From Candidatus Hermodarchaeota archaeon (lineage in GTDB: Archaea; Asgardarchaeota; Thorarchaeia; Thorarchaeales; Thorarchaeaceae): DNA of 64,000 nucleotides. The notes beneath the pieces were generated by a model. It searched no databases, had not been told where the DNA came from, and was given only the letters and a program-made list of their open reading frames with translations. Within the stretch, counting starts at the first letter, position 1. Each line of letters begins with the position of its first letter. The stretch spans positions 32,001-96,000 of the forward strand of contig JBHLLF010000004.1 of assembly GCA_048885865.1 (NCBI GenBank), read 5' to 3'. Positions 1 to 64,000 of this stretch are shown piece by piece. The position numbers were made by a program, and so were the translations under genes.

Positions 1-12
1 CAGACCATGGTG

Positions 13-954
13 CTAGGTCGTCCGTTCAACACCATTCTCAGTTACTATGACAGTGTGCTCAGCCTGAGATACGAGTTCACCCTCTTCTTCCGTCAGAATG
101 TGATGAGCGATCAAAGCCCCATTCTTCTGAAGTTCTCTTATACCAAGCTCCAGGTCCGCCTTTCGAAGTCTTTCCGCCATCCACCTCTTGGCAAAGGGGA
201 ATTCCTTGAACTCCTTGCGAGCAATGCCCAGAAACCTCTTTGTCCCCTTGAATCTCACAGGGACTCTAATTGGCAGCATTTGGAAAATCAGTGGCTCTGG
301 TAGATCTGTGACATTCCCTGAGCCGGTGCTAGCAAAGGTTTCAATGGCATAGACCTCACCTTCCTCCACCAACACTTCTGACTTGCCTGATACACATGGA
401 ACTTGCTTCTCCCCATGCAGTTCATACTCATTCAATTGATGACCTGAGAGCTGTTTGATCGGCTCAAAACCGGCACTCTTGATAGTATCTTCAATCAACG
501 CCCCGATGGTATTCAGTTTAGCTCCTGGTCGCATCATTCGGATAGCCACTTTGGTGGCTTCCTCAGATGCCTTCACTATGCTTTGGTGTTCTGGATTGAG
601 AGCAATTGTGAACGCACTGTCAGATATACATCCATCGACGTGGGCTCCACAGTCCACGGTCACAAGATCGCCCTCAGCAATAACTGTTTCATCATTTAAA
701 GGAGAGGTATAATGTGCAGCGATGTTATTGATGGCAACGTTGCACGGGAAGGAGATACCTGTGGCCTTCTCTCGAATATGACTCTCAACCGCTTCTACAA
801 TGTCAAGGACCTTTGTCCCGGGCTTTACCATTGGACGAGCAATATCAAGAGCTTCGCGAGCAACCACTCCTGCTTGTCTCCATTTAGCCCATGCATCCTC
901 TGACTCTTCTTCCTCCTCGATTTTTTCCTCTTTTTCCTCGGGCAATCTACTCAC
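13..954 (-). CDS. map: Methionine aminopeptidase type II, with acidic N-terminal extension
   Basis: Metal-ligand motifs DCGAHVDG, SDSA, SGHQL, AIETF, QAEHT; FPCNVAINNIAAHYT. Start probably GTG 954 or TTG 945 rather than 1029. Confidence 0.95.
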   Translation of the reverse strand: MSRLPEEKEEKIEEEEESEDAWAKWRQAGVVAREALDIARPMVKPGTKVLDIVEAVESHIREKATGISFPCNVAINNIAAHYTSPLNDETVIAEGDLVTVDCGAHVDGCISDSAFTIALNPEHQSIVKASEEATKVAIRMMRPGAKLNTIGALIEDTIKSAGFEPIKQLSGHQLNEYELHGEKQVPCVSGKSEVLVEEGEVYAIETFASTGSGNVTDLPEPLIFQMLPIRVPVRFKGTKRFLGIARKEFKEFPFAKRWMAERLRKADLELGIRELQKNGALIAHHILTEEEGELVSQAEHTVIVTENGVERTT

Positions 955-1006
955 TCGCACTTCCAGATGCCAATGCTGACAAATAAAAGAGTGACGGAAT
1001 GAAGCC

Positions 1007-1405
1007 CTATCCGCCAAGAATATTCGCAATGCGTTTAGAGTGCCTTGCCATCATGAAGAACATATAGCCGACATTTGCACCTTTGGTTGTGAGGACTGCA
1101 AGTATCGCATCCTCTCCTGCATCGCAAACAATGACATACCCGGACTCACCCTCAATGAGCATCCTAACAAAAGGGCCCCGTTTGAGCTGCTTGAATACCT
1201 TGATGGTTTGTGATTCGATCTGTATGGCCCTGCCTGCGATAACATCCTCTTCAGGAACCATGGCCGAATCATCTGTAGGAGGAAAATGAGAGCAGATTGG
1301 TAGTCCTTGAGAACGGGAGATTATGACGCTGGCTTGGACATTACCTTGGGAGGCACGACTTAGGTCTTCAAGAAGTTCAGTAAGCATTTCAGTCTTTGAG
1401 GACAC
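1007..1405 (-). CDS. Roadblock/LC7 domain protein
   Basis: 132 aa; ASVIISRSQGLPI...LKRG...MLIEGESGYVIVCDAGEDAILAVLT...NVGYMF pattern; GGAGGT upstream of GTG start. Confidence 0.88.
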   Translation of the reverse strand: MSSKTEMLTELLEDLSRASQGNVQASVIISRSQGLPICSHFPPTDDSAMVPEEDVIAGRAIQIESQTIKVFKQLKRGPFVRMLIEGESGYVIVCDAGEDAILAVLTTKGANVGYMFFMMARHSKRIANILGG

Positions 1406-1480
1406 GGTGCTGGACCTCCCTTGGGGTACTCTTCGACAAAAAACCCTTCGGAGTATTTAAACTTAGGGCGAATCTCTATC

Positions 1481-2254
1481 CTATAGCTTCTTGGCACCTG
1501 CTTCCTTCAGTGCCTTCACTATCTTCTTCAAACCAGCTCCTTTGTCATCCTGAGCATATTTCTCTAGATATGTTCCCTGAACCACAATGGATGCTCCAGC
1601 TTCGACAGCCTTAACGACTGACTCAGCATCATTGAAACCACCACCTGTGATTATGGGGATGTCACAATACTGTGCCACTGTGGCAATGGTCTGGGTGGGA
1701 ACTCCACCGCCCTCAGCGCCACTTCCAGCCTCAAGGTATACCAGCTTGAAACCAAGTAGCTCAGCAGCAAGAGCATACATCAAGACAAGTTTTGGTTTGT
1801 CCCGGGGAAAGCATTTGGCTTCGCCAACCCATGCTGCAGTCTTGCCTGGTTCAATCAAGAGGTATGCCATCGGAATTGGTTCAATATCTGAGAACTTGAT
1901 ACGTGGTGCTGCAAGAGCTTGGGCGCCAATTAGATAGTAAGGATTCGTGCTGTTTAGAAGACTCATGAAGAACATTGCATCTGCATACTCGCTGATACCA
2001 GTAATGTTACCGGGAAATAGAATTGTGGGTATATCGACTGAGTCAGTGATAGCTTTAACGGACTCATCAATATCACCAAATATTGTACTGCCACCGATCA
2101 TTATGGCATCAGAACCAGAACTCTCTGCAATCTTTGCAAGCTTAACAACTGTTTCATTATTCATTGCCAGAGGGTCTGGGTCAAGCAGGGAGAAATGACA
2201 AGCACCTTCTGTTTCCAGCTTATCCGTGATGTATTTCCATACCTTACCAGGCAT
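1481..2254 (-). CDS. Geranylgeranylglyceryl phosphate synthase (PcrB/GGGPS family)
   Basis: HFSLLDPD, IMIGGS, ILFPG, YLEAGSGA, ITGGG motifs; GGAGGT upstream of ATG 2254. Confidence 0.93.
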   Translation of the reverse strand: MPGKVWKYITDKLETEGACHFSLLDPDPLAMNNETVVKLAKIAESSGSDAIMIGGSTIFGDIDESVKAITDSVDIPTILFPGNITGISEYADAMFFMSLLNSTNPYYLIGAQALAAPRIKFSDIEPIPMAYLLIEPGKTAAWVGEAKCFPRDKPKLVLMYALAAELLGFKLVYLEAGSGAEGGGVPTQTIATVAQYCDIPIITGGGFNDAESVVKAVEAGASIVVQGTYLEKYAQDDKGAGLKKIVKALKEAGAKKL

Positions 2255-2328
2255 GTGGCTACCTCCTTGAAACAAAACCTCGACATTGAGCCCTGCTTTT
2301 TACGGTTTTGGTGTCCCAGCTCGCCTCA

Positions 2329-2652
2329 TTATTCCTTCTCGTCAAGACCATGCCGTATCCAGTCTAAAGGCATTCTGATAGCCAGCCGTGGCCCTGAGAA
2401 TCGCATCACTTGACGAATCTGCTCTCGCATCGATGGCTTATAGCAATGAACAGTGCACTTTCTGCAGGTCGGCTTATCTTCGCCGAACTGACAGTGGTCT
2501 AATCTATGCATTGAGTAGTCAAGAAGATCGTTACAAGCCTCACAGAGATTACCTCCTTTAATGCTGTGCTTTCGTTCACAATGGAATCTGATCATCTTCT
2601 CCACTGTGCGTTTCTCTCTAACTATTCTTGGGCCATCAGCGCTCTCTGTCAT
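2329..2652 (-). CDS. YgbA / nitrous oxide-stimulated promoter family protein
   Basis: RIVREKRTVEKMI...CEAC...RLDHC.FGEDKPTC.KC.VHCYKP.MREQI..VMRFSGPR family signature. Confidence 0.88.
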   Translation of the reverse strand: MTESADGPRIVREKRTVEKMIRFHCERKHSIKGGNLCEACNDLLDYSMHRLDHCQFGEDKPTCRKCTVHCYKPSMREQIRQVMRFSGPRLAIRMPLDWIRHGLDEKE

Positions 2653-2768
2653 GTCGAAGTCATTCCTCGTGCCAAATGTACAGGCTTATCATGTCTTGGG
2701 TGCAGGACATGGGGTTGATACTTGATTCTAATCGCTAACTGCGTTTGCTTCTGAACTATATTGAATGA

Positions 2769-2797
2769 AATTGTCTACAATTCTCAAACTTTATTTA
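2769..2797 (+). promoter_or_regulatory. Putative hdr operon promoter: palindrome AATTGT-ct-ACAATT followed by TATA-like TTTATTTA
   Basis: Perfect 6-bp inverted repeat 2769-2782; AT-rich box 2790-2797, ~75 nt upstream of hdrA. Confidence 0.4.
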
Positions 2798-2869
2798 GCT
2801 CACACTTGTCCAGACTAGAAACAGGCGCGAGAACAGAATTGTCTCAATGCGGGACAAGGGAGTGGCTTA

Positions 2870-5413
2870 ATGACCACAAGCGATCCAAAACCACAAGCTG
2901 AAACAGCTGACGAACCGACTGTCATTTCCGGAGACGGAGAGGTAAGGATAGGAGTGTTCCCCTGTGCGTGTGGGAAGAATATCGGAGCCGTTGTCGACAT
3001 AGATGAGGTTGCCAAGTACGCAGAGACTCTGCCAAATGTGGTCTTTGTCCAGACCAATAGATACACTTGTGCGGATCCCGGACAGAACGAGATTCAGCAG
3101 GCCATAAAGGAACATGGACTAAATAGAGTGGTCGTGGCCTCTTGCTCCCCAACTATGCATGAGGACACGTTTCGGAAGACTGTCAAAGCTGCAGGATTGA
3201 ATCCCTATCTCTGTATAATGGCGAATATCCGCGAACATGTTTCATGGGTCCATATGCATGAGCCAGAACAGGCCACTCTGAAAGCTAAGGAGCTCGTGGC
3301 CATGTCTGTGGCGAAGGCAAGAACTTTGGAGGCCCAACCAGAACTTGACGTTCCAGTCACACAAGCTGCAATGATTGTAGGAGCTGGAGTTGCAGGTATG
3401 CAAGCTGCACTAGACCTGGCTGAGTCAGGCTTCAAAGTCTACTTAATCGAGAGGGAGCCTACCATCGGGGGCATAATGGCGATTCTGGACAAGGTCTTCC
3501 CTCAGAACGACTGTTCCATTTGCATTCTGGGACCCAAGATGGTTGATGTGGCAAAGCATCCGAACATCAATCTCATTACAATGGCGGAGGTTGATGAGAT
3601 CTCGGGGTATGTTGGCAATTTCAATGTACGAGTGAAGCAGAGGGCTAGATACGTGGATCCCGACAAGTGCACATCATGTGGCGATTGTGTCGAGGTCTGC
3701 CCTGTAGATGTACCTAGTCGAACAGATCAGAATCTCACATGGAACAAGGCCATAGGCATACCATTCCCCCAAGCAGTCCCCTCATCCTACTTCATCAACC
3801 CTGATGCATGTCTCGGAATGGACCTCATTCGTTGTGGAAAATGTATAGACAGGTGTGAACAGGAGGCAATAGTTCCCTCTGATAGAGACAAGATCATTGA
3901 GTTTGAGGTGGGAGTAATCATATTAGCAACAGGATTTTCTCCTGCCGATCCAAATAAGATTCCACGTTTAGGATGGGGAAGATATCCCAATGTCATCACC
4001 TCTTTAGAGTTCGAAAGACTGATCAACGCAGCTGGGCCAACTGAGGGACACCTAGTAAGGCCATCAGATGTTTCAAAGCCTAAGTCAGTCGCAATTGCTC
4101 AATGTGTCGGTTCACGCAGCATATCCACTAGAACAGGCTGCTCCAACTACTGTTGTGCGGAATCAGTGAAGTGCTCCTTGCTCATCAAAGAACATTATCC
4201 AGACACTGAGGTCACAATATACTATCAAGATCTCCGAATGCATGGCAAGTATTTCGAGGACCAATATCTCAAAGCGAGAGAAGAGGGTGTCAAGTTCATA
4301 CGAGGACGTGTTGGAGAAATCCAACAGTACCCCGACACCAAGAATCTGAGAGTTGCAGTTGAGGACACGACACACAACAAGTTGCTCATGGTCGACTATG
4401 ACATGGTCATTCTGTCGATGGGCGCAGAAGGTACCGCTGGAGATTTCCCATTACCGATATCTTGCACTGAAGACTCCTTTTACATCGAATCCCATCCCAA
4501 ACTGCGACCCGTTGATACTAGCTCGGCTGGAATCTTCATATGCGGCGGTGCAGAGTCACCAAAAGACATCAGGGACTCAGTGATTCAAGCTAGTGCCGCA
4601 GCAGGACGTGCCTCAATTATACTGCAGAAGGGACGGTACCCCATTGAGGCGCTAAGCGCAAAGATTCTGCAGGACAAGTGTTCTAGGTGTGGCACATGTG
4701 TGAAGAGGTGTCCATATGGGGCTATTGTGGTAGATGGTGCAGGAAAGCACACGGTAGTAGGCGCTCTATGTCAGGCATGTGGCACCTGTGCAGGTGACTG
4801 TCCACAGGACGCCATCTACATGCCCAACTTCACAAATGAGCAATTGCATGCCCAAATAGAGATGGCACTTAAGGAGAATCCTTCGGACAAGATAGTCGCC
4901 TTTGCATGTACCTATTGCTCCTACCGCGGCTCAGACCTAGCTGGTGTTTCACGAATGCAGTATCCCACTAATGCAAGAGTGATACGTGCAATCTGCTCTG
5001 GCCGATACCACGTTCAATTTGCTCAAAAGGCATTCGAGCTTGGAGCTGGAGCAGTCTTGTACTCTGGTTGCCATTTGCCTGCAGACTGCCATTTCCAGAC
5101 AGGAAACCATTGGATGGCAAAGCGTGAACCAAGAATCCGCAGATGGATGGAACGAAACGGAATCTCAGATGAACGCTTCAGAGTAGACTGGGTTTCGGCG
5201 AGTGAGGGGAAGAAGTGGCAAGGCATAATGCAAGATATGACAGATGTTGTTGAGAGGCACAATAAGGCAAGACCAGCACCAGAACCAAAGAGCAAACCAA
5301 AAGTAAAGCCAAAGACTTCGGCAACGAAGAAGACCAAGAAGAAAGCGCCTTCAAAGCCAAAGACGGCAACGAAGAAAGCAGCCAAACCAAAGAAAAAGCA
5401 GTCCAAAAAGTAG
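2870..5413 (+). CDS. hdrA: Heterodisulfide reductase subunit A fused to C-terminal MvhD domain, with Lys-rich tail
   Basis: CACGKNI, VVVASCSP, GAGVAG FAD motif, FPQNDCSICIL, ferredoxin CxxCxxC motifs, AQCVGSR, CSNYCC; C-terminal FACTYCSY..DLAG...RAICSGR...GCH...CHF..GN (MvhD). Confidence 0.95.
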   Translation: MTTSDPKPQAETADEPTVISGDGEVRIGVFPCACGKNIGAVVDIDEVAKYAETLPNVVFVQTNRYTCADPGQNEIQQAIKEHGLNRVVVASCSPTMHEDTFRKTVKAAGLNPYLCIMANIREHVSWVHMHEPEQATLKAKELVAMSVAKARTLEAQPELDVPVTQAAMIVGAGVAGMQAALDLAESGFKVYLIEREPTIGGIMAILDKVFPQNDCSICILGPKMVDVAKHPNINLITMAEVDEISGYVGNFNVRVKQRARYVDPDKCTSCGDCVEVCPVDVPSRTDQNLTWNKAIGIPFPQAVPSSYFINPDACLGMDLIRCGKCIDRCEQEAIVPSDRDKIIEFEVGVIILATGFSPADPNKIPRLGWGRYPNVITSLEFERLINAAGPTEGHLVRPSDVSKPKSVAIAQCVGSRSISTRTGCSNYCCAESVKCSLLIKEHYPDTEVTIYYQDLRMHGKYFEDQYLKAREEGVKFIRGRVGEIQQYPDTKNLRVAVEDTTHNKLLMVDYDMVILSMGAEGTAGDFPLPISCTEDSFYIESHPKLRPVDTSSAGIFICGGAESPKDIRDSVIQASAAAGRASIILQKGRYPIEALSAKILQDKCSRCGTCVKRCPYGAIVVDGAGKHTVVGALCQACGTCAGDCPQDAIYMPNFTNEQLHAQIEMALKENPSDKIVAFACTYCSYRGSDLAGVSRMQYPTNARVIRAICSGRYHVQFAQKAFELGAGAVLYSGCHLPADCHFQTGNHWMAKREPRIRRWMERNGISDERFRVDWVSASEGKKWQGIMQDMTDVVERHNKARPAPEPKSKPKVKPKTSATKKTKKKAPSKPKTATKKAAKPKKKQSKK

Positions 5414-5421
5414 GTGGAACG

Positions 5422-5913
5422 ATGACAGACGAAGCACAGAAACGCATCGAATATCTCAGGGAGGCTGCAAAGCCGTGTTTTCAATGCGGTATATGTTCCT
5501 CATCCTGTCCAGTATTCAGGGTGGCACCAGGAGTTAATCCGAGACTAGCTGTTGATGCAGTGGTATCAACCGGAGAGCTGACGGAGGAAGGCAATGAGTG
5601 GCTTTGTGCATATTGCCTCATGTGTGAACAAAGATGCCCAATGGGGGTTTCTCTAGCAGACATTCTGATTGAACTTAAGAACCTGTCAGCTGCCGAGGGC
5701 AAGGCACCCATGAGTATTGTACAGGCGGTGGAGTCTTTCTTCACTATCGGAGCGATAGCACCGGGTACTTCCGGAGTAGATAGAAAGCGAAGTAAACTTG
5801 GACTTCCAGAGATTCCAAAGCCAGATCCAGAACAGATCAAGACTCTGTTCGCGGGGACAGGAGCAATGGAGATATTGGAGAAGAATCTAGAAAAGGAGAC
5901 CGTAGCTGAATGA
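5422..5913 (+). CDS. hdrC: Heterodisulfide reductase subunit C
   Basis: CFQCGICSSSCP and CAYCLMCEQRCP [4Fe-4S] motifs; between hdrA and hdrB. Confidence 0.92.
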   Translation: MTDEAQKRIEYLREAAKPCFQCGICSSSCPVFRVAPGVNPRLAVDAVVSTGELTEEGNEWLCAYCLMCEQRCPMGVSLADILIELKNLSAAEGKAPMSIVQAVESFFTIGAIAPGTSGVDRKRSKLGLPEIPKPDPEQIKTLFAGTGAMEILEKNLEKETVAE

Positions 5914-6821
5914 AGTACGCGTTCTTCGTCGGATGCACTATGGCCTATCGACTTCCTTTTGCTGAGAAGTCCATCCGAATGGTTGCTCCCCATTTCGATA
6001 TCGAGCTTGTGGACCTACCATTCACGTGCTGTCCAGAGCCCAATGGAGTACGATCCTTCTCAGATGAAACCTGGTTAGTCTTTGCAGCAAGGAACATTGC
6101 TCTAGCCGAAGCACACGGTCTCGATATCCTTACAGCTTGCGCAGGGTGCCACGAGTCATTGACCATGGCAAAACATGAGATGGATACCAAAGCAAATCGG
6201 AAAGAACTCGCAAACGAGCATCTGGCTGCGGTTGGGATGGAATATAAGGGCACTTCATCAATTGTTCATCTTCACCAGCTTCTCCATGATGAAATTGGCC
6301 CTGAAGAGATTGGCAAGAAGGTCGTAAAACCTGTGAACATGAGTGTGGTCACACACTCAGGATGTCACCTCCTAAGGCCCTCAGAGATACTGCAGGTCGA
6401 TTCACCAGAGGCACCAGTCAAGCTCGACAAACTGGTTGAAACTCTTGGAATGGAGCCGCTGGAGTATATGGACAAAACAATGTGCTGTGGAGCAGGCATA
6501 CGAGGGCAAGCCTCAGACACATCGTTCTCTGTTCTAAAGGAAAAGATGGATAGTATGATGATGGTCAATCCTGATGCTGCAGTTGTCTTCTGTCCAACAT
6601 GCTTCATATCCTTTGAATCTGGACAGCGTATTGTCAACAGGACATATGGAACTGACTTCAAGTTACCAGTCTATTACTACACGGAGCTTCTTGCAGTGGC
6701 TCTAGACCTTCCTGATGTCGAGGAGGTACTATCGGGACATCGAGTGAAGCCTTCCTTCCCTCTTGTCATTGAGAGTTCCAACGACCGGCAGTTGGAGTCG
6801 GAGAGTCCTCCTTCTCAATGA
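5910..6821 (+). CDS. hdrB: Heterodisulfide reductase subunit B
   Basis: Two CCG domains: FFVGC...TCCP...ACAGC and HSGCHLLRP...CCGAG...FCPTC; ATGA overlap with hdrC. Confidence 0.93.
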   Translation: MKYAFFVGCTMAYRLPFAEKSIRMVAPHFDIELVDLPFTCCPEPNGVRSFSDETWLVFAARNIALAEAHGLDILTACAGCHESLTMAKHEMDTKANRKELANEHLAAVGMEYKGTSSIVHLHQLLHDEIGPEEIGKKVVKPVNMSVVTHSGCHLLRPSEILQVDSPEAPVKLDKLVETLGMEPLEYMDKTMCCGAGIRGQASDTSFSVLKEKMDSMMMVNPDAAVVFCPTCFISFESGQRIVNRTYGTDFKLPVYYYTELLAVALDLPDVEEVLSGHRVKPSFPLVIESSNDRQLESESPPSQ

Positions 6822-7453
6822 TTACTCCGTTTCATCAAGGAAGGGAAAAATCGACCAGTCCGTGACATATAGTCTTTGTATTGGTCTCCGAAGTGCTGAA
6901 TCAGATGCTTTTCTTCTACCAATGAAACTAGGTAGTAGCCTGGGTAGCCTAGAAGCAGCAGAAGGGTGACCATTGACGGTAACATCAAGATTAGGCCAGC
7001 GAAGCTCATGAAATATGACGTATAAGATGGGTGCCGTATTTTGGAGTATGGGCCAGCTTCCACCAAATTGTGGCTAGTACTCATGGCCCAGGAAGAAGCC
7101 ATCTCTTGGCGAACATAGCGGGACCACCCATGTAGGATAATTCCGAAGGCAAGGAGAATAAACCCTAGAACCCAAACAGACACGGGAGGATCGATGAGAG
7201 GGATGAGAAACAGAACAAGCTCACTTCCAGTCCCAAAGTACCATGCTAGGGGAATTAGAAGGGTCAATACAAAAGCAAGAAGTGTTGAAACTGTAGCCGC
7301 GCCCAATGCTGATGTGGAGATATTGGAACGGGGTTCTCTGAATATCCGCTCCTTAGTAGTCCTTGACTTCTTCACGTCAAGATACAGATGCAGTGCAACA
7401 TCCATTGAAGCTAGCAAGCCAACAATTGGACCAGCTAGGAAGAAGTCAAGCAT
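6815..7453 (-). CDS. Isoprenylcysteine carboxyl methyltransferase / PEMT family membrane protein
   Basis: Several TM helices; GPYSKIRHPSY and EEKHL..HFGDQY..Y...TGRFFP. Confidence 0.85.
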   Translation of the reverse strand: MLDFFLAGPIVGLLASMDVALHLYLDVKKSRTTKERIFREPRSNISTSALGAATVSTLLAFVLTLLIPLAWYFGTGSELVLFLIPLIDPPVSVWVLGFILLAFGIILHGWSRYVRQEMASSWAMSTSHNLVEAGPYSKIRHPSYTSYFMSFAGLILMLPSMVTLLLLLGYPGYYLVSLVEEKHLIQHFGDQYKDYMSRTGRFFPSLMKRSNH

Positions 7454-7601
7454 GCGTGGCGAATCTCGATGCAGAGATTTCTATTTTTGGATTGAGTTTG
7501 CTATTGATGCGGATAGTAGTTGAGCCATAGCACATCCTAATCGTCAGATTCAAGAGTAAGTCGATAGTCCGCTGGCACTAAAGAGAATGAGAAATTGCAA
7601 A

Positions 7602-8225
7602 ATGAGTGACCAAGACTTGACAGTTGCAATTCTGGCTGGCGGGAACTCAGCTCGCTTCAAGTCAGAGAAGAGTCTTGCTAAATTCCGAGGTAGACCACTC
7701 ATCGAACACATGGTTGCCATCGCCAAGAAGTTGTCTCCGCGGGTAATGATTGTAGCTTCAAGCGAAGAGAAGGGAGAAGCCCTAGTGAAACATGCTGAGG
7801 GCGTGCCTATAGTCGTTGATCCAGAGGACTCGGTCAGATGCGCACTCACCGGAGCCATCACGGCCTTCGAGTACACTGAAACGGAATATACACAATTACT
7901 GCCAGTTGATACGCCACTTGCCAGCGTGGATTTGTTGAAGACCATATATCAGCTCCGAAATAGTCATGGTGCAGTGGTCCCATCTTGGCCTTCAGGCTAT
8001 ATTGAGCCCCTTCATTCAGTATATCTCGCGGAGCATGCGTATGCCGCAGGGATTGAAACAGCGGATAGGAAAAGGTATCGAATGAGAGATTTGTTGGACA
8101 GACTGAGGAATGTGCTGTACGTTTCGACTCTCGTACTGTCTGAATTTGACTCAGATCTAGCGACATTCTCCAATGCGAATACTGAGAAAGAGTTGAGAGA
8201 CCTTGAGAGGGTGCAGCGTGGCTAG
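7602..8225 (+). CDS. mobA: Molybdenum cofactor guanylyltransferase
   Basis: AILAGGNSARF..EK, LPVDTP, IEPLHSVY, FSNANT motifs. Confidence 0.88.
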   Translation: MSDQDLTVAILAGGNSARFKSEKSLAKFRGRPLIEHMVAIAKKLSPRVMIVASSEEKGEALVKHAEGVPIVVDPEDSVRCALTGAITAFEYTETEYTQLLPVDTPLASVDLLKTIYQLRNSHGAVVPSWPSGYIEPLHSVYLAEHAYAAGIETADRKRYRMRDLLDRLRNVLYVSTLVLSEFDSDLATFSNANTEKELRDLERVQRG

Positions 8226-9325
8226 AATTCCTGATGCTCATGCCTGATTCTGCATGTCCCTTCATGACCCACCATGCACGGACCATATGGATTCTCAGGA
8301 ACACATCTATTGCCGAAGAGAGAACAATCGGATGGATTGGTGATGCCGAGGATGACCTCATGGCATTTGCAGCCGGGGAGAATATCTATCGATTCGATTG
8401 GAGGGAGGTCAAACTTCAGACGGGCATCATATCTATTGAACTGCTCTCGAAGGAAGTACCCTGAGTTCCTAATAGAACCTAGCCCTCTCCATGGAGCGTC
8501 TCCAAGTCGGAACACTCTCTCGAGAACATCTTGTGCCGCAGTGTTTCCCTCAGGCCGTACAACTCTAGTATACTCATTTTCTGATTCAGCACGGCCCTCC
8601 TTTATCTGCAATAGAATCATTCTGATTGATTCAAGTACATCAAGGGGCTCAAATCCAGCAGCCACACATGGAACTCGGTGTTTCTTTGCCAAAGGCTGGT
8701 ACGAGTTGGTGCCGATAACCGCACTGACATGGCCGGGTGTTATGAAGCCATCTACATTAAATCCTTCAATATTGACAAGAACCTCCATAGCAGGAGGTAT
8801 AACCTTCAGTGATGTAAGGAGCGAAAAGTTGCTCGGTGGTTTCTTCAATATCTCTACTGCCATGGTAGGGGCGGTAGTTTCAAAGCCTACTCCCATAAAG
8901 ACGATCTCACGATCTGGATTCCTTTTAGCGATGTCCACCGCTTCATTGACCCCGTACACAATCCGAATATCGGCGCCCTCTGCACGCTCTTTGATGAGTG
9001 ATGATGATGTGGAAGGAACACGTATCATGTCGCCAAATGTTGCGATTATGTGTCCCCTTCGGGAAAGCTCAATTGCGAAGTCGACATCCTCGGCGGCACA
9101 TACGCAAACAGGGCAACCAGGACCTGCAACAAGAGAGATACTACTTGGAAGAAGTGATCTAAGCCCATGACGACTTATTGTATCCTCATGCGTTCCACAG
9201 ACATGAACTATTCGAGTTGCTCTATCGGCGTTGAGATTCTCGATTTCACTAACCAGAGTCTTCGCATGTCGTGCATCTCTGAATTTAGTGTGCTCATACA
9301 TGAACTCATCAAAGACATAGGACAT
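8222..9325 (-). CDS. hypD: Hydrogenase maturation protein HypD
   Basis: HVCGTHE, GPGCPVC, GVGFETTAP, PGHVS, PYGPCMV..EGTC motifs. Confidence 0.96.
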   Translation of the reverse strand: MSYVFDEFMYEHTKFRDARHAKTLVSEIENLNADRATRIVHVCGTHEDTISRHGLRSLLPSSISLVAGPGCPVCVCAAEDVDFAIELSRRGHIIATFGDMIRVPSTSSSLIKERAEGADIRIVYGVNEAVDIAKRNPDREIVFMGVGFETTAPTMAVEILKKPPSNFSLLTSLKVIPPAMEVLVNIEGFNVDGFITPGHVSAVIGTNSYQPLAKKHRVPCVAAGFEPLDVLESIRMILLQIKEGRAESENEYTRVVRPEGNTAAQDVLERVFRLGDAPWRGLGSIRNSGYFLREQFNRYDARLKFDLPPIESIDILPGCKCHEVILGITNPSDCSLFGNRCVPENPYGPCMVGHEGTCRIRHEHQEF

Positions 9326-9370
9326 GTGCGTCCATAAAAGAGAGCTTGTATGCATCTAGGAAAGACAATT

Positions 9371-9682
9371 TTAGGACTCTGACTTCACATCGTCAAGAAT
9401 CACTATAGACTCTCCAAGGGTTATTGATAGTCTGGCTGCAAGCTCCTTCGGACTAATGTCTGGTTGCTGGCTCAGAATATGCTCTCTGGTATGGCCTGCA
9501 AGATTTGCATATCGAGGATTCTTTTGAGCGGTTTCCACTAATAAGTCCCAGAGCGGATGTGTTTTGAAGTCAGTGATGTTGATTTCAATGTGGCGAGTTG
9601 ACCGTCTCTTGCGTCTAGGAGGCGATTTTGGAGAGTCAGCTTCTTTGTCCAGAGTATGGCTTGTCAATTTGTCTTGCTTCAA
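9371..9682 (-). CDS. Small hypothetical protein with basic N-terminus and C-terminal HTH-like motif
   Basis: PPRRKRRS basic patch; PDISPKELAARLSITLGES HTH-like pattern. Confidence 0.55.
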   Translation of the reverse strand: MKQDKLTSHTLDKEADSPKSPPRRKRRSTRHIEINITDFKTHPLWDLLVETAQKNPRYANLAGHTREHILSQQPDISPKELAARLSITLGESIVILDDVKSES

Positions 9683-9920
9683 GTCCGCTTCCCTTACCTA
9701 TTCCCGGCAGGAGGTCTCAGGCAGAGGCCCCTAGCTAAGGAGGCTTGACTGCGATATAAGCATTCGGACGTTAATCATGACTGAGTAACTATCAGCGCGT
9801 ATCTTAGAGAAAATCATGCAAGATTGGAATGAAAAGGGTGAGAATGCTCTGTAGTAAGGTTTAACTATGACTTACCGAGGAGTGGGCCAAGAAACTCGGC
9901 ATAAAAACCGACTTCGGGGT

Positions 9921-10226
9921 ATGAGTTTATTGCCTCAAGGCATTAGAAGAATAGTTCTCGACGTATTGAAGCCTCACACACCTAGGCTCACTGATCTTGC
10001 GTTGATGCTCTCAAGAGATGAGCAGGTCAACGGATTAAACATCTCTCTGAAGGAAGTTGATCAAAACACAGAGAGCATAACAATAACTCTTGAGGGTGAT
10101 AACCTGCAATATGAGTCAATCAAGGAGATTCTAGAGCAGGCAGGTGCAGTCATTCACTCTATAGATCAAGTAGTAGCTGGAAAGCGATTCGTGGAAGAAG
10201 TCACACTGCAGCCTGAAAACACATGA
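9921..10226 (+). CDS. DUF211 family protein
   Basis: IRRIVLDVLKPH...GAVIHSIDQVVAG signature; ATG at 9921. Confidence 0.9.
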   Translation: MSLLPQGIRRIVLDVLKPHTPRLTDLALMLSRDEQVNGLNISLKEVDQNTESITITLEGDNLQYESIKEILEQAGAVIHSIDQVVAGKRFVEEVTLQPENT

Positions 10227-10238
10227 TTAGGGTTTGCA

Positions 10239-10853
10239 TCAGCGGCTCTCTAGCTGTCCCAGTAGACGCTTACTCTCTTCCTCAATCTTTCGTTGTACCA
10301 GACGATGGAGTTCATGTTCAAATGCAGATGGGACTATTCTGACAACACTGCATAGACGATCAACTATCTTGTCTGCCAGTGCTGTCGGTGATACAACTCC
10401 TCCTTTAACAATGCTCTTCACGACTTCTTCACCAACACCAGAACGGACAATCGAGTCCACAACACTAGCTATTGTTCCCTCTGGATCAAAGAAGTATGGA
10501 TTGCGATTGCTGTCATGGAGAGTTATGAAATCTAGCTTCTCTATGATGCTCTCAGTATACCACTCAAGACTTGATTCCTTAATTCTGATTTTATTTGCAA
10601 AATCACCCTTTGTCAGTGGATTGGGATGACTCCACGGGTGCCTTGTAACAACAAAAAGAGAGGCGGCAAAGAAAGGGTCGACCTCTCTAGGCAGACCTTC
10701 ATGGGATATATATCGTCGAATGAGATCCAACGCCATGTTCTCGTATCGCTCATCGATGTTGTTTTCCCTGAAAAACTCATGAGCGTCCCGAACCACATTG
10801 ACTACCACCTGTGGACTAACTACCATCTTCTTCTCGAAATGGGACACTTGCAT
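10239..10853 (-). CDS. Hypothetical protein with a single TFIIB/cyclin-like repeat
   Basis: ALDLIRRY...FFAASLFVV...LTKGDFANKIRIKESSLEWYTESIIEKL resembles the TFB core repeat; GGAG RBS before ATG 10853. Confidence 0.6.
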   Translation of the reverse strand: MQVSHFEKKMVVSPQVVVNVVRDAHEFFRENNIDERYENMALDLIRRYISHEGLPREVDPFFAASLFVVTRHPWSHPNPLTKGDFANKIRIKESSLEWYTESIIEKLDFITLHDSNRNPYFFDPEGTIASVVDSIVRSGVGEEVVKSIVKGGVVSPTALADKIVDRLCSVVRIVPSAFEHELHRLVQRKIEEESKRLLGQLESR

Positions 10854-10950
10854 CAGCTCTCCTTCGCGAACGGGAATGGCGATTCCTCTCAATCTAGGCC
10901 AACATTAATACTTTTGCACTGGAAGACAAGGTAAGTGCTTGTTGGCGCCT

Positions 10951-11529
10951 TCATCGAGCCCGATATATCTTCTCAAGAGCCCATCGAAGAGTGTTCTGAA
11001 TCTCGTTCAATCTGTTACCTTCTGCATAGTTACGGATAACGATCTGTTGTAGAACTCCATCATCGGCTTGCACTTCGAAATCAAATGCTTGTTCCCATTC
11101 AATCTCACCATTTTCAACTCGATGGCGATCCTCCTGCTGGAACTGACCGAGAATCCTTTCAACAAAGAATCGTGCAAAGGCGCCTCTTTTGATGTCATAG
11201 ATGGCATGAGAGGCAGGGATGATTGTGAGGCTCTGTGGCTCCAATTCAATTGTAGCTAACTCTAGATCACCAGGTTTGTTCATTACCTGTATAGTTCGGG
11301 GCTCATCAGGTGTGAGGGCCGCTCTATCCTCTGCTTCACTCCTCAATGCGTCGGCAGTTGCTGCAGCTCCAATCGCAGCATCTGCGGTGACAAAGCTGCT
11401 GACGCCAATGACCGAGTCAAGAGCTTGAATGTACGACTCAAGTTGGTCAGCCTTTTCTCTGAGTTCATTCAGTTGCTCTTCCAGCTCCTTTCTCAACTCG
11501 AGAAGGACACGAATCTCTGGATTCTCCAA
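10951..11529 (-). CDS. Conserved hypothetical protein with N-terminal coiled coil
   Basis: Heptad-rich LLELRKELEEQLNELREKADQLESY; globular C-terminal domain; GAGGT RBS. Confidence 0.75.
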   Translation of the reverse strand: MENPEIRVLLELRKELEEQLNELREKADQLESYIQALDSVIGVSSFVTADAAIGAAATADALRSEAEDRAALTPDEPRTIQVMNKPGDLELATIELEPQSLTIIPASHAIYDIKRGAFARFFVERILGQFQQEDRHRVENGEIEWEQAFDFEVQADDGVLQQIVIRNYAEGNRLNEIQNTLRWALEKIYRAR

Positions 11530-11589
11530 TTGCCAACCTCACTATTGTGTTCAAGGACTCACAATCTATGGCGTCAGGTCCATTTTAGT

Positions 11590-11826
11590 TCATGTATTAT
11601 TTGATTGATCATCGCTGACCACGGCTATCGCAAAGTCAGGACATTCCATCTCACAGATTCTGCACACTTTGCATGCAGCTAGATCAGCCACAATTGGCAG
11701 AAAGAACCCACGATTGTCCACCTCATCTGCCTTCTCAAGAACTGCGTGTGGACAAACGGAGATACAGATATGGCATCCTTTGCACATCTTGCTGTCAATG
11801 ACTATCTTTTGTGCTTTTTTTGCCAT
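11590..11826 (-). CDS. 2[4Fe-4S] ferredoxin (KorD/VorD-like)
   Basis: CKGCHICISVCP and CKVCRICEMECPD; start MAKK at 11826. Confidence 0.88.
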   Translation of the reverse strand: MAKKAQKIVIDSKMCKGCHICISVCPHAVLEKADEVDNRGFFLPIVADLAACKVCRICEMECPDFAIAVVSDDQSNNT

Positions 11827-11945
11827 AGAGGGGGGTCTCCAAGTTTCGTTCAATCTGAAGCCTGATATAACCATATTCATGCAGTCTATGAGAGTCGGGA
11901 TTAAATAGCAAGGTAGCTGACAGTCTAACGGAGGCGCCGACAGTA

Positions 11946-12659
11946 ATGCTGAAGCCATTTCTAGTTTTCAGGTGTTCGAAGTGCAGGAATTTCACTAATG
12001 CACCTGCAGGTCAGAAGAAACGTCGCTGCAGCTATTGCGGACATATAATCGACATCTCGAAAGCAGCGTGTGCCTTGTTCGATACTCCAGAAAAAGCGTC
12101 AACTGCTGTGAAGAAATTCAATGCTTCAAGGGGTGGTGACTCTTTTCTGAAGGCTGTTGAAGCAAGCAAAGAGAGAGTAAGAGGTCTTCTTCCTCCTGAG
12201 AAACTCAGCATGAAGGACGTGATTGACAAGTCAGAGGAGGAAATACCATCTGGTAAGTCGAAGAGATTGCTAGAACTCCTAAAGAGAGAGGCTAGTGATA
12301 GTGCGTGCTCGCTAGACACAATAGCTGAACTCTGCCCCGATTATCAGTTGGACTGGTTGTGGGTAGAAGACCAGCTCAATAAGCTGTCAAATCAAGGCAC
12401 CTTGATATTTCCAAGACCTTGGACTGTTCAGTTGGTCGGTGTTCCGTCAAAGGAGAAAACCAAGCCCTCCTTAGTGGATGTGACAAAAGAGATTGTGGAT
12501 TGGATTCAAAGGAAGGGCGGAGAAACTGAATTAGATGATGTTGTGGAGCATTTTGAAGAACTTGGAATCCCCAAGGAATCAGTTGAGGCTTCACTTGATC
12601 GTCTGATGAATCAGGGTGTGATTTACCTGCCGAAAGCAGGACTCATAGGGTTGGTGTAA
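11946..12659 (+). CDS. DUF1922-like Zn-ribbon protein with two winged-helix repeats
   Basis: CSKC...CSYCG ribbon; repeats LNKLSNQGTLIFPRPWTVQLV and LDRLMNQGVIYLPKAGLIGLV. Confidence 0.7.
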   Translation: MLKPFLVFRCSKCRNFTNAPAGQKKRRCSYCGHIIDISKAACALFDTPEKASTAVKKFNASRGGDSFLKAVEASKERVRGLLPPEKLSMKDVIDKSEEEIPSGKSKRLLELLKREASDSACSLDTIAELCPDYQLDWLWVEDQLNKLSNQGTLIFPRPWTVQLVGVPSKEKTKPSLVDVTKEIVDWIQRKGGETELDDVVEHFEELGIPKESVEASLDRLMNQGVIYLPKAGLIGLV

Positions 12660-12670
12660 AGGGCGATTCA

Positions 12671-13096
12671 TTGAATAGCGTTGAATTCATCTGGAATGTG
12701 AGGAGAATGCCTGTTGTAGAGATAGTAGCAAAGAAGGCGTTACAGAATAACCCAGATCTCGACCTTGAAGTTGTTGATCTCATTGTCCTTCTCTGGCTAT
12801 TCTCCAATCCCTATGACAGCAAAAGAAGACAGCTCAGCAGTATGCGAACCGTACTAAAGATGTGTGAAACGTTTCAGACACCTGGGAAAGGCATTGTCCT
12901 AACGGATTCAGAACTCACTCAAATTGTCCTCGCAAGCCTTCAGAAATTGAGGGCGAGGAATCTCGTATATGTGAGGTCAGCTGGAATACATTATATTAAG
13001 GCGACAATGACTGAGAAAGGAATCGACCTTGTTAAGAGCTCGATAAATACGCCGGTTCTAAGGCGCGTCACTGCCGAGTTTGGTGATAATCCTTAG
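12671..13096 (+). CDS. Hypothetical protein, probable winged-helix fold
   Basis: SLQKLRARNLVYV...ATMTEKG wing pattern; start could be 12707. Confidence 0.6.
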   Translation: MNSVEFIWNVRRMPVVEIVAKKALQNNPDLDLEVVDLIVLLWLFSNPYDSKRRQLSSMRTVLKMCETFQTPGKGIVLTDSELTQIVLASLQKLRARNLVYVRSAGIHYIKATMTEKGIDLVKSSINTPVLRRVTAEFGDNP

Positions 13097-13149
13097 CAAA
13101 AGAATTGCCTCGTTTCGCAACGTTTAAATGCAGACTTCACCCGGCGAAC

Positions 13150-13333
13150 GCCAGTCGCTCTTAGGACGACTGTTTCAGAGCCGATGGATTCAGTGCAGGC
13201 CTCTAGTTCTGCGCGCAGAGTTAGCCTGCAGACGTGTGCCGGTTGGTTCTGGAGTGGTAGTTGAGCGTGTGACATCTTAGCACCTTGAACCAAAGCAGGC
13301 TAAGAGTAGTTAGAGCACTGGAAGTGAGCCGAT
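13150..13333 (+). ncRNA. Structured 5' leader of the rpl22 ribosomal operon (candidate r-leader)
   Basis: TATA-like TTTAAATG at 13123-13130; helices 13152-57/13167-72, 13174-84/13243-53, 13194-200/13224-30 with inner stem, 13275-81/13299-305. Confidence 0.6.
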
Positions 13334-13798
13334 ATGCCAACATATGGATACTCGATCATAGGCATTGATCCGGATAGGACCGCAGTGGCGAGTGGAAGAA
13401 ACATAAGATGTTCTCCAAAGCAAAGCAGAGAAGTCTGCAATGCCATCAGAGGCATGATGCTAGATAGAGCCATCGACCTATTAGAAAGAGTAGGCGAGGA
13501 GAAAGAATGGATTCCTTATAGACGCCACAAGAAGAAACGGGGACACCACTCTGGGATGAAGAAGTGGGGCCCAGGTGGTCATCCGGTAAAGGCATCTGAG
13601 AACATCCTGAGAGTTTTGAAGAATGCGGAAGCGAATGCTGATGCAAAGGGATTGGACATTGACAGACTCAGGATAGCCCATGCAGCTGCGCATAGAGGCC
13701 GCACTTACAAGAAGTACATTGAGAGGGCGTTTGGGCGAAGCACCCCATATTTCGAAAACACTACACACATTGAGATTGTATTGGAGGAAGTAGCATAA
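13334..13798 (+). CDS. rpl22: 50S ribosomal protein uL22
   Basis: SPKQSREVCNAIRGM, YIERAFGRSTPY, THIEIVLEE. Confidence 0.97.
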   Translation: MPTYGYSIIGIDPDRTAVASGRNIRCSPKQSREVCNAIRGMMLDRAIDLLERVGEEKEWIPYRRHKKKRGHHSGMKKWGPGGHPVKASENILRVLKNAEANADAKGLDIDRLRIAHAAAHRGRTYKKYIERAFGRSTPYFENTTHIEIVLEEVA

Positions 13799-14700
13799 TG
13801 TCCGCAGTCAAATACTTCATCGACCAGAACTCTCGCAGGCTAAAAGTTGACGAGTTCTTAGCGAGAGAACTAAACTCCGCTGGATATGGTGGTGTTGAGA
13901 TTAGAAAAATGCCCATGAGGACAGAAGTTGTCATTCATGCTTCTCGACCTGGTGTTGTTATTGGTCGCCGCGGCTCCAAGATTAGAGAGCTGACAGAGAT
14001 TTTGGAAACCGAGTTTGGAATAGAGAATGTCCAAGTAGAAGTCAGTGAAATTGAGAACCCCTGGCTCAATGCACAGGTCATGGCATCAAGGTTGGCACGA
14101 CAGCTTGAACGCGGTGTTCGATTTAGAAGAATGGCATATTGGATTCTCAGACGAGTCATGCGCGCAGGTGCTCTAGGATGCGAGATTATAGTAAAGGGCA
14201 AGCTCTCCAGCAGGAGAGCAAGGTACCAGAAGTTCAAACAAGCCACGGTTGCAAAAACGGGTGAACCAGCTGACACATGGGTGGACGAGGCTGATGACAC
14301 GGCTATTCTGAAGCCGGGTGCAATAGGCATCAAAGTTAGAATCATGCGCCCAGAGGCCAGACTGCCTGGTGTAATCAGTGTAAAGACACCCAAAGCAAGA
14401 AAAGTTGTCGAGCCTGAGGTTGTCAAAAGAGCCGAGGAGGAGGACTTAGAGGTTGTAGATGTCGAGGAAGGGCTTGAGGGAATCACCGACATCGAAGAAC
14501 TAAGAGAACTTGAGGAACTGGACGGCTTGGAGCTAGTAGAGGAACCAGTCAAGATCGAGGATGAGCCTGAACCGGAACCCTCTAGCACTGATGCTGATAA
14601 AAAGACTCCTGAGGCTGAAGAAGCACCTACTCCAGAGGCAACAGAGGAGTCGTTGAAAGAGCTTGAAGAGCTTGATGATTTGGAAGAGGTGGGTGAATAG
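13798..14700 (+). CDS. rps3: 30S ribosomal protein uS3 with long acidic C-terminal tail
   Basis: KH domain RPGVVIGRRGSKI; GALGCEIIVKGK; GAIGIKVRIM. Confidence 0.97.
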   Translation: MSAVKYFIDQNSRRLKVDEFLARELNSAGYGGVEIRKMPMRTEVVIHASRPGVVIGRRGSKIRELTEILETEFGIENVQVEVSEIENPWLNAQVMASRLARQLERGVRFRRMAYWILRRVMRAGALGCEIIVKGKLSSRRARYQKFKQATVAKTGEPADTWVDEADDTAILKPGAIGIKVRIMRPEARLPGVISVKTPKARKVVEPEVVKRAEEEDLEVVDVEEGLEGITDIEELRELEELDGLELVEEPVKIEDEPEPEPSSTDADKKTPEAEEAPTPEATEESLKELEELDDLEEVGE

Positions 14701-14702
14701 AG

Positions 14703-14915
14703 ATGGCTCGTCTTACTGCAAAGGACATCAGAAAGCTGACTCCTCCTGAGCGTCAGAAAAGACTGGAAGAACTCTACAATGAACTCACAGAGATTAGAAT
14801 CCAGATGGCAACGGGCGGAGGAACCGACAATCCCTATAGAATAAGAAACGTCAGACGGGCGATCGCGCGGATACTGACAATCCAGAGTGAAATGGAGCGT
14901 GAGGGACAGGCATGA
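14703..14915 (+). CDS. rpl29: 50S ribosomal protein uL29
   Basis: DIRKLT...NPYRIRNVRRAIARILT; position after rps3. Confidence 0.95.
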   Translation: MARLTAKDIRKLTPPERQKRLEELYNELTEIRIQMATGGGTDNPYRIRNVRRAIARILTIQSEMEREGQA

Positions 14916-15196
14916 AGATTACCCCAGCTAATCTAACCAGACATGAACTCATAGGACTTGAGGCGCATGTAGTACGATCCTCTGATCCAGGACACATCTG
15001 CAGACAGGGGCCCATAGTTGATGAGTCAAGAGAGATGATCCACATCTCCACTGAAAATGGAGAGATTATGGTTCCAAAGATGATTAGTGTGTTTGATTTC
15101 AAATTGCCCAATGGCACGGTCGTTAGAATTGAGGGATACAAGCTGAGAGGCACTCCTGAGAATCGAATAAAGAAGCGCCAGAGGAGGAGATGGTAG
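14912..15196 (+). CDS. rnp1: RNase P protein Rpp29/Pop4
   Basis: ITPANLTRHELIGL, G.IVDE, G..L...PE.R; canonical position before rps17. Confidence 0.92.
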   Translation: MKITPANLTRHELIGLEAHVVRSSDPGHICRQGPIVDESREMIHISTENGEIMVPKMISVFDFKLPNGTVVRIEGYKLRGTPENRIKKRQRRRW

Positions 15197-15197
15197 A

Positions 15198-15557
15198 ATG
15201 CCAGAAGCGAAGATACGCAATATTGGGATACCCAACGTGGAGCCTCCTGAGAAAGTCTGTGAGGACCCGAATTGCCCGTTTCATGGTAACCTAGCTGTTC
15301 GTGGACGAGTCATGGAGGGCACAGTCACCAGCACCAAGATGCACAGGACAATAACGTTTCAGCAGGACTTTCTTAGCCTGATAAAGAAATACTCCAGGTA
15401 CGAGAGAAGAAGAAGCAAGAAGCATGCACATCTTCCGCCTTGTATTGATGCGAGTGTAGGCGACACTGTCAAGGCTGTTGAATGTCGGCCGCTTAGCAAG
15501 ACGGTGACTTGTGTGGTGGTGGCTGCCACACGCCAGGAAACAGACGAGGAGGAATAG
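15198..15557 (+). CDS. rps17: 30S ribosomal protein uS17
   Basis: CEDPNCPFHG, KYSRYERR, ECRPLSKT. Confidence 0.97.
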   Translation: MPEAKIRNIGIPNVEPPEKVCEDPNCPFHGNLAVRGRVMEGTVTSTKMHRTITFQQDFLSLIKKYSRYERRRSKKHAHLPPCIDASVGDTVKAVECRPLSKTVTCVVVAATRQETDEEE

Positions 15558-15560
15558 ACC

Positions 15561-15983
15561 ATGTCGAGAAAAGTTGGTAGAGGTATCAGGAAATTTACTC
15601 CTAGGATAGCACGAGGTTTGCCTGTCGGAGCTAAAATTCTCTGTACTGATAACTCAGGTGCAAAGGAACTCCAAATCATCACCGTTTTCGGATACAAGGG
15701 AAAGCTCCGGAAGCTTGGAAAAGCAGGCATCGGCGACAAGGTCAATGTTTCTGTGACAAAAGGCAAGCAAGACCTCCGGAAACAAGTGCTTCAAGCGGTA
15801 ATAGTACGGCAGAGAAAGCCGTACCGAAGACCTGATGGTACCTGGATGCAATTCGAAGATAATGCTGCGGTTCTGATCAAGCCGGGCGGTGAGCCACAAG
15901 GCTCTGAGCTTCGAGGACCTATGGCGAGAGAGGTCACACTGAGGTGGCCCCGTGTTTCAGCAATTGCATCCAAGATTGTGTGA
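15561..15983 (+). CDS. rpl14: 50S ribosomal protein uL14
   Basis: DNSGAK, AVIVRQRKPYRRPDG, FEDNAAV. Confidence 0.97.
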   Translation: MSRKVGRGIRKFTPRIARGLPVGAKILCTDNSGAKELQIITVFGYKGKLRKLGKAGIGDKVNVSVTKGKQDLRKQVLQAVIVRQRKPYRRPDGTWMQFEDNAAVLIKPGGEPQGSELRGPMAREVTLRWPRVSAIASKIV

Positions 15984-15993
15984 GGTGTGTTGA

Positions 15994-16380
15994 ATGACGA
16001 AGAAGATTAGCCCAAAGTCCCCAGGGAAGCAGAGAAGGCGCATCTACAAGTCGCCAATCCACTCACACAAGAAGAGATTGAAGTGTAGACTTGACGAGTT
16101 CCTCAGGGAGGAATACGGTCTAAGGTCACTGGTCGTAAAGAAAGGCGACCTTGTTCGAGTTATGCGTGGCCAGTTTAGAGATACTGAGGGAAAGGTCGTG
16201 AGAGTAGACTATGGTGCGGTTAGAGTCTATCTTGAGAGTGCTACAACGACAAAGGCTGATGGAAAGGAAGCTCAGATTCCTGTACATCCCTCGAATCTTA
16301 TGCTTGTGAAGCTTGAACTCGATGATGACAGGAAGAGAATCATTGACAACAAAGTAGTCAAAACAGCGGAGAGTGATTAG
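15994..16380 (+). CDS. rpl24: 50S ribosomal protein uL24
   Basis: PGKQRR, KGDLVRVMRG KOW motif, HPSNL. Confidence 0.97.
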   Translation: MTKKISPKSPGKQRRRIYKSPIHSHKKRLKCRLDEFLREEYGLRSLVVKKGDLVRVMRGQFRDTEGKVVRVDYGAVRVYLESATTTKADGKEAQIPVHPSNLMLVKLELDDDRKRIIDNKVVKTAESD

Positions 16381-17133
16381 ATGGCAAGAAGAGGGCAGAA
16401 AAAGCACCTGAAACGATTGCCGGCACCAAGATATTGGCCAATCAAACGCAAGGAAGCCAAGTTCACAACTAGGCCTATTCCTGGACCACATCCAGGGGGT
16501 CACAGCCTGACACTCGCCATTGTACTCAGAGAGATGCTCGGCTATGCGGTAAACATGCGCGAAGTAAAAGCCATTCTGAATTCAGGCCAAGTTCGTGTCG
16601 ATGGTCGGATACGAAAGGACCCCAGATATCCAATTGGAATGATGGATGTCCTTGAGATTCAAGGCTCTGAGGAGAAGTTCAGACTGATTCCAAAGAAGAA
16701 TGGCGGGCTGCGTCTTGTCCAGATCGATGACAAGGAAGCCAGCTTCAAACTCTGCAGAGTTGAGAAGAAGATGATGGTCCCAGGAGGAAGACTTCAGATG
16801 ACACTTCATGATGGCCGCAACCTCTTACTGCCATCTGGAGGCAAGCCTGCAGACTTCAACACCCTCGATACCATTCAGATATCGGTTCCGGACCAGAAGC
16901 ATATGAAGACGATTCCAATGGAGAAAGGCTCCTATGCGGTTGTGAGCCAAGGAAAGAACGTTGGCATCGAAGGGAAGATCCTGGAGATAGAGAAACGCTT
17001 TGGGACTCATGCCAGTACAGTGACGATTGAAGACGCTGAAGGAAATCGATTCCAGACTGCGCTTGAATACGTATTCGTTCTTGGCAAGAAAACGTCTGAG
17101 GTTAGGATGGACTCAGGAGGTGCATCCCAGTGA
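16381..17133 (+). CDS. rps4e: 30S ribosomal protein eS4
   Basis: KHLKRLPAPRYWPI, PGPH, LHDGRN. Confidence 0.97.
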   Translation: MARRGQKKHLKRLPAPRYWPIKRKEAKFTTRPIPGPHPGGHSLTLAIVLREMLGYAVNMREVKAILNSGQVRVDGRIRKDPRYPIGMMDVLEIQGSEEKFRLIPKKNGGLRLVQIDDKEASFKLCRVEKKMMVPGGRLQMTLHDGRNLLLPSGGKPADFNTLDTIQISVPDQKHMKTIPMEKGSYAVVSQGKNVGIEGKILEIEKRFGTHASTVTIEDAEGNRFQTALEYVFVLGKKTSEVRMDSGGASQ

Positions 17134-17732
17134 GTACAACATCACACACAGCAGATAACGTAACCCCAAACGAACATCTCTTCCTTTCTGACTGGAAGGC
17201 ACATCCAATGAAGGCCCCATTTGTGGCCAAAGTAGTAGTCGATATGTGTACAGGTGGAGGCGAGCCTCTCAATAGAGCTTCAGCAATCTTGGAGCAGCTC
17301 ACTGGTCAAGCACCAGTGCAGTCTAGAGCTCGCCAGACTGTGCGAGATTTTGGAATTCGACGTAAGGAACCAATCGCAGTGAGAGTAACACTGCGGGACG
17401 AAAAGGCACACAAGTTCCTAGCAAGAGCCTTGGAGGCCAAGGAAAATGTGCTACTCATCAAAAACTGGGACGATGATGGCAATTTCGCTTTTGGCATCAC
17501 TGAGCATATCGATATCCCTGATGTGAAGTATGACCCACAGCTCGGCATTCAAGGTATGAACATAACAGTGTGCATAGAACGCCCCGGTTTCCGGGTGAAG
17601 AGAAGAAGACGACGTAGGACAAAGGTCCCGTATAGACACCGACTAACACCGGAAGAGAGCATGGTTTTCATCAAGAACACCTTTGGTGTTGAAATCTTGG
17701 AGAAAGTCAGGGAGAGGACATACCTGTTCTGA
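17130..17732 (+). CDS. rpl5: 50S ribosomal protein uL5
   Basis: [37 protein letters not shown]. Confidence 0.97.
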
Positions 17733-17743
17733 GGGGAGCCATA

Positions 17744-17914
17744 ATGAGTGTAAAGAAAGAACGCGTAAAGAGGCGCAAGAAAATGGGCAAAGGTAGTCGA
17801 AACTGTGTTCGTTGTGGCACCCATCAGGCAATAATCCGGTCATATGGGCTCAACATGTGCCGTCGGTGTTTTAGAGAGACCGCAGTGAAGCTGGGATTCA
17901 GAAAGTATAGTTAA
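17744..17914 (+). CDS. rps14: 30S ribosomal protein uS14 (56 aa; not in ORF track)
   Basis: Read manually: [56 protein letters not shown], with CxxC...CxxC. Confidence 0.96.
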
Positions 17915-17931
17915 TGGAGGCCAAAGAGAAA

Positions 17932-18324
17932 ATGACACTACTAGACCCATTGGCCGATGCGATGTCAAGCATCTACAACAGTGAGATAGTTGGAAAGCCT
18001 GAGGTAATCATTCAACCGGCTTCCAGTCTTATAGAGAGAGTTCTGCAGGTAATGCAGACACAGGGATACATTGGCGAATTCGAACGCATAGATGACGGGA
18101 TGTCTGGCAGGTTCCGTATCCAGCTTATGGGACGGACAAACAAGTGTGGTGTGATTAAACCACGATTTCCTGTCAAGCGCGATGGATTCGAGAGATACGA
18201 GAAAAGATTCCTTCCAGCCTACAACTATGGCATTTTGATTGTGACTACTCCATTGGGAGTCATGACTCACAGAGATGCCAAGAACCGTGGGATTGGTGGA
18301 AGACTACTAGCTTATGTGTATTAG
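17932..18324 (+). CDS. rps8: 30S ribosomal protein uS8
   Basis: [36 protein letters not shown]. Confidence 0.97.
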
Positions 18325-18339
18325 AAGGAGGTCTGACAA

Positions 18340-18903
18340 ATGTCTTCAAGCTATGTATACGAGAAACGAATCGAAATACCCAGTGAATGTCAGGTCTCTC
18401 TCGAAGGAAGGACTGCTACCGTCACAGGTCCAAAAGGTTCTCTGACCCGGTTATTTCCTAATCCGCAGGCTGATATCAGGATGGATGGCAATGAAATAGT
18501 AGCTTCAACATCTATTAGCCGCAAGAGAACCAAGGCTCTTGTCGGCACAACAATTGCACATATTCGCAACATGCTCATCGGAGTTCAATATGGATATGTA
18601 TACGAGATGAAGATTGTCTATAGTCACTTTCCAATGTCTGTTGAGATTCAGGGAAATCAAGTGCTAATCAAGAACTTCATTGGAGAAAGAGGCATTCGTC
18701 GAGCAAGACTGATTGGAGATGTTGAAGTAAAGACCACAGAAGACGAGGTCATCATTAGTGGTATCGACATTGAAGCTGTTTCTCAGAGTGCGGCAAACAT
18801 TCAGTTGGCGACTAAGATCCGAAACAAGGACAGACGCGTGTTCCTTGATGGTATCTATGTCATTAGGAAGAAGAAGGGCGAGGTTGTAAAGTCGATTGTC
18901 TAA
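18340..18903 (+). CDS. rpl6: 50S ribosomal protein uL6
   Basis: VTGPKGSL, YSHFPM, NFIGE, DRRVFLDGIY. Confidence 0.97.
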   Translation: MSSSYVYEKRIEIPSECQVSLEGRTATVTGPKGSLTRLFPNPQADIRMDGNEIVASTSISRKRTKALVGTTIAHIRNMLIGVQYGYVYEMKIVYSHFPMSVEIQGNQVLIKNFIGERGIRRARLIGDVEVKTTEDEVIISGIDIEAVSQSAANIQLATKIRNKDRRVFLDGIYVIRKKKGEVVKSIV

Positions 18904-18916
18904 GGAGGATCAAATC

Positions 18917-19732
18917 ATGTCGAAGAAACCTACACTCACTGATGTACCCGGACTGGGTCCAAAGATGGAGGAGAAGTTGAGAGAAGCAGGAGTCAAGACA
19001 GTCGCTAAGCTATCCAAGTCTGTGCCAGAGAAATTGGCAGCGAAGGTAGATGGACTCAGTGAATCTGGAGCTGACAAACTTATCAAATCTGCACAGAAGT
19101 TGGTTTCTCCACCCTCAAAGAAACCCAAGGCTGAGAAGCCAAAGAAGGAACCCAAAAAGCCCGTAGCTGAGCCCAAGCCAAAGAAAGTGAAGAAAAAGAA
19201 GAAGGCTGAGGAAGAGATCAAACCAAAGAAACCCGCGAAAAAGAAGGCTAAGCCAAAGAAGAGCAAGGAACCGAAAAGGGTTCTTCCTAGGGATGCGCTC
19301 ATAGACCAGCGGCTGCTAAGAATCGCCAAGGAGAAGCGGAAGAAACAGCCAAAGTTCAGGCATGAGCAAGCTCATCGTTGGACACGAATCAGCGACTCAT
19401 GGCGAAAAGTGAGAGGAATCGATAGCGCAACCAGAGAGAAACGCAAAGGTCGTATCGCAATGGTTTCTGCAGGATACCGAAAGCCAAAAGCTGTCAGAGG
19501 TTTGCATCCTTCAAGATTCATTGAGGTCTATGTTCATAGACCCACAGATATTGAGGGACTGGACCCGGAAATTCATGCAATACGTATCGGATCCACAGTT
19601 GGGCTCAGGAAGCGTCAAGAAATCATCAAGAAAGCTGATGCCATGGCTCTCAGAGTTCTGAACCCAGGAGCACCGGAGAGTATTGGCGAAGAGGATCTCT
19701 TTACAGACCTCGATGACTTGGAGTTGGACTGA
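18917..19732 (+). CDS. rpl32e: 50S ribosomal protein eL32 with N-terminal helix-hairpin-helix domain and Lys/Pro-rich linker
   Basis: LTDVPGLGP.MEEKL HhH; KQPKFRH...WRKVRGIDS...GY..PKAVRGLHPS eL32 core; GGAGG RBS before ATG 18917. Confidence 0.95.
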   Translation: MSKKPTLTDVPGLGPKMEEKLREAGVKTVAKLSKSVPEKLAAKVDGLSESGADKLIKSAQKLVSPPSKKPKAEKPKKEPKKPVAEPKPKKVKKKKKAEEEIKPKKPAKKKAKPKKSKEPKRVLPRDALIDQRLLRIAKEKRKKQPKFRHEQAHRWTRISDSWRKVRGIDSATREKRKGRIAMVSAGYRKPKAVRGLHPSRFIEVYVHRPTDIEGLDPEIHAIRIGSTVGLRKRQEIIKKADAMALRVLNPGAPESIGEEDLFTDLDDLELD

Positions 19733-19734
19733 AT

Positions 19735-20187
19735 ATGAAACTCGCTACACAGAAGAGACTTGCTGCTGAAGTCATGAAGGTTGGAGTGTCAAGGGTCTGG
19801 ATAGACCCGGAGTTCGAGGACGAGGTCTCTCTAGCTATCACTAGAAATGATATCCGGCGATTGGTGGATGAAGGAGCTATTCAAAGTAAACAGAAGATTG
19901 GAGTAAGCAGAGGAAGAGCTCGTCACATTCTTCGTCAGAAGCGCAAGGGCCAAAGAAAAGGGCCAGGAAAGCGAAAAGGCAAACATACCTCGAAGCTGTC
20001 CAGCAAGGACCGCTGGATGATGAAGATACGCCCTATGCGAAAGGAGCTAAAGAAGCTAAGGGATGAGGGAAAAATCACAAGGAGAGTCTATCGTGATTTA
20101 TACCTCAAAGCAAAAGGTAACGCGTTCAGGAACACTGCACACCTACGTACCTATATTGCTGATCACAAGTTGGGGGCGAAGAAATAA
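19735..20187 (+). CDS. rpl19e: 50S ribosomal protein eL19
   Basis: QKRLAAEVMKVGVSRVWIDP, GPGKRKG, LYLKAKGNAF. Confidence 0.97.
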   Translation: MKLATQKRLAAEVMKVGVSRVWIDPEFEDEVSLAITRNDIRRLVDEGAIQSKQKIGVSRGRARHILRQKRKGQRKGPGKRKGKHTSKLSSKDRWMMKIRPMRKELKKLRDEGKITRRVYRDLYLKAKGNAFRNTAHLRTYIADHKLGAKK

Positions 20188-20951
20188 TGGCGCATGGTCC
20201 AACATACAAGGTCAAGTTTAGACGCCGCAGAGAAGGAAAGACAAACTATTACAGAAGAAGAAGGCTCCTGCAGTCCAGGGGATCACGCCTTGTAGTCAGA
20301 AAGACAAACAACCGCGTAATCGTTCAGGTGATAGATGCGAAGGTAGTCGGAGACAATACCATAGCCTCTGCAATATCTACTGAGCTAGGAGGATTTGGCT
20401 GGTCTGCGGGAGTAGCGAATCTGCCTGCAGCTTATCTGACTGGATTCCTTGCAGGACTCAGAGCAAAGGCACGCGGCATTGACAAGGCGATTATGGATGT
20501 CGGATTACATCCACCTATTCGTGGCTCAAAGCTATATGCGGCCTTGAAAGGTGCAGTAGATGCAGGCCTGGAAGTGCCACACGATCCTGAAGTGCTTCCA
20601 GACGAGTCTAGGACATCCGGAGAACACATTATTCAAGCCTATCAATACGTGACTGAGAAGAAGAAGGATAGCTATCACTTCAGTATTGTGGGTAAAAAGA
20701 AGACAAGCATCACTACAATACCAAAGCAGTTTGATACGGCTAAGAATGCAATGCTAGAGATACCTAAGGAGAATCTCAAAAAGAAGAAGAAAAAGCCTGC
20801 AGCAAAGAAGGCCGCACCGAAGAAACCAGCAGCCAAGAAGGAGAAGAAGAAACCTGCTGAAAAGGCACCTCGTGCGGTACCTAGAAAGCCGAAACCCAAG
20901 AAGCTCGTGTCAAGAGGCAGGGGCAAGAAGAAGGGGAAGCGAAAGAAGTAG
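20187..20951 (+). CDS. rpl18: 50S ribosomal protein uL18 with Lys/Ala/Pro-rich C-terminal tail
   Basis: FRRRREGKTNY, RLVVRKTN, NLPAAYLTG, GAVDAGL. Confidence 0.97.
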   Translation: MAHGPTYKVKFRRRREGKTNYYRRRRLLQSRGSRLVVRKTNNRVIVQVIDAKVVGDNTIASAISTELGGFGWSAGVANLPAAYLTGFLAGLRAKARGIDKAIMDVGLHPPIRGSKLYAALKGAVDAGLEVPHDPEVLPDESRTSGEHIIQAYQYVTEKKKDSYHFSIVGKKKTSITTIPKQFDTAKNAMLEIPKENLKKKKKKPAAKKAAPKKPAAKKEKKKPAEKAPRAVPRKPKPKKLVSRGRGKKKGKRKK

Positions 20952-20961
20952 GAGATGAAAG

Positions 20962-21651
20962 GTGATGAGTAGTAGTCGAAGAAGAAATCGAAGGCCTCCA
21001 CGAAGACAAGAGGTCAATCCCCTTGATGATTGGGTTCCTAAGACCGCCTTAGGAAATCTAGTCAAAGAAGGCCACATCAATAGCATAGAGGAGGTTTTCC
21101 TGAACAACTACATCATCCGTGAACCGGAGATTGTCGACATGTTGATTCCAGACCTCCGTCAAGAAGTTGTTGATGTCTCAATGGTCCAGAGACAATCAGA
21201 TAGCGGTCAGCAGAAGAGCTTTAGAATCACCGTAGTCGTAGGGAACGGCGAGGGAGTCATTGGCATTGGAATAGGTAAGGCTGCGGAATTCGTTCCAGCA
21301 GTTCGTGCGGCAGAAGCTAGGGCAAAACTGAATGCAACAATCTTCCGTAGAGGTTGTGGCTCCTGGGAATGCAGGTGTCACGATCCTCACAGCATCCCCT
21401 TCCAGACAAAAGGCGAGTCTGGCTCTGTCAGCGTGACTCTCAGACCTGCACCCAAAGGAACGGGTCTTGTGACGGCAGATGTCGGCAAGATGGTTCTCAG
21501 AATTGCCGGGCTAAAGGATGTTTGGTCAATCACAAAGGGGCGAACAAGGACAGCATCAAACTTTGCAAAGGCGTACGTTGATGCCCTTACAGAAACCTAC
21601 AGAATGCTACCTCCTCAGGAGTGGGCAGCATCAGGAGTGGCTGAAGAATGA
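20962..21651 (+). CDS. rps5: 30S ribosomal protein uS5
   Basis: WVPKTALG, RRGCGSWEC, LRPAPKGTGL. Confidence 0.97.
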   Translation: MMSSSRRRNRRPPRRQEVNPLDDWVPKTALGNLVKEGHINSIEEVFLNNYIIREPEIVDMLIPDLRQEVVDVSMVQRQSDSGQQKSFRITVVVGNGEGVIGIGIGKAAEFVPAVRAAEARAKLNATIFRRGCGSWECRCHDPHSIPFQTKGESGSVSVTLRPAPKGTGLVTADVGKMVLRIAGLKDVWSITKGRTRTASNFAKAYVDALTETYRMLPPQEWAASGVAEE

Positions 21652-22130
21652 GTTCAGAAGAGAAGGTCATTCTAGCGATACGGGTGAGAGGACAAGTCAG
21701 AGTACGACCTCAAATAGAAGACACTCTAGACAAGCTCCTGCTTGGTAGACTGCACCAGGCTAGAGTGTTGAAACTCACGCCAAGCTTGCAAGGAATGATA
21801 ACGAAGGCAAAAGACTACATCACGTGGGGTGAGATTGACGAGGAAACCATCTTGTCCCTTCTCACGAAACGCGGCCGTCTGCCTGGAAACAAAAGGCTTA
21901 GTGAGGAATATCTAAGAAAGAACTCGAGCTACCGCACATTCAAATCACTTGCCAAGGCCATAGTTGAAGGAAAGGCAAGTATGAGCGATGTTGAGGGGCT
22001 AAAACCTGTGTTTAGACTCACTCCGCCCCGCAAGGGCTTCAAGGGAAAGAAGAATCTCCCAGTTGGAATGGGTGGAATAACTGGATATCGTGGTGCTGAA
22101 ATAAATCAGCTCGCTAGTAAGATGATCTGA
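21648..22130 (+). CDS. rpl30: 50S ribosomal protein uL30
   Basis: AIRVRG, DYITWGE, FRLTPPRKGF, GYRGAEIN. Confidence 0.97.
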   Translation: MSSEEKVILAIRVRGQVRVRPQIEDTLDKLLLGRLHQARVLKLTPSLQGMITKAKDYITWGEIDEETILSLLTKRGRLPGNKRLSEEYLRKNSSYRTFKSLAKAIVEGKASMSDVEGLKPVFRLTPPRKGFKGKKNLPVGMGGITGYRGAEINQLASKMI

Positions 22131-22131
22131 G

Positions 22132-22683
22132 GTGAAATGGTTGAGTTGGGATGATGACCCGTTTGATGAGGATCCTCGAAAGAAACTGAGGAAGTGGTTT
22201 GGAGAGTTCCTCCCTGAGGAGATATTCGATCAGATTGATGAGATGATGCGCCGAATGATGGAGGAGATGGACGGGGGAACCCTATTTGACATGGACTCCA
22301 TCGAGGAATTTATGAGAGAAAACCCAGAGGGCACCAATCCATTCACCTTTGGTTTCTCAATCCGTCCTGGTCCTGATGGAAGACCAATTATCCAGAGGTT
22401 TGGAAATGCGCCGGATCCAGACGGTCATGGAATGACGCCTCAGCTCGAGCCATTAGTGGACGTCATTGACGAGGATGGCGAAATCATTGTGGTAGCTGAG
22501 CTACCTGGAGTTGAAAAGGACCAACTGAAAGTTCGGGTCAAGGGCAAGACCTTGACGATTGACGTGGACAATCCACAGAGGCCATATCACAAGGAGATAA
22601 GCCTCCCGGCGAAAGTCCGTAAAGAAGAAGCAAAATCATCAATGAGGAACGGAGTCCTCGAAGTGCGACTGAAGAAGGATTAG
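22132..22683 (+). CDS. hsp20: Small heat-shock protein (archaeal Hsp20 family)
   Basis: FGFSIRPGPDGRPIIQRFGN, EPLVDV, VVAELPGVEK, NGVLEV alpha-crystallin motifs. Confidence 0.93.
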   Translation: MKWLSWDDDPFDEDPRKKLRKWFGEFLPEEIFDQIDEMMRRMMEEMDGGTLFDMDSIEEFMRENPEGTNPFTFGFSIRPGPDGRPIIQRFGNAPDPDGHGMTPQLEPLVDVIDEDGEIIVVAELPGVEKDQLKVRVKGKTLTIDVDNPQRPYHKEISLPAKVRKEEAKSSMRNGVLEVRLKKD

Positions 22684-22697
22684 CGGAGAGAATTGTC

Positions 22698-23147
22698 ATG
22701 CAGAAACGAAAAACCAAGAAGATTCACAAAATGCGCGGACGCCGAGCGGCTGGTTACGGCTTTAGTGCTGGTCATCGAGCTTCAGGTCAAAGAGGCGGCA
22801 AGGGCATGGCAGGCTCCAAGAAACATCATTACATCAAAGTAATGCAGGAGGATCCTCGTTACTTCGGGAAATGGGGGTTCAAGAGACCCCAGATGCTCAT
22901 CAAGGACATGGTAACCCTCAATATAGGCGATATAGATGAGGCCCTTGATAGGCTCGTTGAACGTGGAGGGGCCATAAAGAAAGGCCGCAAATACACCGTG
23001 GATCTCTCACTCCTCGGTATAGACAAAATACTGGGATCCGGCAAAGTGACTCGTGCAATTGATTTGGTTGGAGTGAAGGCAATCTCCGCTCGAGCTCGAG
23101 AAAAGATCGAGGCGAATGGTGGTTCTGTCGACCTGCCTATGGAGTAG
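22698..23147 (+). CDS. rpl15: 50S ribosomal protein uL15
   Basis: RGGKGMAGSKKH, FGKWGF, KILGSG, AREKIEANGG. Confidence 0.97.
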   Translation: MQKRKTKKIHKMRGRRAAGYGFSAGHRASGQRGGKGMAGSKKHHYIKVMQEDPRYFGKWGFKRPQMLIKDMVTLNIGDIDEALDRLVERGGAIKKGRKYTVDLSLLGIDKILGSGKVTRAIDLVGVKAISARAREKIEANGGSVDLPME

Positions 23148-23169
23148 CACGATTCAATCTCTCAGACCT

Positions 23170-23418
23170 TTATCGAGCAAGATTCCGTATCTGTAATCCA
23201 ACGTACAGAAGTGAAAGGCAAACCGCTACCAGTCCAAAAGCCACAGAAGTGGCTAGTGCAGCATCGGGATTGTTTGTGCTGATATAACCAAAATATCCAA
23301 CAATGCATACAAGTGCAGAAACTAGGGCCATTGCTAGAAAGAGTCCCACTTCATCAACATCTTTATCCGGGCCAGATGCCATACGCTCAGAAATTGGTTC
23401 TTCTCTATCGGAACTCAT
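23170..23418 (-). CDS. Small two-TM membrane protein, antisense between rpl15 and secY
   Basis: Two hydrophobic helices; GGGAGG RBS before ATG 23418. Confidence 0.55.
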   Translation of the reverse strand: MSSDREEPISERMASGPDKDVDEVGLFLAMALVSALVCIVGYFGYISTNNPDAALATSVAFGLVAVCLSLLYVGLQIRNLAR

Positions 23419-23555
23419 GAACCTCCCCAACAAGACCATTCGAAATTGGGAAAATAAATGATTCTGACAGCCTGAAATGCCGCATACAAGCAAGACCCTA
23501 AGCTTTAAGTGGTGACCTCTAACTTTCGGTCGAAAAACCTGCAGGAGACGAAAAC

Positions 23556-25067
23556 TTGACGTCTACATTCCTAAGGGCATTATCACCTTTTGTCCGGATA
23601 ATGCCAGAAGTGAAGACTCCAGATCGAGAGGTATCGTTCAGAGAGAAGGCTGTCTGGACCATCGTAATCCTGATACTCTTCCTTCTAATGAGCCACATTC
23701 CTCTCTACGGAGTGGACAAGACAGTTGGAACTGACTATCTATGGGCACTGCGAGTCATCCTCGCAAGCACACGTGGTACCCTGATGGAGTTAGGAATTGG
23801 ACCGATTGTCACTGCAGGACTGGTGATGCAGCTGCTCTCAGGGTCAAAAATCATCGATGTTGACTTTGGAGATCCTGATGACAGAGCCCTATTCACTGGT
23901 GGTCAGAAAGTCCTAGCTATGTTCATGACTGCGTTTCAGGCAATTGCCTACATTGTCGGTAACGCATATGGTGAACTAGCTCCTGAGGCTTCAGTGATTG
24001 TATTCATGCAGCTGTTCGTTGCAGGAATCGTTGTCATCCTCATGGACGAACTCGTCCAGAAGGGGTGGGGGCTTGGCTCTGGTGTGTCACTGTTCATCAT
24101 GACCAATGTTGCAGGCCAAGTGATGTTCAATGCATTGAACTTCATTGACGTCGAGTCCGTTGGACCAGATCCTCTTTCACCAGTGGGCACTAATCTGCCA
24201 AAAGGTATCATCGCAGCACTGATTGGGAATCTGCTGAGATGGATAGGCATCGGTAGAGACGCTGGTGACCCTGTCGGATGGGACTGGCTAATGTTCAGGG
24301 ATGGACTCACGCCAAGCATATTCACCCTTATCATTACAGTAGTCATCATGTTGGCTGTCATCTGGATGGAAACTGTCAGAGTTGAGATACCACTCCAGTA
24401 TGCCAAGTATAGAGGCATGAAAGCGAGATATCCCATCAAGTTGCTCTATACTTCGAATATTCCAGTCATTCTGGCTCAAGCATTGTTTGCGAACATTCTG
24501 TTCTTCGGACAGATCATCTTCACGAATTTCAATTCGAATGGAACTAACCCGTTCCTGAACCTCATTGGCACATTTAGTCAAGATCCAAATAGTGCTAGAA
24601 TGATAGCGGAATTTGGGCTGAGTCGCTATGTGACGCCTCCTCAAGGACTGTTCGCACTATTTGGTCCAGATGCGCCGCCGGATGGATTGCTGCATGTCGC
24701 GATCTATTCCTTCCTGATGATCCTCCTTTGTTGGGGCTTCTCCAAGATATGGGTGGACATCTCAGGAATTGCCCCTCGCGATGTTTCTCGACAGCTCCTA
24801 AACTCGGGCTACATCGTACCCGGCTTCAGGAGAAGTGAGAAGGTCTTGGAGAGACTGCTTGAGCGCTACATTCCAATTGTAGCCAGTTTGGGCGGGTTCC
24901 TTGTAGGAGTCCTCGCAGCAGCTGCAGATGTTATGGGTGCACTGGCAAGCGGGACTGGAATCCTGCTAATGGTATCAATCATAAAACAGTACTATGAGCA
25001 GATAGCCAAGGAGCAATTGGCCCAAATGGGCGGTGAAGGAATCCAGGGATTGCTTGGAATCATTTGA
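23556..25067 (+). CDS. secY: Preprotein translocase SecY/Sec61alpha
   Basis: RGTLMELGIGPIVTAG, DELVQKGWGLGSGVSLFI, YPIKLLYTSNIPVIL, SGTGILL. Confidence 0.98.
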   Translation: MTSTFLRALSPFVRIMPEVKTPDREVSFREKAVWTIVILILFLLMSHIPLYGVDKTVGTDYLWALRVILASTRGTLMELGIGPIVTAGLVMQLLSGSKIIDVDFGDPDDRALFTGGQKVLAMFMTAFQAIAYIVGNAYGELAPEASVIVFMQLFVAGIVVILMDELVQKGWGLGSGVSLFIMTNVAGQVMFNALNFIDVESVGPDPLSPVGTNLPKGIIAALIGNLLRWIGIGRDAGDPVGWDWLMFRDGLTPSIFTLIITVVIMLAVIWMETVRVEIPLQYAKYRGMKARYPIKLLYTSNIPVILAQALFANILFFGQIIFTNFNSNGTNPFLNLIGTFSQDPNSARMIAEFGLSRYVTPPQGLFALFGPDAPPDGLLHVAIYSFLMILLCWGFSKIWVDISGIAPRDVSRQLLNSGYIVPGFRRSEKVLERLLERYIPIVASLGGFLVGVLAAAADVMGALASGTGILLMVSIIKQYYEQIAKEQLAQMGGEGIQGLLGII

Positions 25068-25100
25068 GGGCTGGCACATTCAGCCCTCATTCTTCTTTAT
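25065..25100 (+). terminator. Hairpin plus pyrimidine tract after secY
   Basis: TGAGGGCTG (25065-73) / CAGCCCTCA (25081-89) perfect 9-bp stem followed by TTCTTCTTTA. Confidence 0.65.
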
Positions 25101-25250
25101 GGTCTTCCCAGTCTGAGTCAACAAGAGAAACATGGGAAAGCGCTGCGATGCCAAGGAGTATAGCACAAGAATCTATTTCTTAATGGACTGCCGCAACACC
25201 CTCTTGCTCTCGGCCTCATCAGAAGCAAACATTCCCGAGGCTTAAGAGGT

Positions 25251-26546
25251 GTGGAAACATTGGAAGTTTCATTTTCAGCAAAACGACTTCGCCAATCTGC
25301 AACACTGGCGATTAATGAACTCATAACCACCCTCCGTGAACAGGGAGAACAAATCCTTCACCTAGGGTTCGGAGAGTCCCCATTTCCTGTTCATCAACTT
25401 GTTCGGAATGCGCTATGCGAGAACTCTTGGCGGCAGAAATATCTCTCCACGCAAGGGATTCTCCCCCTCCGAGAACAGGTTTCAGAATTCTATCAAGAGA
25501 TGTTCGACCTGAAGTACTCAGCTGCACAAATCATTGTTGGCCCAGGGAGCAAGCCATTGATGTTCGCCGCCTTGGCTGCTCTTGCTGGTAATCTTTTCCT
25601 ACCTGCACCCTCTTGGGTAAGTTATCAGCATATGGGCAAATATCTAGACCGCGAAATTCATCACATCACTACAAGTCTTGATGAGTCCTATCGCCTCACC
25701 CCTGAGGCGCTGTTGAAAGCTCTTGAAGAACAGAGTCCGATTTCATCAGAACAGAAAATCCTTGTCCTGAATTATCCATGCAATCCCACTGGACATAGCT
25801 TCTCTGCACAGCAGTTGAAAGCATTGGCCAGGGTGGCTCGAGAACACAACGTTATTGTCATATCGGATGAGATCTATGCTCTTACTCATTGTCGCGACCA
25901 AGAACACCATAGCATTGCTGAATACTATCCTGAGGGGACTATCATTACAGGAGGGCTCTCCAAAGACCGATCTCTTGGAGGCTATCGGCTTGGTGTTCTA
26001 CTGCTTCCCCAAGATGAGATGGATCTCTTGAGAAGTATCTTGGCTGTTGGGAGCGAGGTCTGGTCGAGTGTATCCGCGCCAATACAGTATGCTGGAATTG
26101 AAGCATACCGAACTGACACCGAATTGGTGGGCTATATCCAAGACTGTGCAATTATACATGAATTGGTTACAAGGCATGTCCATCGCAGAATCCAAGCAGG
26201 TGGTATTTCATGTCCTCAACCAGCAGGTGGTTTCTATCTGTTTCCTGATTGGAACAAACACAAAGATGTGCTCAGAGCGCGAGGGATAGAAACATCTCGT
26301 GAATTGGCGAATCATCTGCTCAAAACCAGACTAGTTTCTAGCTTGCCGGGTTCAGAGTTTGGTATGCCATCAGACCATCTAAGTTTACGCCTAGCCACTG
26401 TTGATTACGATGGACAGACTGCAATTGAATCCTTCACAAAAGACAGAGATACTGCATTAGAAGATCCGGATCGATTTGCTATTTCCATCGCGCCTAATCT
26501 GGTGATGGCCAGCGACCGATTAATCGAGTTTACAACCAATCTATGA
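25251..26546 (+). CDS. PLP-dependent class I/II aminotransferase (AspAT-like)
   Basis: SATLAINE, GPGSK, NYPCNPTG, ISDEIY, GGLSKDRSLGGYRLG (PLP Lys). Confidence 0.9.
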   Translation: METLEVSFSAKRLRQSATLAINELITTLREQGEQILHLGFGESPFPVHQLVRNALCENSWRQKYLSTQGILPLREQVSEFYQEMFDLKYSAAQIIVGPGSKPLMFAALAALAGNLFLPAPSWVSYQHMGKYLDREIHHITTSLDESYRLTPEALLKALEEQSPISSEQKILVLNYPCNPTGHSFSAQQLKALARVAREHNVIVISDEIYALTHCRDQEHHSIAEYYPEGTIITGGLSKDRSLGGYRLGVLLLPQDEMDLLRSILAVGSEVWSSVSAPIQYAGIEAYRTDTELVGYIQDCAIIHELVTRHVHRRIQAGGISCPQPAGGFYLFPDWNKHKDVLRARGIETSRELANHLLKTRLVSSLPGSEFGMPSDHLSLRLATVDYDGQTAIESFTKDRDTALEDPDRFAISIAPNLVMASDRLIEFTTNL

Positions 26547-26681
26547 ATCAACCATCATTGTAATCATTGATCATTTCAGCTGTTTCTCTTCCCGCAAGAT
26601 ATCTGTGGATTTCAGGCAAACCTAAAATGCATTGATGCAATCGGAAAAACGTCGAAATAGCTTGGTTTAGGGGTCGCATAG

Positions 26682-27725
26682 ATGAGTAACACAAACAGTA
26701 GGATACGCTACCTTTTGCCTGTATTCCTATTCCTTCTGGGCGCATGGTTCACATGGGATATGATAACTGAGGTCACCGATGTGGTCAGTCCCGTCGCTGT
26801 TTTGCCCGTCATGAGCACATTTTGGCGTGTTGATGTGACTTTCTTTCTCTTTATTGCCATCCCTATATACATACTCGAGTACGCCATTATAGCTGTACCA
26901 GCTGCAGGTCTATTGCTGCTATATGCTAGCATTATCAGGTCGACTTCATATGAGATGAACATCATGAACATTGGAACGGAATTTGGTGGAGTTCGTATGG
27001 TACGCAGAGCAGTGGCCCCAGCTCTTTTCAGCCTCAGCTCATCCAATTTCCTTATTGTTCCGATTAAAGAATGGCTATTTGGTCCCGATCCTGCAATTCC
27101 AGCAGGTATGGGTATTGCCTTCAACTTTGCCCTCTCTTTGATGGCTGGCCTACTATTCCTCCTAGTAGCTCTTCCACTGTTTATGCCTACGTGGGTTCTC
27201 AATGATGCAGGAATAGTCACCCATCTAAAGGACGACAAGTTGAACATTCGTCAGTGTCCCGACACTCAGGGGGTGGGGAGATGGGTTGGCAATGTGCTGG
27301 GCGGATTTGCGATAATTGCATATCCAATCTCTGCATTCCAGAACTACTTCTTGAATCCACTATTGGAAGACCCGCTTGTTTTCACAGATTTCGACAGTCT
27401 AGTCGTCAGCCTGTTCTGGACAGTTGGACTCCCATTCCTCGTCATGGCGTTCATCTTGCCAGTAATCGCTGCGAATGAGTTGAATCAGAAAAGACTTAGA
27501 CGCCAGATATCCGGAGTCGCAACAAAGATGGGGGCAACTGTAGTCCTGAAGCCACAAATCGAGAAGATAGACAGCGAGAAAGCATTGGCGGCCAGGAAGC
27601 GGGTGATAAAGAAGGAAGGCATTCTGGAAACGGAAGAGGTAGCCGAGATAATAACCTCTGCAAAAGGGATTAAGAAACCCAAGAAGAATGACAAGAGGAA
27701 GAAAAAGCCTGCTAAGAAGAAATAG
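26682..27725 (+). CDS. Multi-pass membrane protein with Lys-rich tail
   Basis: ~6 hydrophobic segments; C-terminal KKPKKNDKRKKKPAKKK. Confidence 0.75.
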   Translation: MSNTNSRIRYLLPVFLFLLGAWFTWDMITEVTDVVSPVAVLPVMSTFWRVDVTFFLFIAIPIYILEYAIIAVPAAGLLLLYASIIRSTSYEMNIMNIGTEFGGVRMVRRAVAPALFSLSSSNFLIVPIKEWLFGPDPAIPAGMGIAFNFALSLMAGLLFLLVALPLFMPTWVLNDAGIVTHLKDDKLNIRQCPDTQGVGRWVGNVLGGFAIIAYPISAFQNYFLNPLLEDPLVFTDFDSLVVSLFWTVGLPFLVMAFILPVIAANELNQKRLRRQISGVATKMGATVVLKPQIEKIDSEKALAARKRVIKKEGILETEEVAEIITSAKGIKKPKKNDKRKKKPAKKK

Positions 27726-27801
27726 TGCTTTTACAGAATCTATATAACGAGCACAGCAGGTCCACCAGCAAACTCAGTGCATGTCTGGATGGTTGGGTCC
27801 A

Positions 27802-28392
27802 ATGGCCGAAGAAAGGAACGTTGTCATTGTTACAGGAATTGCAGGAGTTGGAAAGACCACTGTCATCAACACTGCCGTACAGATGATCAAGGATAAGCAT
27901 GACGAAGAGGTTCTCATTCTCACTATCGGGACAGAGATGTTTGAGATAGCTTCTGAGCGCGGCTTCATCACGGATAGAGACGAGCTGAGAAAGATGCCTA
28001 CAGCAAGGCAAAGAGAAGTCCAAAGGCTTGCGGGAGAGGAGATTGCCCGAAAGGCGAAGACCGCCAGAGTAATCGTTGACACGCATACTCTCATCCAAAC
28101 AAAGAATGGCTTCCTCATTGGACTTCCTGAGTGGGTCGCGAAGCCTATTCAGCCAAAGACTGTTGTTCTGGTGGAAGCAGATCCAGAGAAGATAGCTGGT
28201 CGCAGGAAAACAGACGAAACCAGAACACGCGATGCTCAATTGACTGATGAGATTGACACACACCAGAGAATGTGTAGAGCCGCAGCAATCGCAGTGGGCA
28301 CGATAACTGGAGCGACCGTTAGAATAATCAAGAATCGAGAGGGAAAGGTAGAAGAGGCCGCTTCCGAACTGGCAGCTACGTTGATGGAGTGA
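27802..28392 (+). CDS. adkA: Archaeal adenylate kinase
   Basis: TGIAGVGKTT P-loop, DRDELRK, IVDTH, GLP. Confidence 0.94.
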   Translation: MAEERNVVIVTGIAGVGKTTVINTAVQMIKDKHDEEVLILTIGTEMFEIASERGFITDRDELRKMPTARQREVQRLAGEEIARKAKTARVIVDTHTLIQTKNGFLIGLPEWVAKPIQPKTVVLVEADPEKIAGRRKTDETRTRDAQLTDEIDTHQRMCRAAAIAVGTITGATVRIIKNREGKVEEAASELAATLME

Positions 28393-28961
28393 AGCAAATG
28401 CAAGATATCTTCGCCGGATTCCAGACTTGGTTCAACACAACCTTTGCTATTTTTCAAGAAGCCCCTATGGCTGCGCTGTTCATAATGATATTCTCGATAG
28501 GGATAACAACTATCAGTAATCTCGCTCAGAGACGGTTCACCGACACAAGACGGCTCAAGAGGTATCAGGCTGAAATTAAGCAACATCAGGAGATGCAGAA
28601 AGAGGCTGAAAAGACACAGAATGAGAAACTATTGAGGAAAGTGCGGAGAAGAAAAGCCTACATCGAGAGAATTCAGCGGGAAAGCATGACTGCACGCTGT
28701 AAGCCCTCCCTCTTGTTCTTCATCCCCTTTATCATCGTATTCCAAGTCCTTCGAGGATTTTACTTTGATACTGTTGCAGGTGTCGATAGGATTGTTGCAA
28801 TAATACCATTCAGCATCCATAAGCTCCTGCCTTTCTTCGAGGGTTGGCTTGGATTCGCCCACCCCCTGGGCTTTGGGATGACCTATTTTGGATTCTACAT
28901 GATGGTCGGACTTGGACTTGGACAGATACTCCAAAGGCTCATGGGCGTTTCACTTACTTAG
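28389..28961 (+). CDS. DUF106 / EMC3-TMCO1 (Oxa1 superfamily) membrane insertase
   Basis: TM, coiled coil, KP motif, two more TMs; canonical position after adk. Confidence 0.85.
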   Translation: MKQMQDIFAGFQTWFNTTFAIFQEAPMAALFIMIFSIGITTISNLAQRRFTDTRRLKRYQAEIKQHQEMQKEAEKTQNEKLLRKVRRRKAYIERIQRESMTARCKPSLLFFIPFIIVFQVLRGFYFDTVAGVDRIVAIIPFSIHKLLPFFEGWLGFAHPLGFGMTYFGFYMMVGLGLGQILQRLMGVSLT

Positions 28962-29115
28962 AGAGCGTTAATACTTCATCAGAGTAGTGGATTCAGGCAA
29001 AACCCGATTGGAACGCAGGTTCATTTCAAACGACCGACCTGACGCACCGCTTTCCTTAAAAGGAGAAATCGAGGGCTCCTATGAAAAGCCACTGATTGCT
29101 GGTGGGTGATATTAG

Positions 29116-29385
29116 ATGCCACGACCTGGTGAGCTGACGAGAGGAAGAGCAAATCGTACTATTAGGACTCCTGGTGGTCGTCGGGTGGTCCACAGAAGAA
29201 AGATCTACAGTGCCAGGGGAACATGCTCATTGACAGGCAACAAGATGCAGCTTCCCCAGAAGGCAAAGCAAAGAAAGACTGGCAGGTCAAGCCGCTCCTC
29301 CAAGAGACCAAATCGCCCATATGGTGGTTTTGCGACATCCAGAGCAGTAAGGCGATGGATAATACGAAAGGCGCGAGAACAGTAA
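29116..29385 (+). CDS. rpl34e: 50S ribosomal protein eL34, Zn-ligand-depleted
   Basis: RTPGGR..VH and RPNRPYGG motifs; position before cmk. Confidence 0.9.
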   Translation: MPRPGELTRGRANRTIRTPGGRRVVHRRKIYSARGTCSLTGNKMQLPQKAKQRKTGRSSRSSKRPNRPYGGFATSRAVRRWIIRKAREQ

Positions 29386-29386
29386 G

Positions 29387-29929
29387 ATGAAGCGCGTCGT
29401 CACTATCGGAGGGCTTCACGGAACCGGAAAGAGCTCTGTTGCTGATAGAATCTCCAAGGAGTTCAATCTGAGGAGGATTTCTGCAGGCATCATTTTTCGA
29501 AGACTAGCTGAGGAGAGAGGACTTACTCTTGAGGAGTTCAGCCGAGTAGCTGAGCAGGATGAGCAGATCGACCGACTTCTTGACAATACTCTCAGGGAAG
29601 AAGCGGAGAAGGGCAATGCTGTAATTGATGGCCAGCTAGCCGCATGGATGGCTGGAGAGCATGCAGACTTCAAGATTCTACTCACAGCTCCACTCGATGT
29701 TCGGGTAAGGAGAATCTCAGAACGAGATGGCACCGACTATGAGTATGCGAAACGTGAGACCATTGCTCGAGAAGGTAGCGAGAGTGCTAGGTACAAGGAG
29801 TTCTATGGAGTCGACATCTCTGACAAGTCAATATATGACCTGATTCTAAGAACTGACAAATATGACCTTGAAGGAGTTGTTAAGATTCTCTCGACCGCAA
29901 TTCAGACCTTTTTCGACCAGAATGAATAG
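29387..29929 (+). CDS. cmk: Cytidylate kinase
   Basis: TIGGLHGTGKSS, SAG.IFR.LA, RYKEFYGVD, YDL. Confidence 0.93.
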   Translation: MKRVVTIGGLHGTGKSSVADRISKEFNLRRISAGIIFRRLAEERGLTLEEFSRVAEQDEQIDRLLDNTLREEAEKGNAVIDGQLAAWMAGEHADFKILLTAPLDVRVRRISERDGTDYEYAKRETIAREGSESARYKEFYGVDISDKSIYDLILRTDKYDLEGVVKILSTAIQTFFDQNE

Positions 29930-30054
29930 ATGGCGGAAGCGCAAGGCTGATATGTCAATCAGCGGTCGAAAGTCTGTTCTCCCAGTCCAAAGGGATGAGA
30001 CCGCGAGGCGACTTGCGGCCCCAGCTGGACCAAGGACCGGCGAGGTGTAGTGAA

Positions 30055-30336
30055 ATGACTCTGTATAATGTTGGACGAGTTTGCATTAAGACAGTAGGAA
30101 GAGAAACAGGTAGCTATTGCGTGATAGTGGATGAGATGGAAGGCCGATTTGTTGTTGTGACTGGTCCCAAACATCTTAGCAGTGTGCGACGACGCAAGTG
30201 TAACATTCGTCACTTAGAACCCCTGGAAACTGTGATTCCTATTGAGAAGGGTGCAGATGACGAAACTGTGGAAAAGGCGCTTGGTGAGGCTGGGCTGACT
30301 GATAGGTTCAGGGAGAAGATACGGCTGCCTGAGTAG
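30055..30336 (+). CDS. rpl14e: 50S ribosomal protein eL14
   Basis: VGRVCIKTVGRETG.YCVIVD, TGPK...VRRRKCNIRHLEP; GAGGTG RBS. Confidence 0.95.
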   Translation: MTLYNVGRVCIKTVGRETGSYCVIVDEMEGRFVVVTGPKHLSSVRRRKCNIRHLEPLETVIPIEKGADDETVEKALGEAGLTDRFREKIRLPE

Positions 30337-30371
30337 CTAGCCACTCGTGGTGGTTCAATGGAGGATAGGCA

Positions 30372-31379
30372 ATGACAGGCCTTCTGCCAGCGGACCAGCC
30401 CCGTGAAGTTCTCTTGAAGTCAGAGGACTCAACAGACCCTGATTTCGGTTTTTCAGACCTTGAGAAGCTCCCCATTGAGCATCTTTTGGAAAATGGTGTG
30501 ATTTCACTGGATAAACCTGCTGGACCAACAAGCCATGAAGTTGCAACATGGGTCAGGAAGATTTTAGGTGCGGAACGTGTAGGTCACGGTGGCACGCTGG
30601 ATCCCGGAGTCACAGGGATTCTTCCAACTGGCGTTGGCAATGCTACAAAGGTTATGCAATCTCTTCTTCCAGCTGGCAAAGAGTATGTATGTGTAATGGA
30701 ACTCCATCATTTGGTTGGCGAGGATGAAATCAGAACCGTTGTGGAGGAGTTCACAGGCAAAATCTACCAACGACCGCCATTGCGGTCCGCCGTTAAGAGA
30801 GTGCTCAGAGTAAGAGAGATTTACTATAACGACATCTTAGAAATCGAAGGCAGACTAGTGCTTTTTAGAGTGGGATGCGAAGCGGGGACATATATTCGCA
30901 AGCTATGCTCAGATATCGGAGAAGCATTGGGAGTGGGAGGGCATATGAAAGAACTCAGACGCACTCGTGTGGGTCCGTTTCGGGAAGATGAGCACCTTTG
31001 CACACTCTACGATCTCAAGGACGCCTACGAATTCTGGAATGAGGACGGAGATGAAGCCGAGCTTCGCAGGTATCTTCTACCAATCGAGTTTGCTATGAGT
31101 CATCTCCCGAGCATCTCAGTTCGCGATAGTGCTGTCGATGCTATATGCCATGGAGCGAACCTTGCGGCTAGCGGCATTGTCAGTCTAAGCTCTGGAATGA
31201 AGAAGGATGACATGGTCCTATTCAAGACTCTGAAGGGAGAGGCGATTGGCATAGGCACCTGCAACAAGACGTCTGATGCCATTCTCAAAGCGAAGAGTGG
31301 AATTGTAGCTACCACTGAACGGGTATTCATGGAAAGGGGACGATATCCAGTGATGTGGAAGAAGAGAGCAACTGATTGA
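30372..31379 (+). CDS. cbf5: H/ACA pseudouridine synthase Cbf5
   Basis: LDKPAGPTSHEV, GHGGTLDP, CEAGTYIR, C-terminal PUA domain. Confidence 0.96.
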   Translation: MTGLLPADQPREVLLKSEDSTDPDFGFSDLEKLPIEHLLENGVISLDKPAGPTSHEVATWVRKILGAERVGHGGTLDPGVTGILPTGVGNATKVMQSLLPAGKEYVCVMELHHLVGEDEIRTVVEEFTGKIYQRPPLRSAVKRVLRVREIYYNDILEIEGRLVLFRVGCEAGTYIRKLCSDIGEALGVGGHMKELRRTRVGPFREDEHLCTLYDLKDAYEFWNEDGDEAELRRYLLPIEFAMSHLPSISVRDSAVDAICHGANLAASGIVSLSSGMKKDDMVLFKTLKGEAIGIGTCNKTSDAILKAKSGIVATTERVFMERGRYPVMWKKRATD

Positions 31380-31419
31380 GGTTGGACCAGCTTTTTATGA
31401 TAACTTGTACATAACTGCC

Positions 31420-31777
31420 AAGTGGCTCTGGAGCGAAAGAGCGACTGACGGTACTTGTCCTCGGACAAGAGCTGAGGAAGTTCCCGACTGCAAGTCGACA
31501 CCGGTCCCGTTGACGCGGGGAGGTGAGAACCTCGCTCTGGAAACAGAAACGAAACCCCCAGGTCAGATTCGACAATGATGCAGCAATTCAAGCTGTTGAG
31601 GACTGGTCTGGATTGGTTGAAACGGTCCATCACCGGGCAGCAATCTCAAGATTTTGCCGTTGATTGTCGACAGGAGGCAAAGGGTAGAGAGCTTAGTCTG
31701 ATGTCGCAAGACTCCAACTTGGCGACGAGATGGAGTGGAACAGAATCGGGGCTATTCTTCGGACCAGAGCCACGCTT
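31420..31777 (+). ncRNA. rnpB: RNase P RNA (archaeal, probably type A)
   Basis: P1 GTGGCTCTGG (31422-31) / CCAGAGCCAC (31764-73); P3 CTTGTCC/GGACAAG; CR-I GAGGAAGTTCCCG; ACAGAAAC; TGAAAC; CR-V AACAGAATCGGGGCTA; TATA-like TTTTTATG ~25 nt upstream. Confidence 0.92.
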
Positions 31778-31783
31778 CATTCA

Positions 31784-32326
31784 TTATTCCAATCTCTGAT
31801 GTTCATTCATTATCTCAGCTTGAACCTTTACAATCTCTGAGCTATTGGTACATGATGCATAGGAGTCTAACCATTCTCTGTTCAGTGTAATGAATGAAGG
31901 CCCCCACTTAAAGACGGACAATATGTCATCAGCGCCATCAATGTCGCCAAGAATATAGAGTGCAGCGGCAATAGCTTCCGCTGTTGAGAGCTTAATCGGT
32001 TTATACGTATTGATTGGATTGGCTGCGATTAGGTATGGAAGAGATCTTTGGTTGTCTCCTCGAGATCTGTTGAAGACTGCTTCGGCTTGCTTCCAAGAAC
32101 AGTCTAATGCAACCAAGCCTGATCTGTGCACGTATTCATAGTCAGCAGGAGAGAATGCTATTTCTGACACAGGATTGAGAACCACAGCACCTCTAGGAGT
32201 TCGTCGTAGGTCCTTGACTATCGTTGCTCTTTTCATTCTACCTAAGCGTAATCCAGTGCATTTCTTTGGGTCACATTGTGCAGCGTGATAGATGATGATT
32301 CTTGGGGAATTGAAACTGCGCTCCAT
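31784..32326 (-). CDS. tsr3: rRNA aminocarboxypropyltransferase Tsr3 (DUF367)
   Basis: QCDPKKCTG, ALDCSW, RSLPYLIAANPIN, LSTAEAIAAAL, FKWG. Confidence 0.94.
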   Translation of the reverse strand: MERSFNSPRIIIYHAAQCDPKKCTGLRLGRMKRATIVKDLRRTPRGAVVLNPVSEIAFSPADYEYVHRSGLVALDCSWKQAEAVFNRSRGDNQRSLPYLIAANPINTYKPIKLSTAEAIAAALYILGDIDGADDILSVFKWGPSFITLNREWLDSYASCTNSSEIVKVQAEIMNEHQRLE

Positions 32327-32383
32327 GACAGTGTTACGTAGTTGCGCAACAGATTTCAGGCTTCCTCTTGATTCTCGGAATGG

Positions 32384-32656
32384 ATGAACGAGTTGATACG
32401 CTTTACTCCTGGTGGTTCATGTGAAAGCTGCGGAGCAGATACTGCAGATCTCGGAAAGTGCGATATGTGTGGGGCATTTTGCTGTAAGGAATGTACAGCT
32501 GATGGAATATGTTTCACATGCATAGAGGCTCGATGTTTCATCTGTAAGGAGCAGCTCTCATCACGTGCATGCAATGAGTGTGGTCGGCTGGTCTGTGAAG
32601 ACCACGGCACCAAGGAAAATGAGGTGACAATCTGTCAACTGTGTCAGGCGAAGTAA
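32384..32656 (+). CDS. Small multi-CxxC zinc-finger protein
   Basis: Repeated CxxC pairs plus CEDH across 90 aa. Confidence 0.7.
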   Translation: MNELIRFTPGGSCESCGADTADLGKCDMCGAFCCKECTADGICFTCIEARCFICKEQLSSRACNECGRLVCEDHGTKENEVTICQLCQAK

Positions 32657-32658
32657 TC

Positions 32659-33993
32659 ATGATGTCCAAAGAGATACATCTCGGAATGGATGACATTGAT
32701 AGCCCCAGAGGCGGTTGCACTACCCACTTCGCTAGTCTTGTTGTTGAGATGCTTACAGAGCGGGGAGCACAATGGATAGACTACCCCAATCTAATTCGTC
32801 TAAACCCGAATATCCCCTTCAGAACCCGAGGAAATGGAGCAGTTGCCTTAAGATTCAGAATTGGAGCAGACAAAGCCGCAGATCTTCTCCCGGTATTGAA
32901 GAAAATGATTCACAAGTATGTAGAATTGGAATATCCAAATACTAATCCAGGAGTGGTCCTCGTGGAGGGAACAATTCCAAGAGAAGTTCATGATTTCTCT
33001 GAGAGAGCTATTTGGCGGACAATATCGATTGCCATCGCAAGGCGAATTCTCGAGAGATATAGCATCCAACATATCTGGGATGGAAATGGGCGGGGTCTAA
33101 TTGGTGCCCTTGCTGCAGTTGGGAATCAACTTCCTCAAGACCACACATACGAGTTTATAGCTTATCGCCCTCTGGAGATATCAGACATGCCGCGTGGTGT
33201 TTATGACAACTCAGTAGCTGAGATGAATCGTGTAATGGGAGAGCAACTGTTCTCTAGCATTGATCTGGGGACAGATAGAACGCTTATTGCACCTCATGGT
33301 CCGGATCCAGTTCTATACGGAATCCGGGGGGAAAATTCAGAGGATGTGATATCTGCTGCGTCCTATGTCCGGAGTGAGTCTTCAATTGAGAGATGGATGG
33401 TCTTTAGAAGTAATCAAGGCACAGGAGCACATCTGAAGAATGTCGTCTATATCTCCGATTTGAGACCGTATATGGCAGCAATTGTACATGGCGTGATAGA
33501 GAGAGACCCTAAGATGATTGAGGGGGGGCATGCAATCTTCGGAATTAGCGACTGCTCTGGGCATATTGATTGTGCTGCCTATGAGCCAACTGGGGAGTTC
33601 AGAGATATTGTAGCTAGATTGGCAAGAGGTGATCAGCTACTTGTTCATGCTGCAGTACGTCCGGCCTCAAGAACACATGGTCCTACTTTGAATGTAGAAG
33701 GAATCGAGATTATCAGGCTCGTGAAGAGAATCAAGATGCTCAATCCACTCTGCCCCAATTGCTCTAAGAGAATGAAGAGTGCTGGAAAAGGACAGGGCTA
33801 CAAATGTATCAAGTGCGGCTTCAAGGACCCCCTCGGTACTAAAACGGAGGTTGCCCTTGAAAGGGAGCTTGAAGAGAAGGTCTATCTCCCTCCTCTGAGA
33901 GCACAGAGGCATTTGACGAGACCCCTTGAAAGGATGAATCGCAGAAATGCGGGTATTCCGGAGGGTCTAGTGGATAATTGGCATTTTCCGTGA
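32659..33993 (+). CDS. tiaS: tRNA(Ile2) agmatinylcytidine synthase
   Basis: GMDDIDS..GGCTTH, LIRLNPNIPFRTRGNGA, PHGPDPVLYGIRG, OB fold, CPNC...CIKC, RHLTRP. Confidence 0.96.
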   Translation: MMSKEIHLGMDDIDSPRGGCTTHFASLVVEMLTERGAQWIDYPNLIRLNPNIPFRTRGNGAVALRFRIGADKAADLLPVLKKMIHKYVELEYPNTNPGVVLVEGTIPREVHDFSERAIWRTISIAIARRILERYSIQHIWDGNGRGLIGALAAVGNQLPQDHTYEFIAYRPLEISDMPRGVYDNSVAEMNRVMGEQLFSSIDLGTDRTLIAPHGPDPVLYGIRGENSEDVISAASYVRSESSIERWMVFRSNQGTGAHLKNVVYISDLRPYMAAIVHGVIERDPKMIEGGHAIFGISDCSGHIDCAAYEPTGEFRDIVARLARGDQLLVHAAVRPASRTHGPTLNVEGIEIIRLVKRIKMLNPLCPNCSKRMKSAGKGQGYKCIKCGFKDPLGTKTEVALERELEEKVYLPPLRAQRHLTRPLERMNRRNAGIPEGLVDNWHFP

Positions 33994-34027
33994 GCAGGAA
34001 CCAATATGCAATTCAAACGATTGGGGG

Positions 34028-34429
34028 CTAGACACGTCTGCCTCGGCGTCCGCCAGGCTTCCTTGTGCCATCATGAGGAATGGGTGTTACCTCGTCAATG
34101 ATTCCAATTCTCAGACCTGCTCTACTCAATGCCCGTATTGCAGCTTGAGCGCCAGGCCCTGGTGTCTTTGGACCACTTCCACCAGGAGCTCGTACTCGGA
34201 TGTGAATTCCATAAACTCCCTTGTCTTTGGCTTCTCTCGCGGCCTGAAAGGCTGCTTGCATGGCCGCATGTGGGGAGGATTCATTTCGGTCTGCTTTGAC
34301 CATCATCCCACCACTGTATCTAGCAATGGTTTCAGCACCTGTTATGTCAGTGATGTGAACAATAGTATCGTTATATGATGCGAAAATATGAGCCACTGCC
34401 CATTTGTCACGCTCTTCCTTTCTGCTCAA
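34028..34429 (-). CDS. rps11: 30S ribosomal protein uS11
   Basis: [31 protein letters not shown]. Confidence 0.98.
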
Positions 34430-35097
34430 TCTCTATCACCTCTCCCACGCCTTTCATCAGGTCCTGGCTTTGAGTCCCTGAACTCGCCAGAGTCAGGCAT
34501 ACGCCTACGCTCTCGAGGAGGACGCCCTTCCTCTTCATAGTCGTCCTCTGTAGCCTCAGCAGTTATCCTTTGAGCCGCAGCAGAGGCTGCAATGCGTGCT
34601 GGATGTGATTCATCGTTCAAGGCAGATTTTGCAGTATATCTGATGCGGTCTTCTTCTGCAACTGTGATGAGCCTCGAAGGAGTGGTAACCTTTGCCTGAT
34701 CAAGGGCAACATGTCCATGAGTAACGAGTTGTCTAGCATGATGTGCTGAGCTAGCCATGCCTTTTCTGAAGACAATTGTCTGCAATCGTCGCTCAAGTAG
34801 ATTCTCAAGTGTAAGGTCAAGTACACTGTCTAGAGTCTGCTCACCTGTGAGTGCTCCAAGGCGGACAAGCTTCCCAATGAGATCAGATTCCAGAGTGGCT
34901 CGCTCGTCAGCTGTCAGAGCCAGGAGGTTTCGGGCCTGCCTCCTGTAGCGGGACAGCTCTGTCTTATGTCTCCATAGTTCTCTCTTGTTTCTAAGCCCAT
35001 AAGTACCAATAAACTGTAATTCACTTTCGAACCTGTCGCTATCGAACGGGCGCTTAGGGCTTACGTACTTCTTCTTCTGGCGCCTCGGATCTCCCAT
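34426..35097 (-). CDS. rps4: 30S ribosomal protein uS4 with charged C-terminal extension
   Basis: [32 protein letters not shown]. Confidence 0.97.
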
Positions 35098-35117
35098 TAT
35101 ATTCTGACCTCAATGAA

Positions 35118-35567
35118 CTATGCTTTCTTTCGTGATACTCCTACAGCTGCTCCACCACGACCAGTTGTCCGGGTATGCTGACCTCTCACCTTCAGACCAA
35201 GTGAATGACGAACTCCTCTCCATGACCGGATGCGTTTGAGGCGGTCGATGTCGCTTCTGTGGGCAAACTCCAAGTCCGGGCCTGTTAAATGCAGGTTCCT
35301 TCCGCTTGTGCGATCGCGTGACCTGTTGACATACCAATGTGGCAATCCAATTCCTACAGGATCCTTGACAATCTTCTCAATCTCGCTGATTTGGTCATCA
35401 GTTATGTAGCCCAGTCTGCTGTATGGATCAAGTTTGAGCTGGGTGAGAATCGCCTTTGATAGTCTAAGGCCCACTCCACTGATCCGGGTGAGACCTTGGA
35501 GTAGATTCTCTTGACCGTCGATGTCACGACCGGCCACACGTACGATATGTCGATATTCCTCTGCCAT
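35118..35567 (-). CDS. rps13: 30S ribosomal protein uS13
   Basis: ISGVG, WRGVRH.LGLKVRGQHTRTTGR. Confidence 0.98.
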   Translation of the reverse strand: MAEEYRHIVRVAGRDIDGQENLLQGLTRISGVGLRLSKAILTQLKLDPYSRLGYITDDQISEIEKIVKDPVGIGLPHWYVNRSRDRTSGRNLHLTGPDLEFAHRSDIDRLKRIRSWRGVRHSLGLKVRGQHTRTTGRGGAAVGVSRKKA

Positions 35568-35756
35568 GGTCTATAACCTCATCTGGACTGGTCTGAGGCT
35601 ATCTCGCCTTTTGGAGTTGCCTTATAATAGTTGCCATCAAGCCACGCTTTCTGATGTGCTTTAGACGTGATAGAGCATATCCTGTTTTTGGAGGAGTTCA
35701 AATTGGACTGTATATACTAGCAACTAGCAGGTAACGCGAGGCAGCAGGAGGACTGA

Positions 35757-36164
35757 TTGATGACTGACGCACGTCCAAAGCAAACTAGCATAGAAGCTGA
35801 AAGAAGAGCCACACCCTCAGCAATGGCAGATCTTCCGATTATACTTAAGGGGCTGCTTTTAGGATCTGTTAACAGTGCGCAACGAAGGAAATCAGTCCTA
35901 TTGTCATCAAACAGCCTCGCCAACAGGTTTATCCTGGAAAAATGGGGAATTCGTCCTTCTCAGAGAAAGCGGAACAAGAATCTATTCTCAATCTCCAGAA
36001 AACACGCACGCAGGCTATTTCGTCGACTATTGAACCGAGGTCGATTCGAATGGACCACATCTGAAGGCGAAGTGGCATTCGGAGTGTACAGGTATGATGA
36101 GATACGGGGAAATCTGATTTTGGCATTTGTAAAATTGGACCCAGAGTCACCTTGGAATATATAA
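35757..36164 (+). CDS. Hypothetical basic protein
   Basis: Open 135-aa frame with GGAGG RBS, divergent from rps13. Confidence 0.6.
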   Translation: MMTDARPKQTSIEAERRATPSAMADLPIILKGLLLGSVNSAQRRKSVLLSSNSLANRFILEKWGIRPSQRKRNKNLFSISRKHARRLFRRLLNRGRFEWTTSEGEVAFGVYRYDEIRGNLILAFVKLDPESPWNI

Positions 36165-36165
36165 T

Positions 36166-36597
36166 TTGGAACTCAAGGGAGAAAGTTCGAAAGTCAAAGG
36201 CTATGCTTCCCAGAAGATTAGCCTCTTTAGCAACCACTTCCCTATACAAACCACCATGCTATTGTCTGGCTTGATTGGAGTGCTTTTCGGCAGATATCTC
36301 TCAGACAAGAAGTATTTTCTCATCATAGCATTGGCAATTGGATTTGTGTTCGGAGTCTTCGGAGAAATGGGATTGGTATATCCATTCTATATTAAATTGA
36401 ATCCAGAGTTTACACATTACGAGCTCTTCTTCTTGGATGCCAACTTCAAGCTCTTCGAGATCCCGACATTGACTAGCCCTCTATTTGCGATCCCTCCGAT
36501 TGTATATGCCATATTTGTGACTGCAAGTATGGGGGGAGTCCTACTTGGATATGCAATTGGGAATAAACTAAAGCCTCCTATGAGAGTGAGTGATTGA
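36166..36597 (+). CDS. Hypothetical membrane protein
   Basis: Three hydrophobic segments; start uncertain. Confidence 0.55.
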   Translation: MELKGESSKVKGYASQKISLFSNHFPIQTTMLLSGLIGVLFGRYLSDKKYFLIIALAIGFVFGVFGEMGLVYPFYIKLNPEFTHYELFFLDANFKLFEIPTLTSPLFAIPPIVYAIFVTASMGGVLLGYAIGNKLKPPMRVSD

Positions 36598-36613
36598 GAA
36601 ATCAAAAGGGAAG

Positions 36614-36733
36614 TGGCGCCGAGGATGAGATTTGAACTCATGCCTCCTATTGGAGAACAGCTGTCTATACGACAATCATAAGACGACTGTGGGTTCCAGG
36701 CTGTCGCCGTGAACCGGGCTTGGCTACCTCGGC
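36614..36733 (-). tRNA. tRNA-Ser(GGA) with 31-nt intron at 37/38 and encoded CCA
   Basis: Acceptor GCCGAGG/CCTCGGC, discriminator G + CCA; anticodon stem ACAGC/GCTGT with CT-GGA-A; long variable arm; T-loop TTCAAAT; intron 36663-36693. Confidence 0.93.
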
Positions 36734-36785
36734 ATAGCAGCTCTCTGCTTGGTTAGTGTGGTTTTAAGGGTGACGCTGATTACGT

Positions 36786-37565
36786 TCACTCGAGTGTGAA
36801 CTGCCTATTGAATATGCTATTTCTATAACAGGCTTGGATACACTTTCCGCACACATCATGTGTGAGGCCCTCGGACTGGAGATGCACGATATACTTCCGA
36901 CAGTTCTCTCTGTAGTTGGGCAATTTCTCGCGGTTCTTGATGAATGTGCAGACATCTTCACACGCATGGCACTTGCCACATTGCGAATCCATTTTTCCTG
37001 GAGCTGTTAGCGGATATGTGGTCAGCACTGAGGCGAATCGAATAGCACAACTGAACTTCTCGTTTATGAGCAGGCCATTCTTCCCTCTCCATCCCAAGCC
37101 TGCCATCTCAGCTACCACACGATGGGAAATTGTGAGACCATAGTAGTCAGTGACATGCTTGACTTTGTCTGTGATCCCTTGAAGAGTTGCAGTAATCGGG
37201 ATGCCGTCGAATCGATCTGCAACTGCATGTGATGTTTGGTCTAGTAGTCGATTTAGTCGCGCATACTCTCTGCTGTAAAAGTTCCAGAGCTCATAATCAG
37301 TTCGGCCATCTGTTGCTATGTTTATAGCATCAATTGCGGCATCTTGATAGACTATTCCGAATGAGATTATCGATCCAGAATCCATCAGTTCATCAAACTT
37401 GTCTGCCGCTATGTCCACAAGCTTCTCCTTCTGAATAGGCATAAGCTCATCATACACGTCCTTGAACACTGCAAATCCAACGACACCCTTGCAGGAGATG
37501 CTCTCAAGATAGTCTTCCACGAAGGTTCGTATAGCGTCCTCCATATCCATATTGCTCACATTCAC
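36786..37565 (-). CDS. QueG/reductive-dehalogenase-like Fe-S protein
   Basis: SHRVVAEMAGLGWRGKNGLL, RFASVLT, CGKCHACEDVC, CGKCIQAC. Confidence 0.8.
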   Translation of the reverse strand: MNVSNMDMEDAIRTFVEDYLESISCKGVVGFAVFKDVYDELMPIQKEKLVDIAADKFDELMDSGSIISFGIVYQDAAIDAINIATDGRTDYELWNFYSREYARLNRLLDQTSHAVADRFDGIPITATLQGITDKVKHVTDYYGLTISHRVVAEMAGLGWRGKNGLLINEKFSCAIRFASVLTTYPLTAPGKMDSQCGKCHACEDVCTFIKNREKLPNYRENCRKYIVHLQSEGLTHDVCGKCIQACYRNSIFNRQFTLE

Positions 37566-38620
37566 GTACCCTTGTATCCGCTCTGTCCTAGAAAAGTGAT
37601 TTCTCCAACATAGTCAGTTGTCATCATTTTTCGTACTTGATCCGGCTCGCTCGTTCTACCGAGAATCCAAGCCAGTTTAACTACTGCCGCTTCCGAGGTC
37701 ATGTCATAAGCACTCATCGCACCAGCTTCCGCAGCAACCCACCCGACTTCATACATCGAAAGGTCTGCCTGACCAAAAGCACATTGTGAACTGATAACGA
37801 CAAAGCAACCACGACTCACAGCCTTTCTAATTGCCCCGGCAATTGCATTCTCTTCGGAGGGGATGTTTCCTGCTCCAAAGCCTTCAATCACAATACCTTT
37901 GTATCCCATTTCAAGTATCATGGGAAGAATATCTGGTTGGAGACCTGGGAATACTTTTAGAAGCCAGACTCTGTCGCTGAGTCGTGTATCAAACTTGGGG
38001 ACTAGATTGCTACGCTTCTTTCTCCCCTCATATAGGATGATATCACGCGCAAGCACCCCGAGGGGCGTAGGATCCATTGAATCAAAGGCATCGTATGAGT
38101 TGACTCGCAGCTTTTTGATTCGCGTGCCCCTGTGAATTTCACCGTTGAATACAATGCATGTTTCACCGATGTCCCCAAAAGCAGCAACCCTGATTGCATC
38201 TATGAGGTTGCGTGGACCATCACTCCATGGAATGGTAGCAGGTATCTGCGCTCCGGTGAAGACGATTGGCTTCCCGAAATCTCTGACCATGAAACTCACA
38301 GCTGCTGCGGAGTATGCCATTGTGTCTGTGCCATGAGACACAACGATGCCTTGAAGATCTGGCATCTCCTCATGTATGTCCATGATAGCAGATGCGAGCT
38401 CCTGCCAATGATGAGGCTGTGCGTTGGCTGAATCAAGCTGAAAGAGCTCTCTTTGAACAACCTCTACATTGCCCATGCCTTTAGGAAGACTCTCAAGCAG
38501 CGCAGGAACAGAGAGTCCTGGTCTCAGTGCCTGTGTCTGGGGATCATATACACTTGAGATTGTACCCCCGGTGGTGATTAGACATACTTTGGCATTCACG
38601 CTCTCTGACAACATCTTCAC
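37562..38620 (-). CDS. ansA: L-asparaginase type I
   Basis: TTGGTIS, SHGTDTM, PIVFTGAQ, GFGAGN. Confidence 0.9.
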   Translation of the reverse strand: MKMLSESVNAKVCLITTGGTISSVYDPQTQALRPGLSVPALLESLPKGMGNVEVVQRELFQLDSANAQPHHWQELASAIMDIHEEMPDLQGIVVSHGTDTMAYSAAAVSFMVRDFGKPIVFTGAQIPATIPWSDGPRNLIDAIRVAAFGDIGETCIVFNGEIHRGTRIKKLRVNSYDAFDSMDPTPLGVLARDIILYEGRKKRSNLVPKFDTRLSDRVWLLKVFPGLQPDILPMILEMGYKGIVIEGFGAGNIPSEENAIAGAIRKAVSRGCFVVISSQCAFGQADLSMYEVGWVAAEAGAMSAYDMTSEAAVVKLAWILGRTSEPDQVRKMMTTDYVGEITFLGQSGYKGT

Positions 38621-38691
38621 CGAACAGGGAGATATTGATATGATTTATTGCTGTTGTGATACTTCTAATGAGCACCGCTTGGTGATTTTCT

Positions 38692-39897
38692 ATGCATGAT
38701 CTCGTGATTGTTGGAGGAGGGCCAGCTGGAGCATCATGTGCTAGAGCTGCGGCGCTGGGCGGTCTAGATGTACTCCTGATAGAGAAAGAAGTTCATCCGC
38801 GAGATAAGCTGTGTGCTGGCGTTCTCACGCATCGAGTTGCGGACTTAGTGGACTTTGATATTGAACCAGCCACAGAGCTGCGTTTTTCTGGAGGAAGAGT
38901 ATATTCTGGAAAAGGGACCTATTTTGAATTCACAATTGATGAGCGGTTCGCAGGATATCTTGTGAAGCGACGGACTTTTGACAAGTACCTTATTGAGAGA
39001 GCCATCGATGCTGGGGCGGAGGTTATTCAGGGCACAAAGGCGGTTGGTGTTGAACAGACACGGTCAGGAATACGAGTGTTAACCGTTGGCGACTCCTATA
39101 AGGCACAATTGCTAGTTGGTGCAGACGGTGTAAATGGAATTGTAGCTAGACAAGTGGGCTTGCGTGATAGGTGGGAATCAGACAAAGTCGGACTCTGCAT
39201 TTCTGCAGACATTCCTGTTGGAGAAAATGAAATCAAACGTTGTATGTCCCTCTCTGACTTTGAGAAATCAATTGGAGTCGATGTTCATTTTGGATTAATC
39301 CAATGGGGTTACGGATGGTGTTTCCCAAAGAAAGATGAGTTGAGTGTGGGAATTGGGACGCGATTGGACCTATCTTCGAATCTCAAAGACCATTGGAAGT
39401 CCTTTGTGAAGAGGGTGGAAGAAGCAAAGGGTCTGAAGTTAGACCTATCTCGACAGAGTGCGTTCAGAGTTCCTCTGGGAATCCCCAAGACATCACTTGT
39501 GGCTAGAAGGACAATGCTGGTAGGAGACGCAGCAGGACTAGTATCGTCGCTATCTGGGGAGGGAATATTCTATGCAATGGAATCAGGCATCATTGCTGCG
39601 AAAGTAGCTTGTGAGGCTGCAGAGAAGAAGAAACCATCACATGTGATGGAATATGGAAAAATTGTCAAGGAGAGCATATTGAGCGATTTGGCTGCAGCTG
39701 AGTATCTAGCAAAAATCCTATACAAGTCAATTGAGAACATAGACGTTATGCTACAAATCATTAGCGAGGATCTTATCATGCGCAAACATCTCATTGACAT
39801 TCTGGCAGGAGTCAGGCCTTTTGTTGACATAAGGAAAGACATGATGAAACGAATGCTTATGAAATACCCACTGAAAGCCCTCAAATTGAGATTCTAG
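38692..39897 (+). CDS. Geranylgeranyl reductase family FAD oxidoreductase
   Basis: VGGGPAG, PRDKLCAG, GADG, GYGWCFPK, LVGDAAG...GEGI. Confidence 0.9.
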   Translation: MHDLVIVGGGPAGASCARAAALGGLDVLLIEKEVHPRDKLCAGVLTHRVADLVDFDIEPATELRFSGGRVYSGKGTYFEFTIDERFAGYLVKRRTFDKYLIERAIDAGAEVIQGTKAVGVEQTRSGIRVLTVGDSYKAQLLVGADGVNGIVARQVGLRDRWESDKVGLCISADIPVGENEIKRCMSLSDFEKSIGVDVHFGLIQWGYGWCFPKKDELSVGIGTRLDLSSNLKDHWKSFVKRVEEAKGLKLDLSRQSAFRVPLGIPKTSLVARRTMLVGDAAGLVSSLSGEGIFYAMESGIIAAKVACEAAEKKKPSHVMEYGKIVKESILSDLAAAEYLAKILYKSIENIDVMLQIISEDLIMRKHLIDILAGVRPFVDIRKDMMKRMLMKYPLKALKLRF

Positions 39898-40865
39898 TCA
39901 GGATTAGTCGAGTCTATAACTGAGCTTTCTCCACTAGCATTCAATGTAATGCGCATCATATCACTAGCAAGTATTGTTTGTGGAAAGATAGACCGGGCCT
40001 CTTCAAGTATCTGCTCGCCATTCTCATATCTGGGACTATAATGTGTGAGAACAAGCAGGTGAACTCCTGAATATTTAGCGACCTCAGCAGCTGAGGCTGC
40101 AGTCATATGGCCTCGTTCCTCTGCAAGATCTGAATGTTCAGAAGTATACATGGCTTCTGAGATCAAAATGTCCGCACCTCTTGCAGCATCGCGTAGTGTG
40201 TCACAAGCTCTGGTGTCTCCAGAATATACAATCTTCAATGGTCTGGGTTTGGGAGCGGTGACATCTTCAGGCCTGATTTCTGTCCCATTGGCAAGAGTAA
40301 CTGGATTGCCATCTGCAAGTTGTCCCCATAGCGGACCTTTAGGTACACCCATCTTCCTAGCCATCTCAGGTTTAAACTCTCCAGTAGGCCGCTGATATGT
40401 CAGTTCATAACCAAATGCCAGACCTCGATGGTCCACTTCAAACGCTCGAACCTGTAAGTTATCAGCATCAAAGAGGGTTCCACTACTGATACCGTAGACT
40501 GTTGTCTTGAATGTGGTTCCTAGATTTATTGTGGCCTGGTTCATTTTGACATAGGGGATTAGCTCAGGTGGTCCATAGATTTCTAGGGGTTTGATTCTAC
40601 CTAGGAGGGAGAATCTAAGTAGCAGACCCCCTAGGCCGAGGACATGGTCTCCATGCATATGGGTTATGAGTATTGACATCTTCTTGTTTTGCCCCAGACT
40701 GGCAAGCTCAAACTGCCTCTGAGCATCCTCTCCGCAGTCCAGCATCAGATTCCATCCACTATGACGAACAACAATCGCAGGATGATTTCTTCCAGCAGTT
40801 GGTATTGAACCACCAGTGCCCAAGAAGACAATGTCAATCAATTTGCCACCGCACGAATCGGTCAA
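39894..40865 (-). CDS. rnz: Ribonuclease Z
   Basis: FLGTGG..P, DCGE, THMHGDH, exosite GVPKGP, YSGDT, HYSPRY. Confidence 0.95.
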   Translation of the reverse strand: MTDSCGGKLIDIVFLGTGGSIPTAGRNHPAIVVRHSGWNLMLDCGEDAQRQFELASLGQNKKMSILITHMHGDHVLGLGGLLLRFSLLGRIKPLEIYGPPELIPYVKMNQATINLGTTFKTTVYGISSGTLFDADNLQVRAFEVDHRGLAFGYELTYQRPTGEFKPEMARKMGVPKGPLWGQLADGNPVTLANGTEIRPEDVTAPKPRPLKIVYSGDTRACDTLRDAARGADILISEAMYTSEHSDLAEERGHMTAASAAEVAKYSGVHLLVLTHYSPRYENGEQILEEARSIFPQTILASDMMRITLNASGESSVIDSTNPD

Positions 40866-40902
40866 TAACGAACCAAGATATGAGTTGTGACTATGGCGGC
40901 AT

Positions 40903-42258
40903 CTATGCTAGATCGACTGGAATTGTTCCCTTATCGGCCTCTCGACGGGTACGACGGAATGAACGTACATCAAAGAAGTCGCCCTGATTCCATTTCCATG
41001 CTCTTTCACGGCGATCGAACATCGCGTCCGCCTTGAACACCTCCTCTGTGCCAGCTGATATTATGTGCGCTGAATAATCATCTACACGAGACATCCAGTT
41101 TGCCAGGGCTTCAATAAGCCCTTCGGAAGTTCCAGGAGGCAATGAAGCCATCTGGAGAACTCTTTTCTCCGAGGTTTCTAGATTTACGATTCTTGTAAGA
41201 TATGTTACCGGGAGAAGCCGCCACGCAGTTAGAATATTGCCAGCACATTCTGGGTCTGACAGAACCAGGACCCTATCCTTTAGGTGGGGCACTCTCACCC
41301 GAGTCCTGGGAACAACAACCCTTTCCTCCAGTAGAGAAGCCCTCTTCCGAAAGGCAGTGCTGTCGGACAAACCAGTGGCATCGACTATCTCATTTGCTGT
41401 TGCATCAAAATTGACGACTAGTTCGTCGATTATCTTCAGGTCCGCAGGTGTGAAGCGGATTCGCTCCTCAATGGGAGCTGAGTCGCTGACGATAATCTCA
41501 CTATCATTCTTTCTTATCTGGGTAGACCAATGGAACTTGTCAAATTCCCAACCGACTCGGGGTTTACAGTACGTTCCATCAAATCTCGACTGACCAGCTG
41601 AGAGTCTCCAAGCAGAAGCTTTTGATGATGTGCTTCTCAATGATCGTATCATGTCCAGAAGGTCACCTATCCTCTCACTGGGGAGAGTGGCTACCAACAG
41701 GACGAGTGGCTCAGACCCATCAACAAAGAGAGCCTTGGTGATATATGGGGAAGACAGGACTAATTCCGGAGCTTCAAGAAGCACCAACACGCGTTCAAGT
41801 CCTAACTTGGAAGCATTGAGAGCCCCTTCCATTCGAAGAACCTCGGCTCTTCTAAGACGCTGGACAGCACGTCTGGCTTGTGAGTAGCTCAATCCAGCAC
41901 GGCTGGCAAGTTCTCTGACTCCAATTCCTGGCTCAAAGAGACTCTCTCCAAGAACTGATTGTTCCGTGGAACTGAGAATTGACACATTTCGATGCCAGAT
42001 TTCCTCGATGAGTGTCCACACATCTTTCTGCGTGATGGACTCGACACCGCCAAGCGCCTCCACTTCATTGAGCCGAGCCTTTAGAGCCATACAGAGACTC
42101 CCACGATGACTCTCAGCGATTTGGATTAATCGGTCGATCTCTGGTCCGTGTTGAAACAAATCAAGCTCTTTCTTCTCCTCCAATCCACATACTATTTTGA
42201 TGAGGGTTCTGGCATCGTGAGAGAAATTCATTGTCTTGACTTCCGCTGAAATCAGCAC
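40903..42258 (-). CDS. Protein with two AsnC/Lrp-like HTH modules
   Basis: VRELASRAGLSYSQARRAVQRL and DLKIIDEL..NFDATANEIVDATGLSDSTA. Confidence 0.7.
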   Translation of the reverse strand: MLISAEVKTMNFSHDARTLIKIVCGLEEKKELDLFQHGPEIDRLIQIAESHRGSLCMALKARLNEVEALGGVESITQKDVWTLIEEIWHRNVSILSSTEQSVLGESLFEPGIGVRELASRAGLSYSQARRAVQRLRRAEVLRMEGALNASKLGLERVLVLLEAPELVLSSPYITKALFVDGSEPLVLLVATLPSERIGDLLDMIRSLRSTSSKASAWRLSAGQSRFDGTYCKPRVGWEFDKFHWSTQIRKNDSEIIVSDSAPIEERIRFTPADLKIIDELVVNFDATANEIVDATGLSDSTAFRKRASLLEERVVVPRTRVRVPHLKDRVLVLSDPECAGNILTAWRLLPVTYLTRIVNLETSEKRVLQMASLPPGTSEGLIEALANWMSRVDDYSAHIISAGTEEVFKADAMFDRRERAWKWNQGDFFDVRSFRRTRREADKGTIPVDLA

Positions 42259-42335
42259 GATAGATGACCTCCAAAGCAGTTTGTAATATACCCAGAACTG
42301 CGTTCTGGTGGAACAATAAAAGGTCCACAGAGAGG

Positions 42336-43094
42336 TTAGACTGGCTGAGAATCACTCCATAGGGATTCAAAGTAGGCTGATGCCATCGCTGCGAATACGG
42401 GTGCTGAAGAATAGATTCCCAAAAACTCCCCTTCAGTGTCACTTGCCGCTAGCATAATCAGTGTCTGCCTGTTGTCGATGACTAATCCAGCACCAAACAC
42501 TCTATCACGCGTGCGGACCTCAAAGCCACTAGGGATGATTGACTTGAGAGACGACTCAACTCCAGATGTGAGGACTCGCACACGACTTGCTTTCACATAA
42601 AGTACCTTGTCAATTACAGGGGAAATATCCTCAGCCTCTAAGGCGAGGGTTGGAACTGACAACAGGACTGAGTCCCGGGATGAATCGAGCATTTCTAATG
42701 CCTTGGCTAGAATTGACGCCCTTCCATGCAATAGCCACACATCTCTGGTGGTGGCAGTCGTTTCCTGTTCAAAGAGGGGTTGGAGTTCATCTATTACCTG
42801 CTTGCTTGCCAGGTCTATTCTATGTTCTATATCTAGTCGCACAAGTTGAACAATCTCAGTCGGGGACTTTGCTGTGTAGAGCGTTGGCCTTCCTTTACTG
42901 ACAGTTATGAAGCCCTTCTCTTCGAGTCGCCCAAGCACATCATATATTCTTGAATAGGGCACCTGAGACCTGGAACTGATATCAGATGCAGCCATCTGCG
43001 GACCACCCGAAATCATAGACAGATAGGCATTGGTTTCATACTCTGTGAGACCCAGCTCCTTCAGTGCCTTCAGAGTTGCGTCACTGACCGACAT
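42336..43094 (-). CDS. TrmB family transcriptional regulator
   Basis: LGLTEYE..AY, VPYSRIYDVL.RLEEKG, GRPTLY; PLD-like effector domain. Confidence 0.92.
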   Translation of the reverse strand: MSVSDATLKALKELGLTEYETNAYLSMISGGPQMAASDISSRSQVPYSRIYDVLGRLEEKGFITVSKGRPTLYTAKSPTEIVQLVRLDIEHRIDLASKQVIDELQPLFEQETTATTRDVWLLHGRASILAKALEMLDSSRDSVLLSVPTLALEAEDISPVIDKVLYVKASRVRVLTSGVESSLKSIIPSGFEVRTRDRVFGAGLVIDNRQTLIMLAASDTEGEFLGIYSSAPVFAAMASAYFESLWSDSQPV

Positions 43095-43147
43095 TATCAC
43101 CACTGTGAGTGGTAAAATAGCATGACCTATTAAGTGATTCCGACCCG

Positions 43148-43711
43148 CTAATACTTCTCAACGTACCATTCAAGGAACTTTCGAAAGGCTTCAGTTCGAT
43201 GAGATATCTTGATCTTCTCATCCATGGATAGCTGAGCATAGGTCTTGGTTTCGCCTTCGGGGATGAATATTGGATCGTAGCCAAATCCTTTGTCACCAGC
43301 AGGAGCAGTCGTGATATCTCCATAGACAGAGCCGACAAAGTATCTGAAGACCCAACCATTTGCAAAACCGACTGCAGTGTCAAAACTCGCGTCCCTATTC
43401 TCTACACCCTCCATCAGTTTCAGAACGCCCTCAATGCCAATTGTTTCCAATACGTAGGCAGCAGTTGGACCTGGAAATCCATTGAGTGCTTCAATATAGA
43501 GACCAGTATCATCCACAGCAACTGGGCGCTTGAGTTTGGAGTATGCATATTTGGCTGCATCCATCGCAACGTTCCCTACGCTGTTTGATCGAACCTCATA
43601 TTTGGCCAAGTCAGTTGTTTCAAAGGGAACATCATATTCTTCGAACAGTGGTGTGAGTTCGCGTATCTTATGTTCATTCTGCGTCACTAAGACTATACTA
43701 TCCCTTGACAT
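43148..43711 (-). CDS. rdgB: XTP/dITP diphosphatase (Ham1/RdgB)
   Basis: TQNEHK, DDTGL.IEALNGFPG, GFGYDPIF, KISHR. Confidence 0.94.
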   Translation of the reverse strand: MSRDSIVLVTQNEHKIRELTPLFEEYDVPFETTDLAKYEVRSNSVGNVAMDAAKYAYSKLKRPVAVDDTGLYIEALNGFPGPTAAYVLETIGIEGVLKLMEGVENRDASFDTAVGFANGWVFRYFVGSVYGDITTAPAGDKGFGYDPIFIPEGETKTYAQLSMDEKIKISHRTEAFRKFLEWYVEKY

Positions 43712-44822
43712 ATTCCAATATCTCCTTCAACACCTTGTACGAACTTCGAACACGCTCAAGATCGAACATGCCGGTGAGGTTCCAAAGAATGATATGATTC
43801 ATTCCAGCCCGCGTATACTCCTCGAGCTTCTTGATTATTGTTTCTGCATTTCCAGCTATGTAGAACCAATCGAGGACTTCCTTCGGGACCTGTTCAATAG
43901 CTTGCATCGTTTCCTCTCTGTTGTATCGCATTGGAATGTAATCGGTGACTGCGTTGAAGTCATCTCCGAAAGGATGATCATATCCCAATCGTTTCCACCC
44001 TTCTAAGGGCATTGTCAGCGCAAATGCCTTCGCGATTGGATTCTGCTTCAGTTCTTCGATAGCGGAAGAATCCTCATCTAGGATACACCAGTTCCAGAGT
44101 GCGGCTGTAAAGGGTCCGTTCTTATCGAGTTTCTTTCTGTGGCTGTTAATCTCGTTGAGCCTCTTGCCATACTCCTGGGGAGGCAGGACTGCGGGTATCC
44201 ATCCGTCACCAAACTCAGCAGTAATCTTGAGCATCTTGGGTCCATGACCTGCAATCCAGATTGGAGGAGGACGGTTAGGGTCAAGGGGACGGAGTGACAT
44301 CACCGCATTCTTCATCTTCCAGAACTTTCCATCGAAATCGAACGGGTCAGGGGTTTCCCATACCCTTCTGATGATCTTAAGCGCTTCTCTGAGCTTGCCA
44401 ACCTGGCCTGAATATCGAAGTCCGTACGGCTCGATGTTCTCGATTTCACCAGCACCTATGCCCAAAATGGCCCTGCCATTACTGATGTGGTCCAAGGTCA
44501 GGAATGCCTGTGCCAGGAGCATCGGATGTCTTCGAATTGGCTCAGTGACAGAAGATAACAGTTTGACATTCTCTGTGGCTGTTGCACAGGCAGCCATGAT
44601 AGTGAATAGTTCATAGAACGTATGAGGCGACTTCTGTAGGAACGATAGAGGCGTCACATCTCCAGTCCAAATGCTCTCCGGAACGAATCCTGCAAAATGG
44701 TCGGGAAAAGCCATGCTAGCATATCCCAACGAATCTATTGTCTTGGCATTTCTTACCACATTCTCATAGGGCGGGAGGAATGGTCCTGGTGCCCCAATCT
44801 CCAAGTCGTGTATGTCTGTCAT
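43698..44822 (-). CDS. LLM-class (luciferase-like, probably F420-dependent) oxidoreductase
   Basis: PDHF, TLDHISNGRAILGIGAGE, PPIWIAGHGP.ML, GDGW. Confidence 0.9.
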   Translation of the reverse strand: MTDIHDLEIGAPGPFLPPYENVVRNAKTIDSLGYASMAFPDHFAGFVPESIWTGDVTPLSFLQKSPHTFYELFTIMAACATATENVKLLSSVTEPIRRHPMLLAQAFLTLDHISNGRAILGIGAGEIENIEPYGLRYSGQVGKLREALKIIRRVWETPDPFDFDGKFWKMKNAVMSLRPLDPNRPPPIWIAGHGPKMLKITAEFGDGWIPAVLPPQEYGKRLNEINSHRKKLDKNGPFTAALWNWCILDEDSSAIEELKQNPIAKAFALTMPLEGWKRLGYDHPFGDDFNAVTDYIPMRYNREETMQAIEQVPKEVLDWFYIAGNAETIIKKLEEYTRAGMNHIILWNLTGMFDLERVRSSYKVLKEILEYVKG

Positions 44823-46028
44823 CTAATCACCTCTTTCAGCAAAAGCGATGAGTGCATCTTTCACACTCTCATAGTCAGAAAGGTGCATGAACTCATCAAG
44901 CCCATGGTAGTTGTTGTCATCTCGTAGCGTCCCAAAGCAAGCTGTTGGAATACCGACCTCCGTAAAGAAATGACCGTCATTGCCACCTAGATCAGCCGCA
45001 ATTGGAATATCAGGGCCTACTGCCTCTTTCACGGCTTTATGAAACCTTTGGATGAATTCATTCTCTGGATCTGAACTCCATCCATGAACATTCATCTTGA
45101 ACTCGATACTGGCCTCTACTCCGGTCTCTTCCTTTGCCTTCTCTAGAAACTCCTCGATGCTCTTCTTGACCTCATCAGGGTCTTCTTCAGGGACCAATCT
45201 GCAATCGAATGTTATCTCAGCCTTTCCGGGTATCACGTTTGATTTGCTGCCCGATTCAAACATTGTCATCGAGAACCGTCCCCAGAGGTTCTGATGGGGT
45301 GTGCCTGGAGGCGCAGGTAGTTGCGATTCAACTTTTCGTCGTACATCTACATAATCCAGCATTACAGTGAGCAAGGGTATAGAAAGGTGAATTGCATTGG
45401 CATATGCAAATGGATAGCCAGCATGACCCTGGCTACCACGAACGGTAATTGTACCTGAAACTATTCCACTGGCGCCAATGCTGACATACTCTGGGCCCGA
45501 GTCAACAACTATTCCAAAATCACCCCTAATCTTTGGCTTGTCATTGATCAGGTAATCTATGCCCCATGCGCCTCCAATCTCTTCATTTGGAGAGATAAGT
45601 ATCTTCCAGTTGATCTTCGATGTCCCCTTCGTAATCAGTTCTTTTGCAGCACTGACGCATGCAACGATGTTCCCCTTATTGTCAGACACTCCACGACCAA
45701 AGGCCTTCCCGTTCTCGATTGCAAACTTGAAGGGAGGCCTCTTCCAAGCCTCTATATCCCCTGCTGGGACCACATCATAGTGCGTGCATAAAAGCGCAGT
45801 TTTCTTTGCACCTGCGTCAAGTGTCGCCACAATATTCGGCTGAGACACCCCATCATGATTGGAATCAAATACTTCCACATCTAGGCCAGCCTCTTCACAA
45901 TACTTCTTCACAACTTGGGCACATTCTGAGTAGTTCCTCTTCTCGTCGCTATTGGTGTCCAGTTCCACTAGCTCCCGCAGAAAGCTCGCTTCCCACTTAT
46001 CCATTTGACTTCGGTCTCCGGGTGGCAA
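44823..46028 (-). CDS. M20 family metallo-hydrolase (ArgE/DapE-like)
   Basis: THYDVVP, GRGVSDNKG, NEEIG, QGHAG, HGLDE. Confidence 0.92.
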   Translation of the reverse strand: MPPGDRSQMDKWEASFLRELVELDTNSDEKRNYSECAQVVKKYCEEAGLDVEVFDSNHDGVSQPNIVATLDAGAKKTALLCTHYDVVPAGDIEAWKRPPFKFAIENGKAFGRGVSDNKGNIVACVSAAKELITKGTSKINWKILISPNEEIGGAWGIDYLINDKPKIRGDFGIVVDSGPEYVSIGASGIVSGTITVRGSQGHAGYPFAYANAIHLSIPLLTVMLDYVDVRRKVESQLPAPPGTPHQNLWGRFSMTMFESGSKSNVIPGKAEITFDCRLVPEEDPDEVKKSIEEFLEKAKEETGVEASIEFKMNVHGWSSDPENEFIQRFHKAVKEAVGPDIPIAADLGGNDGHFFTEVGIPTACFGTLRDDNNYHGLDEFMHLSDYESVKDALIAFAERGD

Positions 46029-46061
46029 TTGGATAGAAGACTGATAGATTAGTATTCCGTA

Positions 46062-46865
46062 TTACTTCTGACAGGTCTGACAATAGTTCGTCTTGAACCG
46101 GTTGGCGGTGATCTCAGACACTCGACCTCCGCAGAGTGGACAAATTCCCCCACCCCTATTATGGATCATGAGGAAGTCTCGTTTCTCTGTACCTAGTTCA
46201 CTGAGGCTTCTGTTGGAAATGATCTCAAGGACTCTTGCAAGGACCGTTCTCATTGACTCAAACAGTTTCAAAACCTCCTCATCACTCAAACTCGAACGCT
46301 TTCTGAAGGGAAGAATCCCTGCATAGAGCAATATCTCATCCGCGTACGCATTCCCTATGCCCTTCACAAATCTCTGATTTCGTAGGACGTTCTTGATCTG
46401 TCCTCTATGTCGGCGAAGACGTTCTTTGAATACTCTGAGAGTGAGTGATGGGTCCAATGCTGAAGGTCCTCGTCCAGAGAACCCAGCTATATTTGAGTAG
46501 TCACCTCTTGCCACCAGGTAAGCACGACCCATTCGCTTTCGGTCATAGTACCATAGAGTACCAGTGTTGGTTGTCACTGAGAACATGTCAGTCTTTGTAG
46601 GAATGCGAGGCTTCTCAAGTAGACGAAACCGGCCTGTTAGCATTGGATTTACAACAAGATCATGTTCGTCCAGTTCCATTATGATGAACTTGCCATCAGG
46701 TCTAAATGACCGAAAAGATTCACCTACTGAGCTGGCCTCAAATTCACCAGCGGTCAGACCATGAATGACTATGTGGTCGTGTACTTTCACGCTCTGAACT
46801 TTGGAGCCAGTGATTCGCTCAGCGAGTCTGTTTGCGATTACTTCAAGCTCAGGTAGTTCAGGCAT
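46062..46865 (-). CDS. mutM: Fpg/Nei family DNA glycosylase/AP lyase
   Basis: N-terminal MPELPE; H2TH GIGNAYADEIL; C-terminal CPLC...CQTCQ finger. Confidence 0.9.
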   Translation of the reverse strand: MPELPELEVIANRLAERITGSKVQSVKVHDHIVIHGLTAGEFEASSVGESFRSFRPDGKFIIMELDEHDLVVNPMLTGRFRLLEKPRIPTKTDMFSVTTNTGTLWYYDRKRMGRAYLVARGDYSNIAGFSGRGPSALDPSLTLRVFKERLRRHRGQIKNVLRNQRFVKGIGNAYADEILLYAGILPFRKRSSLSDEEVLKLFESMRTVLARVLEIISNRSLSELGTEKRDFLMIHNRGGGICPLCGGRVSEITANRFKTNYCQTCQK

Positions 46866-47020
46866 TTTTGACACCAGAGTCAGACAATTCGTTTCAGGTG
46901 TCAATACTCTCTGATATAAACGTCAGCTACAGAGGTCAGGACATTGTCTTTGTGATTCCACCTACACAGGAAGGGGGATAAGCGATAGAGGTGTATCATA
47001 GGCGTCGTGGTGTTGTTTTC

Positions 47021-47656
47021 ATGGAGTCGAAGGGAACTGCTGCATTGATATTGATAGTAACTGTAGCTGGTCTTTTCCTGGCATATCCGCTGCTTATCGG
47101 CTTGGGAAATGGAAGAAGCACAAGTGAAACTGGTATCGTGTACATCTCTGTGATTGGGAATACCACGGACATAGTCTATCCTGAGCTAGGTCAAGCTAAG
47201 TTCATACCTGAAAGTATTGGCGGCTGGTCTATTGATGTGGAGATGGTTAATGACTCCGAAGGGTTTGAAAATGTCAGTGTCCATCAAATTTCATTCACTG
47301 CCAGCAATGAAGAAATCAATCAGATTCGCAGTGCCCTGTTTCTTGCCCTAAATGGGTCCCTCGTTTCTGAGAGAACCACCTATGACCTCCTGAATGCCAA
47401 TGTTTCAATCGGATTCCTAGTGGACATGATATTTGACGACAATACGTGGATTCATGTATACACCTTTCAGGGACAGACAGAGTTTCTGCTTTTGAATGGG
47501 TCTTATACAGGCACCTTCGACTATCAAACAGAGTTCCCGACTTGGAACATTAACAGAGATACAAACATGCTCAATGGAATTTGCTTGGAATCGATAGATG
47601 TTCTAGATTCTTTTGTCGATACCCTTCATGCATTCTTTACTAGTCACTTGGGATGA
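47021..47656 (+). CDS. Hypothetical membrane-anchored/secreted protein
   Basis: N-terminal TM helix; several N-x-S/T sequons (NTT, NDS, NVS, NGS). Confidence 0.7.
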   Translation: MESKGTAALILIVTVAGLFLAYPLLIGLGNGRSTSETGIVYISVIGNTTDIVYPELGQAKFIPESIGGWSIDVEMVNDSEGFENVSVHQISFTASNEEINQIRSALFLALNGSLVSERTTYDLLNANVSIGFLVDMIFDDNTWIHVYTFQGQTEFLLLNGSYTGTFDYQTEFPTWNINRDTNMLNGICLESIDVLDSFVDTLHAFFTSHLG

Positions 47657-47789
47657 GTGATAGATGGGCTGAGTCAACATTTGATTTGTACAGCATAGCT
47701 CTTTCTATGCTCCTATCGTCTATTTTATCTTGAAACCATTAGGCCGCCCGTTCATTCAAACGGATGCGAAGACTTGGTAGTGACAAGGA

Positions 47790-48254
47790 ATGGAAAGCGA
47801 AGATGCAATGAACTCGAATCATAGACGATTCAGCAAGATATCACAGTGGACCTTCTTGACCTTATCATTGATAGCCCTGCAGCTAATTGCTGGTGGCCCT
47901 TTCATGCCACACACAGCTGCAATCGCGGCACTGATTGCCGCATTGGTTAGCATGGTATTGATGGTCATACTTCGCTTCATAGAAGAGATACTCTCCTTAT
48001 TATCGATGGGTGGCATGGTACTGGGAGCCCTCTTCATTCTCGGATTCCTCTATGGCGGCTTTATGATTGTGATTCTAGGCGCCATTGTGGTTCTAGGCGG
48101 TGGCCGTTGGGTTGGAATTCTCGTGCCTGACATCGTTCTGTTCTCAGGCCAGTACTGGATTCTGATATTGGCCATTGTATTTGAAATTGGCATGGCGATA
48201 TGGAATCTGGATTTCGTCACCAAGATCATAGGCATGCTTCATATAACGCGCTGA
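47790..48254 (+). CDS. Hypothetical membrane protein
   Basis: Four to five TM segments. Confidence 0.6.
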   Translation: MESEDAMNSNHRRFSKISQWTFLTLSLIALQLIAGGPFMPHTAAIAALIAALVSMVLMVILRFIEEILSLLSMGGMVLGALFILGFLYGGFMIVILGAIVVLGGGRWVGILVPDIVLFSGQYWILILAIVFEIGMAIWNLDFVTKIIGMLHITR

Positions 48255-48314
48255 AACACTCCAAATCATACTAGATATCTCCGGCGACGTGCGTGAAAAC
48301 CACACCAGACTGTG

Positions 48315-48974
48315 TCACGAGGGCATTCGCGACTCTCCGTGAAAGATGTAAGCTGCTAGGATTCCAAGTATGATATTCAAAGAATAGTGAATTACAATGA
48401 TCAAGATTAGCCAAGGATTGTATAGGGAAATGAAGTTGACGAATTGCATTGTGAAAAAGATGGTGTTCCATCCTATGAGCAGAAGAGCATAGATTCGGAC
48501 TGCTCTGGGATTGAATAACTGTTCGTGAACCTTGTGCAACCCAATTCCAACCAAAATTGAGTTGAATACAATAATGTATAGAGCTGGGAAGTGCATCAAT
48601 GCATATGCTGGGACATTGAACCATGCTATCAGCACGGCGATCCCATAGATTGACAGGACGAAAGGAAGTGTCATTATACCAGCGGCTATTCTGAGATATC
48701 CCTGATGGTATTTATTGGATAGACCGTAGTATCCTCCCGCGAGGAGTGGTGCGCTGAATGGGATGAAGAGTCCATATATGAATGAAAAGTGGAACATGTA
48801 ACCGTTCACGTCCAAGTATCCAAGCGGCAGAGTCAAGAGATAGTACGTTAATGCTGCGAGGTAGCTAATGCTGGCAACGACACTCCCCACCATCCCAGAG
48901 TATAGGAACTTCTTTTGTTCAGTGGGACTATTCGGATGAGAGGAAGCCTCGTCCTCTCCAATACCCCCGCTCAT
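48315..48974 (-). CDS. Hypothetical multi-pass membrane protein
   Basis: ~6 TM segments; GGAGG RBS before ATG 48974. Confidence 0.7.
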   Translation of the reverse strand: MSGGIGEDEASSHPNSPTEQKKFLYSGMVGSVVASISYLAALTYYLLTLPLGYLDVNGYMFHFSFIYGLFIPFSAPLLAGGYYGLSNKYHQGYLRIAAGIMTLPFVLSIYGIAVLIAWFNVPAYALMHFPALYIIVFNSILVGIGLHKVHEQLFNPRAVRIYALLLIGWNTIFFTMQFVNFISLYNPWLILIIVIHYSLNIILGILAAYIFHGESRMPS

Positions 48975-49237
48975 GACTTGGTTTCCTCCACCTGTCAGCA
49001 AATTATGCGCAGTAGTCTGTGTGAAAATGATGTTCGTGCTTTTGCATCTTTCGGAGATAGGACAGACATCGCCCAAGTGATGCCAAGGAGTCGTTGTTCA
49101 AGCGGCTTAGAAAATCCGAACCGCCTGAATACGCCAGACGAGGGCTTAGATTCAGAGGCTCCAAAGATTTTAGGAAATGCGAGGGGTGTCTCAAGACTTA
49201 TAGCCTATTGAAACATGTTCCTATTGGTGCCTGATAT

Positions 49238-49519
49238 ATGGGTAAGTTCGAGAAGACTCTTTTCGATTCTGTCAACTCCAGCATAAGGGAACATGAACTG
49301 GTGGAGATTGTCAGAGAGGAGCCTAGAATCGTGGTGGTCTATACTACGGCTTCTGCGTCTCTTGATTCTCTCAATGAGATAGAGGACCGAATTTCAAAAC
49401 GGTTTCAGGAATACTCCGATGCCAAACTCCTATTCAAGAACATCGTCGTTGCTCCGCATTCTCATGATAGAGTGGCAGTGAAGGTTGAGATTCGTGCGTC
49501 AGCAGGTCCAGCGTTCTAA
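49238..49519 (+). CDS. Hypothetical protein
   Basis: 93-aa ORF upstream of gelsolin; no recognised motif. Confidence 0.55.
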   Translation: MGKFEKTLFDSVNSSIREHELVEIVREEPRIVVVYTTASASLDSLNEIEDRISKRFQEYSDAKLLFKNIVVAPHSHDRVAVKVEIRASAGPAF

Positions 49520-49719
49520 GACCTTTCTGTTCTGAAGTGTTCTTGCGTAGCGAGTCAACATCCCCCAGTATAGTTTCCCGAACACTGCTCCTGAGATAGT
49601 TCCTCAGCTCATCCATCGACTTACTCTCAAGATTCAATATTCAAGTGGCCAAGAGAAACCGAATCTTTGTGAATATGTCTGACGTTAATTTAAGGCTAGA
49701 ATAGATCATCAATTTCGAC

Positions 49720-50310
49720 ATGGAGCCAACAGTTTTCCACATTCAGAAAGGCCGCCTGGTGAGAATGAAAGACCCAGGCGCATTTGGGAGAGGTGACTGC
49801 TATCTCGTTGATGCAGGTCCCAAAATCTATCTCTGGATAGGTCCCAACTCCTCAGTTGATGAGAAGTTCCTCACTGCAGCATCGGCAGTCTTCAAGGACA
49901 CCGAAAGAAAAGGTCATGCTGACATTGATCGGATTGATGGAGGTCAAGAACCTGACGAGTTCAAGGCACTCTTTGATGACTTCCAGCTGACTGATGAAGA
50001 TACAGAAGGCATCCTGAAGAAAGTGCAACTGGAAACCCATGAACACAGACTATGGAGAGTCCATCGTGAAGGAGATGAAACATATTTCGCTGAGGTCCCT
50101 GTGACCCGAGATTCGTTAAGGAGCGATGATGTATTCCTCCTAGATGCATGGGATGACATCTATGTCTGGCGAGGGTCGGATGCTAGTGCCAGAGAGAAGT
50201 TCGATGGTACAATTCTCGCTAGGCAATACGATGCGGAAAGAGTGGGAGTTCAAGAGATAGAACTCATTGAGGAAGGAAGTGAACCAGACGATTTCTGGAG
50301 GTCCTTCTGA
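49720..50310 (+). CDS. Two-domain gelsolin (Asgard 2DGel-type actin regulator)
   Basis: Repeats FGRGDCYLVDAGPKIYLWIG and LRSDDVFLLDAWDDIYVWRG; linker LKKV; acidic EEGSEPDDFW end. Confidence 0.92.
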   Translation: MEPTVFHIQKGRLVRMKDPGAFGRGDCYLVDAGPKIYLWIGPNSSVDEKFLTAASAVFKDTERKGHADIDRIDGGQEPDEFKALFDDFQLTDEDTEGILKKVQLETHEHRLWRVHREGDETYFAEVPVTRDSLRSDDVFLLDAWDDIYVWRGSDASAREKFDGTILARQYDAERVGVQEIELIEEGSEPDDFWRSF

Positions 50311-50321
50311 CCATATGGCCT

Positions 50322-51761
50322 TTACACCAGCCTATAATGACCGACTCGGGGTTCGTAGAGAACCCCGCTATCTTTCATCTTCTCTAGTGCTTCAGCTGCA
50401 ACATGTCGTTCTACACCAGCCTCTGCAGCAATCTCGTCCAATGTAGGACCAAGGAATCCACTTGCGCCAGTGTCCAGCTTCTTCAAAGCGCGAAGTACCT
50501 TAGTGTTGAACCTGTGAATTGGTCGATCCTTGCCCCAATCTCGTTCAGTCTCACTCTTGAGTTGAGTGAGTTCCATGAATTCCTTCAACGCGGGCTCGAG
50601 CACTCTGTCCCACGATCGTTTGATATCTGCAGTTGCTATCTTATCTTTCCAATATGCCCTTGCTGTAGAACGGGCAAGTCGTATTGCTCCAAGGGGCCTT
50701 CCATAAGCATCTGCATCCAAGATATGGCCTCTAGCAAATGCAGAGTCGTCAAGCCCAAAGCTCTCCTTTAGACCTTCTAGCTTGGACAGGATGTGCCTTG
50801 TGCTAGACTCAATACTCCGCTTTGATATCGCAGGGGTCATCATTTGAAAAGTAATTGCTGACTTTAGTATCGGGAGCCTGAGATGGGATGGGTTTGTGGT
50901 TTCAATCCAGAAGTCCTCTGATGCCAAAGCAATCGGCACATCAGGCAAGGCCGCGGTTTCTTGAGTTGTGAGGGCGCCCAAGGAAACCTCCCTAAAACCA
51001 GATCTATCTTGCCGACTCACACAAAGCTCTTCCATTCCCTTTTTGCCAGGATGCCCAATGTCCAGTCTCCATATCCGGGGAGTGGACACCCTGATGCCAC
51101 TCACGTTCCGAGTTTCAGCCCACTTTCCGCGAAAGGTAGCGGGCAAGATTTGACTCATGAACCTCATTAGTCGTTGAACCTGGCGTTTGGACGCTATTGC
51201 TTGAATTCCTGCGGTAAGACCTCCGATACTCTCCTGAAAGGGAGGGCTTGATACAAATAGACGAGCGAACACCTGCTTGCTCGCTTCAGCCATACCGACA
51301 TTTTCAAACAAGAGACGAGAGAGACCCGTGAGATTCATAGGCGGATGTATGTCTGCTAGATAATCTTCTGTCGATTGCTCAAAGAAGTCTGCCAATATTG
51401 CGGCTGGAGAAGGCTTGCTATGTTCCAGGTAGTCTGGAAAAGCAATCCGTTTACCTGTGACCTCAATCCTTGCACCTTCATCAGGGGGTTCAACATCATC
51501 AGGCAGTTGGACGAAAATACCTTCAACTAGCCATGGACTTGGGGTCAGAAGAATGCGATACTTATCAGAGGTGTATCGAACAAACCCATGATAGTGATAT
51601 CTAGCTCCGGATAATCGATGCGTGAACTGCTGTTGCAGCTCAAGCTCCCATTTAGCCAGCTCAGAACCAAATTGTCGGTTGAAGACATCACTCGCTGCAC
51701 TCACATCTGACAGCCTATCTTCTGATTTGCCAAGAAGGTTGTAGATGTCTTCAACGCTCAT
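50322..51761 (-). CDS. Degenerate MCM-like protein (OB fold, Walker-less AAA+, lid, winged helix)
   Basis: IFVQLPDD...EGARIEVTG (MCM OB), RLMRFMSQILP, GAIRLARSTARA...TADIKR (lid), ALEKMKDSGVLYEPRVGHYRLV (MCM C-terminal WH); GGAGG RBS. Confidence 0.7.
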   Translation of the reverse strand: MSVEDIYNLLGKSEDRLSDVSAASDVFNRQFGSELAKWELELQQQFTHRLSGARYHYHGFVRYTSDKYRILLTPSPWLVEGIFVQLPDDVEPPDEGARIEVTGKRIAFPDYLEHSKPSPAAILADFFEQSTEDYLADIHPPMNLTGLSRLLFENVGMAEASKQVFARLFVSSPPFQESIGGLTAGIQAIASKRQVQRLMRFMSQILPATFRGKWAETRNVSGIRVSTPRIWRLDIGHPGKKGMEELCVSRQDRSGFREVSLGALTTQETAALPDVPIALASEDFWIETTNPSHLRLPILKSAITFQMMTPAISKRSIESSTRHILSKLEGLKESFGLDDSAFARGHILDADAYGRPLGAIRLARSTARAYWKDKIATADIKRSWDRVLEPALKEFMELTQLKSETERDWGKDRPIHRFNTKVLRALKKLDTGASGFLGPTLDEIAAEAGVERHVAAEALEKMKDSGVLYEPRVGHYRLV

Positions 51762-51820
51762 TGCCTGGCCTCCAAGCTATTCATCTGTTATCGTTCACAT
51801 TCGTAATCATGTGCAACGAT

Positions 51821-52819
51821 TTACCTTTTCTCCTCCTTCTCTCTTCGAAGGTACTCACGATAGGCGATTGGATATTCCTCCGCCAGCTCTTCGATTGTTG
51901 GAAGACGACTGGCATAAGGAGTATAGGATTCGCCTTGTGTCACTGAGGATATTTCAGAGTCAATCACTGGCTTGAGCCTCTCGTTAATCTCATAACCGAT
52001 ATAGTGCCTCCAGCTAGACCTAGCAGCAACAGCTGTGGTGCCATTGCCCATGAAAGGATCAAGAATTAGGTCTCCGGGCTTAGAGGAGTAGTCAATGCAT
52101 CTGGCAACTACTTCTAAAGGAAGTTTAGTGCTGTTCTTGATTTCCCTGGCTCTATACCTGCGTTTTACTGGCCATACATCCTCAGGATAGTGTTCTATCT
52201 TGTTGAAGAAGTAACTTCTTAGATTCTTGACCAATAGCAGGACATGGTAATGACTAGTGACGAATCGCCTCTTGGTGAATACTCCGAATGGATAGTGCCA
52301 GACAATGTGATTCAGTGTGGAGAGTCCAACCTCTCTTGCACTTCTCAACACGGGTTCTAGATTCGTCCACCCACTGAAAATGTAGACAGATCCCTCCTCC
52401 TTGAGAACTCGTGGCAACTCGCCGATCCATCTTTTCGTGAATTCAACATAGGATCCATTTACTTCTTCATAGTCTTCTACAACTAGCCGCTCATCTCTGT
52501 TGTATACACTACTCTTCCCGTTGAAATCAATACCAAATGGAGGATCAGCTATAACTAGGTCAATGGAACCTTCTGGAAGCTCTCCCATGCCCTGAATGCA
52601 GTCCTCATAGAGTACTGTGTTTAACTCAAATTCCTGCACCGCTCCAACACGAGCATCATAGAGTGCTCTGGCCTCATCTATTGACCAGTCATAGGTGGGT
52701 TCAAAGTAGAACTCAGCAAGATTCGGTATGTACCGTTTTGACCGCCGCCGAGCAGGTGATTTTTCTTCTCCTTCTTCAGAGTGGACTGTCATAAGGAGTC
52801 TCGCTCCTTTGTCACTCAT
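51821..52819 (-). CDS. Orphan amino (N4-C/N6-A) DNA methyltransferase, beta class
   Basis: Motif IV IADPPF precedes motif I LDPFMGNGTT; STKLP; YIGYEIN. Confidence 0.92.
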   Translation of the reverse strand: MSDKGARLLMTVHSEEGEEKSPARRRSKRYIPNLAEFYFEPTYDWSIDEARALYDARVGAVQEFELNTVLYEDCIQGMGELPEGSIDLVIADPPFGIDFNGKSSVYNRDERLVVEDYEEVNGSYVEFTKRWIGELPRVLKEEGSVYIFSGWTNLEPVLRSAREVGLSTLNHIVWHYPFGVFTKRRFVTSHYHVLLLVKNLRSYFFNKIEHYPEDVWPVKRRYRAREIKNSTKLPLEVVARCIDYSSKPGDLILDPFMGNGTTAVAARSSWRHYIGYEINERLKPVIDSEISSVTQGESYTPYASRLPTIEELAEEYPIAYREYLRREKEEKR

Positions 52820-52862
52820 AGACCTCTTAAAGCATGTGTCTTGTTATAGCAATGAGCGCTGT

Positions 52863-53951
52863 TTACATGAGTTCTGACGGGTCGACTCCTCTTGAAATCG
52901 CTTTTCCTGTCATCCAGTCCATGAATTTCTCCGGTGGTACCTTTTCACCCCTATCCGGTCGTGCCCCAAGGTGAAGAGCATCCTCAGGGCATGATATGGC
53001 ACATACTCCGCATCCAACACAGCGATCTGCATTTACAACACTAATGTCCTCAGGAACATCAAGTGCCGCAAATTGACATCTATCCACACATGTGCCGCAC
53101 CCTGTGCAAAGGTCATTATCGACCTCAATCATGAAGTCTGATTTGACGAATGCGTAGGGCTGATCATGCTGCGTCAGTCCTCTTAGTACACCGCAACAGC
53201 AGGTACAGCAGTTGCAGATGTATGTCTGACCGGTCTGAATATTCATACTGCAGTGAACAAGTCCAGCCTCCTCTGCATCTTTCAGAATTTTCAAGGCTTC
53301 CTCTTTGGTGACTACTTTCGTCAGCTCGTCATCATCATAGGCATTCTCTTTCTTGGGAGCAAACATGAGACAAACAGAAGTCGGGTATTTGCAGGGCTCA
53401 CCCACAAGTTCTTTCTGCCTCTTACAGATACACTCCCTTACACCCCATGACTTTGCGGTTTCAATGAGATGCTCCGCCCTCTCATATGGATAGATCTCAA
53501 GGTCAGTTTCCACAGCGCTGTTGACGGGTATTACCTTGAAGATGGGAGGATCTGTAGAGAACATATCGCCAATTCCTTTCGCTGCATTGTAATAGTCCTC
53601 ATAAAGCTGGGCAAACTCCTTGTCCATTCTGCCTAGCTGCTCTTCGTATATTCCTACAGCAAACGGAATCAGAGCGTATCTTCTTCCAGTGCTGGAATTC
53701 CAAGCACGAATCTGGCCTTTATGTGCCATTGTTTCCAATTGTTCCTTTAGAGCCGCAGGATCCCGGTCGAGTCGGGTACCTAGGTCTTCAATGGTTTCAC
53801 CCATCAGCTTCATCTGGCTAGCCAAATCGGCTTCAGACTCCTCAAAAATCCACTTGAGTAGCCTGATGTGACTCCTATCTGGGACCGGGGGAAACCCATT
53901 TGGGATTTTATCTAGTGTTGCTGCAAGTCGTTCATATGCTTCATCTGACAT
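52863..53951 (-). CDS. Multi-Cys Fe-S protein with C-terminal 2[4Fe-4S] ferredoxin domain
   Basis: ECICK, GLVH, ICNCCTCCCGVL, CTGCGTCVDRC, CVGCGVCAISCP. Confidence 0.88.
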   Translation of the reverse strand: MSDEAYERLAATLDKIPNGFPPVPDRSHIRLLKWIFEESEADLASQMKLMGETIEDLGTRLDRDPAALKEQLETMAHKGQIRAWNSSTGRRYALIPFAVGIYEEQLGRMDKEFAQLYEDYYNAAKGIGDMFSTDPPIFKVIPVNSAVETDLEIYPYERAEHLIETAKSWGVRECICKRQKELVGEPCKYPTSVCLMFAPKKENAYDDDELTKVVTKEEALKILKDAEEAGLVHCSMNIQTGQTYICNCCTCCCGVLRGLTQHDQPYAFVKSDFMIEVDNDLCTGCGTCVDRCQFAALDVPEDISVVNADRCVGCGVCAISCPEDALHLGARPDRGEKVPPEKFMDWMTGKAISRGVDPSELM

Positions 53952-53976
53952 TTTTGCGCTCTCCTCTTTCTTGCTA

Positions 53977-55308
53977 TTATGGGCATTCCAATGTAATTCC
54001 TAGAGGGCTTAGTTCCTCATTGACTTTGACTAGGGTTTCTTGGCAGCTATGACCTTTGCCTAGCAGCACATGCGTCAAGGTCATCTGATATGGTGGCAGA
54101 AAGGGAATATCACTGGTGTTTAAAATGCTCTGGTATTCGTGTCTTATCTTCTCATCCTGGAGAAAGGCTTCCATTTGCGGTAGAGTGCTCCCATTCTCCA
54201 ATAGCATGTTTCTGATTTTTTCTAGGAAAAGGTCCTTTGGAACATTTACAGACTCTCCGTAGAGCCGTTTGACATTCTTCTCAAACCATTCACGAACTCG
54301 ATCAACTCTGCAATATGGAAGTACCACTACCTCTTCTTCACCATAAGGCATTATGCGGACAAGGCTTCTCTTCTCCGCAGAGAATACAAAATCGGGCAGA
54401 TTACTGAAGCCTACTTCTGAGATGTCCAAGCCTCTTTCTTGGAGTTCTTCATTTAGTTTGGGTAATGTGAAAGGGTGTCCTTCGTCAATTCCTTCCTCGA
54501 CTACCCGAACAAGGAAGTCAAACGCCTCTCTATTCTCTTCAGAGAGTTTCGACATCTCATCTGAGAGCGTGTCAGGGAGCTTCAAAATAGTCCCTGGTAG
54601 TTCTCCCTCCTTGACGATGTAGCCCTCAGATTCAGCCCATCCAACAAACTCATTCCAACTCAGAAATCCGAGCTCTCTCTCGTTAAAGCCTGGATTGAGT
54701 GAGGAAATGACATACTTCACATTTCCAATGCCTGGCTTATTCCCTGCCTCTATTATTGTCTGGATTGCATCATGAAGCTTCCCGCCCATAATGCGTCGCA
54801 TCTCAGTGATGCTTCGAACTCGCTCTTTGCAATCTCCGACATCAGGACAGTCCAATGAGATTCTCCTGAAAGAATGTATGTCAGTATACTTGGTTGCCAA
54901 GTCAGTGAGCTCGCTTGCCGTGATGATTGGATTACTTATGATCCAAAGACCAAGCCCGCGTTGCCGAATTGCTCCTGCAATGAGCTTGAAATCGCCATCA
55001 CCTGTGATCATGACATAGCAGGTTGTTTCGGGGTAATGGACCATATGATCCATGATGTATGCGGCCATCTTGTAATCCGCAGCATTGTCTCTGCTATCAG
55101 GCACATGGATTACATCGTAGCCTAGGTTATGTAGCTCCTCCGCCATCCGTCTTCGATTAGTCCAATCAGCAAAGGCGTAAGCCTTGACGAGTGTTCCAGC
55201 TTCACGAATCCTATCAGTCAACTCTCTATGTGTGCCAAAGTCTTCATGGACGTTCTCAAAGTCCCAGAAGACAGAGAGATGATTTCTGGATTCAGCATCA
55301 GACATCAA
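53977..55308 (-). CDS. NYN (PIN-like) ribonuclease with LOTUS/OST-HTH domains
   Basis: VFWDFENV, NAADYKM, ITGDGDF; NPGFNERELGFLSW and LDISEVGFSNL LOTUS-like motifs. Confidence 0.85.
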   Translation of the reverse strand: MMSDAESRNHLSVFWDFENVHEDFGTHRELTDRIREAGTLVKAYAFADWTNRRRMAEELHNLGYDVIHVPDSRDNAADYKMAAYIMDHMVHYPETTCYVMITGDGDFKLIAGAIRQRGLGLWIISNPIITASELTDLATKYTDIHSFRRISLDCPDVGDCKERVRSITEMRRIMGGKLHDAIQTIIEAGNKPGIGNVKYVISSLNPGFNERELGFLSWNEFVGWAESEGYIVKEGELPGTILKLPDTLSDEMSKLSEENREAFDFLVRVVEEGIDEGHPFTLPKLNEELQERGLDISEVGFSNLPDFVFSAEKRSLVRIMPYGEEEVVVLPYCRVDRVREWFEKNVKRLYGESVNVPKDLFLEKIRNMLLENGSTLPQMEAFLQDEKIRHEYQSILNTSDIPFLPPYQMTLTHVLLGKGHSCQETLVKVNEELSPLGITLECP

Positions 55309-55418
55309 TTGCCACCAATCATGGAGCAGGAGTGGATTGGCCTATAAACACTACTGCACCCTTGAAATAGGTACAACATGAAAGAGTCATTTGTCAGGCG
55401 TAATGTGCAAATACATAG

Positions 55419-55718
55419 CTACTCCCTGCAGTCGATGTCCTCTGAAACACAATGAGTTGGATGATTCACACATTCCAAGAACTGCTTGAATGTGATAGGC
55501 GGATATCCCATCTCATGACGGCGAGTATTATCCAAGAGAAATGCCTCATAGACTTCAAGCTCATGGACTCGATTGTCCATGGCGGACTCAATAGCTTGTT
55601 CTCTGTCAGAATAGAATGTCCACATTGCACCACATCCCTCATATCCCCAGACTTTCTTTGGTACAGGAGAGTGAGGGCTGGCTTGGTGTGGGGCTTTGTC
55701 CTGAGCGTGTTTCATCAC
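55419..55718 (-). CDS. Hypothetical protein
   Basis: 99-aa ORF filling the gap before NYN gene; no family recognised. Confidence 0.45.
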   Translation of the reverse strand: MMKHAQDKAPHQASPHSPVPKKVWGYEGCGAMWTFYSDREQAIESAMDNRVHELEVYEAFLLDNTRRHEMGYPPITFKQFLECVNHPTHCVSEDIDCRE

Positions 55719-55842
55719 GTTCGTCCTGCCTTGCGTCCTAGCTTCATACAGTGCACTTCATACAGTAATAAGGTGTAAGCTAGAGGAACTTTCACGTGGA
55801 CTTCGGGCAACAGTTAAGAACATCACAAGCTCTTCTCAAAGC

Positions 55843-56931
55843 ATGGACCTCGAACAACGCTTCGAATTAATCGCCGGAGTTGGCGAAGAGATAGTCACTA
55901 GGGAAGAGCTTCGGCAATTGCTGGAAGAGAAGAAGAATCCAATTGCATATGATGGGTTTGAACCATCAGGCATGGCCCATCTTCCATTCGGGGTGTATCG
56001 ACCACTCTTGCTGAAGGACCTCATCAAGGCCGGAGTCAGATTCAAGATTTGGCTTGCTGATTGGTTCGCATGGATCAACAACAAGATGGGTGGTGACCTA
56101 GATAGAATAAAGACCACAGGAGAATACTTCATCGAGGTCTGGAAAGCTGCAGGTGTTCCTAGCAACAAGGTCGAGTTCCTGTTTGCGTCCGATGCGATGG
56201 ACTCCATCGACTATTGGGAGAGAGTAGTGAGGATTGCAAAAGTCACTACTATAGCTAGAGCAACACGTGCGTTGACAATCATGGGAAGGAGAGAAGGAGA
56301 GATGTCAGAAGTTGCACAGTACTTCTATCCAGTGATGCAAGCGTCAGACATCTTTCATCTTGAGGCTGACATTACCCAACTTGGTATGGATCAACGGAGA
56401 GCAAATATACTTGCGCGGGAGGTCGGCCCAAAGCTTGGTCTTTGGAAGCCCGTTGTGATAAGCCATCATATGTTGATCAATCTCGAGGGAGCAATTGAGC
56501 CCGATGGACTTGATGAAGCAGAACGAGACTGGCATATGATACAGTCGAAGATGAGTAAGAGCAAACCTTCCTCAAGCATATTTGTCCATGACACGCTGGA
56601 TGAGATTCGTTCGAAGATAATGGGAGCTTACTGTCCCCCGAAAGAAGTTGAAGGCAATCCCTTGCTTGATTATGCAAAACACATAGTCTTCAGGGCATTC
56701 GACTCAATGGCTGTAGAAAGAAAGTCGAAGTTTGGGGGAGATGTCGAGTTCACAAACTATCAGGACTTGGAGAAGAGCTATGTAGCTGGAGATCTCCATC
56801 CACTGGACCTAAAGAATGCCATGACTATCTATCTGGATAAGGCAGTTCAACCAATTCGAGAGCACTTTGAGAAGAAGGGAAGCGCTAACAGGTTATACGA
56901 ACAGGTCAAGAGCTATCAGATCACACGTTAA
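55843..56931 (+). CDS. tyrS: Tyrosyl-tRNA synthetase
   Basis: AYDGFEPSG, YPVMQASD, GMDQRRA, KMSKS, LHPLDLK. Confidence 0.97.
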   Translation: MDLEQRFELIAGVGEEIVTREELRQLLEEKKNPIAYDGFEPSGMAHLPFGVYRPLLLKDLIKAGVRFKIWLADWFAWINNKMGGDLDRIKTTGEYFIEVWKAAGVPSNKVEFLFASDAMDSIDYWERVVRIAKVTTIARATRALTIMGRREGEMSEVAQYFYPVMQASDIFHLEADITQLGMDQRRANILAREVGPKLGLWKPVVISHHMLINLEGAIEPDGLDEAERDWHMIQSKMSKSKPSSSIFVHDTLDEIRSKIMGAYCPPKEVEGNPLLDYAKHIVFRAFDSMAVERKSKFGGDVEFTNYQDLEKSYVAGDLHPLDLKNAMTIYLDKAVQPIREHFEKKGSANRLYEQVKSYQITR

Positions 56932-57021
56932 ATCGCTCTTGGACTTGTACTAGCCTTACTTAATGAGGGACGACCCCCGTCGAAGCAATATGTTATCTGT
57001 AAGTATCCCCACCCCTGAGGC

Positions 57022-57552
57022 ATGTCAGAAGAGTCGAAGGAACTAATAACGCTGGATAGACGGGGAGACTTGTGTCCTCGAGTTGCCTTCTTGTTCTCGA
57101 TGATGGACAAAACGCGCGGGCGACTCCTCCGCTTGGTGGATGGCCTTTCAGATGATGAGCTAGACTATTCTCCAGACATGGAACATATTGAAACAATTGG
57201 CACTCTTCTCCTTCATATAGCAGCTGTAGAATGGTCATGGATCTTCGAGGATATCGATGGAGAGGAGATGGATTATGAGAAATGGAAGCATGCATTTGCT
57301 CTGAGAGAAGAGGGTCTCCCACAATTGACAAAACAAGGTCTTCAATTCTATATCCACCGACTCGTAGAGGTTCGAAGCCAGGTCTTTCTCAGACTAAGAA
57401 ACCTAGACGATTCCAATCTTCACGTTCTAGTCGACGTAGGTAGCGCTGAAGTAAGCATTGAATGGATTCTGTTCCATATTTTGGAGCATGAAGCCATGCA
57501 CATCGGCCAAATATCAGTTCTAAAAAGGCTGGCAAAGAATAGCCGGAATTAA
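57022..57552 (+). CDS. DinB family protein
   Basis: TIGTLLLHIAAVE...WILFHILEHEAMHIGQI. Confidence 0.9.
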   Translation: MSEESKELITLDRRGDLCPRVAFLFSMMDKTRGRLLRLVDGLSDDELDYSPDMEHIETIGTLLLHIAAVEWSWIFEDIDGEEMDYEKWKHAFALREEGLPQLTKQGLQFYIHRLVEVRSQVFLRLRNLDDSNLHVLVDVGSAEVSIEWILFHILEHEAMHIGQISVLKRLAKNSRN

Positions 57553-57589
57553 TCTTAGAAACCGTTAGTTCAGCTAGGAGGCAAGCCTT

Positions 57590-58354
57590 ATGGATGCATC
57601 AGAGATCAGGGAGTTCCTGGAGTTTGCAGTCGATGCGGCGGTGGAGGCTGGGAAGATCACAATGGATTACTTCCTTGAGTCTTTGGACATTGATATCAAG
57701 ACTGATGACACCCCTGTTACTGAGGCCGATAGAGAGGCTGAGAAGTATATCCGAGAGCGCCTAGAGGCGGTTTATCCAACTCACTCGATTCTTGGGGAAG
57801 AGGGAGGGGCGAAGGAAAGAGAGGCGGACTTTAGGTGGATTATAGATCCTATTGATGGGACCCAGTCATTCATTCGTGGAGTGCCCCTATACACTGTGCT
57901 TATCGCCTTGGAGATGAAGGGAGAACCGCTTTTGGGGGTGATACACAATCCCCCGCTTCAGGAAACCGTGGCCGCAGGAATAGGATTTGGCTGCTTCTAC
58001 AATGGAAACCCTTGCCAAGTCAGTTCTACATCAAAACTGGAGAGAGCTTGGGTACAGGTCACAGACTATGCTGATCTCTTTAGACGGAGGCCTAGATTTG
58101 CTACACATCTTCTTGAGAACACATATTCCTGCCGCACATGGGGAGATGCGTATGGCTACCTTCTTGTTGCAACAGGAAGAGTAGATGTGATGATTGACCC
58201 AATTATGAAGGTATGGGACATTGCACCTCTGAAACCCATTATTACTGAATCGAAGGGGGTCTTCACGGACCTTAATGGTAGTCCAAATGCAATGGGAGAT
58301 TCTTCTATTGCGTGTAATGAGATACTACATAGGCAAATAATGCAACTTATGTAA
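57590..58354 (+). CDS. Inositol monophosphatase family (HisN-like) phosphatase
   Basis: TPVTEAD, ILGEE, WIIDPIDGT, WGDAYGY, WDIAPL. Confidence 0.92.
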   Translation: MDASEIREFLEFAVDAAVEAGKITMDYFLESLDIDIKTDDTPVTEADREAEKYIRERLEAVYPTHSILGEEGGAKEREADFRWIIDPIDGTQSFIRGVPLYTVLIALEMKGEPLLGVIHNPPLQETVAAGIGFGCFYNGNPCQVSSTSKLERAWVQVTDYADLFRRRPRFATHLLENTYSCRTWGDAYGYLLVATGRVDVMIDPIMKVWDIAPLKPIITESKGVFTDLNGSPNAMGDSSIACNEILHRQIMQLM

Positions 58355-58441
58355 CTGCTTTTTACCTGAATACTTATCAGAAAACCTTTACAGTATTCAT
58401 TTCGTACTGCTGGGGGTGCGATGACTTGGGGATGATAAACG

Positions 58442-59608
58442 TTGATAACATGTGCCAAATGTGGGAAAGCAAACCTTCCAACCAGAAAATACTGTCTGCG
58501 CTGCGGAGCATCACTCATTTCGACTCCGACGCCAGAACCTGAAAAGCCCGCTCCTACACAGAAGGCGGCCGCTCCCGCAACTCCAGCCAGCGAAGTCAGC
58601 GCCACAACAGATGACAAATGGGTCAGGCCAAGTGAAGTTTCAACGGATCGAGTGCGAACAAGTGCCCCAAAGATGAAATCAGAGCTGGAAAAGGCGCGGG
58701 AGGCATTTGCCAGAGCTGAAGAGGTCGGGATAGAAGAGGGTGATGAGGGCATTGTCGAAACTAGAATGCTAAGAGCGAGTGAAGTAAGGGAGCTGTTAGA
58801 GTCTGCTGCAGAATACGAGGCCCAGGCTCCTCCAATGCCGACACCGCCAGACACAACTGAACCCGGAGCGCCCCCGCAGCCAGCACCGCCGACAATACCG
58901 ACCCCAAAAGACCTTGAAGAGGGAATATTAGGCTCACAATCGTCGCTTGTTGAAAAACCAGCTCCCCCTGTAGCACCTGCACCGCCTCCGGAAACAACAG
59001 GTGTACCTCCTGGGGGCCCACCAGCTCCTGCAGCTCCTACACCTCCTGCAGCTCCCACACCTCCACCTACATCTACACCTAAGCCGAAACCTCCTGCTCC
59101 GGCTGCGAAACCGCCGCCAACCGTCCCTGCTCCTGCTCCAGTAGCGGCACCGCCACCAAGCGTGCCCGTTGCTCAACAGGTAATCCCAGAGGTAGAAGTA
59201 ATTGAGATGAAGATATCCGACCCTGAATATCTCAAGGACAAGAAAATTAGCGGCACACTGACAGACCTTAGACATCTCCACCTTGAACTAAAGCAGGCAA
59301 ATGCGGATCTTGAAACTGTAGCCGCACATCTTGAGAATGATGTTCAGAATTGCAGAAATTCTTCTGAAGTCAAGAGGATTCATTATGAGAGTATTCAGGA
59401 GCAGTCTCGTCTAGCAAAGGAGGAGTGGAGTGCTGCGGAGAAAGAATATAGTGCTGCTCAAGACCGCCAGAAGAAAGAGATCTCGACCAGACAGAAGAGA
59501 ATCGACAAGATTCAGAAGAGCATCAACAAAGCAGAGTCTGTTGTAGAGAAACGTGTTCGAGACCTCGATAAAGAGAAGGAGAAACTAGCAGCACAGGAAA
59601 AGACCTAA
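58442..59608 (+). CDS. Zn-ribbon / Pro-rich / coiled-coil protein
   Basis: CAKC...CLRC ribbon; long P/A/T-rich segment; ~110-aa C-terminal heptad region. Confidence 0.8.
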   Translation: MITCAKCGKANLPTRKYCLRCGASLISTPTPEPEKPAPTQKAAAPATPASEVSATTDDKWVRPSEVSTDRVRTSAPKMKSELEKAREAFARAEEVGIEEGDEGIVETRMLRASEVRELLESAAEYEAQAPPMPTPPDTTEPGAPPQPAPPTIPTPKDLEEGILGSQSSLVEKPAPPVAPAPPPETTGVPPGGPPAPAAPTPPAAPTPPPTSTPKPKPPAPAAKPPPTVPAPAPVAAPPPSVPVAQQVIPEVEVIEMKISDPEYLKDKKISGTLTDLRHLHLELKQANADLETVAAHLENDVQNCRNSSEVKRIHYESIQEQSRLAKEEWSAAEKEYSAAQDRQKKEISTRQKRIDKIQKSINKAESVVEKRVRDLDKEKEKLAAQEKT

Positions 59609-59660
59609 CACCTAAGTCCAAAATAACGTTTTATCAAACAAAGCGCATTATTTTGGTGAA

Positions 59661-60167
59661 TTGACAGACGAAAAATCAAGCCTAGTGAAATTGGCAGTCA
59701 TTGGAGCAATCAATGCAGGCAAAAGTACATTGATTGCCAAATTGGTCACGGGTTCGTTCATCGATTCATCAATTGCACCGGACGTTGACGTGTCATCTTG
59801 GTTGATTTCTGTTGATGAATTCACCTCAATTGAAGCTTCGATTTTTGAGTTCGATGAGCACGAGGAATTCGAGTTCTTTCAGGCGGCTGCTGTGACTGGA
59901 GCAAAGATAGCTATAGTCATCTTCGACTGCTCATCATTTGAGTCATTGCTATCCGTTGATAAGTGGGTAGGCATGACTTCAAATCTACCCAATGATAGAA
60001 AGCTCTTCGTGGGAACGAAACTCGATCTGTGCGATGATGTTGACTATGATGGAATCCATGAGATCACATCGCGTCATGGAATTGACTTCCTATTGGTGAG
60101 TTCAAAAGAGGGGACCAATATAGGCACACTGGCTCGACGATTGGGTGAGATGGCTCAACGATTATGA
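59661..60167 (+). CDS. Ras/Rab-like small GTPase with degenerate switch motifs
   Basis: G1 GAINAGKST, G4 GTKLD, G5 SSK; G3 reads FEFDEHE. Confidence 0.85.
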   Translation: MTDEKSSLVKLAVIGAINAGKSTLIAKLVTGSFIDSSIAPDVDVSSWLISVDEFTSIEASIFEFDEHEEFEFFQAAAVTGAKIAIVIFDCSSFESLLSVDKWVGMTSNLPNDRKLFVGTKLDLCDDVDYDGIHEITSRHGIDFLLVSSKEGTNIGTLARRLGEMAQRL

Positions 60168-60168
60168 A

Positions 60169-60483
60169 TTGATGTGGATTGTTCTAGCTGGATTTGGTTT
60201 CTGGATATTTGACCTAGGTATGATGCTTGCTCACCATATAATCGATTGCAAAGGCTCATTGCCAAAGATACGCCAGGCATTGATTGAGGGACATAAAAGA
60301 ACGAGTGTATTGCCGGAATCAAATCTTGAATACCTTGACCTCTTCACTGCCGCACGCTTGGCACAGCTCATGTTCTTCTATCAGGGACTGGCGTTGATAT
60401 ATCCTCAGTATGGAGATCAGTCCTTGAGAGAGATCAACCAATCTGTAAGACATCTCAAACGTATTCTCAAGAGGATCTCATGA
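60169..60483 (+). pseudogene. C-terminal remnant of APH/type II homoserine kinase-like phosphotransferase
   Basis: AGFGFWIFDLG...ALIEGH...LP...LDLFTAARL resembles the family C-lobe; catalytic HxD/DFD region absent. Confidence 0.5.
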
Positions 60484-60578
60484 ATTCACATCATCCTAAA
60501 GGGCATTCATCGAGCCTCTTCTTTAATAGCAAGTATCTCCCAATTGTCAAACAGAGCTGAATATCGGAGGTTTCGATT

Positions 60579-61115
60579 CTGGAACAAGTTATAATACCTG
60601 ATTGGCTTCGAGCGATTGATATTCTAGTGGGTGCACTTTCGATTGCACTGTGTAGCTTTGTGCTCATAGGATTCGTACCTTCCAGCGTGGCAATACTCAT
60701 TCTACTGATAATAACACTGTTCATGGTAGGGCTTGCTAGATTTGCCAGAGCTGCTGCTGTAAAGGCCAAGGGGACATCACGGCGTGCGATAAATCTAGTT
60801 GCAGGGATTGTCGGGATTGGAGCTGCTTCGCTGCTCATATTCAACATTCAGCTACCTGAAGAAACCATTTTGATTCTACTTGCAACCGCATGGATGATAA
60901 TGGGACTGGCGAGGATTTCTATTGGATTGATTGAAAGGGACGTGCCTCTTTGGGCACGAATACTACAGATTGTGGTTGGTTTGACTACTATGGCCCTTAC
61001 GAGTGTGGTTGTAATTTTCCCTGTAACTGATTTCTCAACTATTCTGCTATTCCTTCTAATAACCGTCATTGCGAATGGCTTTGCAAGAACCTCGAGGGGC
61101 TACGTCGGAGTCTAG
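60579..61115 (+). CDS. DUF308/HdeD-like membrane protein
   Basis: Repeated TM hairpins; frame extends upstream of 60627 to CTG 60579 after a GGAGGT RBS (EQVIIPDWLRAIDILVG). Confidence 0.7.
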   Translation: MEQVIIPDWLRAIDILVGALSIALCSFVLIGFVPSSVAILILLIITLFMVGLARFARAAAVKAKGTSRRAINLVAGIVGIGAASLLIFNIQLPEETILILLATAWMIMGLARISIGLIERDVPLWARILQIVVGLTTMALTSVVVIFPVTDFSTILLFLLITVIANGFARTSRGYVGV

Positions 61116-61121
61116 CAGAAG

Positions 61122-62120
61122 CTAATCCACAAAAACGGATGGTTCTAGAATTGCATCTTCAATAGCCGCCTCTTCGATTCTGATGAAGGGATCTCGAAGC
61201 CAGCTTATTAATCCCCAAATGGAAGGGACAAGAGAGATTGTCATAAGGATTATCGAGAATGTGATGACCGTTGCGTAGTCGATTCCCATTGCTCCGAGTA
61301 CAATCAGAAGAATCCCCTCCCTCACACCAATTCCTTGAATTGAAATAGGTACTGTTACAAACATCGCAGTTATTGTTGCAGCCAAGGCTACAGAAATCCA
61401 AGGAAGCTGGATATTTAGAGCTCTTGCCAGAAGCACACTTTGCATTGCGTAGAGCAGCCAGGCCCCACCAGCCAGCATGAGCGCCAAGAGCAGTGAATTC
61501 CACCCTGCAAGACGGAGGGATTCGCTAATTCCAGCACTATGCGCTCCAGGAATCCCTTTCTTCTTCAATCTCCTTATTCGCACACCTATCAGCCAAGGGG
61601 AGAGCAAGAATTTCAAAACTCTGTAAGTGACATAGGAAGCTAACAGAAAAACAGCAACAAACCCAAGTACGGCCAATGCAAAGAGGTAATCGATTTCTAG
61701 TATTGCAAGTACGGCGATTGTGGTTATCAAATAAGGTACAAAGGACGCAATGATGGCATCTAGAAACACACTCATTATCGAACGCTCAGTCGTATTGCCT
61801 CTACCCTTCAAATATGGTACTCTAACAAGGTCGCCGAGCGCTCCGGGCACTGCGAAGCTCATCATCTGGGCAATGCACAGGCCATCAACTGCTTCCAGAA
61901 CATCTAGGCGCAAATCCAGTGCAGATGTAATTACATGCCACCGAGCTCCCTTCAGAATCATAACTGGCACTACCAATGCGGCGGCTAATAGGACTGAAGC
62001 TCCATCAAGTGTTAGTGCCAACTGAGCAACCTGAGTAAAGTCGATACGAAGCAAAAGAAAGAGGAAGAGGATGATTCCAATGAAACGAATCAGATGACGT
62101 GCAAGATTTCTTCGTTTCAT
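61122..62120 (-). CDS. LPG synthase TM / AglD2-like flippase-domain membrane protein
   Basis: KGARW, PGALGDLVR, PISIQGIGVRE motifs. Confidence 0.87.
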   Translation of the reverse strand: MKRRNLARHLIRFIGIILFLFLLLRIDFTQVAQLALTLDGASVLLAAALVVPVMILKGARWHVITSALDLRLDVLEAVDGLCIAQMMSFAVPGALGDLVRVPYLKGRGNTTERSIMSVFLDAIIASFVPYLITTIAVLAILEIDYLFALAVLGFVAVFLLASYVTYRVLKFLLSPWLIGVRIRRLKKKGIPGAHSAGISESLRLAGWNSLLLALMLAGGAWLLYAMQSVLLARALNIQLPWISVALAATITAMFVTVPISIQGIGVREGILLIVLGAMGIDYATVITFSIILMTISLVPSIWGLISWLRDPFIRIEEAAIEDAILEPSVFVD

Positions 62121-62321
62121 TGAATCTTCACCTATTCGGGTCAGTCAGTCGAATCTTATCTCCGCAGTGTGCCAATGCAAACTTGGTAGAAATATTAGTG
62201 CTGTTGCATGCAAAGCAGAATTGTGAATAGACCCCTGATAATCTCATCGGGTGTGGACTGACAATTGATACCTCTTAACCCCTGCTTTTCATGATTTTAT
62301 GTTGGATGCACTCTGGTGTAC

Positions 62322-62789
62322 TCATGGAGGAGTCCAGTCTAAAGGAATGATTCCAGCGAGAGTTTGTATCAGTTCCTTTGTCCTCTTATCGTCAAATCTG
62401 CAGCTCTCCCAGACCTTTTGCTCAAACACCAGATCATCTTTGTCCCTAATTGAAAATGTGAGCACCGCAGCATTCGGAAGAGCCCTCTCTGTGCAATTCT
62501 GCAAGTCCCATATCTTCTTCTTTGATAACTCTCCAATGAAGGCAGACAGGTCATCATTGGAAAAAGCTGTCTCTCTCTTCTTAGCTGCCTTAGTTTCATT
62601 CTTGATATCGACTGGTGTTCCCTTCGGTATTTTCCAATGTGTAATCTTATCAGAGGTCACAGTGATTCTGAGTCGCGAATAATATGCAGTGTGCCCGGAT
62701 TGGTATTCGAATGAGAAGTTCGCTAATTCGGCTTTTCCTTTTAGCAGGTCCTTTAGGTAGTTCCTCAATTCCTTCTTGGTATATGTCAC
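62322..62789 (-). CDS. Hypothetical protein
   Basis: 155-aa ORF with GAGGT RBS, downstream of actin. Confidence 0.65.
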   Translation of the reverse strand: MTYTKKELRNYLKDLLKGKAELANFSFEYQSGHTAYYSRLRITVTSDKITHWKIPKGTPVDIKNETKAAKKRETAFSNDDLSAFIGELSKKKIWDLQNCTERALPNAAVLTFSIRDKDDLVFEQKVWESCRFDDKRTKELIQTLAGIIPLDWTPP

Positions 62790-62877
62790 ATACCTCTACC
62801 TCAACCTCATTGGGTCTTTGATTCAAGTCAAAGAAGTCAGGTTCCATAATAAGCTCATTTGCGACAAAATGCAGTTC

Positions 62878-62920
62878 AAAGAAATAGAAGTTTGAAGGAG
62901 GGCTTTGCGGCCCTACCTTC
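62878..62920 (-). terminator. Hairpin plus U-tract after actin
   Basis: Minus strand GAAGG-T-AGGGC / GCCCT-CCTTC stem followed by CTTCTATTTCTTTT. Confidence 0.6.
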
Positions 62921-62933
62921 AGAGACTGTTGGT

Positions 62934-64000
62934 CTAGATGCACCTATGAATGACTTCGGGTCCTGCTTCCTCGAACTCCTTTCTGGAAACCCACATCTTC
63001 TGGAAGGTCTTCAGCGAGGCAAGGATGCTTCCACCAATCCAGACAGAGTACTGCCTCTCGGGCGGAGCAATAATTCGGACCTCGATGTTCTCTGGGACTA
63101 GCTCAGTGATCTCCTTGTGGAGCCGCTCCTTGAGTCCTGGGAACATGGTAGAACCACCGGACAACACAACGTTGGCATATAGGTCACGTCGCAGGTCGAC
63201 GTCACATGCCTTTATTGACTCAACAATGTGGTCGTCTAGTGGTTGGGTGTCAAGACCGATCGCGCTTGGATTGAAGAACAGCTCGGGTGCCTGGAACCTC
63301 TCTGCTCCAACAGTAATCACCTCACCGTCTGGTAGCATGTAAGGCTTGTCGACACCGGCCTTGTCGGCTACGGTTCGCTCTCTCTCAGGATCAAGGGCTA
63401 CGTAACATAGCTTCTCCTTGACATCCCTGACAATTTCCTTCTCTGCACCGCTGACAAAGGAGTAACCCCTCTGTCTGAGCAGTCTGCGCAGATACTCGGT
63501 GATGTCACGGCCTGCGAGGTCGATTCTTTTGATGGCGTGGGTGATAGCAAAGCCCTCGTAAATCGGGACAATGTGTGTCACACCATCTCCAGAGTCAATA
63601 ACTAGCCCCGTCGTTCTTCCGGACGCGTATAGCGAAAGCACTGCCTGTGTGGCAACGTACACTGCTGGAACACCAAAATTGTCAAACATTACTGAGGCCA
63701 TTCTCTCACGGTTCTCACGTGGGTTGAATGGTGCTTCAGTCAGTAGGACTGGGTTCTCACTAGGGTCTACTTTGAGGTCATTATAGAACGTGTAGCTCCA
63801 TATCTTCTCAATAGCGTCCCAGTCATCAATCACACCGTGTGTGATAGGATAGACCAGTCGCAGAACACCACGCAGGTTGATGGCTTCCTCACCGATGTAG
63901 TAGTCTCTGGTATAGTGATCAACATCGGTCATGATTGATTCGTATCTTGGATATCCAATCAGTGTGGGCCAAACACTTCGTGGCTGATCTTCGCCGGCGT
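62934..64000 (-). CDS. Eukaryote-like actin (Asgard actin), 5' end beyond window
   Basis: Frame stays open to the window edge ([11 protein letters not shown]); [65 protein letters not shown]. Confidence 0.97.

Follow-up and report, generated by a model that had tools for sequence, protein, structure and literature searches.

At this locus an operon of ribosomal protein genes is preceded by an unusually long stretch of non-coding DNA. Within the 64,000-nt stretch of DNA analysed (the window), a spacer of 237 nt (13097-13333) extends from the stop codon of the upstream gene to the uL22 ATG at 13334. The ORF map gave spacers of only 0-15 nt inside the operon, so the exceptional length attributed to this spacer by the initial annotation was real. 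The genes for uS3, uL29 and RNase P protein 1 follow uL22 (Pfam and NCBIfam matches), and tightly packed ORFs continue to about position 23147, with a further 503-aa ORF at 23556-25067. By order and size, we take the later ORFs to be the usual r-protein and SecY genes. A 183-aa ORF (22132-22683, plus strand) lies inside the operon between the ORFs 21648-22130 and 22698-23147. The spacer had been proposed to contain an undescribed Asgard r-leader, a riboswitch or a co-transcribed non-coding RNA. This proposal was supported by the analysis; which of the three applies we infer.

The ORFs in the spacer, one of 50 aa at 13128-13280 and others on the minus strand, are not coding, since they are disrupted by indels of 1-2 nt among close relatives. 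No tRNA was found in the spacer. When the spacer was searched by BLASTN against 40 related genomes, 22 of the 24 that belong to the same family gave matches. Different genera shared 76-83% identity over about 13150-13270, which is high for non-coding DNA. In the alignment the loops were invariant and the stems variable, the TATA box was near-invariant and the Shine-Dalgarno sequence was conserved. The features are listed below in window coordinates.

13123..13130, plus strand: TATA box (TTTAAATG) of the uL22-operon promoter; TTAAAT near-invariant in the alignment
13153, plus strand: predicted transcription start, +/- 3 nt, from the usual archaeal TATA spacing
13156..13160, plus strand: 5' strand of the closing helix H0 (CGCUC), paired with 13263-13267 in the minimum free energy (MFE) fold
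13167..13184, plus strand: 5' strand of the 18-bp long stem H1; two-sided changes that preserve pairing at 14 of its 18 pairs
13185..13193, plus strand: 5' side of the internal loop, U-GG and then A-N-N-C-A-G (model-found sequences)
13194..13200, plus strand: 5' strand of the 7-bp stem H3 (UGCAGGC), backed by covariation
13201..13223, plus strand: 5' bulge (CUCUA), H4 (GUUCUG/CAGAGU) and apical loop, with the conserved motif UUCUGCKCGC
13224..13230, plus strand: 3' strand of H3 (GCCUGCA), backed by covariation
13231..13241, plus strand: 3' side of the internal loop, N-ACGUGUG and then CC-G (model-found sequences)
13243..13260, plus strand: 3' strand of H1, with many G-U pairs, backed by covariation
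13263..13267, plus strand: 3' strand of H0 (GAGCG), from the MFE fold and flank permutations
13275..13305, plus strand: hairpin H5 (UCUUAGC ... GCUAAGA), fixed in position and variable in sequence
13320..13327, plus strand: Shine-Dalgarno sequence GGAAGUGA, 6 nt 5' of the start codon, present in nearly all loci
13334..13798, plus strand: uL22, first gene of the operon (Pfam Ribosomal_L22, E 5e-30)

RNAalifold and our own helix tests showed the core, 13156-13267, to be a single long and irregular hairpin of about 115 nt. From base to tip it consists of the closing helix, the long stem, an internal loop, a second stem, a bulge and an apical hairpin. The MFE fold of 13153-13270 reproduced the covariation structure exactly. 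Its energy was -46.5 kcal/mol on the plus strand and -28.6 kcal/mol on the minus strand, which is less stable because the plus-strand fold contains many G-U pairs; the strand assignment made earlier from these pairs was therefore correct. The z-score of the core against shuffles was -2.27, while that of the whole spacer was just -0.11, so thermodynamics alone would not flag the element. The verdict that the structure exceeds chance was reached from the conservation and covariation across genera, which were decisive.

With a covariance model derived from 20 sequences, 38 copies from 16 genera were gathered and aligned. Covariation among these relatives was strong: 19 of 34 pairs changed on both sides, in 79 cells as against 17.8 after shuffling, and none of 500 shuffles reached this value. 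Paired cells amounted to 87%, compared with 32-46% when the partners were slid. A structure-blind MAFFT alignment still gave 17 pairs and 63 cells with changes on both sides, and agreed on the covariation of H1. After genome and metagenome records were added, the enlarged set of 98 copies (75 distinct) contained 121 cells with two-sided changes; shuffles gave 18-27 across the alignments, and again 0 of 500 reached the observed number. Two-sided change thus exceeded all 500 shuffles on three alignments, with 17-19 pairs involved. The closing helix was assessed separately through its flanks at 36 loci. Flanks from the same locus paired with a mean of -9.6 kcal/mol and flanks from different loci with -8.0 kcal/mol, a difference that none of 2000 permutations reached; compensated variants such as CACUCUC/GAGAGUG and ACCCUC/GAGGGU were present. 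Compensatory substitutions mark the helices, while the loops stay frozen, with about 30 loop and loop-adjacent bases invariant across the 16 genera. We regard the existence and structure of the leader RNA as close to certain.

The initial annotation had described four independent helices; the sequences are better described by one long rod followed by one variable hairpin. Of the helices named there, TTCAGAGCCGA/TTGGTTCTGGA proved to be the upper part of the 18-bp stem, with covariation. The enclosed TGCAGGC/GCCTGCA corresponds to H3, in which 99% of cells were paired and 3-4 of the 7 pairs changed on both sides by exchange of G-C for A-U. The innermost helix, CTAGTTCTG/CAGAGTTAG, is present in this genus but does not hold for the others: the pairing register of H4 is shifted there by one base, and a 5-bp helix GUUCU/AGAAC stands beneath the same conserved apical loop. 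The hairpin TCTTAGC/GCTAAGA (13275-13281 / 13299-13305) was recovered at the same place in the MFE fold of nearly all 27 leaders folded, with unrelated sequences.

The internal loop has the overall motif GGAnnCAG / ACGUGUGCC and includes a mini-helix U-GG/CC-G between 13185-13187 and 13239-13241. Among the 38 model-found sequences, GGA and CAG were invariant on the 5' side; on the 3' side ACG-UGCC was invariant and the intervening bases were nearly so. In the same set UUCU of the apical motif UUCUGCKCGC was invariant and the adjoining GC-CGC nearly invariant. The most divergent genus (loci L065-L067) reads ACGUUUGCC in the main internal loop and carries a second exact ACGUGUGCC in the variable hairpin, about 45-55 nt past the rod. 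This second copy may be a duplicate recognition sequence or may be due to chance.

One copy per genome was found with the covariance model in 80 of 85 genomes of the Thorarchaeota family; the five genomes without a match are 60-88% complete. A phylum-wide sample gave the same picture, with the element in all 26 genomes belonging to this family and no model match in 124 genomes of 26 other Asgard families. The sister family (G025) and other Asgard genomes gave no match even with the filters off. The single sister-family genome also has a long spacer of 248 nt, in which only the stretch UUCUAAGCUCGCGC recalls the apical loop. An exact three-part pattern retrieved 57 records from a collection of genomes from 185,579 species; all records with a lineage in the title were Thorarchaeota or Promethearchaeota, and the remainder were titled just 'archaeon'. 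The lineage is Thorarchaeota, in line with the initial annotation, and a new structured RNA family restricted to it is well supported.

The position of the element relative to uL22 is strictly kept. The gene was directly downstream in all 20 loci fetched, and its ATG lay 66-86 nt past the model match in 38 of 38 copies and in 93 of the 98 copies of the enlarged set, the other five being cut by the ends of contigs or loci. The linkage was also kept where the upstream gene differs or is inverted. In this order the classical r-protein cluster is broken up, with uS19 separated from uL22. The two genes lie more than 1 Mb apart in a complete genome of the same genus (G004; 1.26-1.32 Mb versus 2.405 Mb, with two uS19 copies); elsewhere they are found on different contigs, as in the genome analysed here (uS19 at C45:3-134, L151). 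In two other Asgard families uS19 directly precedes uL22 and the element is absent. The element thus stands at a lineage-specific new operon start.

No known RNA family accounted for the spacer, as had been anticipated. Rfam 15 at gathering scores matched nothing in the window except RNase P RNA and a tRNA elsewhere, and with E values up to 10 the region 12900-13500 gave two chance-level matches only, both within the uL22 coding region. No earlier description of this leader was found in the literature searched. The archaeal RNase P RNA scored 162.6 bits at 31429-31766 (plus strand). The tRNA (36617-36733, minus strand; 117 nt), which escaped ARAGORN, has 33 inserted nucleotides in the anticodon region and a second insert, of 12 nt, beyond it.

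Many r-leaders, though not all, mimic rRNA, and mimicry had also been suggested for this one. It was not found by alignment, motif or covariance-model searches. Smith-Waterman comparison of the core with three 23S, one 16S and two 5S rRNAs of the family gave scores no better than shuffles. A recurring 10/12 match, GACGGGUGCCCG, was rejected because it is the 5' strand of a hairpin in 23S rRNA, with opposite topology. Motif and two-strand pattern searches in rRNA gave nothing consistent; structural mimicry lies beyond these methods. When the rRNA loci were searched with the covariance model in local mode, a single weak match (E 0.018) resulted, outside and antisense to the 23S gene. The 16S match of one family member (L025, G024) spans 2411 nt for a model of 1478 positions and the 23S match of another (L023, G019) 3413 nt for 2987 positions, which suggests large insertions such as introns.

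Two likenesses to 5S rRNA were followed up. Positions 13263-13274 match nt 89-100 of the organism's own 5S rRNA (L034) in 11 of 12 bases, and the apical hairpin CU-GCGCGC-AG (13206-13221) resembles the 5S loop-D hairpin CU-GCGCG-AG. Neither was significant, as a fraction of 0.13-0.88 of shuffles reached the score, and the 11/12 match was not kept in three other leader/5S pairs tested. ORFs of the operon are presumably, by gene order, those of the 5S-neighbouring proteins uL5, uL18 and uL30.

Several known RNA structures were also tried and rejected. An H/ACA guide sRNA, a class defined by an ANA box 14-16 nt from the pocket top and by a K-turn or K-loop in its upper stem, does not fit: on inspection, the loop top lies about 23 nt from the stem end, counting the loop strand and the 11-bp stem, no ACA follows, and the upper stem has no tandem G-A. 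A K-turn of the L7Ae/eL30 type, which would require a 3-nt bulge and then tandem sheared G-A pairs kept in all members, can on inspection be read as UCU-GA / GA above the closing helix in some genera only; in this genus and several others GA is replaced by GG, AG or AA. Inspection for a bulge-helix-bulge or a T-box stem I found the defining features absent.

The TATA-like box noted at 13123, where the sequence reads TTTAAAT, was confirmed as near-invariant and at a fixed spacing to the RNA across 38 related loci. It is directly preceded by a BRE-like CGCAAYG. From its start to the start of the covariance-model match (window 13165) the distance was 42-45 nt in 37 of the 38 loci and 40 nt in one. 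The centre of an archaeal TATA box usually lies near -26/-27 relative to the transcription start, and the start predicted on this basis falls 2-3 nt 5' of the closing helix here and 1-2 nt 5' of it in other genera. A start adjoining the uL22 ATG appears unlikely, because the only conserved TATA box lies about 210 nt 5' of the ATG and its spacing to the folded RNA is constant. The hairpin begins about 30 nt past this promoter. When the leader sequences were examined by eye, neither a conserved second TATA-like box nor a conserved T-run was seen between the rod and the ATG, so that co-transcription of the leader with uL22 would be expected.

The Shine-Dalgarno sequence showed no conserved pairing with the rod, and its pairing probability in the leader folds was mostly 0.3-0.6. 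Its sequestration by the rod was rejected: a UUUCAG/CUGGAA pairing is possible in this genus and has no covariation in others.

By analogy with known systems, the best-precedented and most likely explanation is an autogenous r-protein leader. The element lies in a predicted 5' untranslated region before an r-protein operon and has a covariation-backed structure, and passages in two sources (PMC3616713; PMC7247131) describe r-leaders as typically narrow in phylogenetic range and placed ahead of the first gene. The variable helices, the roughly 30 frozen bases, the single copy per genome and the constant placement ahead of a ribosomal operon's first gene fit a specific binding site for a macromolecule on a cis-acting leader. 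The frozen loops would be bound by a protein, most plausibly an r-protein encoded downstream. When in excess over rRNA, this protein would bind the leader and expression of the operon would be lowered, a feedback of the type known from r-protein leaders in bacteria. More than 20 candidate ligands are encoded downstream, among them uL22, uS3, uL29 and the r-proteins assigned by gene order to the later ORFs, and the MarR-like protein encoded upstream is a further candidate binder. No expression platform was visible, and no conserved pairing occludes the Shine-Dalgarno sequence. With 70-85 nt between the site and the Shine-Dalgarno sequence, and no pairing of the two, repression would have to be exerted from afar: the protein might alter the stability of the transcript, affect elongation or termination, or induce refolding. 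The 5' segment GUCG(CUC) can pair with CGAC or with the 3' closing strand and might act as a toggle. The rod probably also protects the 5' end of the long mRNA, since hardly any sequence is predicted to extend 5' of the closing helix. A regulatory role of the leader has about even odds, and the fuller claim of a lineage-specific cis-acting leader RNA of the Thorarchaeota uL22 operon, exerting autogenous r-protein control through a candidate ligand, could in our estimate equally well prove right or wrong.

Protection of the 5' end might also be the whole function. The rod would then be a structural cap whose base-paired terminus guards the very long polycistronic mRNA against decay that depends on the 5' end, or an element that aids elongation, acting as nascent RNA on RNA polymerase or its factors so that all of the roughly 25 genes are transcribed, and no r-protein ligand would be involved. 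A start predicted 1-3 nt 5' of the closing helix at a fixed distance from the TATA box, the stability of the rod (-46.5 kcal/mol), a Shine-Dalgarno sequence not conservedly paired with the rod, so that translation is not obviously gated, and the failure to see by eye a T-run terminator past the rod are all consistent with this. The ompA and aprE leaders are bacterial 5'-terminal stabilising stem-loops, in which a helix is near-flush with the 5' end of a highly expressed mRNA. The predicted overhang of 1-3 nt is similar, but these leaders need no conserved loop: simple protection requires a helix alone and not about 30 bases invariant across 16 genera. We know of no archaeal precedent for an RNA antitermination element, which speaks against the elongation variant, and the start site is a predicted one. 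On balance we consider this explanation unlikely, at a level that still warrants attention.

An independent or processed small RNA acting in trans, with ribosome assembly or RNA processing as conceivable roles, was judged to be distinctly unlikely. The rod would then be excised from the leader or persist as a stable 5' fragment, and the promoter would serve to supply growth-coupled expression. The single copy and the housekeeping-like conservation of the loops, a size and rod shape compatible with a stable RNA, a closing helix that joins the 5' and 3' ends, and the RNase P protein 1 gene in the same operon would suit such an RNA. It would, however, have neither a terminator nor a promoter of its own, and the strictly fixed distance to the uL22 ATG would be needless for a free-standing gene. 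The loops had no consistent antisense complementarity to rRNA targets, and the sub-motifs recurred elsewhere in the genome at chance level only.

The first helix of the initial annotation, CAGTCG/CGACTG, bears on a third group of explanations. Its complementarity was confirmed, with some covariation and 74.5% of cells paired, but it competes with the better-supported combination of H0 and the base of H1, the latter being 92% paired. In one clade GUCG is changed to GCUG together with CGAC to CAGC and GAGCG to GAGCA, which fits both pairings. The MFE fold flips to CAGUCG/CGACUG when downstream sequence is added, and the helix is lost in the most divergent genus. It may represent an alternative state or a co-transcriptional intermediate. 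If the two competing, co-varying pairings of the 5' segment formed a toggle, the rod could be a signal-responsive switch or an element acting on RNA polymerase that sets the output of the operon from uL22 to SecY; we regard this as a long shot. Still less probable is a riboswitch-like sensor in which a small molecule, ion or tRNA would be the ligand of the loops and the competing 5' pairings would do the switching. The two mutually exclusive GUCG/CGAC pairings, each with compensatory changes, and the flip of the fold would fit a sensor, but the rod has no multi-helix junction or pseudoknot pocket, and neither a conserved terminator nor a helix sequestering the Shine-Dalgarno sequence was found that could serve as a platform. 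The loss of the first helix in the most divergent genus also tells against it, and that helix may be a mere folding intermediate.

The gene upstream of the leader (window 12707-13096, plus strand) probably starts at ATG 12707, which is preceded by the Shine-Dalgarno sequence GAGGAG, and not at TTG 12671. The resulting protein of 129 aa had no Pfam or NCBIfam match. Its AlphaFold model (pLDDT 82.5) gave weak MarR/winged-helix matches (Foldseek E ~0.01, TM ~0.5), so that the protein, judged from the model, may bind DNA and act as a regulator next to the promoter of the ribosomal operon. The gene adjoins the leader in 87 of 98 loci and is also present at this place in the sister family. Just 5' of it, a 237-aa protein is encoded at 11946-12659 (plus strand), whose N-terminus matches a DUF1922-type zinc ribbon and whose C-terminus matches a winged-helix domain (DUF5817_CT, PaaX, MCM C-terminus), in each case weakly and below cut-off. 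A DNA-level operator for the MarR-like protein or another transcription factor, with an incidental RNA fold, is highly improbable: the synteny and the weak resemblance of the 129-aa model to MarR-type winged-helix repressors speak for it, but the compensatory changes, the G-U pairs and the plus-strand advantage of 18 kcal/mol indicate selection on RNA rather than on duplex DNA, the element is 3' of the predicted start, and it persists in loci where the 129-aa gene was not found adjoining.

Autogenous control by an r-protein, the preferred explanation, has both archaeal and bacterial parallels. The L1 operon of Methanococcus is under autogenous translational control by L1, whose binding site, near the start codon, is small and mimics the L1 site of 23S rRNA. 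The Thorarchaeota leader differs in being a rod of 115 nt that lies 70-85 nt 5' of the Shine-Dalgarno sequence and has no detectable mimicry. The uL4-binding leader of the S10 operon of E. coli is likewise a long structured leader before an operon with uL22 and uS3; it is confined to a narrow range of lineages and mediates feedback by a protein of the operon. It differs from the element described here, which has no Rfam match and no terminator hairpin and occurs in another domain of life. Furthermore, uL4 was not found among the genes downstream of the Thorarchaeota leader; the cluster that usually holds uL4 ends in uS19, which is unlinked from uL22 here. Narrow range and feedback are also part of the general picture of r-leaders given in a passage of PMC3616713.

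Candidate archaeal r-leaders were reported by Eckert and Weinberg in 2020 for S15 (Halobacteria, Methanomicrobia), eL15 and L4 (PMC7247131). Like the Thorarchaeota leader, they are supported by covariation, lie 5' of archaeal r-protein genes and have inferred ligands (PMC7247131). None of them precedes uL22 and none is from Asgard archaea; L22, uL22 and Asgard are not mentioned there (PMC7247131). The S15 and eL15 motifs show rRNA mimicry (PMC7247131), in contrast to the Thorarchaeota leader, in which none was found.

The motif is suitable for RNA family databases, from which the element could be annotated in Thorarchaeota genomes. A search for the ligand is feasible with recombinant proteins and a transcript of 180 nt, and requires no culturing. 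If the rod were a switch or acted on RNA polymerase, it would be without precedent in archaea as a growth-rate sensor or antitermination RNA of this kind. The balancing of r-proteins and rRNA in archaea is known from few cases, and none was found described for Asgard archaea, which among prokaryotes are most closely related to eukaryotes. In the Thorarchaeota the element arose where the ancestral gene cluster broke, between uS19 and uL22, and a defined RNA with frozen loops before the largest ribosomal operon provides a concrete and unusually well-supported handle on this balance.

Follow-up and report, generated by a model that had tools for sequence, protein, structure and literature searches.

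A compacted MCM paralogue of Thorarchaea that is probably catalytically dead

Introduction

What use does an archaeon with an intact MCM helicase have for a second MCM-like protein that carries none of the recognizable ATPase motifs? The question is raised by P0001, a gene in a 64,000-nucleotide stretch of an Asgard archaeal contig (the window), which an earlier note, made from the sequence, had read as encoding a catalytically dead MCM paralogue and possibly an undescribed Asgard regulator of MCM. The usual picture of archaeal MCM is that of one active homohexamer. In a recent survey of the Asgard replisome, MCM is described as mostly single-copy and the word 'inactive' does not appear (PMC12680538). 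Here, we followed up the locus by structure prediction, profile comparison, selection analysis and a survey of related genomes.

Results

Gene and domain layout

The P0001 reading frame, hereafter the pseudo-MCM gene, is open throughout, starts with ATG and yields the 479 aa given in the earlier note. A GGAGG sequence lies within the 59-nt gap that separates it from the methyltransferase gene P0002 upstream, and we infer that the two genes are co-transcribed; a scan for promoters and terminators returned nothing above shuffles.

50322..51761, minus strand: pseudo-MCM gene P0001, 479 aa plus TAA stop (open reading frame and translation)
51769..51773, minus strand: Shine-Dalgarno-like GGAGG, 7 nt before the P0001 ATG (read from the sequence)

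Full-length orthologues share 57-95% identity with P0001. All six MCM-like strings that the note had picked out were recovered from the translation, in the order reported there: IFVQLPDD...EGARIEVTG (residues 82-103), ENVGMAEASKQVFARLF (153-169), QRLMRFMSQILP (196-207), ILKSAI..TPAISKRSIE (298-318), GRPLGAIRLARSTARA...TADIKR (354-382) and LEKMKDSGVLYEPRVGHY (459-476).

The structure was predicted with AF2 from a 78-sequence family alignment without templates, giving a model with a pLDDT of 87.0 and a pTM of 0.84, in which residues 1-30 have low pLDDT. An earlier AF2 model, built from 19 Thorarchaeal sequences only, had reached a pLDDT of 58, with its centre below 50, and was set aside for this poor score in favor of the 78-sequence model. 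Together with the structural and profile alignments described below, the model divides the protein into seven segments.

51627..51761, minus strand: residues 1-45, family-specific N-terminal tail, replacing MCM subdomain A
51366..51626, minus strand: residues 46-132, minimal beta-barrel, the OB-fold equivalent of MCM subdomain C (AF2 and structural alignment)
51228..51365, minus strand: residues 133-178, N-C linker and pre-AAA+ helices, including ENVGMAEASKQVFARLF (AF2 helices 144-151 and 159-170)
50832..51227, minus strand: residues 179-310, degenerate, shortened AAA+ alpha/beta core (VIA against MCM ATPase tiers)
50646..50831, minus strand: residues 311-372, AAA+ lid (hhalign and column conservation)
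50526..50645, minus strand: residues 373-412, long helix joining the lid to the winged helix (AF2 helix 377-409)
50325..50525, minus strand: residues 413-479, MCM-type C-terminal winged helix, ending in ...GVLYEPRVGHYRLV (profile against PDB)

The tail holds near-invariant columns in the family alignment (R29 in 74/78 members, G32 in 71/78, E39 in 74/78), and the OB barrel that follows is modeled with strands 47-51, 54-64, 69-73, 82-85, 98-107 and 120-129 and without a Zn-finger insert. The linker ends in the family motif S171-S-P173-P (S171 in 68/78 members, P173 in 70/78), and a low-stringency hhalign alignment sets the pre-AAA+ helices on the IYG.E.IK..I.L.LF helix of MCM. The core contains the invariant pair G180-G181, along with E258-x-S260 and L272-x-D274-x-P276. 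In the lid, a sensor-2-like R355 sits within G-R-P-x-S ahead of an MCM-like helix, R361-L-A...A-R368, with strong conservation of R/K355 and P356 (77/78 each), R361 (69/78) and R368 (78/78). The core and the winged helix each have a median pI of 9.4, and the lid one of 8.8.

Evidence for descent from MCM

All of the 50 best Foldseek matches listed against the PDB were MCM subunits, with E values from 2.9e-13 to 1.9e-10 and 420-568 aligned columns. Global TM-scores against full MCM chains were low (0.30-0.39), and whole-chain rmsd amounted to 7-15 Å, which points to either a different inter-domain arrangement or model error. Upon re-alignment with VIA, the MCM matches scored Z 17-19.3. The MCM ATPase tiers overall aligned at Z 17-18, with an rmsd of 3.4-3.5 Å over 214-220 residues; values for single chains were Z 18.1 and 3.5 Å over 220 residues for the AAA+ tier against 8q6p_7, Z 17.6 for 6sko_7 against model residues 138-398, and Z 17.2 for 4r7z_A. 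Complementarily, a VIA search independent of Foldseek, covering 48,161 chains, returned exclusively MCM, MCM8/9 or M. kandleri MCM2 at ranks 1-11 (Z 13.3-16.9). On the model, the AAA+ core is thus predicted to have a fold of the MCM type. Most full-length MCM alignments begin at model residues 43-51, and in the full-length VIA matches the model aligns from residues 44-46 onward with the MCM N-terminal tier (chain positions ~107-150). An N-terminal OB fold of the subdomain C type is accordingly predicted at the level of fold only, with a sequence E value of 0.09. The earlier note had named an AlphaFold model searched with Foldseek as a check on its reading; the predicted structure is MCM-like, and MCM tops all three fold searches.

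At the level of sequence, residues 358-479, comprising the last lid helix and the winged helix, are the only part significantly similar to MCM. Alignment with 17 Asgard MCMs by hhalign matched this region to MCM residues 567-691 (Prob 96.4%, E 1.2e-9), and the significant match to the MCM C-terminus takes in the helix at 373-412. Similarly, the family profile searched against the PDB hit the lid helix and winged helix of SsoMCM (4fdg, E 4.8e-8) and of MCM 8x7t (E 5.9e-8), the SsoMCM winged helix alone (2m45, E 7.7e-7) and the MCM8 winged helix (E 2e-4). The same profile also matches the C-terminus of canonical MCM reading frames in many Asgard genomes. The C-terminal winged helix is thus of the archaeal MCM type. 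Taken alone, the N-terminal and central parts gave no significant hhalign match to MCM (E 0.09 and 0.5, respectively), and the N-terminal and middle part had no match to any PDB chain, Pfam or NCBIfam model, so that the likeness of the modeled OB and AAA+ domains to MCM is one of fold only. In the same line, P0001 does not match the Pfam MCM, MCM_OB or MCM_lid models (PF00493, PF17207 and PF17855), all staying below gathering thresholds, and has no match in NCBIfam. Among 22 family members, one matches MCM_lid (E 0.03), and the Pfam model matched most often is MCM_WH_arc, in six members, each time under its cut-off. In sum, that P0001 is an MCM paralogue is borne out by the OB, AAA+ core, lid and winged helix following one another in MCM order, and reaches significance by sequence only over residues 358-479.

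Loss of the ATPase motifs

The absences that the note had described are confirmed and, for Walker A, extend to the family members aligned. The pattern G....GK[ST] occurs in none of the 78 members, and in the model strand 183-188 is followed by helix 192-205 with a loop of just three residues where the P-loop would be. There is no conserved Walker B acid at positions 234-239, after the Walker-B-equivalent strand, in the 78 members, and P0001 contains neither IDEFDK nor SRFD. The L272-x-D274-x-P276 motif is collinear with the LSRFD of MCM in a low-confidence alignment and has no conserved arginine. As the lost motifs were mapped with permissive hhalign settings (mact 0.05) combined with secondary structure, these residue equivalences are approximate. 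A Zn finger is likewise excluded by the single cysteine of P0001, and none of nine family members checked has a CxxC motif. Helical subdomain A is also missing, the model leaving only ~45 residues before the OB fold. What is kept is the sensor 2 arginine together with the R.L..L.RL.EA.AR helix; the helix, from residue 358, falls inside the hhalign match with E 1.2e-9, and R355 is placed at sensor 2 only by low-stringency alignment.

The intact MCM of the same genome, P0125, provides a direct reference: GDPGTGKS, IDEFDK, SRFD and the CxxC pairs are all present, with C144, C147, C166 and C169 invariant. The P0001 core is ~45 residues shorter than that of P0125. In the AF2 model, helix 1 is separated from the Walker-B-equivalent strand by ~25 residues, and helix 240-249 from strand 258-265 by eight. 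The shortened core would therefore offer little room for the h2i and pre-sensor-1 hairpins, the elements of MCM that translocate DNA, suggesting that the pseudo-MCM is not a motor.

Comparison with known MCM relatives

Canonical archaeal MCMs (SsoMCM 4fdg/6mii, P. furiosus 4r7z, 8x7t and P0125) consist, like the pseudo-MCM, of OB fold, AAA+ core, lid and winged helix, and are its best structural matches (Z 16-19). At the C-terminus, both share the homologous last lid helix and winged helix, the sensor-2 position and a YEP..G.Y motif. They differ in that the pseudo-MCM is 479 rather than ~690 aa long, lacks subdomain A, the Zn finger, Walker A and B and the arginine finger, and carries family-specific invariant motifs that are not found in canonical MCM.

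The closest known counterpart of the pseudo-MCM is MkaMCM2. This MCM2 of Methanopyrus kandleri (PDB 3F8T) is described as an MCM homologue that is inactive, naturally lacks internal segments and has an unconserved Walker A (PMC2933578); inactive archaeal homologues of MCM are thus not without precedent. Its chain of 459 residues is similar in size, both being shortened archaeal MCM homologues. However, the two align at Z 16.2 over 286 residues with 14% identity, no better than canonical MCMs do; the alignment ends at model residue 397, leaving the pseudo-MCM winged helix unmatched, and MkaMCM2 is absent from the matches of the family profile against the PDB. Moreover, MkaMCM2 is known from one organism, whereas the pseudo-MCM family comprises hundreds of proteins from Thorarchaea, Bathyarchaeia and other archaea.

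Among eukaryotic proteins, MCM-BP is a non-ATPase that is distantly MCM-like and acts on MCM subunits. It is a language-model neighbor of the pseudo-MCM at 0.82, which is under the 0.9 reliability mark and makes it a lead only, and 22 family members gave no match to its Pfam model, PF09739 (MCM_bind), at E values up to 1. MCMDC2 and the mei-MCM proteins, whose complex is the subject of PMC6553819, have kept the fold, lost catalytic residues and taken on non-helicase roles in recombination. They are eukaryote-specific duplications of full-size MCMs, whereas the pseudo-MCM is archaeal and aligns with MCM by sequence over ~120 residues.

Selection and distribution

The earlier note had allowed that the gene might be a decaying singleton free of purifying selection. 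We found dN/dS values of 0.06-0.19 for the whole gene and 0.03-0.12 for the ATPase-dead core, which has the lowest value of the three protein parts in most pairs. Orthologues of about 479 aa fall into more than 200 clusters. The dN/dS values rule out a decaying pseudogene, and the gene belongs to a large family under strong purifying selection.

In a genome survey using a family profile of the N-terminal and middle parts only, 76/76 genomes sampled from the gene's own Thorarchaeal family carried the pseudo-MCM as a single copy, and it was also found in 3/3 genomes of one other family. The same profile detected none in large Asgard families (0/68, 0/28, 0/21 and 0/19 sampled genomes). Beyond these, presence is patchy, extending to Bathyarchaeia (only 8/151 sampled), Methanomethylicia and Odin-labeled MAGs. 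Atlas clusters of 464, 139 and 81 members carry mostly Methanobacteriota labels, which are provisional. The pseudo-MCM is hence not an Asgard-wide trait, and the note's 'Asgard' scope was too broad, as most other sampled Asgard families lack the protein and some non-Asgard archaea have it. An intact MCM co-occurs in 4/4 Thorarchaea checked, in the genome studied here and on a complete Bathyarchaeial chromosome that carries a pseudo-MCM. In Thorarchaeal genomes, the pseudo-MCM gene belongs to the single-copy core and is accompanied by an intact MCM.

This co-occurrence bears on the alternative that the note preferred, in which the protein would work specifically with the canonical MCM ring, as a subunit that poisons or caps it or, in the manner of MCM-BP, as a chaperone or unloader, docking through the face that in MCM holds the trans-acting residues. 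Such a role would fit the MCM-like fold and tiers, the one intact MCM found wherever this was checked, the retained sensor-2-like R/K355 with its MCM lid helix, and the invariant G180-G181, E258/S260 and D274/P276 just before core strands, on what would be the arginine-finger side in MCM; the appearance of MCM-BP among the language-model neighbors, below the reliability mark, adds a lead only. Against it stand the missing sequence link to MCM-BP (PF09739) and the patchy range: archaea that all have MCM, including most Asgard families sampled and all but 8 of 151 Bathyarchaeia, do without the pseudo-MCM, which therefore cannot be a general requirement of archaeal MCM. We regard a dedicated ring partner as doubtful.

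Gene neighborhood

Upstream of the pseudo-MCM gene, two co-directional genes complete a syntenic block.

51821..52819, minus strand: N6/N4 DNA methyltransferase gene P0002 (Pfam PF01555, E 2.7e-36), upstream and co-directional
52863..53951, minus strand: 4Fe-4S dicluster protein gene P0003 (Pfam Fer4), third member of the Thorarchaeal syntenic block

The methyltransferase gene precedes the pseudo-MCM gene in 28/30 loci of the Thorarchaeal family, the other two being cut by the contig end, and the 4Fe-4S gene lies upstream of the methyltransferase gene wherever the contig extends that far. A gelsolin gene, which is unrelated, is equally conserved on the other flank. A four-gene unit including an NYN-LOTUS gene was considered and dropped, as it is not kept in a genus with 58% identity; the conserved block consists of the Fe-S, methyltransferase and pseudo-MCM genes only. 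A mobile element is not favored, given that no integrase was seen and that the Fe-S, methyltransferase and gelsolin flanks are stable across the family.

The pairing suggests a second alternative, namely that in Thorarchaea the pseudo-MCM is a subunit that regulates the adjacent orphan N6/N4 methyltransferase or targets it to DNA. The pair would make up a methylation module linked to replication, with the MCM-like body acting only as a platform on DNA or at the fork. The two genes are co-directional in every family locus whose contig extends far enough, they are separated here by the short GGAGG-containing gap and overlap by 14 nt in another genus (loci L065 and L066), and their products diverge at similar rates (57-64% versus 57-60% identity). 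However, synteny within one family may reflect simple inheritance, as the equally conserved gelsolin gene illustrates, and none of 13 loci from beyond the Thorarchaeal family, among them those of the nearest clade (34% identity) and of the Asgard family f26, has a methyltransferase homologue. The core function of the pseudo-MCM therefore predates the methyltransferase and does not need it, rendering this alternative quite unlikely.

Ten loci outside the Thorarchaeal family have no neighbor in common. As anecdotes, Orc1/Cdc6 and Cren7 occur close to the gene at one Methanomethylicia locus, and ParB and a faint Exo5 at one unlabeled locus.

Alternatives to an MCM-derived, non-enzymatic protein

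Two further alternatives concern the descent and the inactivity themselves. The pseudo-MCM could be a relic of another AAA+ lineage of the helix-2-insert clade (MoxR/RavA, Mg-chelatase or ComM) with an independently acquired OB-like barrel and winged helix, or its AF2 model could be biased toward MCM. Consistent with this, the N-terminal and central similarity to MCM is not significant, the shallow alignment gave the poor model with a pLDDT of 58, and other AAA+ families reach Z 9-11 on the core as well (RavA 11.3, MoxR-like ATPase 10.1, BchI 9.2 and BrxL 9.0 in the VIA search). Yet only MCMs span OB fold, core and lid together, with a lead of 2-8 Z units over the next family; homology to the MCM lid helix and winged helix covers the last 120 residues (E 1e-9), and the domain order is that of MCM. 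Moreover, the central domain became confident only with the deeper, more diverse alignment and without templates, which argues for a covariation signal within the family. We thus consider a non-MCM origin very unlikely. Finally, that the protein is still an enzyme, an NTPase or another catalyst with a non-canonical site built from the invariant SSPP...GG, ExS, LxDxP and GRPxS residues, is barely credible: these residues are as conserved as usual catalytic motifs and in most pairs dN/dS is lower in the dead core than in the other two parts, but there is no P-loop between strand 1 and helix 1 (three residues), no glycine-rich motif in 78 members and no conserved acidic pair after the Walker-B-equivalent strand, and in the AF2 model the invariant residues would lie at N-terminal ends of strands, away from the nucleotide site of P-loop NTPases.

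Discussion

Our analysis makes it very likely that the pseudo-MCM is derived from MCM and unable to bind or hydrolyse ATP as MCM does. The full explanation, in which P0001 is a compacted, catalytically dead MCM paralogue that probably serves as a non-enzymatic binding module, we consider likely. Such a binding module would use the basic surfaces of its AAA+ core, lid and winged helix, together with the MCM-type winged helix itself, to bind DNA and/or a partner in replication initiation or repair. Orc1/Cdc6 engage the MCM winged helix during loading. On this basis, either MCM itself or Orc1/Cdc6 may tentatively be named as the partner, and there is a slim chance that in Thorarchaea the protein also serves the adjacent DNA methyltransferase.

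A broader reading takes the pseudo-MCM as an old, hitherto undescribed archaeal family, with deep branches on the Asgard and TACK sides, that regulates the loading or activity of the helicase independently of ATP. Through its winged helix it would bridge Orc1/Cdc6 or compete for it, and it would dock on MCM through the conserved face that was once the trans face. We deem this unlikely; if true, control of the MCM-BP or Cdt1 type, which has been thought a eukaryotic elaboration, would have a functional counterpart in prokaryotes.

A second, non-catalytic MCM-fold protein is kept under strong constraint in every sampled Thorarchaeal genome, pointing to an additional, accessory level in the replication or repair of archaeal DNA and providing a natural case of an AAA+ motor that has probably become a binding scaffold. 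With no Pfam or NCBIfam model, its members are annotated as 'hypothetical' everywhere, and defining the family would improve the annotation of hundreds of genomes. Should the binding module act on MCM or Orc1/Cdc6, regulation by dead paralogues, as seen with MCM-BP, MCMDC2 and mei-MCM, would not be a eukaryotic invention.

Pseudo-MCM is an intact gene under strong constraint

P0001, the product of the gene that we call pseudo-MCM, is encoded by a single uninterrupted frame:

50322-51761, minus strand: pseudo-MCM, ATG start, 479 aa (P0001)

In a large protein collection, full-length relatives made up over 200 clusters, with identities down to 57%; nearly all were 479-481 aa long, labelled 'hypothetical protein' and derived from Thorarchaeota MAGs. 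Pairwise dN/dS between eight same-genus orthologues was 0.06-0.19 across the protein and 0.03-0.12 in the central domain, where the catalytic motifs are lost. Pseudo-MCM is a real, strongly constrained gene; the low dN/dS and the many full-length relatives therefore exclude the decaying singleton against which the earlier note had warned. Two apparently broken copies were seen: a Thorarchaeal one (G155:C15:114799-116198), which falls into two frames and has a single in-frame TGA, and a Bathyarchaeial fragment (G688:C9:14139-14522) carrying one TAG and one TAA. Either assembly errors or rare pseudogenes would account for them.

The predicted structure matches MCM subunits

With 19 Thorarchaeal sequences as input, the first model was of low quality (pLDDT 58). 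Deepening the alignment to 78 sequences with distant relatives (exhaustive phmmer, 18-35% identity) and a large Bathyarchaeial clade resulted in a confident, template-free model with pLDDT 87.0 and pTM 0.84.

Elements of the predicted model of P0001
Residues 46-132: six-strand beta-barrel
Residues 144-170: two helices
Residues 183-305: alpha/beta core
Residues 314-369: helical lid
Residues 377-409: long helix
Residues 420-478: winged helix

Foldseek against the PDB returned MCM subunits as all of the best 50 matches (E 2.9e-13 to 1.9e-10, probability 1.00, 420-568 aligned columns), and re-alignment of these matches with VIA gave Z 17-19.3. The isolated ATPase tier 8q6p_7 aligned with Z 18.1 (rmsd 3.5 Å over 220 residues), 6sko_7 with Z 17.6 (3.4 Å over 220 residues; model residues 138-398) and the P. 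furiosus MCM AAA+ domain with Z 17.2. Complementarily, a Foldseek-independent search of 48,161 representatives placed MCM2-7, archaeal MCMs, MCM8/9 and an M. kandleri MCM homologue in the first 11 ranks (Z 13.3-16.9), followed by the related AAA+ proteins RavA (11.3), a MoxR-like ATPase (10.1), BchI (9.2), BrxL (9.0) and ComM (7.8), which covered the core only. An ESM Atlas fold search ranked three unnamed archaeal clusters first and MCM families next, and a language-model search gave a like picture, with MCM-BP as a weak neighbour (0.82). Per-domain fits were good; global TM-scores were low (0.30-0.39) and rmsd over whole chains was large, which points to a different packing of the tiers or to an error in the model.

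For the three nearest Atlas clusters (464, 139 and 81 members), the label is 'commonest Methanobacteriota', at odds with the sequence-based range of Thorarchaea and Bathyarchaeia. Either the labels are based on few records, or the family extends further into Euryarchaeota.

Profile comparisons establish homology of the C-terminal part

The six MCM-like strings reported in the earlier note are all present in P0001 and in that order, at residues 82-103, 153-169, 196-207, 298-318, 354-382 and 459-476. On P0001 alone, Pfam gave nothing above threshold, with weak winged-helix matches at 435-478 (including MCM_WH_arc, E 0.16), NCBIfam gave no match, and a single-sequence PDB search gave a marginal MCM match (E 0.12). 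A profile of the Thorarchaeal alignment matched MCM 8x7t in the PDB with E 4.4e-4. The profile of A2, a diverse family alignment, matched S. solfataricus MCM 4fdg (residues 571-692, E 4.8e-8), 8x7t (E 5.9e-8), the isolated SsoMCM winged helix 2m45 (E 7.7e-7) and MCM8 (E 2e-4). Comparing the 78-sequence family alignment (A4) with an alignment of 17 Asgard MCMs (A6) aligned residues 358-479 with MCM 567-691 (Prob 96.4%, E 1.2e-9). Across 301 Asgard genomes, positions 356-472 of the family profile matched inside ORFs of ~690 aa (longer with inteins), that is, canonical MCMs. Profile comparison thus establishes homology with MCM for the last helix of the lid and for the winged helix.

Hhalign of residues 1-140 (E 0.09) and 138-310 (E 0.5) against MCM was not significant, and a profile of residues 1-350 matched 0 PDB chains and 0 Pfam families. 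In these parts the best local alignments are collinear with MCM, at its first OB strand and at the helix that follows Walker A, a suggestive agreement below significance. Run globally with permissive settings (mact 0.05), hhalign was collinear over 21-479 against 77-689 (E 3.8e-9), with its score coming from the C-terminus. The C-terminal motif of P0001 (466-479), G.IYEP..G.YR.V, is nearer to S. solfataricus MCM and 8x7t than to the Asgard MCM consensus G.LFEPK.G.IK, a likeness that might hint at where the duplication took place.

All ATP motifs are lost

The canonical MCM of the same genome (P0125; 691 aa, on another contig) carries GDPGTGKS, IDEFDK, SRFD and four invariant cysteines. In contrast, pseudo-MCM lacks subdomain A, with ~45 residues before the barrel forming a low-confidence tail with a family-specific R29..G32..E39. 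As the earlier note had observed, Walker A and the zinc finger are not recognisable: G....GK[ST] occurs in 0/78 aligned relatives and nowhere in P0001, whose single cysteine makes a CxxC...CxxC finger impossible. Three residues link strand 183-188 to helix 192-205, compared with an eight-residue P-loop in MCM; no conserved acids follow the Walker-B-equivalent strand 231-236; and L272-x-D274-x-P276 stands at the collinear-alignment position of LSRFD. The core is also ~45 residues shorter and so would leave no space for the h2i and pre-sensor-1 hairpins, the DNA-moving elements of MCM. Common to both proteins are a sensor-2-like R/K355 (77/78 members; mapped onto MCM only via the permissive alignment, mact 0.05), the lid helix R361...R368, with an invariant R368, and the motif ...YEP..G.YR at the C-terminus. 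Family invariants (S171-S-P173, G180-G181, E258-x-S260, D274-x-P276, P310) all lie just before predicted core strands; in a parallel sheet they would face away from the nucleotide site, on the side of MCM's arginine finger. The core, lid and winged helix are basic (median pI 9.4, 8.8 and 9.4).

Fold searches with the predicted model, C-terminal profile homology and the loss of all ATP motifs agree with the earlier reading: the fold is MCM-derived, and P0001 is very probably an ATPase-dead, compact MCM paralogue.

The source genome has a second, weak match to Pfam MCM at locus L002 (G000:C13:49299-49655, minus strand; E 4.2e-6 over profile positions 54-175, in a frame of 331 aa). The protein is probably not an MCM but a different AAA+ ATPase belonging to the same clade. 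In Asgard genomes, many canonical MCM genes (for example, loci L052-L061 in G030, G025, G027, G003, G029, G011, G024, G035 and G013) lie within long frames, open over 1000-2100 aa, where Pfam matches MCM in separate segments, as expected for intein-containing MCMs.

The family is old and patchy

Occurrence was counted with A5, a profile of the N-terminal and middle parts only, which showed no cross-match to canonical MCMs.

Genomes with pseudo-MCM
Own Thorarchaeal family: 76/76, single copy each
Asgard family f26: 3/3, distant copies
Asgard families f15, f16 and f27: one genome each
Large Asgard families: 0/68, 0/28, 0/21, 0/19 and 0/11
Phylum of a Bathyarchaeial genome: 6/301
Class of the same Bathyarchaeial genome: 8/151

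The isolated f16 and f27 matches, on short contigs and with profile scores above those of Thorarchaeal copies, may be mis-binned. The named members belong to Bathyarchaeia, Methanomethylicia and one Odinarchaeota-labelled MAG. Pseudo-MCM coexists with intact MCM: a complete Bathyarchaeial chromosome encodes it together with one canonical MCM, which was also present in 4/4 other Thorarchaeal genomes checked. In a maximum-likelihood tree of the 78 members, Thorarchaeal sequences form one clade (SH-aLRT 100) with a 34%-identity clade as sister (99), and another group joins Bathyarchaeia with Methanomethylicia (99); the tree has long internal branches, and the midpoint split into Asgard-side and TACK-side halves is weak (54). 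Counts and tree therefore indicate that the family is old and patchy, via losses and/or ancient transfers. Pseudo-MCM is not a trait of Asgard archaea as a whole.

A conserved gene order within the Thorarchaeal family

Neighbours of pseudo-MCM
49720-50310, plus strand: two-domain gelsolin-repeat gene (PF00626, E 1.5e-30), converging on pseudo-MCM
51821-52819, minus strand: N6/N4 DNA methyltransferase, co-directional and directly upstream
52863-53951, minus strand: 4Fe-4S protein gene, upstream of the methyltransferase
53977-55308, minus strand: NYN-LOTUS gene, 443 aa; NYN ribonuclease domain at the N-terminus (E 1.1e-19), weak match to OST-HTH/LOTUS

The order Fe-S, methyltransferase, pseudo-MCM, gelsolin is kept in 28/30 family loci, the other two meeting a contig end. 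Methyltransferase and pseudo-MCM are separated by 59 nt, with GGAGG 7 nt before the ATG, and overlap by 14 nt in another genus. The gelsolin and pseudo-MCM stop codons lie 11 nt apart, and the gelsolin protein is 75-97% identical across the family, above the conservation of its neighbours. The NYN-LOTUS gene, upstream of the Fe-S gene in the window, does not belong to this block, because it is missing from that position in a 58%-identity genus (L065). In 13 loci outside the Thorarchaeal family, neither the methyltransferase nor any recurrent neighbour was found, and the gene is mostly solitary. A single locus in Methanomethylicia (L068:4810-8788), with Cren7 upstream and a convergent Orc1/Cdc6 ~550 bp downstream, is the sole replication-related neighbourhood seen.

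Possible role and relation to known proteins

Because pseudo-MCM lacks the P-loop, the arginine finger and, by inference, the translocation hairpins, it would not be a motor and would have to act by binding. It has stayed closest to MCM in its lid helix and winged helix, and in canonical MCMs the winged helix serves protein interaction and regulation, as a module that Orc1/Cdc6 uses in loading; we therefore favour non-enzymatic binding of DNA and/or a replication factor as the putative role. MCM or Orc1/Cdc6 as the partner is a tentative suggestion, and a Thorarchaea-specific role with the methyltransferase seems rather unlikely. The regulator proposed in the earlier note stands as an idea only, and any functional role as a proposal.

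Inactive MCM relatives are known, in eukaryotes MCM-BP, MCMDC2 and the mei-MCMs. MkaMCM2, the M. kandleri homologue, matches pseudo-MCM in structure (Z 16.2), but shows no sequence link to it, and the structural alignment ends before the winged helix. A 2025 survey of Asgard replisomes describes MCM as a mostly single-copy gene and does not contain the word 'inactive' (PMC12680538). With most subscription journals outside the scope, literature searches found no paper on this family, which is not proof of absence, and nothing relevant on inactivated, MCM-like inactive or pseudo-ATPase MCM. Inactive MCM relatives as such being known already, what is new here is that dead MCM paralogues form a large family without annotation, a finding of interest to specialists in archaeal replication.
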